DNA of 35,907 nt from Candidatus Saccharimonadales bacterium (lineage in GTDB: Bacteria > Patescibacteriota > Patescibacteriia > Patescibacteriales > UBA12465), in NCBI GenBank assembly GCA_035646675.1, contig DASROX010000025.1, positions 1 through 35,907 on the forward strand, read 5' to 3'. Below the pieces are notes generated by a model. The model saw only the letters and a program-made list of their open reading frames with translations, was not told where the DNA came from and ran no database searches. The translations under genes and the position numbers were made by a program. This document shows positions 1 through 35,907 of this stretch, piece after piece. The stretch's first letter is position 1. Every line of letters starts with the position of its first letter.

Positions 1-145
1 ATTCGGCTAAAGTCATGCCTCTTTTTTTGGCGGCTTCGCGCCTTAAACCACCCATATAATAGCGTGGCCAAGCCAGCGTTTCTGCCAATTTCTGGGCAAT
101 AGTGCTTTTTCCGGAACCATGGGCTCCGCTTAGAGATATTATCAT
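1..145 (-). CDS. P-loop nucleoside-monophosphate kinase (cytidylate kinase-like), N-terminal fragment; gene runs off the window start
   Basis: Reverse-strand translation from ATG (complement of 143-145): MIISLSGAHGSGKSTIAQKLAETLAWPRYYMGGLRREAAKKRGMTLAE. It has a Walker A GxxGSGKS and resembles archaeal-type CMP kinases. Confidence 0.6.
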   Translation of the reverse strand, partial: MIISLSGAHGSGKSTIAQKLAETLAWPRYYMGGLRREAAKKRGMTLAE

Positions 146-282
146 ATAAACTATCTTAGCCGAATAACTTTCAAAAATCAATAAATTAACTTATAATAAA
201 AGCAGTTTAAGGCCGTCGGCTGTTTTTGCTTTTAATAATTAAGCTTTCCTGAGACAAAAAATCAGGAATATCCCTATTCGTT

Positions 283-3200
283 ATGTATTTAGAAAAACTG
301 GAAATTCAAGGATTTAAATCTTTTGCCAATAAAAACAAAATAATCTTCTCCGGCATGTTAGACGACACCAAGCGCGGACTCACCGCCATTGTTGGTCCTA
401 ACGGCTCCGGTAAATCCAATGTCGCCGATGCTATCCGTTGGGCGCTCGGCGAACAAAGTATTAAAAGCTTAAGAGGTAAAAAAAGTGAAGATGTTATTTT
501 TTCCGGATCTGACCAAAAGAGTCAATTAAGTTTGGCTGAGGTATCACTCTTTTTAAATAATGAGGAAGTAATCAAAAAAAACGCCAAACAGCCCGAAGAA
601 ATTAAAAAGGAAAGTGATTTGGATCAAATAATTAGTAGCTGTGCGGAAATTGTTATCACCCGTCGTCTATTTCGTAATGGCGAGGGTGAATATTTATTAA
701 ATGGCAGCCGCGTACGCTTGTCAGATATTCAAATGCTACTCGCCAAAGCGAACTTCGGTCAAAAAACTTATAGTGTTATCGGCCAGGGAATGGTAGAAAA
801 CTTTTTAAGCTCTACGACCGCCGAACGCAAAGATTTTTTTGACGAAGCAACCGGCGTTAAACAATTTCAAATCAAACGTGATTCCGCTTTAAATAAATTG
901 GAAGCCAGTTATGAAAATCTCCAACAAGTTGACATGTTGCTGGTAGAAATTAGACCGCGACTTAAGAGTTTAACGAGACAAGTAGAAAAATTAAAACGCC
1001 GCGCCGATATTGAAACCGAACTGAAAAAAACCCAATTCAATTATTATGGTTTCCTGTGGCAAGATATTAATAAAAAGTTAGATACTTTTAACGCCCAGTT
1101 TTTAGATTTAGAAAAAATTAAAATTGAAAGAGAAAAAAAGCTGGAAAAACTAGGCGAAGAACTTAACAAAATTAGAACCACCGATAATTTTAGGGAAATA
1201 AATGAGCTTCAGCCGCGTCTGCGTAATTTAGAAAATCAAAAAGGACAATACCAAAAAAAATTATCCAAACTACAAGCCGAATTGGAAGTCCAATTAGAAA
1301 CTCAAGGGCAATTTGATGTTTCTTGGCTCAATAATAAAGCCGATGAATTGGGAGCCGACCTGGAAAAAATTGGTTTAGAAATTAATTCCTTAGAAAAAAG
1401 CCGTCCTAAATTAGAAGAAGAATCTTTGCTTGCCAAACTACAAGAAATAAATAAAGAAATTACGGGCAGTGAAGAAATCAAACGAACTATTAACCGTTTA
1501 GAGAATGAAAAATTTAATTTTAATAAACAAATTTCCAAATTAGAAGCGGTATTGGAAGCTAATCTGGAAGCTCAAGGCCAGTTTGATGTCTCTTGGCTCA
1601 GTAATAAACAAGAAGAATTAAGCTTGGAACTTAAAAAAATAGAAATTGAGACCAGCGAATTAAATCAAAACAATGATCATAAGAGCAGCCAAGAACTCCA
1701 AGAAAATTTAAACCACATCCAACAAGAGCTAACGACTTTAAACAAAGAGTTAGCCGCAATTAACGACAAAATTAAAGCGGCGGCCAAATCTGGAAGCAAA
1801 GATGAAAAAATCAGCCAAATAATAGAAGAGTTTTTAAACAAATTGGATGGCATTAATTCCACAGCTAACTTAGAGGAAGCTAAAAAATTAATTTTAGAAG
1901 CCAAAATAGATTTTAAAACTAAAATTAAAGCAACGCTCACCGGTGAAAGCGATGAAGATGCCCTCCGTATTCAAAAAATCCAACAAACTATTATCGAGCT
2001 AACTGAAAAACGCCAAGCAGTGAACGAGCATCTTAATGAAGAGCGCTTACGGCTCTCAACAATTAACGAACGTCTGCGATTAACTGCCGAAAAAGAAATC
2101 CAAATTAAAAGAGAGTTGTTTGATATTAAAACAAAACTGGAAAAAGCCGAAATAAAATTTGATGCCGGTAAAATAGAAACAGAAAAAATAATTTTAAATA
2201 AAAAACTGCTGGAAATTGAAAAAGAAATTACCAAACTAGAGTCATCTTATCAAGGAGAAATCTGGCAAGAGAAAAAACAAGCCACTTTAGAACAACTGCA
2301 AATTTGTCGTCTTAAGGATTCAGCCATTAACGAACGCTTAAAACTTTTAGAAGACAAAAAAAATCAAACCAACCAGGAATTAATTGATATTAAAAACAAA
2401 GTTGCCAAAAGCCAAATGAAATTTGACGCTTCCGGTATTGAAAAAGAAAAAACAGCCCTTAATAAATTACTGGAAGAAATCGGAATAGAGGCCACGACTA
2501 TTACTTCTAAATTAGAAGCTCTCAATCAAGATAAAGAAAAAGAAAAAGGACAAATGTTTGAATGCCAAAAAAATATTCAAGCGCTTCAAGAAGATCTTAA
2601 CACGGTCACCGAAAAACTAAATGGTCTTAAAATTGAATCAACCAGACAAGAAACTAAATTGGAAGATTTGGAAAATAATATCAGAAACGATGAACTGTCT
2701 ATTGGTGATATTCAAGCTCATCCGGTTGAAGGTAGCATCGATAATCTATCATACTGGCAAAAGATTCTCGCTAATAGCAAAAATCAACTAGAACAAATAG
2801 GTGGCCTTGATCCAGAAACCGAAAAAGAATACGAAGATACAAAAACTCGCTATGACTTCTTGAGCAATCAAACCGAGGACCTTAATCAAGCAGTCAAATC
2901 CTTAGAACAAATAATCTATGAGCTTGACGGTAATATCAAGAGTCGTTTTGACCAAGAATTTAAAATAATTTCCGAAAAATTTAATGATTATTTTAAAATT
3001 CTCTTTAGCGGCGGTTCCGCCAAAATAACTAAAATTCTAGTTGAAGATTTAGAGAAGGAAGATGCTAAAAATAATGGTAATAAATCAGAGGATATTAATC
3101 AGGGACTAACTGCCGCTGAAATAGAGCTGAAACGGATGCAGGAAGAAAAAATGAAAAAAATTAAATTCCTCAAAAAATACAACGCGGTTGGCTTAGCCGG

Positions 3201-3564
3201 CATTGAAATTCAAGCTACTCCTCCGGGCAAAAAAATTCAAACCGTCACTATGCTCTCCGGCGGCGAACGTGCTTTAACCGCTATCGCCCTTATCTGCGCC
3301 ATCATCAGCGCCAATCCATCTCCATTTGTAGTTTTAGATGAAGTTGACGCCGCTCTGGACGAATCTAATTCCGAACGCTTAGCGAGAATTTTAGATGACT
3401 TATCAGATAAAACTCAATTTATTGTTATTACTCATAACCGCGCTTCCATGCGTCGCGCTAGCATTCTTTACGGCGTCACCATGCAAGCCGATGGTGTCAG
3501 TAAGTTATTAAGCGTCAAATTAGACGAACTCCAAAAAGATAATAAAAATTTAGAAAAACTTTAA
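283..3564 (+). CDS. smc: SMC chromosome-condensation ATPase (atypical: no recognisable hinge domain)
   Basis: N-terminus LEIQGFKSF...GPNGSGKSN (Walker A). C-terminus LSGGERALTAIAL (signature) and FVVLDEVDAALD (Walker B). About 750 aa of K/E/L-rich heptad-like sequence lies between the two. Confidence 0.9.
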   Translation: MYLEKLEIQGFKSFANKNKIIFSGMLDDTKRGLTAIVGPNGSGKSNVADAIRWALGEQSIKSLRGKKSEDVIFSGSDQKSQLSLAEVSLFLNNEEVIKKNAKQPEEIKKESDLDQIISSCAEIVITRRLFRNGEGEYLLNGSRVRLSDIQMLLAKANFGQKTYSVIGQGMVENFLSSTTAERKDFFDEATGVKQFQIKRDSALNKLEASYENLQQVDMLLVEIRPRLKSLTRQVEKLKRRADIETELKKTQFNYYGFLWQDINKKLDTFNAQFLDLEKIKIEREKKLEKLGEELNKIRTTDNFREINELQPRLRNLENQKGQYQKKLSKLQAELEVQLETQGQFDVSWLNNKADELGADLEKIGLEINSLEKSRPKLEEESLLAKLQEINKEITGSEEIKRTINRLENEKFNFNKQISKLEAVLEANLEAQGQFDVSWLSNKQEELSLELKKIEIETSELNQNNDHKSSQELQENLNHIQQELTTLNKELAAINDKIKAAAKSGSKDEKISQIIEEFLNKLDGINSTANLEEAKKLILEAKIDFKTKIKATLTGESDEDALRIQKIQQTIIELTEKRQAVNEHLNEERLRLSTINERLRLTAEKEIQIKRELFDIKTKLEKAEIKFDAGKIETEKIILNKKLLEIEKEITKLESSYQGEIWQEKKQATLEQLQICRLKDSAINERLKLLEDKKNQTNQELIDIKNKVAKSQMKFDASGIEKEKTALNKLLEEIGIEATTITSKLEALNQDKEKEKGQMFECQKNIQALQEDLNTVTEKLNGLKIESTRQETKLEDLENNIRNDELSIGDIQAHPVEGSIDNLSYWQKILANSKNQLEQIGGLDPETEKEYEDTKTRYDFLSNQTEDLNQAVKSLEQIIYELDGNIKSRFDQEFKIISEKFNDYFKILFSGGSAKITKILVEDLEKEDAKNNGNKSEDINQGLTAAEIELKRMQEEKMKKIKFLKKYNAVGLAGIEIQATPPGKKIQTVTMLSGGERALTAIALICAIISANPSPFVVLDEVDAALDESNSERLARILDDLSDKTQFIVITHNRASMRRASILYGVTMQADGVSKLLSVKLDELQKDNKNLEKL
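1278..1670 (+). repeat. In-frame duplicated module in the SMC N-terminal arm (copies at ~1278-1400 and ~1548-1670, offset 270 nt = 90 aa)
   Basis: LEVQLETQGQFDVSWLNNKADELGADLEKIGLEINSLEKS versus LEANLEAQGQFDVSWLSNKQEELSLELKKIEIETSELNQ. The nucleotide strings attggaag...tcttggctca recur at 1281 and 1551. Confidence 0.85.
2056..2517 (+). repeat. In-frame duplicated module in the SMC C-terminal arm (copies at ~2056-2241 and ~2320-2517, offset 264 nt = 88 aa)
   Basis: STINERLRLTAEKEIQIKRELFDIKTKLEKAEIKFDAGKIETEKIILNKKLLEIE versus SAINERLKLLEDKKNQTNQELIDIKNKVAKSQMKFDASGIEKEKTALNKLLEEIG. Confidence 0.85.
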
Positions 3565-3592
3565 CGCCAATTTATTAAGCTTTCGCTATATT

Positions 3593-3626
3593 AAAATCGT
3601 CCCCAACAAGGACGATTTTATGTTTT
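3593..3626 (+). terminator. Intrinsic terminator after smc
   Basis: aaaatcgtcc / ggacgatttt forms a 10-bp stem with loop ccaacaa, followed by a T-rich tract. Confidence 0.6.
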
Positions 3627-3642
3627 AAGTATCCCTAGACAA

Positions 3643-5163
3643 ATGGCTAGTAAAATATTATCGGCGGTTATTATCGGCATTGATGCCGAGCTCGTAGAAA
3701 TTGAAGCTTCACTAGGAGGCGGTGATTTTGGACAAATAATAATTGTGGGCTTACCGGATACGGCCGTATCCGAAGCTAAAGAAAGGGTTAGAAGCGCCAT
3801 TTTAAATAGTGGTTTCGAATTCCCAAAAAGGAAAATAACTATTAATCTAGCGCCAGCTGATTTAAAAAAGAGTGGCCCTATCTATGATTTACCAATAACC
3901 ATCAGTATTCTGGCTTTAAAATATAAATTTAATTTTGATTTTTCGAAATGTTTAATCGCGGGAGAACTGTCTTTAAGCGGAGAAGTGAGAAAAATAAAAG
4001 GAGCAATTTTAATGGCCATTAAAGCTAAGGAGAGCGGGTTGGATGCAATTTTTCTGCCACCAGAAAATATTCAAGAAGCTGGACTCGTCACTGGTCTTAA
4101 AATTTTTCCAGTTAACAACTTAAAACAATTAATTAAACATCTACTGGGCCAAGAAACAATTACTACGGCTAGTTATCAAATTTTTGAGACTAAACCAATA
4201 AATCTAATTCAATTCTCCGATATCAAGGGGCAAGAAAAAGCTAAACGCGCTTTAGAGATTGCCATCGCCGGCGGACACAACATTCTATTTAGCGGTCCTC
4301 CTGGCTCTGGAAAAACTATGTTAGCTAAAGCAGCGGCCAGTATTTTACCGCCTCTAAACACCTGGGAAAAACTAGAAATATCTAAAATCTACAGTGCTGC
4401 CAGTAATGTTTTGGGAAATAAAATAAGTTTTTCATTGCCGATAACTAGCCGTCCTTTCCGCTCACCACATCACAGCGCCTCTGCCGCCGCCCTTATCGGT
4501 GGGGGCTCTAAATGTCGCCCCGGAGAAATTTCCTTAGCTCACTTAGGAATTCTTTTCTTGGATGAATTTCCAGAATTCTCTCGTCAGGCCCTAGAAAGTT
4601 TACGACAACCCTTGGAAGAAGGAGCAATAACTATTAGCCGTGCCCAGGGAAATTTAAATTTACCAGCTCGTTTTATGCTAATTGCGGCCATGAATCTCTG
4701 CCCTTGTGGATTTCTAGGAATAAAGGGGAAAGAATGTACTTGCACAACCGAAAAAATTAAAAAATATCACCAAAAACTTTCTGGACCAATTCTAGACAGA
4801 ATTGATTTATATGTAGAAGTCATAAATCTCACACCGTCAGAATTAGAAAATATTGATTATCAGAATGACACCAAAATTATCAAAGACAGAATCAATGAAG
4901 CTCGTCAAAAACAGGCCCTTAGACTTAACCCGCTTTGCCCGGCCATTAATGCCATTATTCCTTCAAGCCAAATAAAAAATCTCTGCCAACTTGATAAATC
5001 TGGAATTGACCTAATAAACTTGGCAACTAATAGCTTGAATTTTTCTAACCGTTCGTACTTTAAAATTTTAAAAGTAGCCCGCACAATTGCTGATTTAGAT
5101 AAAAGTGAATCAGTTAAAGAGAGCCATCTCGCGGAGGCCTTACAATATCGAATCCGACTTTGA
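3643..5163 (+). CDS. comM: YifB/ComM family Mg-chelatase-like AAA+ ATPase
   Basis: N-terminal Lon-like domain (GLPDTAVSEAKERVRSAI, INLAPADLKKSGPIYDLPI). Walker A GPPGSGKTM and Walker B ILFLDEF. Cys cluster CPCG...CTC. Confidence 0.9.
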   Translation: MASKILSAVIIGIDAELVEIEASLGGGDFGQIIIVGLPDTAVSEAKERVRSAILNSGFEFPKRKITINLAPADLKKSGPIYDLPITISILALKYKFNFDFSKCLIAGELSLSGEVRKIKGAILMAIKAKESGLDAIFLPPENIQEAGLVTGLKIFPVNNLKQLIKHLLGQETITTASYQIFETKPINLIQFSDIKGQEKAKRALEIAIAGGHNILFSGPPGSGKTMLAKAAASILPPLNTWEKLEISKIYSAASNVLGNKISFSLPITSRPFRSPHHSASAAALIGGGSKCRPGEISLAHLGILFLDEFPEFSRQALESLRQPLEEGAITISRAQGNLNLPARFMLIAAMNLCPCGFLGIKGKECTCTTEKIKKYHQKLSGPILDRIDLYVEVINLTPSELENIDYQNDTKIIKDRINEARQKQALRLNPLCPAINAIIPSSQIKNLCQLDKSGIDLINLATNSLNFSNRSYFKILKVARTIADLDKSESVKESHLAEALQYRIRL

Positions 5164-5213
5164 ATAATAAGTTATTTTTTGTTATAATGAAAGCAGATAA
5201 ATTAGCTAAAATT

Positions 5214-6596
5214 ATGTTCAAAAAAATAACTATTCTGACGCTGTTAATGACTTTTTTGTTAACCTCTGGATTTGGTTGCAAAGTTAAAAACCAAGCCACG
5301 GTCGCCGCCACCGAACCAATAACCTTAACTTATTGGCGAGTTTATGATGGACAAGATGCTTTTGATAAAATTATTGAAAACTATCAAATATTACACCCGT
5401 TTATCCACATTGAATATCGAAAATTACGTTATGAAGAATATGAGAATGAGCTTCTAAATGCTCTCGCCGAAGACAGGGGTCCTGATATATTCTCTATTCA
5501 CAATACCTGGGTTAGAAAATATCAATCAAAAATTGCGCCCATGCCAGAATCAATTACCATCGCTTATATGGTTACTCAAGGAACCATTAAAACCGAAATA
5601 GTTCCCGAACTTAGAACCTCGCGCAGTTTAACCCTTAAAGAAATTAGAGACAACTTCGTAGATGTGGTTGGTAAGGATGTAGTCTTAAGCGATAATAAAG
5701 TTTATGGGCTTCCGTTATCAGTTGATACCTTGGCCATGTTTTATAATAAAGATTTATTAAATAATGCTGGAATTAGCGAGGCCCCAAAATATTGGAATCG
5801 CGAATTTTTACAAACTATTAAAAAACTTACCAAACAAGACGCTAAAAAAGGGCTTATTCAATCAGGAATTGCAATGGGTGGCAGTGCTAATATTGAGAGA
5901 TTTAGTGATATCTTAGCGGTATTAATGATGCAAAATGGAGCCACTATAATAAACGATGATAACCAAGTAGTATTTAACGTTGTGCCGGATTTTGCTAGAG
6001 ATACGGGTTATAATCCCGGTCTAGAGGCCTTGAGATTCTATACTGATTTTGCCAACCCCACCAAAGAATCGTACTCCTGGAATAGTGATTTAGAAAATTC
6101 TTTAAACATGTTTATTAACGGTAATTTAGCAATTATGTTCGGCTATTCCTATCATATCCCATTAATAAAAGCCGGCGCGCCAAAATTAAATTTTTCCGTC
6201 GCTAAATTTCCACAAATTGAGGGAAATCCACCAACTAACATCAACTTTGCTAATTACTGGATAGAAACCGTTTCTAAAAAAAGTAAACATTCGGTTGAAG
6301 CTTGGGACTTTATTCAATTCATAACTAAAGAGGAGCAAGCAAAAAATTATTTAGAGGTCACCAAAAAGCCAACCGCTCTCAGATCTTTAATTTCTACCCA
6401 AAAAACAGATAATGAAATCAGTGTCTTTGTGGACCAAATTTTAACTGCTAAAAGTTGGTATCGTGGTGCTAATGTCCAGGCCGCCGAAGATGCTATCAAA
6501 GAAATGATTGATGCGGTTGTTAATAATACTAACGAAAAAACACAAAGTGTTATTAATATTGCTGCCTCTAAAGTCCAACAAACTATTAACCAGTAA
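5214..6596 (+). CDS. Extracellular solute-binding lipoprotein (ABC family 1, sugar type), orphan
   Basis: The ATG at 5214 gives MFKKITILTLLMTFLLTSGFGC, a lipoprotein signal ending in Cys. The body (YWRVYDGQDAF..., DIFSIHNTW) is typical of sugar SBPs. The ORF-track start at 5160 is a TTG overlapping the comM stop. Confidence 0.7.
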   Translation: MFKKITILTLLMTFLLTSGFGCKVKNQATVAATEPITLTYWRVYDGQDAFDKIIENYQILHPFIHIEYRKLRYEEYENELLNALAEDRGPDIFSIHNTWVRKYQSKIAPMPESITIAYMVTQGTIKTEIVPELRTSRSLTLKEIRDNFVDVVGKDVVLSDNKVYGLPLSVDTLAMFYNKDLLNNAGISEAPKYWNREFLQTIKKLTKQDAKKGLIQSGIAMGGSANIERFSDILAVLMMQNGATIINDDNQVVFNVVPDFARDTGYNPGLEALRFYTDFANPTKESYSWNSDLENSLNMFINGNLAIMFGYSYHIPLIKAGAPKLNFSVAKFPQIEGNPPTNINFANYWIETVSKKSKHSVEAWDFIQFITKEEQAKNYLEVTKKPTALRSLISTQKTDNEISVFVDQILTAKSWYRGANVQAAEDAIKEMIDAVVNNTNEKTQSVINIAASKVQQTINQ

Positions 6597-6601
6597 TCTT
6601 T

Positions 6602-7060
6602 ATGTTTAAAAAAACTATTGTAACTTTAATACTGGCCTCAATAATGTTTATTGGCGCCGTTAATATCGTAACGGCCGCCGGACTAGTTCCCGAAGCGAGC
6701 GGTAGCGCCTGCGATAAAGGCGATGCGACCTATTGTGGAAATTATACTCTTAATGACTTCATAAAGCTGGCAATTTTAGCCTCCCAATGGATATTGGGTA
6801 TTGTCGGTTCCTTATCACTGATAATGTTTATTTATGGCGGTTTTATGTTCCTAATTTCTTCCGGTTCTAGCGATAAGGTTGGGCAAGCCAAAAAAATCAT
6901 CATCGCTGCCGTTATTGGTTTAATTATTGTGTTCTCCAGTTATTTAATTATTAGATTTGTTACTGGTGCCTTGGGAGCTAATAGCGAATACCAGTTGGGT
7001 GCAAAATCAACTACTATCATCGAAGATGCGTCAACTATAAAATTACAACAACAGAACTAG
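6602..7060 (+). CDS. Divergent seventh member of the secreted two-helix pilin-like family
   Basis: Signal peptide (..NIVTA|AG), Cys pair (C37, C45), then hydrophobic helix - GGFMFLISSGSSDKVGQAKK - hydrophobic helix. Same architecture as 11549-14090, but WM becomes FL and GNE becomes GSS. Confidence 0.6.
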   Translation: MFKKTIVTLILASIMFIGAVNIVTAAGLVPEASGSACDKGDATYCGNYTLNDFIKLAILASQWILGIVGSLSLIMFIYGGFMFLISSGSSDKVGQAKKIIIAAVIGLIIVFSSYLIIRFVTGALGANSEYQLGAKSTTIIEDASTIKLQQQN

Positions 7061-7064
7061 GACC

Positions 7065-7724
7065 ATGACTTATTTTACTCCCAAAAAACTGATTTCTGAA
7101 GACAGTATCGGTGAAGAATTAAGACGGCTAAGAACTTTTAAAAATTTAGGAGTAGATGAAGTGTCCCAAAAACTGGGGATTAGAAGTGATTATTTGCTAG
7201 CGCTGGAGGAAGAAAATTTTAATTCACTGCCCGCAGGTTTATATGGTAAAAATTTTCTTAAGAAGTATGCGGATTTCTTAGGCGCTGATAAAAATTTAGT
7301 CGCTAAATTTTTACAAGAAGCTAGCGACGACAGAATTGAAAATAATCCCTTTTCCCAAAAAATCTTGAAAAAAAATAAATTTTTAATTTTTCCTAAAATC
7401 GTCAGAAATTTATTACTGAGTCTCGCTGTTCTTATTTGTTTCTTATACTTAATTTTTTATTTTAAAAAAATAGTCCTACCGCCCAATTTAATTGTCAGCC
7501 AACCGGGAAAAAACTTAATGATTACGGAATCTTCAATCTTAATTGCCGGCAAAACCGAAAAAGAAGCAGAAGTTAGAATTAATGGTGAGCTAATACTTAA
7601 TAATAACGATGGCGACTTTTCCCAAATGATAAATTTAAAAAAAGGAGTAAACACCCTAATTATTAGCTCTAAAAAGAAGTATAGCCAAGAGAACATTATC
7701 CTCAGACAAATCTTAGTAGAATAG
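7065..7724 (+). CDS. RodZ-like HTH (XRE-type) membrane protein
   Basis: N-terminal HTH (LRRLRTFKNLGVDEVSQKLGIRSDYLLALEEENF), a single TM (LLLSLAVLICFLYLIFYF) and a beta-rich extracytoplasmic C-terminus. Confidence 0.55.
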   Translation: MTYFTPKKLISEDSIGEELRRLRTFKNLGVDEVSQKLGIRSDYLLALEEENFNSLPAGLYGKNFLKKYADFLGADKNLVAKFLQEASDDRIENNPFSQKILKKNKFLIFPKIVRNLLLSLAVLICFLYLIFYFKKIVLPPNLIVSQPGKNLMITESSILIAGKTEKEAEVRINGELILNNNDGDFSQMINLKKGVNTLIISSKKKYSQENIILRQILVE

Positions 7725-7737
7725 TTATAAAAAGTTT

Positions 7738-8289
7738 ATGTTAGAGATAAAAAAAACAGCCCTATTTGACATTGCGGAAATTTTGAATAAAATAGCCGTA
7801 AGGGAGAGACAACAAGTCGCCGAACTTGGATGCGGTAACTTTGGCTTTTTTACTTTCCCACTAGCCCGCTTAGTAGGTCGCTCCGGCAAGGTCTACGCCG
7901 TTGATATTTTAAAATCTACCTTAACGGAAATTAAAGATCGGGCCACTAAAGAGAATCTGCCGCAAATTATCCCTATTTGGAGCAATTTGGAAGTATTTAA
8001 AGCCACTAAAATAGAAACCGAGAGTCTAGATAAAGCACTATTAATTAACGTTTTACACCAATCAGAAAAGAGGGCAGAAATAATTAGAGAAGCCTATAGA
8101 ATGTTAAAACGTGGCGGATATTTAATGATTGTGGAATGGAGTAGTGCTGATTCGCCTTTAGGCCCTAAGCCGGAAAAAAGATTAAAACTCGAATCGCTAA
8201 AAATTGCCGCCAAAAAATTAGGCTTTGATATTCAAGAGGAATTCGTCGCCGGCCCCTATCATTATGGATTATTACTAATTAAATTATAA
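7738..8289 (+). CDS. Class I SAM-dependent methyltransferase
   Basis: Motif I VAELGCGNFGFF and post-I YAVDI; small Rossmann-size protein. Confidence 0.7.
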   Translation: MLEIKKTALFDIAEILNKIAVRERQQVAELGCGNFGFFTFPLARLVGRSGKVYAVDILKSTLTEIKDRATKENLPQIIPIWSNLEVFKATKIETESLDKALLINVLHQSEKRAEIIREAYRMLKRGGYLMIVEWSSADSPLGPKPEKRLKLESLKIAAKKLGFDIQEEFVAGPYHYGLLLIKL

Positions 8290-8291
8290 GT

Positions 8292-8675
8292 ATGAAAAAC
8301 CTGTTCACTTGGAAATACTGGTTTACCGTTAACCCGGAACCGTTAACCGCTCTCGCTTTTAAAGTTTTAATCGCGATTATTGTCTTATTATTACTGGCTG
8401 CTATTATAACGGCTATTTATAAAAGACGCAGCGGCTTATACCGCGGGGTATTAAAAAAAATGTATAATCTTTCCGCCGTTAACTTTATTATCGGTTTGAT
8501 TATCCTCTTCTTTAATTATGAGAACGTGCCTTTTTTCGCCTCCCGAATGTGGCTCGGCTTTTGGGTTTTAGAAATAATAATTTGGAAGCTCTTTATCATT
8601 AAAAGCTTGTGCGCTATACCTAAAAAGAAAAAAGCACTGGAGGCCGAAAAAGAACTAAAGAAATATCTTCCGTAA
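8292..8675 (+). CDS. Small membrane protein, unknown function
   Basis: Three hydrophobic segments and a lysine-rich tail; start is 3 nt after the upstream stop. Confidence 0.5.
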   Translation: MKNLFTWKYWFTVNPEPLTALAFKVLIAIIVLLLLAAIITAIYKRRSGLYRGVLKKMYNLSAVNFIIGLIILFFNYENVPFFASRMWLGFWVLEIIIWKLFIIKSLCAIPKKKKALEAEKELKKYLP

Positions 8676-8702
8676 ATAAAAACCTATTATACAATTAACT
8701 TG

Positions 8703-8732
8703 ATAAAGCTTCTTATAGGGGCTTTATTTTTT
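8703..8732 (+). terminator. Intrinsic terminator
   Basis: ataaagc / gctttat forms a 7-bp stem followed by a T6 run. Confidence 0.5.
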
Positions 8733-8736
8733 AACT

Positions 8737-9093
8737 ATGCCCAAAAACATTATTGGTCATTTTGGAGAAAATTTGGCCTGCGCTTACTTGCAAAATAAAA
8801 ACTATCAGATTTTAGAACGCAATTACCATCTAGGACATTTGGAGCTAGACATTATCAGCTCTAAAGATGGCCAAATCTTCTTATTTGAAATTAAAACACG
8901 GCGCTACCTACAAACTAAAATTGAAGAAACTTTAATTAGCAAAAACCAAATAGCTAATTTAAAAAAAGCGGCTATTCGTTATGCCGCTAATCAGCGTTTA
9001 AATTTTAATCTAATCCACTTTGATTTAATTTTAATAATTTTAAACTATCAACAAAATCGTGCCCAATTTAAACATTACCGAGATATTTTTTAA
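8737..9093 (+). CDS. yraN: YraN family (UPF0102) endonuclease-like protein
   Basis: GENLACAYLQNKNYQILERNY...ELDIIS...FLFEIKTR, a PD-(D/E)xK-like core. Confidence 0.8.
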   Translation: MPKNIIGHFGENLACAYLQNKNYQILERNYHLGHLELDIISSKDGQIFLFEIKTRRYLQTKIEETLISKNQIANLKKAAIRYAANQRLNFNLIHFDLILIILNYQQNRAQFKHYRDIF

Positions 9094-9814
9094 TCTTAGC
9101 AATTTGTCTTCTAAAAATTAAAATTTTTAAAACAAATGACCAACTATCTTTTAAAATATTAATGTTACTTTTACTTTTTCCCTGACGATTTTCCTGCCAA
9201 GAAACGGGAATTTCTAAAATACGCGCGCCTATAAGTTCGGACAAAACTACTAATTCCGTATCTAAAAACCACAAATCATCTTTTAAAAACTTATCTATTT
9301 TTTGATAGACGCTTCGACTAATCGCTTTAAAGCCGCATTGTAAATCGCTTTTATCATGACCCATTATCACACGCGAAAAAAGAGCATAACTTTTAGAAAC
9401 CAAACCGCGTTGCCAAGAACGATTAGCAACCGCCCCAGGCATAAATCGCGAACCAACAACTAAATCTGCTCGCCCTTCTAGAATTGGATCTATTAACTGA
9501 CTGAGACTCATTAAAGAAACTGCTAAATCAGCATCCATAAAGGCCAAGACATCAGCATCGCTTTGACGCCAACAAGTTTTAATTGCCCGCCCCTTGCCTT
9601 GTTCGGTAATCTCTAAATAATCAATCTTATCAGGAAACCGATCTTTGAGCCGCCGTAATATAGTCGTTGAATCATCGTTTGAACCATTAACCGCGCCAAT
9701 AATTTTCCAGCTGTATTCCACCTTAAGATTCTCTAAGTAAGTTAAGAGCTTAAGCAAATTAACTTCTAAAACTTGGGTTTCGTTTTTTATTGGTATACAA
9801 AAATCAACTTTCAT
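9068..9814 (-). CDS. Family 2 glycosyltransferase (polyprenyl-phosphate sugar synthase-like)
   Basis: GT-A fold signatures: CIPIKNE, DDST, and FMDADL (DxD). Confidence 0.8.
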   Translation of the reverse strand: MKVDFCIPIKNETQVLEVNLLKLLTYLENLKVEYSWKIIGAVNGSNDDSTTILRRLKDRFPDKIDYLEITEQGKGRAIKTCWRQSDADVLAFMDADLAVSLMSLSQLIDPILEGRADLVVGSRFMPGAVANRSWQRGLVSKSYALFSRVIMGHDKSDLQCGFKAISRSVYQKIDKFLKDDLWFLDTELVVLSELIGARILEIPVSWQENRQGKSKSNINILKDSWSFVLKILIFRRQIAKIKKYLGNV

Positions 9815-9834
9815 ATTTAACTTCTAATTAATAA

Positions 9835-11418
9835 CTAGCGGCGAACATAAATTTTTGCCACGCTATCATCATAAACTAATTTCCACGCGCTCGCTTGTTC
9901 TAAATAGGTTCTTAACTTATTTTCAATAATTAAATCCTTATCTCTAATAATAAATAATATTTTTTCCCATTTTTTTACATTAGTTGGCTTATCAATCGCC
10001 TTGATAAGAATCGTTTGAATATTATATTTATCTAATTTAACTTGCAAATCTTCATCACCATGAAAAAAACTATTATATTCTTCAATAAACGTCTGACCGG
10101 CAAATTCTACTTGAGGTAAACGACCATCAATAAATATTTTGGTATTCGGTAACTGAGAAATTAAAAATCCGCCCCAACCATATTCATTAAAAATGTGGCC
10201 CGCTAGATGTTGAGGGTTAGATTGTAAAAATTCTACCGCCCCGCAAGGATAATCGGCGCAGAAATCAGTAAAAGGATAGGGGCGCGGCCGAATATCTACA
10301 ATTTGTGAAACACAAACTAATACCAAGCAGATTAATACTAAATATCTTAACCACTTATAATAAGTAATTTTTATTTCGGAAAAAAGATAACTATAAATCT
10401 CCACAATAAAACTAAAAGTAACTACTAAAAACAAGGGGAAATGTCGACGCGATTTAAAACTCAGAACCAAAAATACCAAAATTAAAAATAAAGGCCAAAT
10501 CTCCAATCCCCGCTTGGCTTTAAGACGATAATAGATATAGAATAAAGCGGCGGCAGTTCCGATAGCTAAATAAATAAGTTGGTTATAGTGAAATGGAAAA
10601 GAATATTGGGGTAACCATTCTTGAATCAATGATAAATAGGCTTTATTTTTATAACCCGCCAAAAATCCGTAGAGACCTACTTTATATGGAGTAAAAAAAG
10701 TAGCTAAAACAGAAACCAAAAGACCTAAAGAGAGAAGGCAAATTTTTTGTCTACTTATTAATTTAGAAAAATTAATAAATGACCAAAACTGACGCTGATA
10801 GACGAGCCGTTCACCAACTTTAACAGCAATAAAAGCAGCCACTAAAAATAAACCAATTAAAAAACTAGCATGTACACTAGCCCATAACCAAAAGAGGGGC
10901 GGTAAAAATAATAATGCACGCCAGTTGCCCTCACGTTCATAATAATTGAGAATTATTATAATCAATAAAATAAGCGGTAAGGCGAGCTCTTGTAATCTAA
11001 CGCCAAAATGAGGCATGGCCGCCAAAACTCCCAATAATTGCAGAGCAGCGCTTAACCAGAGCGGAATTTTATATTTACTTTGTTGAAACGCAAAAATATT
11101 TAATAAAATAAGCGTCAATACAATTAACAGTGCAAAAAAAATAACTAAAGCTTCATAACCGGCAAAGTTATAGACATGATAAAGCGCTAAATTACTAAGC
11201 CATTCGTGGTCAACCCAATTACCGGTATAGGTGTAGTTATAAATATTGGTACTCGGGACCTGTCCGCTTAAAGAAATATCCTGACCGACTTTTAAATGCC
11301 AACCAAAATCAGGATCTAAATAAGAAAATCCCCCGCGAATAATCAGCAAAAAAACCAGGAAATAGAATAAAATCCAGAAAAAACTAGCAAATTTACTTTT
11401 TTCCCCTCTTTTTAGCAT
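9835..11418 (-). CDS. Large polytopic membrane protein, possible GT-C type glycosyltransferase
   Basis: More than 10 hydrophobic segments followed by a soluble C-terminal domain. Sits next to the GT2 gene, as in ArnC/ArnT-type pairs. No motif recognised with certainty. Confidence 0.4.
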   Translation of the reverse strand: MLKRGEKSKFASFFWILFYFLVFLLIIRGGFSYLDPDFGWHLKVGQDISLSGQVPSTNIYNYTYTGNWVDHEWLSNLALYHVYNFAGYEALVIFFALLIVLTLILLNIFAFQQSKYKIPLWLSAALQLLGVLAAMPHFGVRLQELALPLILLIIIILNYYEREGNWRALLFLPPLFWLWASVHASFLIGLFLVAAFIAVKVGERLVYQRQFWSFINFSKLISRQKICLLSLGLLVSVLATFFTPYKVGLYGFLAGYKNKAYLSLIQEWLPQYSFPFHYNQLIYLAIGTAAALFYIYYRLKAKRGLEIWPLFLILVFLVLSFKSRRHFPLFLVVTFSFIVEIYSYLFSEIKITYYKWLRYLVLICLVLVCVSQIVDIRPRPYPFTDFCADYPCGAVEFLQSNPQHLAGHIFNEYGWGGFLISQLPNTKIFIDGRLPQVEFAGQTFIEEYNSFFHGDEDLQVKLDKYNIQTILIKAIDKPTNVKKWEKILFIIRDKDLIIENKLRTYLEQASAWKLVYDDSVAKIYVRR

Positions 11419-11471
11419 AAAAACGCTTATTTCAAGCTTAACTTTATTTATTTTATCATAGCTATTTTTAT

Positions 11472-11500
11472 TTGTCTTGTTAAAAAGAATATGCTAAAAT
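11472..11500 (+). promoter_or_regulatory. Sigma-70-like promoter of the pilin-like operon
   Basis: TTGTCT (11472-11477), 17-nt spacer, TAAAAT (11495-11500) with an extended TGc. The strong SD AAGGGGGTGA lies 6 nt before the ATG at 11549. Confidence 0.55.
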
Positions 11501-11548
11501 TAGAGATGTAAAATAAAATTATTAACATTTAAGAAAGGGGGTGAAAAT

Positions 11549-11932
11549 ATGAATAAAATTTCCAAACACTTAATTTCACTAGCTATCGTTTCCTTACTAG
11601 TCCTACCAGTCTTTGTTATGAACGCTCATGCGCAACCAAACTTCGGTATTAACGAAGTTAACAACGGATTAAACAACGCTCTTGCTGGTGGTGACCCAAG
11701 AGAAATGGTGGGCCGCATTATCAACGTCGCCTTAGGATTCTTAGGCGTAATTGCCGTAGTCATCATCTTAATGGGTGGTTTCAAATGGATGACAGCAGCT
11801 GGCAACGAGGATAAGGTTTCTGAAGCTAAAAAATTGTTGGGCGCCGGCGTTGTCGGTTTAGCCATCGTTTTAGCCGCTTGGGCTGTTGCTACCTTTATCA
11901 TCAATTCCATCTACAATGCTACTGCCGGTTAA
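11549..11932 (+). CDS. Secreted two-helix pilin-like protein, paralog 1 (T4SS-pilin / TrbC-VirB2-like core)
   Basis: Signal peptide ..NAHA|QP. Core LGFLGVIAVVIILMGGFKWMTAAGNEDKVSEAKKLLGAGVVGLAIVLAAWAV. The only gene in the array with a strong SD. Confidence 0.75.
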   Translation: MNKISKHLISLAIVSLLVLPVFVMNAHAQPNFGINEVNNGLNNALAGGDPREMVGRIINVALGFLGVIAVVIILMGGFKWMTAAGNEDKVSEAKKLLGAGVVGLAIVLAAWAVATFIINSIYNATAG

Positions 11933-11965
11933 TAGATATGTGGTTCTCATATTTGGTATGGGAAT

Positions 11966-12003
11966 CACTGGCTCAGGCGCAATTATTTGTGCTTGAGCCA
12001 GTG
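11966..12003 (+). promoter_or_regulatory. Intra-operon stem-loop after paralog 1
   Basis: cactggctcagg / cttgagccagtg forms a 12-bp stem (one G-U) with a 14-nt loop. No clean T-run follows. Confidence 0.6.
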
Positions 12004-12019
12004 AATAACTATCTTGTTT

Positions 12020-12424
12020 ATGAAGAAAAAAATCCTAGTTTTTTTGGTTTTGCCTTTATTTTTTTTGTTATCTTTCGGTTTTCTACTAATAATTCCCACC
12101 AACGCTCAAACTGTTGATCCGACTCTAACTGGACTTAACCAGACGGCCGTTCAGGTAGATGCTTTTAAAACTCAAACTAGCAGTAGCTACGCTGACTTCC
12201 TCCAAACTAAGGCTGGACAAATTGTCGGTGTAGTTTTATCTTTTGTCGGGGTTATCTTTTTAATCTTAATGATTTATGCTGGTATTACCTGGATGACCGC
12301 CTCTGGCAACGAACAACAAGTTGCTAAAGCCAAATCTTTAATGATAAATGCCACGATTGGTATTGTTATTGTCTTTGCCGCTTATGCCATTACTTCCTTT
12401 ATCGGAATCCAGGTTCTAAAATAA
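12020..12424 (+). CDS. Pilin-like paralog 2
   Basis: ATG at 12020 (the ORF-track start at 12014 is a TTG). Signal ..PTNA|QT. Core AGITWMTASGNEQQVAKAK between two hydrophobic helices. Confidence 0.75.
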   Translation: MKKKILVFLVLPLFFLLSFGFLLIIPTNAQTVDPTLTGLNQTAVQVDAFKTQTSSSYADFLQTKAGQIVGVVLSFVGVIFLILMIYAGITWMTASGNEQQVAKAKSLMINATIGIVIVFAAYAITSFIGIQVLK

Positions 12425-12429
12425 TAACC

Positions 12430-12825
12430 ATGAAAATTCCAACTATTAAAATTTTTAAATCATTGGCGTTAATTTTATTATTGGCGCCGATTTTTATTTC
12501 TGGTCATTTGGCTTATGGTCAAAGTTATGATTTTAATAAAAATAGTGGTTTAGATAATAGTGCGACAGTTGCCGGATTCGTCACTGGAGCCGCCGCCGCT
12601 ACGGTTGATAGTATAACCGGGCTAGTAATTTCAATGGTTTTAGGAATGATGGGCGTCGTCTTTTTGGTATTTATTATGTATGGCGGTTTTACCTGGATGA
12701 TTGCTGACGGCAATGAAGAAAAGGTTAAAAAAGCCACAAAAACGGTAATGAATTCTCTTTTAGGCTTAATTATTACTTTATCCGCCTATGCGCTAAGTAC
12801 TTTCTTAATCTATTATTTTCAGTAA
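12430..12825 (+). CDS. Pilin-like paralog 3
   Basis: Signal ..LAYG|QS. Core GGFTWMIADGNEEKVKKATK between two hydrophobic helices. Confidence 0.75.
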   Translation: MKIPTIKIFKSLALILLLAPIFISGHLAYGQSYDFNKNSGLDNSATVAGFVTGAAAATVDSITGLVISMVLGMMGVVFLVFIMYGGFTWMIADGNEEKVKKATKTVMNSLLGLIITLSAYALSTFLIYYFQ

Positions 12826-12827
12826 TT

Positions 12828-13247
12828 ATGAGAAAGTTTATTCAAATTACCAACATCATATTAACCTTCGTAATTTTTAGTTTTTTAGCCATTACAATTG
12901 TCAATGCTCAAGGGACCATATTAACAGACACTAAAAAAAATGAATACAATAATAAACTAAACGCTGTGAGCCAAGGGAGTGACACTTTTTCACAAACCGA
13001 TTCTTTAGAGACTTCCATTGCCATCGCTTTAAAAGTTGTGCTTGGTGCCCTAGGAGTTATTTTCATTGCCATGATGTTTGTGGCCGGTAATGAATGGATG
13101 CAAGCCGCTGGTAATGAAGAAAAAATCAAAAAAGCTCAGGAGCGTATTCAATCTTTAATTATCGGTTTAGTAATTATCTTACTAGGCTATGCTTTAAGCT
13201 CCGGTTTCTCAAAATTACTAACCAATGGATTGTCTCTATTAAAATAA
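12828..13247 (+). CDS. Pilin-like paralog 4
   Basis: Signal ..IVNA|QG. Core AGNEWMQAAGNEEKIKKAQE between two hydrophobic helices. Confidence 0.75.
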   Translation: MRKFIQITNIILTFVIFSFLAITIVNAQGTILTDTKKNEYNNKLNAVSQGSDTFSQTDSLETSIAIALKVVLGALGVIFIAMMFVAGNEWMQAAGNEEKIKKAQERIQSLIIGLVIILLGYALSSGFSKLLTNGLSLLK

Positions 13248-13267
13248 ATAGCCATTTCCAAAAATAT

Positions 13268-13663
13268 ATGAAAAACTTTTTAAAAACTTCCCTAGCCATT
13301 CTAACTTTCTGCCTATTGATTATGCCCTTTGCTGTCAGCGCTCAGAATTCAGGCAGTTCTACCGCTGATTCTCTTACTGGACACCTAGAAACAGTCGGTA
13401 ATCAAGCAGGATTCAATACTGATCCCGCAGTCGCTTCCACGCCGCGCATCGTTGGTGCAATCGTTGGCGCCTTCATTAATTTTTCCGGATTAACCTTTAT
13501 TGTGCTAATGATTATCGCTGGTTACGGTTGGATGACCTCTAATGGCAATGAGGAAAAGGTTAAAAAATCAACTGCCACCATTAAGGCCTCAATCATCGGC
13601 TTAATTGTTTCCTTATCAGCCTGGGTTATTTGGAACTTTATCTTTAAAACCTTAATCGGATAA
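13268..13663 (+). CDS. Pilin-like paralog 5
   Basis: Signal ..AVSA|QN. Core AGYGWMTSNGNEEKVKKSTA between two hydrophobic helices. Confidence 0.75.
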   Translation: MKNFLKTSLAILTFCLLIMPFAVSAQNSGSSTADSLTGHLETVGNQAGFNTDPAVASTPRIVGAIVGAFINFSGLTFIVLMIIAGYGWMTSNGNEEKVKKSTATIKASIIGLIVSLSAWVIWNFIFKTLIG

Positions 13664-13667
13664 CTAT

Positions 13668-14090
13668 ATGAAAAATATTAAAAAATTCGCGGTCACCATT
13701 TTCTCGCTCTTAATTTTGTTTCAAGTTTTTATAATATCACCAGTATCCGCTCAACTTTTAACAGATAGCTCAAGCTTAGATAAAATGACAATTGAAACTA
13801 AAAATGCCGCCGGACTGGGCGATATCAGTATTGGACAATTAGTCTCGCAAATTATTAAAGTTGTCTTAGGTTTTCTAGCAATTATTTTCTTAATCTTAAT
13901 TATCATGGCCGGCTTTAGATGGATGACTGCTGGGGGGAATGAAGAACAAATTAAAAAATCAACCGCAACTATTAAGGCGGCAGTAATCGGTTTAATAATT
14001 GTTCTCGCCGCTTATACTATTACCTACTTCATCTTCACCTATTTGCCTTTTACTAGTAGTGGCGGTGTCCAGGTCGGAACTAGCGGATAA
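13668..14090 (+). CDS. Pilin-like paralog 6
   Basis: Signal ..PVSA|QL. Core AGFRWMTAGGNEEQIKKSTA. Extra Gly/Ser-rich C-terminal tail SSGGVQVGTSG. Confidence 0.75.
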   Translation: MKNIKKFAVTIFSLLILFQVFIISPVSAQLLTDSSSLDKMTIETKNAAGLGDISIGQLVSQIIKVVLGFLAIIFLILIIMAGFRWMTAGGNEEQIKKSTATIKAAVIGLIIVLAAYTITYFIFTYLPFTSSGGVQVGTSG

Positions 14091-14116
14091 TCAAAAAAAT
14101 ATTTTTTCAAAATTAA

Positions 14117-14150
14117 AAGGGGGTATCAAAATGATACTCCCTTTATTTTT
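14117..14150. terminator. Bidirectional intrinsic terminator between the pilin-like operon and the convergent orphan gene
   Basis: aagggggtatc / gatactccctt forms an 11-bp stem (one G-U) with loop aaaat, flanked by an A-run and a T-run. Confidence 0.75.
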
Positions 14151-14176
14151 TGCTCTATGAGCACTTTTTTAGAATC

Positions 14177-15064
14177 TTAGAATCTTGGAGCGTAGACAAA
14201 ACCAAAACAAAGTTCGCCTTTGTAGCTGGCCGTCTGGCCATCTATAGTTAACAGCCTAGGCGCCCCCGAAATGTGACCATTAATATACAATTCAACTGTA
14301 TATTTCCCTGGCAGTAAATTATGAGCTTCACGTTTTCCTTGATCAACCACAATCGGCTTGCGAGCAATCCCGTTAACCGCTCTAACAATGAAACTAACTG
14401 GCTCAACATACATATTATCAAATATGACTCTGAGCCCGCCTTCGGAAACGGTTGGAATAATAGCGTGGTTCATATTATTTGCCACCGTAACAAGCACTAA
14501 ATCATTAACTTGTAATTCTTGAGAACGAGTACGACGACCATAATGTAAATTTGTTACCTCAGTCGGGATTCTCCGGTCATAAATGTCCGCTTTTTCTTTT
14601 AGTTCTTTTGCCGGTTTTAAAGCGACTAACTTAGTGATATCGGCAGAATTAGCCAATGCGGTTTTCTTGGAAGATTTCACTTCCATAAATTGAGCAATAA
14701 GTTCAGCTTTTTTGTCTTGCCAACTTTTTAAGAAATCCCGCTGGGCATCAATTTCTTCGTTGCTAGTTAAAGCATTGATTGAGTCGATTTGACTCTGAAG
14801 TCTAGTGGTTGCTTTTAAAGCATTTGCGATTTCTGTTTTGTCGTCAGAACGACTCCCAGCAATTTGCCATTTGCGATAATCGCGTTTCAGTTCTGCCAAT
14901 TGTTTGGCTTTTCCAGATTTAAAGTTTTTTTCTGATCTTTTCAAATCAGAAGAAATTTCTTTAATTTGACTTTCAGTCAAATTGATTTTTTCCTTCATTG
15001 TTTGCGAAAACCCTTGGCCAATGGTCGCTACAACCAATAAGGCCAAAATTACTAAATTTTTCAT
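14177..15064 (-). CDS. Secreted protein of unknown function (signal peptide, coiled-coil N-half, beta-rich C-half)
   Basis: MKNLVILALLVVATIGQGFSQ signal, K/E/Q-rich helical region to ~aa 165, then a beta-type segment ending ...CFGFVYAPRF. No family recognised. Confidence 0.5.
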   Translation of the reverse strand: MKNLVILALLVVATIGQGFSQTMKEKINLTESQIKEISSDLKRSEKNFKSGKAKQLAELKRDYRKWQIAGSRSDDKTEIANALKATTRLQSQIDSINALTSNEEIDAQRDFLKSWQDKKAELIAQFMEVKSSKKTALANSADITKLVALKPAKELKEKADIYDRRIPTEVTNLHYGRRTRSQELQVNDLVLVTVANNMNHAIIPTVSEGGLRVIFDNMYVEPVSFIVRAVNGIARKPIVVDQGKREAHNLLPGKYTVELYINGHISGAPRLLTIDGQTASYKGELCFGFVYAPRF

Positions 15065-15184
15065 GATTCTTATCTTTTTTTAATTGTGAATGTTCTATTT
15101 ATAATTTATTTTTAACTGCCCTTATTATATCATAATAAAAAGAATTTGTCAACTATTTGTCCACTTACTATCCCCAGATTAGGC

Positions 15185-15213
15185 TTGACTTTTTTCTATC
15201 TGTATGCTAAGTT
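15185..15213 (+). promoter_or_regulatory. Candidate promoter of the 3D-domain gene
   Basis: TTGACT (15185-15190), 17-nt spacer with TGc, TAAGTT (15208-15213). Confidence 0.45.
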
Positions 15214-15224
15214 ATTGAGTCAAG

Positions 15225-15273
15225 AAAATCCCAGCTTGATCATAATCACTATATGATATGCTAGGGATTTTTT
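15225..15273 (+). promoter_or_regulatory. Leader hairpin with terminator-like T-run in the 5' UTR of the 3D-domain gene
   Basis: aaaatcccagc...gct(a)gggatttt forms the outer stem and atcata/tatgat the inner stem, followed by ttttttattt; it lies about 20 nt before the ATG at 15295. Confidence 0.45.
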
Positions 15274-15294
15274 ATTTGGCTAATATTAAATAAT

Positions 15295-15912
15295 ATGAAA
15301 CTAATCCGAACCATTAGAGAGGAAATTGTTCCTCTTAGTAGAAAGCAGGGGGTAATTTTATTAATAATTATCGCCTGTATTTTCCAGTTTGTTCTCTTCT
15401 ATGCCCCGGCCTTAGCCGCCGATTCCGTTAAACCGGCCAACGCTAGTGTAAATGATGATGATTTAATGATTGCTAACGAAATAATGGTTAAAGATGGCAG
15501 CTCTCAGACAAATGTTGTAATCCTGACCGATAACGAATTAACTCCCGCTAAAGAAATTGTTATTGCCTCAGAAAGCGCTACCGCCTCTTCTACGGCTGAG
15601 TATACCGTAATTAGTACTAGCACCCATGTTATAACCGCCTACAACTCTGAGCCGGGGCAAACCGATAATTCGCCTTGTATAACCGCTAACGGCTTCAATG
15701 TCTGCGAACACGGTGAAGAGGATACTATCGCCGCCAACTTCTTAAAATTTGGTACTAAAGTCAAAATTCCGGAATTATTTGGTGACCGAATATTTGTTGT
15801 TCGTGATCGCATGAATAAGCGTCATGCCGATAGAGTAGATATCTGGATGGTTAATCACGGTGATGCTATAAAATTTGGCATTAAGACCGCCAAGATTCAA
15901 GTCCTAAAATAA
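15295..15912 (+). CDS. Membrane-anchored 3D-domain protein (MltA/YuiC-like double-psi beta-barrel, putative peptidoglycan-acting)
   Basis: N-terminal TM. C-terminus ITAYNSEPGQTDNSPCITANG...TIAAN...GTKVKIP...FVVRDRMNKRHADRVDIWM matches the 3D-domain Asp pattern. Confidence 0.7.
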   Translation: MKLIRTIREEIVPLSRKQGVILLIIIACIFQFVLFYAPALAADSVKPANASVNDDDLMIANEIMVKDGSSQTNVVILTDNELTPAKEIVIASESATASSTAEYTVISTSTHVITAYNSEPGQTDNSPCITANGFNVCEHGEEDTIAANFLKFGTKVKIPELFGDRIFVVRDRMNKRHADRVDIWMVNHGDAIKFGIKTAKIQVLK

Positions 15913-15934
15913 ATAATTTTTAAATTAAGATATT

Positions 15935-15967
15935 AAAAAACGTTCCTGAATTTCAGGAACGTTTTTT
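15935..15967. terminator. Bidirectional intrinsic terminator (3D gene / ppsA convergent)
   Basis: aaaaaacgttcctga att tcaggaacgtttttt, a perfect 11-bp stem. Confidence 0.8.
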
Positions 15968-15984
15968 ATATTTCCTCAAGTATT

Positions 15985-18393
15985 TTAGAACAATCCTAAT
16001 AAACCACGTCTTTTTCGTAATTGCTTTTCTTTTTTATTAATCGCAATTGTAGTTGAAATAACGGAATCGGGATTTAAAGATAAACTATCAATTCCCTGCT
16101 CCACTAAAAACTCAGCAAAATCTGGAAAATCGCTTGGACCCTGACCACAAATACCAACCTTACGTTTATTTTTCTTAGCAATCACGATTAAATTTTTAAT
16201 CAAAATTTTAACCGCTTCGTTCCTTTCATCAGAACTGCCGGCAATTTCCAGAGTTCCAGTAGAGTCTCTATCTATGCCTAAGGTGAGTTGCGTTAAATCA
16301 TTGGAGCCAATAGAGAAGCCATCAAAAATATGACAGAACTTATCGGCTAAAATTATATTAGCCGGAATTTCCGCCATCATATAAACTTCTAAACCATTTT
16401 GACCACGCTTTAAACCATTAGCCGCCATAATTTCTAAGACTTTACGACCTTCTTCAATCGTGCGACAGAATGGAATCATGACTTTAAGATTGTTGAGTTT
16501 CATTTTCTCTCTCACAATTTTTATAGCCTGGCATTCTAACTTGAAGGCTGGTAAAAATATTTTAGAATAATAACGACTAGCACCCCGAAAGCCAATCATC
16601 GGGTTGGATTCTACTGGCTCATAGGCTTTACCACCGATTAAATTAGCATATTCATTGCTTTTAAAATCACTTAGCCGGAAAATAACGTCTTTTGGGTAAA
16701 AGGCCGCCGCAATCATACCCATACCCTGAGCTAAGCGGTCAATAAAGAATTGTTTCTTATCTTCATAGCCAATCGTTAACTTATCAATCGCTTTTTTTGC
16801 CGCTTGATCAGCCAGCTTCTTATAATTAATAAGCGCGAGCGGGTGAATCTTAATGTAATTATTAATAATAAACTCTAATCTTGCCAAACCAACACCATCA
16901 TTAGGAATAAAAGAATTTAAGAAAGCTTTATCTGGCTCGCCAATATTCAACATGATTTTAGTTTTTGGCTTCTTTAAATCCTTAATATCCACCGTCTCTA
17001 AACGGAAAGGAACTAGACCTTCATAAACATAACCGGATTCCCCCTCAGCACAGCTAACGGTAACTTTTTTACCACTCTTAATTATTTTAGAACCGGATTT
17101 TGTACCAACAACACAAGGGATACCTAATTCACGAGAAACAATCGCCGCGTGACAGGTTCGTCCACCTTTATCAGTTACAATTGCCGAAGCAATTTTCATA
17201 ATCGGCTCCCAATCTGGATCAGTCATATCAGTTACTAATACTTGACCCGGTTTAAATTTAGAAATATCTTTAATGCTCATCATGCGATTAGCAATCCCGG
17301 CACCAATTTTATTACCAACACTTTGGCCGGCAATAATTAGTTTGCCTTTTTTGTCTAAATGATAGCGTTCAATCACGTTTTTATCATGAATGCTTTGAAC
17401 AGTTTCTGGCCGTGCCTGAATTATAAATAGCTCGTTAGTTCGTCCATCTAAAGCCCATTCAATATCCATCGGACGCTTGTAGTGTTCTTCAATAATCATT
17501 CCCCACTGCGCCAATTGGATAACCTGCTTGTCAGTAATGGATTGTTTTAGTCTATCAACGGCAGAAACGGGAATATTTTTAACTGGCGTTTTGCCTTTTA
17601 AGTCATAAATCATTTTCTTGTCTTTTTGGCCAATGCTCTTAGAAATTATGGCTCCAGTTGGTTTGAAAAAATAAAATTCATCAGGATTTACTTGACCCTG
17701 GACAATGTTTTCACCCAAGCCATAAATCGAATTAATTAAAACCGCATTTTTAAAGCCAGATTCCGTATCAAGCGTAAACATTACGCCAGAAGAGCCTAAA
17801 TCAGAACGAACCATTTTTTGAACGCCGACCGAAAGCGCAATTGAAAAGTGATCAAACTTTTTATCTACCCGATAAGAAATGGCGCGGTTCGTAAATAAAG
17901 AAGCAATACATTTTTTAACCGCCAACAATAAATCTTTGGCGCCGGTAACATTTAAAAAGGTTTCTTGCTGTCCGGCGAAGGAAGCATCAGGCAAATCTTC
18001 TGCCGTAGCACTAGAACGAACAGCAACATCAGTTTTCTGAGATTTATAATGAGAAGAGAGTTCCTGGTAAGCGCTAACAACTTCAGCTTCAAAATCTTTG
18101 GGGAAAGGAGTAGCAATAATCAATTTTCTAATTTCATCGCCCCGCTTAATTAAATCATTCATGTTATGAGTGTCCAAACCCTTAAGAATTTTTTTAATTT
18201 TATTTTTTAAATCAGCGGAATCAAAAAAATAACGATAAGAATCGGCAGTAGTAGCAAAACCATTGGGGACCCGCAGGCCTTTTTCAACGAGAGTGCCATA
18301 CATTTCTCCTAAAGAAGCATTTTTACCGCCAACTTGAGGGACGTCTTTAATAGAAACTTCACTAAAAAATTTAACAAATTTATTTTTAACCAT
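15985..18393 (-). CDS. ppsA: Phosphoenolpyruvate synthase (pyruvate, water dikinase)
   Basis: Phospho-His motif GGRTCHAAIVSRELGIPCVVG, an ATP-grasp N-terminus and a PEP-utilising C-terminal TIM domain (GSNDLTQ). Start taken at MVKNKF (18393), giving an E. coli-like length. Confidence 0.9.
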   Translation of the reverse strand: MVKNKFVKFFSEVSIKDVPQVGGKNASLGEMYGTLVEKGLRVPNGFATTADSYRYFFDSADLKNKIKKILKGLDTHNMNDLIKRGDEIRKLIIATPFPKDFEAEVVSAYQELSSHYKSQKTDVAVRSSATAEDLPDASFAGQQETFLNVTGAKDLLLAVKKCIASLFTNRAISYRVDKKFDHFSIALSVGVQKMVRSDLGSSGVMFTLDTESGFKNAVLINSIYGLGENIVQGQVNPDEFYFFKPTGAIISKSIGQKDKKMIYDLKGKTPVKNIPVSAVDRLKQSITDKQVIQLAQWGMIIEEHYKRPMDIEWALDGRTNELFIIQARPETVQSIHDKNVIERYHLDKKGKLIIAGQSVGNKIGAGIANRMMSIKDISKFKPGQVLVTDMTDPDWEPIMKIASAIVTDKGGRTCHAAIVSRELGIPCVVGTKSGSKIIKSGKKVTVSCAEGESGYVYEGLVPFRLETVDIKDLKKPKTKIMLNIGEPDKAFLNSFIPNDGVGLARLEFIINNYIKIHPLALINYKKLADQAAKKAIDKLTIGYEDKKQFFIDRLAQGMGMIAAAFYPKDVIFRLSDFKSNEYANLIGGKAYEPVESNPMIGFRGASRYYSKIFLPAFKLECQAIKIVREKMKLNNLKVMIPFCRTIEEGRKVLEIMAANGLKRGQNGLEVYMMAEIPANIILADKFCHIFDGFSIGSNDLTQLTLGIDRDSTGTLEIAGSSDERNEAVKILIKNLIVIAKKNKRKVGICGQGPSDFPDFAEFLVEQGIDSLSLNPDSVISTTIAINKKEKQLRKRRGLLGLF

Positions 18394-18483
18394 AAAAAAG
18401 AGACTTAATATTTTTTTATTTTTTATAAGTTCATTATAACACAATCTTTACTTTATAAAAATAATCATTTAATATAAAAATAT

Positions 18484-18568
18484 GCGGACGTGGCGAAACT
18501 GGTAGACGCACTAGCCTTAGGAGCTAGCGGGGCAACTCTTGAGAGTTCGAGTCTCTCCGTCCGCACCA
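18484..18568 (+). tRNA. tRNA-Leu (anticodon UAG), CCA encoded
   Basis: Acceptor gcggacg/cgtccgc, anticodon arm ctagc-cttagga-gctag, long variable arm, T arm gagag-ttcgagt-ctctc, then A-CCA. Confidence 0.9.
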
Positions 18569-18589
18569 ATAATAGACATAAATAATAAG

Positions 18590-18620
18590 AAAACAGCATC
18601 CTCAGGGCGCTGTTTTTTTT
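18590..18620 (+). terminator. Intrinsic terminator after tRNA-Leu
   Basis: aaacagc / gctgttt stem followed by a T8 run. Confidence 0.6.
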
Positions 18621-18653
18621 GCCAACTAGCTATAAACTTGATAAACTTGAGGT

Positions 18654-19481
18654 ATGATAAATTGGCTTCACACTTTTTTACCCCAAGCAACTATATTTAA
18701 CTGGGGACCGCTTACGCTTCATTGGTATGGCTTATTTATTGTCCTCGGAATAATAGCCGCCATGCTAATTAGCTTCCAGCTAGGGAAAAAATATTACCAA
18801 ACTTCTCAAAATGATATTTTTGATTTAGCCTTTTGGTTAATTATTGGCGGCGTTATCGGGGCACGCGTTTATGATGTCTTGCTGCAAATTCCTTATTATC
18901 TAAACCATCCCTGGCAAGTATTTGCTGTGTGGCGTGGTGGTTTAGCTATCCACGGCTCAATTATCGCCGGTCTAATCATTATTTTCTTTTTCGCCCGTAC
19001 TAAAAAAATAAACTTCTTTAAACTTACCGCCCTACTGGTCCCCGGTCTCGCCTTAGGACAGGCTATCGGTCGTTTTGGCAATTACTTTAACCAAGAAATT
19101 TTCGGCTTACCAACCAGTCTTCCTTGGGGGATTCCAATTAATATTCTAAATCGTCCGATTGATTATGTAGCCTTCCAATATTTTCACCCCACCTTCTTAT
19201 ACGAAAGCTTGGGCTCATTGTTAATCTTTGGCCTTCTTTATTTATTAACTATCCGGCTAGGGAAAAAACAAAAATTAAACATTGGTGCTTATATTTGGCT
19301 GACGGCTTCTTATATGATATTATACTCTCTGCTAAGATTCTTACTAGAATTTATTCGTTTAGACTATGCGCCAATTTTTTTGAATCTCCGTTTTCCCCAA
19401 GTTATGAGTCTATTTATCATTCTAGTATCCTTTTTGTTATTAACTATAAAAAATCATGTTTTTGTTCCAAAACAAAAATAA
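18654..19481 (+). CDS. lgt: Prolipoprotein diacylglyceryl transferase
   Basis: HWYGLFIVLG, GGVIGARVYD, WRGGLAIHGSIIAG, GQAIGRFGNYFNQEIFG. Confidence 0.9.
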   Translation: MINWLHTFLPQATIFNWGPLTLHWYGLFIVLGIIAAMLISFQLGKKYYQTSQNDIFDLAFWLIIGGVIGARVYDVLLQIPYYLNHPWQVFAVWRGGLAIHGSIIAGLIIIFFFARTKKINFFKLTALLVPGLALGQAIGRFGNYFNQEIFGLPTSLPWGIPINILNRPIDYVAFQYFHPTFLYESLGSLLIFGLLYLLTIRLGKKQKLNIGAYIWLTASYMILYSLLRFLLEFIRLDYAPIFLNLRFPQVMSLFIILVSFLLLTIKNHVFVPKQK

Positions 19482-20637
19482 AAGTAACCGGATTCGCCGC
19501 GATATAGTATATGTCATGGGCTTTATTTTGGCAGTTTCTGTCGCCCTGCCAGCTTATATCCAGTCTAGTTTTTTAAAACAGTATATAAGTTTAGAACTTT
19601 TAAGTTTATTTTTTGTGGTCACCAACATCGCCACCGCCTCAATAATTGGTTTCTTTCCTTTGGTAATTAAAAAACTAAGTAACTACTTTACTACGAAAAT
19701 AACAATCACGATTTATGGCTTATCTTTATTGGGATTAGCCTTAATCACCAATGCTTTCTGGGTTATTCTTTTATTTTTGTTATTTGTTATTAGTTACAAT
19801 CTCCTTTTGATAAACCTGGACATTTTATTAGAAGATGCTTCGGTTGATAGTAAAACCGGTAGAATTAGAACCTTATACCTGAGCTTATGTAACCTCGGCT
19901 GGATAATGGCGCCCTTAGCTTCAGCTTACTTAGTAATCAGCGGCGGCTATGCTTTGCCGTTTCTAATCTCAGCCGCACTGATGATACCACTATTTGCCAT
20001 TGCCCTCTTTCAAAAAAGAAATTTAAAAATTACCAAAAAATATAAACATAGGAAGCTGATTAAGAGTTTTAAAAAATTATGGAAGAATAAAAATTTAAAA
20101 GGAGTCTTTATTGTGGCCACCTTATTGCAACTATTTTATAGTGGAGCGGTTATTTATATTCCAATCTATTTAAACCAAAATTTAGGAATCCCCTGGAGTT
20201 CTTTAGGCTGGATGTTTGCCGTTATGCTTTTACCCTTCGCTATTTTTGAATTTCCGGCTGGATACTTGGCCGATAAGTATGTTGGCGAAAAGGAAATAAT
20301 GAAGCTAGGGCTATTTATTCTGTTTATTTCTTTAGTTCTTTTCTTCTTTATTGAAGTATCAACGCCTTGGATTTGGGCAGCCGCTCTATTTCTAAGTAGA
20401 ATCGGGGCCGCCTTAGTAGAATCCATGCGTGATACTTATTTTTTCAAAAATGTAAATGCCAAAGAAGTTGGTATTATAAATATTTTTCGCATGACCGGCC
20501 CCCTAGGTTATATTGTTGGCGCGGCGGCCGGCGCCTTCTTCCTTATCTTCTTACCCCTTAATTATCTATTCTTAATCTTTGCAATTATTCTAGTCCCTGG
20601 CTTCTACTACATCTCATTAATTAAAGATACTAAATAA
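19456..20637 (+). CDS. MFS-type transporter
   Basis: About 12 hydrophobic segments in 6+6 topology with a basic central loop (KRNLKITKKYKHRK). The ATG at 19456 overlaps the lgt end by 26 nt; an alternative ATG is at 19516. Confidence 0.6.
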   Translation: MFLFQNKNKSNRIRRDIVYVMGFILAVSVALPAYIQSSFLKQYISLELLSLFFVVTNIATASIIGFFPLVIKKLSNYFTTKITITIYGLSLLGLALITNAFWVILLFLLFVISYNLLLINLDILLEDASVDSKTGRIRTLYLSLCNLGWIMAPLASAYLVISGGYALPFLISAALMIPLFAIALFQKRNLKITKKYKHRKLIKSFKKLWKNKNLKGVFIVATLLQLFYSGAVIYIPIYLNQNLGIPWSSLGWMFAVMLLPFAIFEFPAGYLADKYVGEKEIMKLGLFILFISLVLFFFIEVSTPWIWAAALFLSRIGAALVESMRDTYFFKNVNAKEVGIINIFRMTGPLGYIVGAAAGAFFLIFLPLNYLFLIFAIILVPGFYYISLIKDTK

Positions 20638-20657
20638 ACATACCTTTGAAAGCCTGA

Positions 20658-20686
20658 TTGACTTTAAAGACATTTTTTTATAAGAT
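20658..20686 (+). promoter_or_regulatory. Promoter upstream of tRNA-Gly
   Basis: TTGACT (20658-20663), 17-nt spacer, TAAGAT (20681-20686). Confidence 0.5.
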
Positions 20687-20708
20687 AATAAGCGTGCTAG
20701 TATATCAG

Positions 20709-20780
20709 GCGGGTATCGTATAATGGCTTTTATATCAGCCTTCCAAGCTGAGGATAGGGGTTCGATTCCCCTTACCCGCT
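20709..20780 (+). tRNA. tRNA-Gly (anticodon UCC), no encoded CCA
   Basis: Acceptor gcgggta/tacccgc, anticodon arm tcagc-cttccaa-gctga, T arm agggg-ttcgatt-cccct. Confidence 0.9.
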
Positions 20781-20788
20781 CACTTAAT

Positions 20789-21877
20789 ATGAAATATCTT
20801 TTCTTTGTCCAGACCGATGGCCGCGGACACATGACCCAGGCCATAACTCTTAAAGAGAAGTTAGAAAAAAATGGCCACACAGTCATTGGGCTAGTGGTCG
20901 GCTCTGATAAACATAAAAAACTACCAGTTTTCTTCACGGAACAATTTTCTTGTCCGTTTTTTGATTTAGAAAGTCCTAAATTTTTAGTCAAAAAAAACAG
21001 TAAAGGCATAAAAATCATCGCTAGCTTTTTTTATACAATCTATAGACTGCCGATCTATCTTACTTCCATCTGGCAGGTAAAAAAAATAGTTAACAATTTA
21101 CAACCAGATGCTCTAATTAATTTCTACGAGCCACTCGCCGGAAATTATTATCGCTTCTTTGGTCGTCACCGACCAATGTTTTGTTTAGGGCATCAATTTT
21201 TTATAAACCATCCCTCATTTAAAGATAAGGAAATAAACATGATGGACCGTTTGTTTTTTCAATTTTATAATTATCTAACCGCGGGCTCACATTCTATTAA
21301 AATTGCCCTATCTTTCACACTGGAACCAGATTTAAAGAAAAAAAATCTTTTTGTTTGTCCGCCATTAATACGAACAGTTATAAAAAATGGTCAGCCCCGC
21401 AATAATGGCTTCATCCTGGCCTACATATTAATGGCTGGTTACTCTGAAGAAATAATCACCTGGAGCAAGCAACATCCAAATTATCAAGTTGAGGCTTTTT
21501 GGGACAAGTCTGAACAAGCCGAAACTCATTTCGGCAAAAATCTAACTTTTCATTATTTAAACGGCCAAAAATTTATTGAATGCCTGACAAACTGCTCCGC
21601 TTATGTCTCCACTGGGGGCTTTGACTCGATTGCTGAGGCAGCTTATTTACAAAAAAATATTCTGATGATTCCTACTAAAAATCATTTTGAACAAAAAAGT
21701 AATGCGGCTGACGCGAAAAGAGCGGGAATTGCTATCAGCGCTGATTATTTTAATATTTCGCTTATTACTGGTCAACAACAAAAAACCCATTCTCTTGAAG
21801 CTTTACGTCGCTTTAAAGAATGGGTTGATAACTATGATGATAAAATAATTAATATTTTAGAAAACAAACACATTTAA
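20789..21877 (+). CDS. GT-B glycosyltransferase, GT28/MurG-like C-terminal domain
   Basis: The ATG at 20789 (MKYLFFVQTDGRGHMTQA) lies 8 nt after the tRNA-Gly; the longer ORF-track start would read through the tRNA. C-terminus STGGFDSIAEAAYLQKNILMIPTKNHFEQKSNA resembles the MurG/UgtP nucleotide-sugar site. Confidence 0.6.
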   Translation: MKYLFFVQTDGRGHMTQAITLKEKLEKNGHTVIGLVVGSDKHKKLPVFFTEQFSCPFFDLESPKFLVKKNSKGIKIIASFFYTIYRLPIYLTSIWQVKKIVNNLQPDALINFYEPLAGNYYRFFGRHRPMFCLGHQFFINHPSFKDKEINMMDRLFFQFYNYLTAGSHSIKIALSFTLEPDLKKKNLFVCPPLIRTVIKNGQPRNNGFILAYILMAGYSEEIITWSKQHPNYQVEAFWDKSEQAETHFGKNLTFHYLNGQKFIECLTNCSAYVSTGGFDSIAEAAYLQKNILMIPTKNHFEQKSNAADAKRAGIAISADYFNISLITGQQQKTHSLEALRRFKEWVDNYDDKIINILENKHI

Positions 21878-21893
21878 TTATTTTAAACTAAAA

Positions 21894-22946
21894 TTATTTA
21901 AATAATTGGGAAGCGATTCGCCAATATTCCGGGTTGCCAAATTTTTTCTGGAAATACCACCATTCCGACCCCCAAAAATAAATTCGTTCCGGTTTTAAAT
22001 TAATCGCATACTGAATATTAGCTTTAAATTGATCGATACTCATCGATTTTTTTATTTGTTTTTCAGTTAACTGCTTCATATCACCTTTTGCCACCCAAGG
22101 TTCTGTCTGCAACTCAACAATCATAAAATTCTCCGGTTTTATGCCAGCCCATTTTGTCTTTAATTTATAATAAGAAGTAGGAAGTGGATATTTCAAAAAA
22201 CCAAACCAACTATTATAGACCGTACGATATAAAGTGCTGCCAAAAATATCTCCAATTTTAGCCTCTTTAGTCCAAGTGCCAAGTTCTCCCGAAGCGGTAA
22301 TAATAACTTTTCGATTATCAAGTGATTTAACTAGCGCTATTTCTTGTTCAAGAAATCCGGAATCAGAAGCTGGACAAACCCCAAAAGTTCCTAAAAAAGC
22401 TTCATTTTCTACCTGCCAATATTCAATGCTAGGATTATTCTTATAGCGATTAATGACTTCTTTAATCATTTCCACGGTAGCTACTCTAGCACCAATATCA
22501 CTTTTTAAATTTATCCAAGCCGGTGCGTGACATTCTGGCCAGCGTGGTATCCGCCGACCAACGCTAATAATAAATTTAACATTACGCTTGGCCCCTTCGG
22601 CAAAAATATAATCATAATCAGAAAAATCATAAGTACCTTCAATTTTTTCAATTTCATCCCAATACACTGGAATGCGAATTTGTTTTACCCCCAGCTCATC
22701 AAGCGTAGCTAGATAAACCTCCTTCCAATCTAAGCCTAATTCCTTAGAAAACTTAGTTGAAAAAGTTGTTCCAAAAAGACTAGAATCGGCTTGCAAATTT
22801 ATATCTTTAGGATAATGATGAGCAATTTTAAAAATATAGATTAAAAATAATACTAAGAGCCCTAATCCAATAAACCAAATCATAGATTTAAGTTTTGGTT
22901 TCTTTTGTTTATTCTCCGGAGAACTATTGGTTTGATAATTAGGCAT
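21894..22946 (-). CDS. Membrane-anchored clan GH-A (TIM-barrel) glycoside hydrolase
   Basis: N-terminal TM, IRIPVYWDEIE, and YWQVENEAF (the Asn-Glu acid/base motif typical of GH5/GH42-type enzymes). Confidence 0.55.
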   Translation of the reverse strand: MPNYQTNSSPENKQKKPKLKSMIWFIGLGLLVLFLIYIFKIAHHYPKDINLQADSSLFGTTFSTKFSKELGLDWKEVYLATLDELGVKQIRIPVYWDEIEKIEGTYDFSDYDYIFAEGAKRNVKFIISVGRRIPRWPECHAPAWINLKSDIGARVATVEMIKEVINRYKNNPSIEYWQVENEAFLGTFGVCPASDSGFLEQEIALVKSLDNRKVIITASGELGTWTKEAKIGDIFGSTLYRTVYNSWFGFLKYPLPTSYYKLKTKWAGIKPENFMIVELQTEPWVAKGDMKQLTEKQIKKSMSIDQFKANIQYAINLKPERIYFWGSEWWYFQKKFGNPEYWRIASQLFK

Positions 22947-22966
22947 ACTTTATAAATTGGAATTAA

Positions 22967-23911
22967 TTAAGATGAAGATATAGTTAAAAAATATAAACCG
23001 AGGGCAATAATAAAAACGGCGGCGAATTTATGAAAAACTATTCGCCAAGAAAAAGTTTCTTTTAAAAGTTTAGGGGCCAACGCCGCCAAAATAGCACTGA
23101 TTACTAATAAAAAGGCATATTGTACACCCTGAAGAGCATTAACAATGGCCACTGATCCTAGAAAAATAGCGTAATTTTGTAAAATAAAGCCCGAAGCTCC
23201 TAAAGCTTGATTAAAAATAACTAAGCTCTTACTTTTATTAGGACTGGATTTTTTAAATAAGTTGGAAATTGCTTGACGGTCTTTACGATTAAATAAAAAT
23301 AACATGACAAATAAGGCGGCGCCGATTCGGTTCCAAACAAAAGCGCTTAAAAACGGTTGATCAGCATAAGCATATTTAGTGGCAATAAAATAGCTGGAAT
23401 AAGCGAAAGCCGACAACAAAGCAAACAATAATCCGCTTTTATTAAGATTAACTTGAAGCTTTAATTTATTCATTACGCGTGTTAAAAAACTTCTTTCCTG
23501 AGGTAAAAAAGCAATTACCAAGACTCCCAATAAAAGAAAAAACATTCCTAGCCACTTATTAAGCGAGTAAGTTTCCTTGAAGAACAAAATAGAGAAGGCA
23601 ATAGAAAAAATGGGTGTTAAGCCGCCAATAAAAACTAAAATTCTGGCCGCCTCGCCTCTTCTTAAAGCTTCATAAAGAAACCAGAGCGCCATCGCGAAAA
23701 TGGCTCCAGTAAATAAATTAAAGAAAAATAAAAAAGCTCCTGGCCATTTCAAAAACCAAGGAGCAATTAAAATAATAATAGCGCCTAAAGTACAAGCGAC
23801 AAAGGCATAAGCTTTACTATTTTTTAAAACATTATCTACTAAAAATTTATCCAGCAGATTAGCAACAGCTAAAAATAGATAAGCGCTAAGCGCTACCGGC
23901 AACCAAGTCAT
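22967..23911 (-). CDS. EamA/DMT family transporter
   Basis: Ten hydrophobic segments as a 5+5 repeat, typical length and layout. Confidence 0.7.
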   Translation of the reverse strand: MTWLPVALSAYLFLAVANLLDKFLVDNVLKNSKAYAFVACTLGAIIILIAPWFLKWPGAFLFFFNLFTGAIFAMALWFLYEALRRGEAARILVFIGGLTPIFSIAFSILFFKETYSLNKWLGMFFLLLGVLVIAFLPQERSFLTRVMNKLKLQVNLNKSGLLFALLSAFAYSSYFIATKYAYADQPFLSAFVWNRIGAALFVMLFLFNRKDRQAISNLFKKSSPNKSKSLVIFNQALGASGFILQNYAIFLGSVAIVNALQGVQYAFLLVISAILAALAPKLLKETFSWRIVFHKFAAVFIIALGLYFLTISSS

Positions 23912-23914
23912 AAG

Positions 23915-25192
23915 CTATTTTTTCTTTAATAATATTTTTTCTATCGCGTAAGCCCCTAAACTATTAGCATTTAAAAAACCGTCTACCGCGGCTCGGGCCA
24001 AACGTCCGGAGGCTAGTAAATCAGGCAACCATTCATCCACAAATTCCGCTTCAGGACTATCAATACCCGCACCAATATTGAGCAACCATTCACGATTAAA
24101 ATCCTCTTGGCTACCAACCGGGGATGACATAATAATTGGCAAACCCAGAGCGGCATAAAAAGATAATTCCGAAGGTTTAGTCCAAAGAATGTCGGTTTCT
24201 CGGAGAGCTAAATTAAATATCTTAAAATATTTTAATTTATCGGGAGCAAATATTATTTTGACGCCACTCCCCTCTTTTAATTGATTTTTTTTGATATTCT
24301 CTTGAAAATAATTTTTAATCTCAGAGCGATTACCAGCAACTAAATTAAAATTAATTTTTTTAGCTTTAATGCTTGGTGTTAATTTTTTTAATATTAAAGC
24401 GCCGATTTCTTTTTGCGCTCCCGCGCCACCAACTGCAAACATCAAAGTCAAAGGGCGTTTGGTTTTATCCTGTTTAAAATTAAACGAAGAGAGTAGAGAT
24501 TTATAAATAGTTGAATAGTTTCCGGATGGATCAAGCCGGTTAATTCTCGCCCCCAAATCCTGTTTAATAATTTCTTGGCGCGCGCCGACATTCTCTTTAG
24601 GCAAAGGAAAACCGGAAACAATAATATTTTCCGGCCTAACTCCATACATTAAAAATCTGGTTTTAACTTTTTCACTGGGAACTAAAAATTTTGTTTTACT
24701 AAGTGCTGGCTTAAGCGGTGCCCAAGCACGCGAAGCGTCGGTGTCGCAAATAATACAATAAATATCACCTTGATAATTATGGTATTCCGCAATATAAGCA
24801 GCGACAAAAAAAGTGGTTACAAAAGGAAGCTTATTTTTATTTAATTTATCAATCAAAGTCTGGCCTAATCCTTTTTTGATAAACTTAAAAAAATATTCTT
24901 GCTGAACAGTTGGTCGCGAAAGATCGCGAAAAGGATAAAAATCATGAATCTTTTGAAAAGCGTCCATGACTGCAAATACCACCGAACCAAAAACTGGAAT
25001 TTTATTTAAACGCGAAACCTTTTCATAGGAGCGCAAGCTGTTTATCCAATATTTTTTCTCCCAGTCAGGTATTCCCGGATAATCGTTGATAGTAATTACT
25101 TCCCCGCCACTTAAATCTAACAAGGGGTAGGCGGCACGTTGGTGACCGTAACCCATATCAGCAGCGACTAAATTTATTTTTTTAAGTCCCAT
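23915..25192 (-). CDS. GT-B glycosyltransferase, MGDG-synthase/UgtP-like
   Basis: N-terminus DMGYGHQRAA. C-terminus WTKPSELSFYAALGLPIIMSSPVGSQEDFNREWLLNIGAGI resembles the GT28 C-terminal motif (GQE..N). Confidence 0.5.
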   Translation of the reverse strand: MGLKKINLVAADMGYGHQRAAYPLLDLSGGEVITINDYPGIPDWEKKYWINSLRSYEKVSRLNKIPVFGSVVFAVMDAFQKIHDFYPFRDLSRPTVQQEYFFKFIKKGLGQTLIDKLNKNKLPFVTTFFVAAYIAEYHNYQGDIYCIICDTDASRAWAPLKPALSKTKFLVPSEKVKTRFLMYGVRPENIIVSGFPLPKENVGARQEIIKQDLGARINRLDPSGNYSTIYKSLLSSFNFKQDKTKRPLTLMFAVGGAGAQKEIGALILKKLTPSIKAKKINFNLVAGNRSEIKNYFQENIKKNQLKEGSGVKIIFAPDKLKYFKIFNLALRETDILWTKPSELSFYAALGLPIIMSSPVGSQEDFNREWLLNIGAGIDSPEAEFVDEWLPDLLASGRLARAAVDGFLNANSLGAYAIEKILLKKK

Positions 25193-25237
25193 ATATAAAT
25201 AAAAATATAAAAATTAATTATATCTTTATTATAGCAG

Positions 25238-26149
25238 TTAAGCCTTCATTTGAATATATTGATAAGCCATTAAAGCGGCGGTTGTCGCCTCTCCCATGGC
25301 AATAGGAATCTGCTTGAAAGTGCAATCAGTTACATCGCCAGCGGCAAAAAGCCCAGGCGTTTTAGTCTCCATATTTTTATTTACAATAATTTGATTCTTT
25401 TCATTACGCTCAACAAATTCACCAACTAAATCAGTGCTGGCAATCCGCCCAACCTCCACAAAAACTCCATCTAGTTCTATCTCTCGCTCTAGATTAGTTT
25501 GTCTATCTAAAACAATAATTTTTTCTACCTTACCATTTCCAGAAATATTCTTTATTTCCGAATTTAAGATTATTTCCACATTCTTGCGACTCTTAACCTC
25601 ATCTAGTAAAGTATCAAAAGCCTTAAAAGCCTCATTACGATGAATAAGATAAACCTGAGAAGCTATTTTTGACATAAGTTCAGCGGCATCCAAGGCTGAG
25701 TTTCCGCCACCAATGATTGCTACGCGCTTATTTCTATAAAAAGGCCCATCGCAATTAGCACAATAAGAGACTCCTTGTCCGTTAAACTCAATCTCCCCCG
25801 GAACAGCTAAACGACGCGGCGATAATCCCATAGCTACAATTACCGTTTTAGCAGTAAAGGATTCGCGATTAGTATATAAAATAAAGGTTCCGTCGGGCGC
25901 CTTTTCAATCCGCTTAACTTCATCATCCTTAAATTCAACGCCAGCCTTCTCAGTTTGTTGTTGAATTCTTTGAATAAGTTCAAAACTTTTAATCATTTCG
26001 AATCCGGGATAATTTTCAATTTCATTAGCCCAGACTAATTGGCCGCCAACTTCTTTGCCAATGATTAAAGTTTTCATTTCCCTTCTAACCGCAAATATAC
26101 CAGCAGTCATTCCGGCGGGGCCGGATCCAATAATTATAATGTCATACAT
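25238..26149 (-). CDS. trxB: Thioredoxin-disulfide reductase
   Basis: FAD site IIGSGPAGMTA, redox CANCDG, NADPH site IIGGGNSALD, C-terminal FAAGDV. Confidence 0.9.
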   Translation of the reverse strand: MYDIIIIGSGPAGMTAGIFAVRREMKTLIIGKEVGGQLVWANEIENYPGFEMIKSFELIQRIQQQTEKAGVEFKDDEVKRIEKAPDGTFILYTNRESFTAKTVIVAMGLSPRRLAVPGEIEFNGQGVSYCANCDGPFYRNKRVAIIGGGNSALDAAELMSKIASQVYLIHRNEAFKAFDTLLDEVKSRKNVEIILNSEIKNISGNGKVEKIIVLDRQTNLEREIELDGVFVEVGRIASTDLVGEFVERNEKNQIIVNKNMETKTPGLFAAGDVTDCTFKQIPIAMGEATTAALMAYQYIQMKA

Positions 26150-26355
26150 AAAACAAGGACTACACCATTAAAACGGTGAAAAATTAATTAATGATAACTC
26201 CATTATAAAGTTTTTAAATTTTAAAAGCAAACAAAGATAATAATAAACATCTTTATTAAAAATTAATATTCTAAATAAGTAAAACTAGAAAAATAAAACA
26301 CAATAGTAACATGTTGTCCACAGCTTTCTCACAGAAATATTTTATTTAATATTAG

Positions 26356-26395
26356 CCAAATAAAAAAGAAAAGTCCACATTTTTGTAGACTTTTC
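26356..26395 (-). terminator. Intrinsic terminator after the hydrolase gene
   Basis: gaaaagtc / gacttttc forms an 8-bp stem; on the minus strand it is followed by ttttttattt. Confidence 0.6.
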
Positions 26396-26437
26396 CTCTG
26401 CCCTTATAAACGATAGCTTATAATATTTTCACGCCTT

Positions 26438-27025
26438 CTAATTGCCTATAAAGACCTTTATATTTTTTAAGATACTCGGATATTCTAGTAAACCAGACGA
26501 ACCAGAAAAATGACCCTGCTCATGTTCAATAATAACTTCGGAGTTTAAACCTTCTTTGAAATCTTCTTGATTATCAAGCGGAACATATGGATCATTATCA
26601 GAAAATATCGCTAAACTTTTGATAAGATGTTTCTTAACTAAATTGAAATCAATTAAAGTGTTGAGCCATTCCCTGGTTAACTCTTTAGATTTATCATCAA
26701 AATCAGTCATTGTTAATCTTTTAAAGAATCCGGCCACAAAAACCGCTCCACCTGATATCTCTTCTCCGCCTGGCAACTGACTTAAATAACGAACAATTGC
26801 CTGACAGCCAATACTGTGTCCGATAAAGAAAGTATTATTATCTACCACTCCCACCGACTGGATTATAGCTTCAACCCATGTTTTAATTTGTGGTTCATTG
26901 GTATTTGGCATTTGAGGAGCAAAAACTAAATATCCGGCAACCTCGAGTTCCTTTTTTAACCAACCCAACCAACCCTCATTAGCCAAGCCACCCCAACCGT
27001 GTACTATAAATATTCGTTTGGTCAT
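26438..27025 (-). CDS. Alpha/beta hydrolase, YdeN/RBBP9-like serine hydrolase
   Basis: FIVHGWGG, nucleophile elbow GHSIGC, C-terminal D...H; about 190 aa, which fits that family. Confidence 0.6.
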   Translation of the reverse strand: MTKRIFIVHGWGGLANEGWLGWLKKELEVAGYLVFAPQMPNTNEPQIKTWVEAIIQSVGVVDNNTFFIGHSIGCQAIVRYLSQLPGGEEISGGAVFVAGFFKRLTMTDFDDKSKELTREWLNTLIDFNLVKKHLIKSLAIFSDNDPYVPLDNQEDFKEGLNSEVIIEHEQGHFSGSSGLLEYPSILKNIKVFIGN

Positions 27026-27033
27026 ATAGTAAT

Positions 27034-27447
27034 TTATTTTATTTTTGAATATTCATTACCGATAATAATCGGATTCATAGCCTCTAATTCGTCTTGATAC
27101 CCCATTACCGGAATATCGTTCAATAAATAAATAGCTTTATTAAGGACAAAGGCAAATCCCATCTCTAAAAAGGAATTACCCCCAATATATCCAGATATTC
27201 CCTTTCTTTCTGTATTAACAACAAAAATAGCATCTCCCTCTTTAATTTTATCAAAATAACCCTTAATCAGATTATATTCGACTTTATTTTTAGCAGATTC
27301 GCTATGAATTTTATCGGTTGTTTCCATATCGGCATATTCTTCAGTAAACTCTGGAAGTATAACTTCATGCCCCAAATTTTCAAGCTTAGTTTTAACGCCC
27401 AGCATTTCTTTAGCGGCAGTCATACTCCCGCAAATGACTATTTTCAT
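27034..27447 (-). CDS. Nucleoside 2-deoxyribosyltransferase-like protein
   Basis: KIVICGSM start and GGNSFLEMGFAFVLNKAIYLL, resembling the NDT/DNPH1 (G..E.G.A) active-site region. Confidence 0.45.
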   Translation of the reverse strand: MKIVICGSMTAAKEMLGVKTKLENLGHEVILPEFTEEYADMETTDKIHSESAKNKVEYNLIKGYFDKIKEGDAIFVVNTERKGISGYIGGNSFLEMGFAFVLNKAIYLLNDIPVMGYQDELEAMNPIIIGNEYSKIK

Positions 27448-27504
27448 ATTTTTACCAACTAATAATAAATAATTATGCTTACATTATATAACATTCAACA
27501 AATA

Positions 27505-27536
27505 AGTAAACAAAAACCTCGCATTGGCGAGGTTTT
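27505..27536 (-). terminator. Intrinsic terminator downstream of the GC-rich RNA candidate
   Basis: aaaacctcgc attg gcgaggtttt forms a 10-bp stem; on the minus strand it is followed by tttttgttt. Confidence 0.7.
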
Positions 27537-27560
27537 CATTTTAGTGGACCATAAGGGACT
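27532..27560 (-). repeat. Perfect 29-nt copy of the tRNA-Ala 3' end plus trailer
   Basis: gttttcattttagtggaccataagggact is identical to 27748-27776, at an offset of 216 bp. Confidence 0.95.
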
Positions 27561-27720
27561 CATCTCGCTTGTCGCCGCCAGAAGTGCGGCGACAGCACTC
27601 GTCCAGAGTTGGCGCCCGACCTGCTCCCAGAAGGTCGTCCGACGCTCGCTGATTCGCCTCGTCTTCCGACTCGACTCATGTCTCGCTTCCAACTAGTTCA
27701 AGTCCCATAAAACGTAATCC
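27545..27720 (-). ncRNA. Unclassified GC-rich structured RNA candidate, partly tRNA-Ala derived
   Basis: Sharp GC rise in an AT-rich context. Perfect 8-bp GC hairpin with a 7-nt loop (27571-27593). The ends pair (GGGACT / AGTCCC). The 3' end is identical to the tRNA-Ala acceptor 3' strand. Terminators lie on both sides. Strand inferred from the tRNA-like 3' end. Confidence 0.5.
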
Positions 27721-27750
27721 TAAAATAAAAAACCCTGCTTTCACAGAGTT
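27721..27750 (-). terminator. Intrinsic terminator after tRNA-Ala
   Basis: aaccctg / cagagtt stem (one mismatch); on the minus strand it is followed by ttttttatttta. Confidence 0.55.
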
Positions 27751-27776
27751 TTCATTTTAGTGGACCATAAGGGACT
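27748..27776 (-). repeat. Second copy of the 29-nt repeat (genuine tRNA-Ala 3' end plus trailer)
   Basis: Identical to 27532-27560. Confidence 0.95.
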
Positions 27777-27834
27777 TGAACCCTTGACCTCTTCCATGCC
27801 ATGGAAGCGCTCTAGCCAACTGAGCTAATGGCCC
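27761..27834 (-). tRNA. tRNA-Ala (anticodon GGC), no encoded CCA
   Basis: Reverse complement: gggccat tagctcagttggctagagc g cttcc-atggcat-ggaag aggtc aaggg-ttcaagt-ccctt atggtcc a. The G3:U70 Ala identity pair is present. Confidence 0.9.
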
Positions 27835-27846
27835 TTTCTTGTATAA

Positions 27847-27905
27847 ATGTTCCTTGAGGAACAAATATTTATTTTAACTATAGGATATGTTCCTTGAGGA
27901 ACAAA
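27847..27905. repeat. Two identical 19-nt units (27847-27865, 27887-27905), each a 6-bp palindromic hairpin/operator
   Basis: atgttccttgaggaacaaa occurs twice, 40 bp apart. TGTTCC ttga GGAACA. Located between the candidate promoter and the tRNA-Ala 5' end. Confidence 0.85.
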
Positions 27906-27945
27906 GAGAGACAAAACCAATAAATATGCCTAAAGCTACCATAAA

Positions 27946-27973
27946 AGTATAGCGAACCCATAATTATTGTCAA
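27946..27973 (-). promoter_or_regulatory. Candidate promoter for tRNA-Ala
   Basis: Minus strand TTGACA (27973-27968), 16-nt spacer, TATACT (27951-27946). Confidence 0.5.
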
Positions 27974-28043
27974 GAGCGGGGAAATAACAATATTCTGGTT
28001 TCTTGTCAATGCCTTGACAAAAAACAATAAACATATCAACTAT

Positions 28044-28116
28044 GTGTTCCCACCAGGAGTCGAACCTGGATCTAGAACTTAGGAGGTTCTTGTTCTATCC
28101 ATTGAACCATGGGAAC
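28044..28116 (-). tRNA. tRNA-Arg (anticodon CCU)
   Basis: Reverse complement: gttccca tg gttc aatggata gaac a agaac-ctcctaa-gttct agat ccagg-ttcgact-cctgg tgggaac a. Confidence 0.9.
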
Positions 28117-28209
28117 TTAAAAAAGGATAATCTGATGGAAACAATTGTAACTAGTGAATTAGCCTGACTTCATCTTATACTAAAACTTCTTGTTTTTCAA
28201 ATATTTTCT

Positions 28210-28238
28210 TTGACAAGTGGGTAATATTAAACTAGAAT
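28210..28238 (+). promoter_or_regulatory. Candidate promoter of the bactofilin operon
   Basis: TTGACA (28210-28215), 17-nt spacer, TAGAAT (28233-28238). A 9-bp inverted repeat aataatagt/actattatt follows in the leader. Confidence 0.5.
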
Positions 28239-28273
28239 AATAGTTAGTTAGACTATTATTCACCTTTAAATAT

Positions 28274-28684
28274 ATGTTCAATAGAGAAAACAAGCTGGAA
28301 AAATTCAAAGACGCGGAAACCGTGATTGGAGCCTCGATAAAAGTGAAGGGCAATTTTCATGGACAGGGAAACATTATCATTGAAGGGGCCTTAGAGGGCT
28401 CTCTTAAGACTGATGCTAGTATCTTCATCGGAGAGAAGGCTAAAGTTATTGCCAGCGTAGAAGCGAAGGATTTAATTGTTAACGGTGAAGTGAAGGGGAG
28501 CGTTAAAATAAAAAATTATTTATCGCTCGGCAGCACGGCTAAAATAAATGGTGATATTCAATATGGTGAATTATCAATTGAAAAGGGAGCTATCATCAAT
28601 GGCCAACTTCTATCTACTGGTGAGCCTAGTAAGAAGACAGCCGAAAAAGAAGATGGGAAAGAAAATAAATTAACGGAAGAATAA
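28274..28684 (+). CDS. Bactofilin (polymer-forming cytoskeletal protein, DUF583)
   Basis: Repetitive beta-helix pattern VIGASIKVKGNFHGQGNIIIEGALEGSLK...LIVNGEVKGSV...INGDIQYGELSIEKGAIINGQL and an acidic/lysine tail. Confidence 0.85.
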   Translation: MFNRENKLEKFKDAETVIGASIKVKGNFHGQGNIIIEGALEGSLKTDASIFIGEKAKVIASVEAKDLIVNGEVKGSVKIKNYLSLGSTAKINGDIQYGELSIEKGAIINGQLLSTGEPSKKTAEKEDGKENKLTEE

Positions 28685-28705
28685 TCACCTATTCATAAAA
28701 CCTCT

Positions 28706-29443
28706 ATGCACGTTTATATTTATGATGACTATTTGAATAAGAGTAAATATAGTAAAGCCGTAAACCGCATGGAAATCAGGTTAACCGACTTAGGGTTAAA
28801 TGGAAAAATCATCCGTCTGGGCGGTATTAAAAACATCAAAGGGACTATTCAAAATGAAATAAAGTTAGGTGCTAAAACAATAGTCGCTGTCGGCAATAAT
28901 CAAACAGTCAACAAAATAATTGGGGCCATTATTGATACTGATATCTATGGCGATTTCCAGAAGAAAACGTTGTTGGGAATTATTCCAATCGGTAGTGATA
29001 ATTCAATTGCCGCTTCTTTTGGTATTAAAAACGAAGAAGGGGCTTGTAATATTCTCCTCGCGCGACGAATAGAAAAGATAGACTTGGGACTAGTTGGTAA
29101 TCATTACTTTTTAAATGAGGCTACTATTGAGAGCGCTGGAACAACAATTGATCTTGGTGATTACTCTTTAGAAATTGAGGAAAAGGGAACCGTTAGAATT
29201 ATTAATCTGTTGAGCAATAAGGCTAACTTAATTGCTTCCAATCCTCATGACGGACTCCTAGATATTATTATTACTACCAGAAGGAAAGATCAAACCCTTT
29301 TAAAATTAAATAAATTTGTAATTACTAATGCCACCGAACAATTATTAATTGACGGCGTAATTGAAGTTAAAACTCCGATAGAGGTGGGTGTAGATATAGA
29401 TAAGGTGAGTGTTATTGTTGGTCGAGATCGTTTATTCCAATAA
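28706..29443 (+). CDS. Diacylglycerol/lipid kinase catalytic-domain-like protein with degenerate nucleotide loop
   Basis: TIVAVGNNQTVNKIIGAI sits where the family has GGDGT. IIPIGSDNSIAASFGI sits where the family has PxGTGND. Confidence 0.5.
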   Translation: MHVYIYDDYLNKSKYSKAVNRMEIRLTDLGLNGKIIRLGGIKNIKGTIQNEIKLGAKTIVAVGNNQTVNKIIGAIIDTDIYGDFQKKTLLGIIPIGSDNSIAASFGIKNEEGACNILLARRIEKIDLGLVGNHYFLNEATIESAGTTIDLGDYSLEIEEKGTVRIINLLSNKANLIASNPHDGLLDIIITTRRKDQTLLKLNKFVITNATEQLLIDGVIEVKTPIEVGVDIDKVSVIVGRDRLFQ

Positions 29444-29609
29444 AAAAGACCGACTTAAACGGGGAGGCAAAAAAACTTCTTCTAGGGACTTTCGAGCTAA
29501 AAGCCGGAAAATCCTAGGAAGAGCGTTCCTATGCTTGTCGTGCCTGTCCCGTTTAAAACGGCCTTTGTAAATATCTTCAACAAAAATCGTCACTAAAAGA
29601 CGACTTATT

Positions 29610-29638
29610 AATATAGCACACCGTAAATTGTTTGTCAA
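29610..29638 (-). promoter_or_regulatory. Orphan near-consensus promoter in a convergent intergenic region
   Basis: Minus strand TTGACA (29638-29633), 17-nt spacer, TATATT (29615-29610). Confidence 0.4.
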
Positions 29639-29664
29639 GAGTTTTATGCACAACTTATAAACAA

Positions 29665-29693
29665 CAAAAACCCCGTTTACCGGGATTTTTTTA
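29665..29693. terminator. Intrinsic terminator after rnj (bidirectional context)
   Basis: aaaaaccccg tttac cgggattttttt, a short GC stem flanked by an A-run and a T-run. Confidence 0.6.
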
Positions 29694-29714
29694 TTACTAA
29701 AGTTAGTTATTTAC

Positions 29715-31574
29715 TTACACTTTAATGACTACCGGCAAAACCATCGGACGACGCTTAGTAGCGTTGAATAAAAATTGTCCAATTTCATTTCTGATTTTGT
29801 TTTTAATATAATCATCATCAGCGGCAGTGGTCGGATTTTTATCTTTCACAATTTGCTTTACTTTCATTCTCGTTTTCTCAATCAAATCACGATTTTCTTT
29901 CATATGAACAAAGCCGCGAGAAATTAAATCCGGATTACCAATAATTGCTCCCGTCTTGGCATCAATGGTGGCGATAACCACAATCATGCCATCATCAGCC
30001 ATCATCCGCCGGTCACGCAATACAATTTCCGAAACATCACCAATACCAAGCCCGTCAACCATCACATAATCAGTATTCACTTTCTCTTTTAAAACTGCGG
30101 GTTCGCGACCTTTTTGAAATTTTATAATATTACCGTTATCAAGCACAAAAACTTGATTTTCCCGAAGGCCTTCACGGATGGCTAATTTTTTTGCCTCTAC
30201 CAACATATAGTGATTAGCATAAACCGGCAAAAAATAATCAGGTTTAATTTGTTTTAAGATTTTTTTAATATCATCAATATTAGCGTGACCGCCAGAATGA
30301 ATATCCATAATGCTACTATGAATAACGTGATCACTTAAACGATAGATTAAATCTTTAACTTTTTGCACTGAACGTTCATTACCAGGAATAACTGAAGAAG
30401 AAAAAAGAACGACATCAGATTTTTTAATATTTATGTAACGATGGTTACCATTAACAATTCGAGAAAACACCGCATTAGATTCTCCTTGGGCGCCAGTACA
30501 AATAACGACAATTTTATTTTCCGGATATTTACTGATATCTTCTACCGGAATTAAGGTTTGTTTATGCGCGGGGATATAACCCAATTCCTGAGCAATTTTA
30601 ACATTCATCTTCATACTATAACCATCAAGAATAACTTTCTTGCCTATTTTTTCAGAATATTCCAACAAGCTGGTAATGCGTTCTAATTGGGAAGCGAAAG
30701 TACCAATAATTATTCGACCGGGAGCCTCGCTAATTAACTTTTCCAGGTTTCCTTGGCTAGTTTTAATCGGAATTCTTTCTTTAGAATAAGCAACTCCCAG
30801 ACTTTCCAACATCAAAATACGTGGGGAAGGTAATTTAGCCAGTTCTTCATAACCAACAACTCCGCCCTCCATGGGGTCGCCTTCTATCATCCAATCACCG
30901 GGATGAATTACGGTTTCGTGTGGAGTTTGGATGATAACTCCGACAGCATCAATGATGGAATGCTCAACTTTAAAAAAACTAATTTGGAATTTTCCCAAAC
31001 TTATCTTTTGATCGATGGAATCAATAGTAATAGTTTTTAAATTCTTAGTTGTCCCGCGCTTATAATCTTCCTGACGATGCTTAATCATCGCTAAGGTCAA
31101 CTTTCTGCCAATTATTGGCGGATTACCCAGCTGTTCCAATAAAATTGGCGCCGCACCAATATGGTCAAGATGTCCATGGCTAAAAATAACGCCCCGAATA
31201 TTTTTCTCTTTACCGCGCAAAGAAGCAACATTAGGAATAATGTAATCTATACCCGGCATATCTTCATCGGCGAACTGTAAGCCCATATCCAGAATAATGA
31301 TATCATTATCATATTCAAAAACGGTACAATTACGACCAACCTCTTCTTGCCCGCCAAGCGGACAAATTTTTAAACCCGAACCGCTCGGTGCCGATTTAAA
31401 ATTAGACACAAATTTCGGTCTAGGTGCCCTTAATTTAGTAACTTGTCTCCCGGCGACTGGGGCGGGAGTGGTAACAACTTTTACGATTTTACTAGTTTCA
31501 ACGCGACGCGAAGAATTACTAACAAAATTTCTTCTCGACGAATTCGTCGGATCATTCTGATTCTTTACAAACAT
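29715..31574 (-). CDS. rnj: Ribonuclease J with ~68 aa basic N-terminal extension
   Basis: LKICPLGGQEEVGRNC, metallo-beta-lactamase HGHLDHIGA, beta-CASP and C-terminal domains. Confidence 0.9.
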   Translation of the reverse strand: MFVKNQNDPTNSSRRNFVSNSSRRVETSKIVKVVTTPAPVAGRQVTKLRAPRPKFVSNFKSAPSGSGLKICPLGGQEEVGRNCTVFEYDNDIIILDMGLQFADEDMPGIDYIIPNVASLRGKEKNIRGVIFSHGHLDHIGAAPILLEQLGNPPIIGRKLTLAMIKHRQEDYKRGTTKNLKTITIDSIDQKISLGKFQISFFKVEHSIIDAVGVIIQTPHETVIHPGDWMIEGDPMEGGVVGYEELAKLPSPRILMLESLGVAYSKERIPIKTSQGNLEKLISEAPGRIIIGTFASQLERITSLLEYSEKIGKKVILDGYSMKMNVKIAQELGYIPAHKQTLIPVEDISKYPENKIVVICTGAQGESNAVFSRIVNGNHRYINIKKSDVVLFSSSVIPGNERSVQKVKDLIYRLSDHVIHSSIMDIHSGGHANIDDIKKILKQIKPDYFLPVYANHYMLVEAKKLAIREGLRENQVFVLDNGNIIKFQKGREPAVLKEKVNTDYVMVDGLGIGDVSEIVLRDRRMMADDGMIVVIATIDAKTGAIIGNPDLISRGFVHMKENRDLIEKTRMKVKQIVKDKNPTTAADDDYIKNKIRNEIGQFLFNATKRRPMVLPVVIKV

Positions 31575-31618
31575 GTGTTTTGTATTAAGTTTTATGAGTT
31601 ATTTGAGCCTGAGTAATA

Positions 31619-33397
31619 TTACCAGGTCAATTTTTTATGAGTTTTAATATACCAATCAGAGATTTGGCTAAAACGATCAGCCGGTTCAATTATGGCCTGG
31701 CCATTAAAACCTTTGATCTTTTTTCTCTGAACATAAGTATATGTTGGCGAATATAAGAAAATAACAGGAATTTCTGAGGTCACGATTTCTTGAAAACGCT
31801 GATATTTAGCATTTCTATCAGCCCCAGAAACATTACTTCTAGCTTCAATTAATAATGTATCAACTTCTTCGTTACTATATCCGGCAATATTTAATCCTTT
31901 GGAACCAATTTGAGTAGAATGCCAAAAAGCAAAAACATCAGGATCACCACCAACTGCTTGACCATAAAGGATAGCTTCAAAATCACGATTTTTAATAACT
32001 GTCGCGGCCTGCTCTAAAGGAATTATTTTTAATTCTACTCCCACGCCGACAATCGCTAAATCCGTTTGAATTTTAGTGGCCACAGCGACATTGCTATTTA
32101 AATCAATTACCGTTAATACCAACTTGGTTAATTTATCGCCTAACCCGGCCTTTGCCTCCTCAACAGAATAATTGTAACGAGTAACATTATTATTATAGTA
32201 AGGGCTATTTTTTAAAATAGGGCTATCAGCTAATTGATAAACTCCGGAAAAAATATCATTGATTAAACCTTCTTTATCAAGCGCCTTCGCTAAAGCTGCT
32301 CTTACATCTTTATCGGCTAAAGCCTTATTTTTATCCTGGTTGAAAAAAATTCCGACAATTTGCGGACGAACAAGTTCAAACATATTAACGGAATCTTTAA
32401 CTAAAAGTTCACTCCGATAATCAAAAGGTAAATAACTTATACCATCAAGCTGATTATTGTCAAAACTTTTAATGGCTTCAATATAGTCGGCAAAAAATTT
32501 AAAAATAATATTTTTAATATATGGTTTCTGACCATAATAATCTTCATTAGCCTCTAAATGATATTCTTTCAAATCACCACTTTTGCTTTTAATTAATGAT
32601 TTAAATTTATAGGGGCCAGAACCAATAGGCTTTAAATTGAGATCAGTTAAACTAGCGGCATCCGGACTAATATTTTCCCAAATACTTTTAGGCATTACCC
32701 CAAAAGTTAACATTTCTAAAAAGGGCGCATAGGCTTCTGGTAAAATAAACTTAACAGTTTTATTATCAATTTTTTCCGCGCTCACATTAATAAGTTCCAT
32801 TCTTAACGATGAACGATAATTTTCATTTTTAATTAAATTAAGAGTGAAAATCACATCATCGGCAGTAACCGCTTCTCCGGTATGCCACTTAGCGTTTTCC
32901 TGTAAAACAACAGTGTATTCCTTACCATCGTCAGAGACTTGATAGCTAGTTGCTAAATCAGAAATAATGACGCCGGTAGTATCGTATTTAAAAAGGCTAG
33001 AATAAATTAAACGACTTAAATCATTATCCACATCTCGACTAGCAGCATAAAGCGGATTTATTGTTTTGGGATAACCAACAATCGCTTCAGTGTATACCCC
33101 ACCATAGGCCGGGGTGTATTGAAGATGCCCGCGAACAAAAACCGTTCCCAGATAAATAATGTTGATAATCGCCAACAACCCAAAAATCTTAATGAATAAA
33201 TATTCTTTAGGATTTAAAAATTTAGGCAAATACTTAAATTGACTGCCCGTGGGAATTTTACGAGGAGAAAGGGAATAGACTAATTTTTTATCTATTTCTG
33301 ACTGACTAATTTGCCCCTTCCTCTTGATACCAAAAAGAGAAAGGACCTGATACCCCCTTGTAAAATACGAAATAATTTTACTTTTCAGTGAAGACAC
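31619..33397 (-). CDS. Family 5 (OppA/DppA-like) peptide/nickel solute-binding protein, TM-anchored, orphan
   Basis: GTG start. An N-terminal cytoplasmic stretch and a TM helix (IKIFGLLAIINIIYLGTVFV) replace a lipobox. Body motifs: DNDLSRLIYSSLFKYD, KWHTGE.TADDVIFT, GPYKF. Confidence 0.75.
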   Translation of the reverse strand: MSSLKSKIISYFTRGYQVLSLFGIKRKGQISQSEIDKKLVYSLSPRKIPTGSQFKYLPKFLNPKEYLFIKIFGLLAIINIIYLGTVFVRGHLQYTPAYGGVYTEAIVGYPKTINPLYAASRDVDNDLSRLIYSSLFKYDTTGVIISDLATSYQVSDDGKEYTVVLQENAKWHTGEAVTADDVIFTLNLIKNENYRSSLRMELINVSAEKIDNKTVKFILPEAYAPFLEMLTFGVMPKSIWENISPDAASLTDLNLKPIGSGPYKFKSLIKSKSGDLKEYHLEANEDYYGQKPYIKNIIFKFFADYIEAIKSFDNNQLDGISYLPFDYRSELLVKDSVNMFELVRPQIVGIFFNQDKNKALADKDVRAALAKALDKEGLINDIFSGVYQLADSPILKNSPYYNNNVTRYNYSVEEAKAGLGDKLTKLVLTVIDLNSNVAVATKIQTDLAIVGVGVELKIIPLEQAATVIKNRDFEAILYGQAVGGDPDVFAFWHSTQIGSKGLNIAGYSNEEVDTLLIEARSNVSGADRNAKYQRFQEIVTSEIPVIFLYSPTYTYVQRKKIKGFNGQAIIEPADRFSQISDWYIKTHKKLTW

Positions 33398-33407
33398 ACT
33401 TTAAGCT

Positions 33408-33632
33408 TTAAGCTTTTATCCAAATAGTGCTCAAAGAAACGAGCACAAAAAGAGCGGCTAATATAATGGTGAGGATATGTAATTTTTTTTCTAGTCCTCT
33501 TTTGGTTAAATAAACTCCGCCACCGCCGCCACCAAACACCCCGCCGACACCGCCGCCGCGATTCTGTAGCAAAATAACTGTTGTTAAAACAATAGCGATA
33601 ACGATTTGAGCTATTTTAAACCAGAAAATCAT
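33408..33632 (-). CDS. secG: Preprotein translocase subunit SecG
   Basis: 74 aa with two TM helices flanking the Gly-rich loop LLQNRGGGVGGVFGGGGGG. Confidence 0.75.
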   Translation of the reverse strand: MIFWFKIAQIVIAIVLTTVILLQNRGGGVGGVFGGGGGGVYLTKRGLEKKLHILTIILAALFVLVSLSTIWIKA

Positions 33633-33635
33633 ATA

Positions 33636-33983
33636 TTACTGCTTTATTTTATTTATAATGGCGATAAACGCCTCTTTGTTGTTTACGGCTAAATCAGCAA
33701 AAATCTTCCGATCAACATCAATGTTGTTCTTTTTTAAAGCATCGATAAAACGAGAGTAGGAAAAACCATGTTCTCTAACAAAAGCACCAATTTTTATTTG
33801 CCACAAAGCTCTCATAGTTCTTTTCTTTTTGCGGCGATCAACAAAAGCATGAGCTCCCGCCTTAGTTCTGGCAGTTTTAGCTAATCTAATTAAATTCTTT
33901 CGGCCCCATTTATAACCTTTAACGGCCTTTAACAATTTTGTTCTTTTTTTGACATGGTTAACGCCACGTTTTACTCTAGGCAT
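33636..33983 (-). CDS. rplT: 50S ribosomal protein L20
   Basis: MPRVKRGVNHVKKRTKLLKAVKGYKWGR...ALWQIKIGA. Confidence 0.95.
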   Translation of the reverse strand: MPRVKRGVNHVKKRTKLLKAVKGYKWGRKNLIRLAKTARTKAGAHAFVDRRKKKRTMRALWQIKIGAFVREHGFSYSRFIDALKKNNIDVDRKIFADLAVNNKEAFIAIINKIKQ

Positions 33984-34004
33984 ATTATCTAGTAGAAATT
34001 AGGA

Positions 34005-34202
34005 TTAATTATAAGGGGTAAGGGCTTTAATGGTTCTCGTTAAAGTCTTGGTAGTAGAAATATCAAGTCTTTTTTGTCTACCGGTATTACCAGTTTCTCG
34101 AGAATTAAAATGATCTTGACCAGCCTTTCTTTGTATTAACTTATCATTTCCAGTTTTTTTGAAACGTTTAACAGTTGCCTTATGCGTTTTTATTTTTGGC
34201 AT
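34005..34202 (-). CDS. rpmI: 50S ribosomal protein L35
   Basis: MPKIKTHKATVKRFKKTGNDKL...; 65 aa, basic. Confidence 0.9.
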   Translation of the reverse strand: MPKIKTHKATVKRFKKTGNDKLIQRKAGQDHFNSRETGNTGRQKRLDISTTKTLTRTIKALTPYN

Positions 34203-34249
34203 ATATTCCAGATTAAAAAAACAGGTAATTACCTGAATTTAGGATTTTT

Positions 34250-34804
34250 TTACTTTTTATTGATTAGTATCATAGTAAATCTTCCACCTTGATTTGTCAA
34301 GGGTTGTTCAACTTCGGCTTTTAATTCAGTATTGGCTTGGAGTCTGGCCAAAAAACCATTAATTATTTCGGCCGCTTTTCGAGGATACTGTCTCTCGCGA
34401 CCCTTTAGTATTAATTCTACTTTGATTTTGTTTTCTTTGGCCAAAAACTTTTCGGCCTGTTCTTTGCGCATATTTAAATCGTGCTCACTAATTCGAAAAG
34501 ACAATCTAATATTTTTAGTCTCTACTTTCTTCTGTTGCATTTTTTGCTTATGGGCCATTTTCTCCTTTTCATACTTAAGCTGATTCAAGTTAACAATCTT
34601 AACTACCGGCGGATTAGCCTTAGGATTAACCTCTACTAAATCCAACTCGGCATCTTGAGCGAGCTTCAAAGCCTCCTCAATCGTAATTTTACCAATTGCC
34701 TCATCAGTTTCATCAATTAAAAAAACCTCCGGAACTTTAATTTGTAAATTAGACCTGAAAGTCGGTTCTTCTTTTCGTTCAACCCGATGGAATTTAATAC
34801 GCAT
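34250..34804 (-). CDS. infC: Translation initiation factor IF-3
   Basis: IKVPEVFLIDETDEAIG, ALKLAQDAELDLVEV, and C-domain KNIRLSFRISEHDLNMR. Conserved infC-rpmI-rplT order. An ATG start is available, so no AUU need be invoked. Confidence 0.9.
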   Translation of the reverse strand: MRIKFHRVERKEEPTFRSNLQIKVPEVFLIDETDEAIGKITIEEALKLAQDAELDLVEVNPKANPPVVKIVNLNQLKYEKEKMAHKQKMQQKKVETKNIRLSFRISEHDLNMRKEQAEKFLAKENKIKVELILKGRERQYPRKAAEIINGFLARLQANTELKAEVEQPLTNQGGRFTMILINKK

Positions 34805-34888
34805 GTTTATTTTTTACTGTTTATTATAATTACTTTATATCTTAAAACTAGCTAAAAGTCAAATAAAATAAAGGCTTAAAATCACCTC

Positions 34889-34917
34889 TTGACAGACGTT
34901 TTTTATTAGTATAAAAT
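34889..34917 (+). promoter_or_regulatory. Candidate rRNA operon promoter
   Basis: TTGACA (34889-34894), 17-nt spacer, TAAAAT (34912-34917). About 235 nt of hairpin-rich leader precedes the 16S. Confidence 0.55.
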
Positions 34918-35151
34918 GGGGTTATTAAAAATAAAACAGAATATAGAGAATACAAAACAAGATAAATTTTATTATCTCTGTTTTTTTCTGTCTATCTCGG
35001 ACCTTAAAAAATCAATAGTACGAAACAATCATGGTGATGGTTAATTTTGATGCTAATTGGCATCGATTCGGATAACAAAAATTTTGTCCGTTTTAAAAAC
35101 GGAATCTTATATAGAAGATTCGTAAGAATCTTCAAAATTAGAGTCAATCAA

Positions 35152-35907
<756 letters not shown>

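Follow-up and report, generated by a model that had tools for sequence, protein, structure and literature searches.

A putative miniature insertion module with a conserved RNA fold behind a tRNA-Ala gene of a Candidatus Saccharimonadales bacterium

Behind the tRNA-Ala(GGC) gene of a Candidatus Saccharimonadales bacterium lies a short GC-rich island which, on balance, seems to be a miniature insertion module that targets the tRNA gene's 3' end and consists essentially of one structured-RNA gene. It was analyzed in contig DASROX010000025.1 of assembly GCA_035646675.1, the whole 35,907 nucleotides of which are referred to here as the window; the features described below are all on the minus strand, which is the sense strand of the tRNA. 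As laid out in the sequence, the module leaves an intact tRNA and terminator, followed by one predicted structured domain of ~150 nt, and after this domain come the acceptor 3' strand in its displaced copy, the trailer and another terminator. The main support comes from a distant relative carrying a homolog of the domain, from closely related genomes in which the site is empty, and from sister modules behind other tRNAs.

The island (27545-27720) has a GC content of 0.61-0.69, against a window mean of 0.36. The other GC-rich islands of the window all lie within coding regions. The intact tRNA-Ala(GGC), at 27761..27834 (found by ARAGORN and by the Rfam tRNA model with 64.8 bits), would be both target and partner of the module. 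An exact 29-mer, AGTCCCTTATGGTCCACTAAAATGAAAAC, made up of the last 16 nt of this tRNA (positions 58-73) and 13 nt of its trailer, occurs twice in the window, at 27748..27776 and 27532..27560, and none of 100 shuffles contained such a match. The second copy is the displaced tRNA 3' fragment, whose parts have distinct places in the predicted fold (RNAalifold): 27560-27555 lies inside the 3' strand of the closing helix P1 (27561-27555), 27554-27545, which has the sequence of the acceptor 3' strand and discriminator, forms a single-stranded tail, and 27544-27532 is the trailer. A scan for terminators found terminator 1 (27727..27753; hairpin 27748-27733, then a T run) directly 3' of the tRNA, and terminator 2 (27508..27541, 15 pairs; a T run follows the hairpin CCTCGC-CAAT-GCGAGG at 27532-27517) beyond the displaced fragment; with the terminators included, the repeat reaches 49 nt at 84% identity. 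Terminator 2, likely the 3' end of the predicted RNA, resembles the ACCTCACCTGCGTGAGGT terminator, which comes after the homologous element in the distant relative (L036) and elsewhere before a sister core, type B. The AT-rich spacer upstream of P1 (27707..27726) holds, as read from the sequence, a -10-like TAGGAT (27722-27717) that makes it a candidate promoter, 10 nt before P1; the hexamers TATATT, TATAGT and TAAGAT found 6-11 nt before P1 in other copies are weak evidence, since these spacers are AT-rich. Finally, an inverted copy of the T loop (27696-27709 versus 27768-27781) is 93% complementary over 14 nt. The first-pass annotation had already reported the GC-rich island, its flanking intrinsic terminators, the 29-nt identity, the inverted T-loop copy, an 8-bp GC hairpin and a GGGACT/AGTCCC pairing, and all of them were recovered here.

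Joint folding of the element with its homolog in L036 by RNAalifold yields a structured core, termed type A, that runs over ~150 nt from P1 to P1' (27555..27706) and is predicted to form a three-way junction with 46 pairs. The 5' strand of P1, GGGACUU (27700..27706), belongs to an inverted repeat, an antisense copy of the tRNA T loop and T-stem 3' strand that extends to 27709, and it pairs with 27555-27561 in both homologs. In this fold, P1 closes the type A domain and consists of the displaced T-stem 3' strand and T loop paired with the antisense copy upstream. The P2 domain (27607..27694) is formed by a long-range helix, 27694-27689 with 27612-27607, in which an A-U pair is replaced by G-C between the homologs, and it encloses two hairpins. 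P3 (27644..27686) has a GGAA tetraloop, three C[GA]G/C[GA]G tandem G·A loops, invariant in both homologs, and two compensatory pairs, while P4 (27613..27641) has three compensatory pairs. The remaining hairpin, P5 (27564..27601), consists of an 8-bp GC stem with a 7-nt loop on a CGAG/CGAG loop and shows a U-A to C-G change. In type A there are four such CGAG/CGAG tandem G·A loops, all invariant between the window and L036. By eye, the fold matched neither a K-turn, a C/D box, SRP helix 8, a hammerhead core nor a retron. Some earlier readings of the same strings change with this fold: AGTTGG, taken for a D loop, is the 5' strand of the long-range P2 and covaries with CCAACT; GGATTAC, proposed as an acceptor strand, is not conserved in the L036 homolog; and both copies of the direct repeat AAGCGAGA..GAGTC, interpreted as a target-site duplication, are conserved strands of the CGAG/CGAG tandem G·A loops and of P1.

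Concerning the evidence for this structure, it comes from comparison and not from energy, because the folding energy of single sequences is no better than that of shuffles (z = -1.2 and -1.8, not significant). L036 carries its type A homolog behind the same tRNA, and the two elements are 84.6% identical, whereas four-fold degenerate sites of the two genomes are only 32.5% identical, i.e. saturated. The 26 differing columns are distributed among compensatory pairs (14), wobble-compatible changes (2) and unpaired positions (10), none of them breaking a pair; compensatory changes affect 7 of the 46 pairs. All type A cells pair, compared to 36-50% when the 3' partners are slid as a control, and in the shuffle control, with two sequences only, the outcome was 10/500. 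For type B, with five sequences, 13 of 35 pairs are compensatory and none of 500 shuffles equaled the observed value. As to the strand, about 14 cells hold G-U on the tRNA-sense strand and at most 2 hold A·C. The alignments therefore show a predicted fold conserved by compensatory change and specific to the tRNA-sense strand, and the element is under selection and not decaying; the compensatory substitutions that mark a conserved structured RNA are present, in a type A set of only two sequences. The earlier suggestion of a tRNA-derived non-coding RNA is supported as regards conserved structure and strand; its tRNA-like tail may serve in processing, but the type B copies of L036 and L095 have kept their internal arms after decay of this tail, which speaks against an essential tail.

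Comparison with close relatives shows that the segment is an insertion. Alignment with L141, L120 and L107, which share the synteny and whose DAGK-like protein is 91-92% identical, shows a clean indel of 216 nt (27532..27747), a segment missing from these closest relatives and identical in a second assembly (L001); its register is ambiguous because the unit formed by 29-mer, hairpin and T run is repeated. A type B module offers a parallel case, since L142 compared to the empty site of L043 displays a clean insertion of ~180 nt, flanking repeats of ~19 nt and a displaced native terminator. Terminator 1 of the window, adjacent to the tRNA, resembles, and its hairpin is orthologous to, the sole terminator found in element-free relatives, so a simple attL/attR reading needs a secondary deletion in those relatives; alternatively, the module may have entered after the terminator. 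Two hallmarks of a tRNA-targeting integrative element, direct repeats of the tRNA 3' segment and an orthologous empty site, are found by sequence comparison, with the register in the window being ambiguous. An earlier proposal of a duplicated tRNA 3' end with a GC-rich insertion is correct in its outline, the segment being absent from the closest relatives; the target-site-duplication scar that it included is rejected, as the repeats are conserved structural strands.

Type A was found in two species only and looks single-copy: the window and the L036 metagenome contig set hold one copy each, the only two sequences that score high with a covariance model of type A; contigs with a bactofilin homolog provided empty sites and one further type B copy, and no further type A. 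An origin from a MITE or insertion sequence was rejected on these copy numbers and on the inverted repeat, which is target-derived and changes with the tRNA. The sister cores of types B and F are located behind tRNA-Ala, tRNA-Arg and tRNA-Cys, each with a P1 made from the T arm of its own tRNA, and a short type lies behind tRNA-Gly. Behind tRNA-Arg (L028), type B has P1 strands GCAGGAATCGA and TCGATTCCTGC; behind tRNA-Cys, type F has GGUGGGAGU and ACUCUCGCC, whose pairing is kept via G·U despite the drift of the fragment away from the tRNA sequence. In type B the P1 5' strand is exactly the reverse complement of tRNA positions ~56-67, and in type A it is that of positions 57-63. Direct repeats of the tRNA 3' segment flank the insert in the window, where they start at tRNA position 58, and in L016, L036, L142 and L028. 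In L036 the tRNA is followed by type A and then by a type B unit that is older, so that the newest unit is nearest to the tRNA, which is the order expected under repeated integration.

As for coding content, the two ORFs previously dismissed as junk-like are present and show no coding signal, the differences over the codon positions being 5/9/9, with no third-position bias; no credible ORF exists in the 216-nt insert. A domain scan of the 20 longer ORFs found no integrase, reverse transcriptase or transposase, either in the module or in the 36-kb window. The element is not a functional tRNA, as the first-pass annotation had stated: it holds tRNA positions 58-73 only, Rfam RF00005 has no match in 27545-27725 at E<=10, and ARAGORN in standard, intron and low-threshold modes reports the true tRNA-Ala alone. 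Likewise, a by-eye failure to recognize a known RNA family was borne out by Rfam 15, which gave no family for the window (gathering scores and E<=10; only terminator-driven sub-threshold noise), nor for seven related loci holding types B-G at E<=0.5. A tmRNA was rejected, since the candidate 5' acceptor strand GGATTAC is not conserved and both Rfam and ARAGORN -m, at a 60% threshold, were negative. BLAST against phage and plasmid collections returned noise only, and viral contigs (IMG/VR) gave nothing or chance GC-rich matches, whether searched with words from types A and B or with a degenerate pattern for type B; no excised form or attP was found in these phage, plasmid and IMG/VR collections. 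An exact-word metagenome scan with a conserved type A 20-mer recovered the L036 contig and two chance matches in actinobacterial coding sequence only. Immediately left of the displaced T loop, the sequence lacks the dyad that usually marks a double-stranded recombinase core site.

The module would have come in by recombination in the tRNA gene's stretch from T loop to 3' end, as tRNA-targeting integrative elements do; encoding no protein itself, it would depend on a recombinase provided in trans. The domain would be transcribed as a small RNA of ~160-200 nt that begins at the weak -10-like spacer box, or else arises when terminator 1 is read through, and that ends at the displaced tRNA terminator. 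Its richness in CGAG/CGAG tandem G·A loops and GGA motifs suggests that the predicted RNA is probably a protein-binding scaffold.

An origin without any mobile step is unlikely in our judgment. Here, a host small-RNA gene, a tRNA-derived non-coding RNA, would have arisen on the spot when the tRNA 3' end and terminator were duplicated in tandem, and would pass down vertically with frequent losses; gene conversion by the neighboring tRNA would hold the tail identical while the P1 5' strand co-evolved to preserve the helix. The extent of the repeat unit, 29-mer plus hairpin plus T run (the 49 nt given above), fits such a duplicate, and trailers that are nearly or fully identical within a genome (13/13 in the window, 10/11 in L036) and different between genomes form the pattern expected of gene conversion. 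The single-copy element sitting among housekeeping genes with no mobility genes nearby, the strong purifying selection on its fold and the type F P1 maintained by G·U after drift also suit a host gene. Against it, the same core family appears behind different tRNAs with P1 rebuilt each time, so a local origin would need to be repeated; the distribution is patchy, with type A missing from the closest relatives and present in a relative saturated at neutral sites; and different types stand in tandem at one tRNA in L036. Moreover, L142, L036, L065 and L055, whose hosts are saturated at synonymous sites, share one identical 18-nt terminator in the type B unit.

It is improbable that the fold acts as single-stranded DNA, with the P1 hairpin mimicking a T-arm segment for a host tyrosine recombinase and the GC-rich branches merely stabilizing the attachment site. 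Such a role would account for a P1 5' strand that is the reverse complement of the target tRNA and changes with it, for the CTTGAA left arm retained even by the AT-rich insert type D, and for a module without a protein gene; CGAG/CGAG tandem G·A motifs are, besides, stable in DNA too. An elaborate conserved three-way junction with many G-U pairs (G·T in DNA) suits RNA better, however, and the internal arms of type B outlast the decay of P1 in L095 and L036, which means that the arms are more than a support for P1; also, no single-stranded DNA source or recombinase is known.

A decaying tRNA-Ala pseudogene or integration scar without function, its structure a by-product of GC richness, is a reading we regard as very improbable: the folding energy (z = -1.2) is no better than that of shuffles, and degenerate copies and solo left arms occur in L055, L016 and L049, but the element is still 85% identical where neutral sites are saturated, each of its paired changes is compensated and its four tandem G·A loops are invariant. 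Scarcely credible is the remaining account, that of a cis-regulatory leader or attenuator of the NDT-like/hydrolase operon, which was put forward earlier and has in its favor a distance of only ~60-100 nt from the element down to the start codon of the NDT-like gene, or of a known class (tmRNA, SRP, 6S, RNase P, retron msr/msd): a strong terminator stands between element and gene, L036 has its copy with no NDT-like gene downstream, NDT-like homologs elsewhere occur in unrelated contexts, with unrelated upstream regions and unconserved synteny, close relatives lack the element and still have the NDT-like gene with a conserved -10 box of its own, and, although the closing stem and internal hairpins recall a retron non-coding RNA, Rfam gives no match at E = 10, ARAGORN tmRNA and intron modes are negative and the window has no reverse transcriptase. 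The neighbors of the element are NDT-like, Ser_hydrolase, TrxR and bactofilin genes; with no reverse transcriptase among them, and with the NDT-like gene present without the element in relatives, a retron was rejected.

A bolder extension of the insertion module, which we consider rather doubtful, is that such modules are protein-less mobile elements parasitizing the tRNA genes of Patescibacteria, each ~200 bp long and made up of a structured-RNA gene alone; they would be the bacterial equivalent of SINEs or of integron cassettes and direct their own insertion by mimicking the T arm. In this case the RNA, or a folded single strand, would offer P1 as a double-stranded T-arm mimic to a host recombinase or reverse transcriptase; insertion into a matching tRNA gene would regenerate the tRNA and supply a terminator, and retargeting would consist in the capture of the 3' fragment of a new tRNA followed by compensatory repair of P1.

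If the insertion module is correct, Patescibacteria carry tiny tRNA-linked modules with one elaborate RNA and no protein gene, a class of which we found no description in the literature. They would add at least two new covariation-supported RNA architectures (types A/F and B) to a phylum whose non-coding RNAs are largely unexplored, together with a recurrent way of building a helix from the displaced tRNA T arm, re-tailored for each partner tRNA. That helix would point to an unusual integration, through a folded target mimic, or to a functional link with tRNA metabolism. When these genomes are annotated, a second tRNA 3' end or a GC-rich island behind a tRNA gene should not be taken simply as a prophage scar.

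Several known systems share part of these features. Among them are the tRNA-targeting integrative elements of the T-loop sublocation, namely prophages, ICEs and genomic islands with tyrosine integrases, which likewise leave direct repeats from the T loop to the tRNA 3' end and slightly past it, regenerate the tRNA while displacing the old 3' fragment downstream, have empty sites and accumulate in tandem at one tRNA. They span 5-100 kb, whereas the module has ~0.2 kb and no integrase or other gene, its sole cargo being a predicted structured RNA with a closing helix from the displaced T arm, and it lacks a double-stranded dyad core by the crossover. The attP(+) of CTX-phi, which uses XerCD and mimics dif, and integron attC sites also form, from inverted target-like copies, a hairpin that mimics the double-stranded target, and share a structure conserved above sequence, a variable branched center and no need for an own recombinase; the module has the predicted hairpin geometry, but its target is a tRNA T arm instead of dif or attI and neither filamentous phage nor integron context is present. 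Like tmRNA, YrlA/Y-RNA-like RNAs, viral TLS, mascRNA and SINEs, the module joins a tRNA-derived T stem, acceptor 3' strand and discriminator to a non-tRNA structured domain. It differs from them in having no T loop, which is zipped into a helix, and no acceptor 5' strand, D arm or anticodon arm, in lacking Rfam and ARAGORN matches, and in a tail that some sister copies can do without. Rickettsia palindromic elements, yeast mitochondrial GC clusters and bacterial MITEs are similarly short, GC-rich folding inserts in AT-rich genomes, with presence/absence polymorphism and terminal inverted repeats; in the module these repeats are target-derived, the copy is single per genome as far as visible, and the three-way junction covaries. 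Finally, retron msr/msd, the IS110 bridge RNA and the omega RNA of TnpB/IscB are also structured RNAs of ~150-200 nt with a closing stem and target-matching sequence, but unlike them the module has no adjacent reverse transcriptase, recombinase or nuclease, and its target-matching segments are predicted to pair with each other instead of lying in loops.

Judged by the sources of its protein homologs, the window comes from a Paceibacteria-like member of the Patescibacteria. The tRNA locus of the window (36% GC overall) lies on the minus strand, where tRNA-Arg(CCT) (28116..28045) and tRNA-Ala(GGC) (27834..27761) were identified with ARAGORN and Rfam. Directly 3' of tRNA-Ala come a 13-nt trailer, a modest terminator (terminator 1, hairpin 27748-27733), a 20-nt AT-rich spacer, a GC-rich stretch (27706-27555, 61-69% GC), UUAUGGUCCA with a second copy of the 13-nt trailer, and terminator 2 (27541..27508), the stronger of the two in the terminator scan. 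The 29-mer at 27776-27748 is perfectly repeated at 27560-27532, with matches in 0 of 100 shuffles, and where the GC-rich stretch begins, 27709-27696 repeats the tRNA T-loop and T-stem 3' strand in inverted orientation (93% complementary over 14 nt). Since repeat, inverted copy and terminators were all found again, and the region is identical in an independent assembly (L001), the GC-rich island had been described accurately in the first-pass annotation. The other short GC-rich islands (351-460, 3221-3330, 4431-4550, 6631-6750 and 33481-33590) all fall within coding sequence (genes for SMC, an Mg-chelatase-like protein and others), and none of these five is a further copy of the element. A bacterial 16S rRNA gene (35152-35907, 726 bits) is truncated by the window end and represented by its 5' half.

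Scanning the 23-nt 3' end of the window's tRNA-Ala across one genome per species yielded 119 loci. L036, a locus on the same contig as L130, shows the same tRNA, then a terminator and then a copy of the GC-rich stretch, 84.6% identical and also terminating in a tRNA 3' fragment. Both share the order RNase J, DAGK-like gene, bactofilin, tRNA-Arg, tRNA-Ala and element, with TrxR farther downstream, and their synonymous sites are saturated (32.5% of 379 four-fold sites identical; protein identities 66-82%). Type A, as we call this core, is represented by these two sequences only, and 26 of its columns differ between them: 14 make up seven compensatory pairs, two are wobble-compatible, ten are unpaired and none breaks a pair. 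All cells of the 46-pair consensus are standard pairs; shifting the 3' partners by 1-3 columns lowers this to 36-50%. The G-U pairs are all on the tRNA-sense strand. The fold is under selection and strand-specific. It comprises, on the minus strand, P1 (27706-27700 with 27561-27555), P2 (27694-27689 with 27612-27607), which encloses the hairpins P3 (27686-27644, GGAA loop) and P4 (27641-27613), and P5 (27601-27564). Four 2x2 internal loops of the form C[GA]G/C[GA]G are invariant in both species, and a fifth internal loop is GA/GR. The former explain the direct repeat earlier read as a target-site duplication, which is hence structural; the supposed D-loop-like AGTTGG is in fact a P2 strand, and GGATTAC, taken for an acceptor strand, is not conserved in the L036 homolog.

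Concerning known classes, the element gave no Rfam match even at E = 10 and ARAGORN found nothing in intron, tmRNA or relaxed modes, in line with the earlier failure to assign it to an RNA family. Sub-threshold matches to the Rfam Plastid-ycf2 5'UTR on the plus strand (28044-28116 and 27760-27834) are antisense-tRNA artefacts. The two open frames, rightly regarded before as junk, are a by-product of GC richness, the differences from the L036 homolog being spread 5/9/9 over the codon positions. The folding energy of the single sequence (z = -1.2 against shuffles) is by itself not distinguishing. The proposal that the element is a leader of the NDT-like/hydrolase operon is rejected because the NDT-like gene and the element do not travel together: homologs of the gene occur in unrelated genomic contexts, close relatives without the element still have the gene together with a conserved -10 box of its own (27488-27483 in the window), and L036 has the element homolog and no NDT-like gene downstream. 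A leader, a decaying pseudogene and the known RNA classes are all effectively excluded.

The element is an insertion module. The nearest relatives of the window (L120, L107, L141 and L151-155; DAGK-like protein 91-92%, RNase J 95%) have the same order of tRNA-Arg, tRNA-Ala, NDT-like, hydrolase and TrxR and lack exactly 216 nt, the register of the window insertion being ambiguous. L142, a locus of the same clade as the window, carries another core, type B, in place of type A; compared with the empty site of L043, it shows a clean insertion of ~180 nt with flanking repeats of ~19 nt (CAAGTCCCTTATGGTCCAC) and the native CCAGC-type terminator displaced to the far side of the insert. Such a pattern is classically left by integration into the part of a tRNA gene between T-loop and 3' end, and compares with the known integrase sublocation classes. 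The L036 locus reads tRNA, terminator plus type A, and ACCTCACCTGCGTGAGGT terminator plus type B, the newest unit being the one that adjoins the tRNA. The 18-nt type B terminator ACCTCACCTGCGTGAGGT is identical in L142, L036, L065 and L055, whose hosts are saturated at neutral sites; terminator 2 of the window (ACCTCGCCAATGCGAGGT) agrees with it at 13 of 18 positions, one pair being compensated, and may be the remnant of a lost type B unit. Terminator 1 resembles the sole terminator of the relatives without the element, so either these lost spacer, type A, tRNA fragment and terminator 2 via deletion between T runs, or the module entered past the terminator. Within each genome both trailers agree completely or nearly so, but they differ between genomes, suggesting recent local duplication or ongoing gene conversion. 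A less likely alternative is a host small-RNA gene that arose when local sequence was duplicated in tandem and was then kept uniform through gene conversion.

Insertion modules of this kind form a wider family. Type B lies behind tRNA-Ala(GGC) in L016 (5861-5992), L036 (897-1026, in tandem after type A), L065, L095 (106-229) and L142 (2803-2926), and behind tRNA-Arg(CCT) in L028 (379-506), where P1 is switched to the Arg T arm. The alignment of its five full-length sequences, from which L065 was left out as cut by the locus end, contains 35 pairs, 13 of them compensatory, the observed value being reached by 0 of 500 shuffles; type B, which forms a Y-shaped three-way junction, is a second GC-rich RNA family with covariation support carried by such modules. 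Type F, behind tRNA-Cys (L028 3397-3561), is distantly related to the element of the window: it scores 23 bits with the type A model (E about 1e-5 within the searched region), shares the layout P1-P2[P3,P4]-P5 and folds far better than its shuffles (z = -4.9). Shorter versions are found behind tRNA-Gly (L036) and tRNA-Ala(CGC) (L110). The other module types have no Rfam match, and no module type matched phage, plasmid or viral contigs. Types A, B, F and the short tRNA-Gly version follow one rule: the tRNA, a hairpin (mostly an intrinsic terminator), a short AT-rich spacer, the reverse complement of T-loop and T-stem 3' strand, the GC-rich core, then T-loop remnant, T-stem 3' strand, acceptor 3' strand, discriminator and a few nt of trailer, and a terminator. 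Types C, D and the L110 version show this layout in part, and the hairpin behind tRNA-Arg in L028 is probably not a terminator because its T run is absent.

From this layout it follows that P1 changes with the partner tRNA, reading AAGGGACUUG / CAAGUCCCUU behind tRNA-Ala, GCAGGAAUCGA / UCGAUUCCUGC behind tRNA-Arg and GGUGGGAGU / ACUCUCGCC behind tRNA-Cys; the closing helix comes from the displaced T arm and tracks its partner. In the tRNA-Cys case G.U pairs maintain P1 despite drift of the fragment from the tRNA sequence, which points to selection on the helix itself. The tRNA-like tail is probably historical and not essential, since the type B copies of L036 and L095 lost it together with part of P1 and kept the internal arms.

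Several further arrangements were observed around these tRNA genes. L110 (2170-2320) holds 30-nt GC-rich double hairpins (TCAGCC..GGCTGA, CCCGCC..GGCGGG) within the T-loop of displaced tRNA 3' fragments, in two tandem units, one of which has the 3' end of another tRNA; L115 has a similar double hairpin on the minus strand, upstream of the intact tRNA-Ala and preceded by a displaced 17-nt 5' fragment of this tRNA. A GC-rich motif GGTTCGACYTGCCCGCCCG...GACGAAGGAGGG, common to L028 (about 510-590) and L115 (between tRNA-Arg and tRNA-Ala), may be another structured element. Type D (L066 5981-6160, L040, L106), conserved in three species, is an AT-rich insert of ~160 nt that retains the CTTGAA left arm and ends in a second tRNA-Ala 3' end, past which the flank matches the trailer directly 3' of tRNA-Ala in L096. 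In L083 (1190-1260) and L090 (2860-2925), the intact tRNA-Arg(CCT) gene is directly followed by an incomplete tandem copy that reaches from D arm to 3' end, and in one clade (L143-L150) a KTI12/AAA_33-like kinase ORF begins 3 nt past the tRNA-Ala discriminator with no intervening terminator. The tRNA-Ala 5' leader of the window has two identical palindromes ATGTTCCTTGAGGAACAAA at 27847-27865 and 27887-27905 (also 27946-27973), which follow a promoter-like site close to consensus, TTGACA-16-TATACT. Palindromes of the form TGTTCC-N4-GGAACA are found again before tRNA-Ala in most related loci (L120, L107, L043, L053, L078, L112, L130), and these sequences could be an operator or leader hairpin.

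As to mechanism, a scan of 20 longer ORFs of the window found no integrase, reverse transcriptase or transposase domain, and the module would have arrived by recombination within the tRNA 3' segment, with the enzyme supplied in trans. The domain may give rise to a small RNA of about 160-200 nt. Its transcription would begin either with polymerase reading through terminator 1 or at a weak -10-like box within the spacer, and presumably stop at the displaced tRNA terminator. In spacers as AT-rich as these, the -10-like hexamers, TAGGAT in the window and TATATT, TATAGT or TAAGAT 6-11 nt before P1 in other copies, are weak promoter candidates. A possible role of the predicted RNA as a protein-binding scaffold is suggested by its stacked tandem G.A loops, its GGAA loop and several GGA motifs.

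No precedent for a protein-less ~0.2-kb module holding just a covariation-supported RNA with a re-targetable T-arm closing helix was found in Rfam or in full-text searches of the literature. Structured ncRNAs are familiar, as is integration at tRNA genes, and it seems unlikely that the module is categorically new in the sense of an RNA-only mobile element using a folded target mimic. An alternative to an insertion module that expresses an RNA, less probable than the host small-RNA gene, is a role at the DNA level: as a single strand, P1 might fold into a mimic of the target site in the way known from CTX-phi attP and integron attC.
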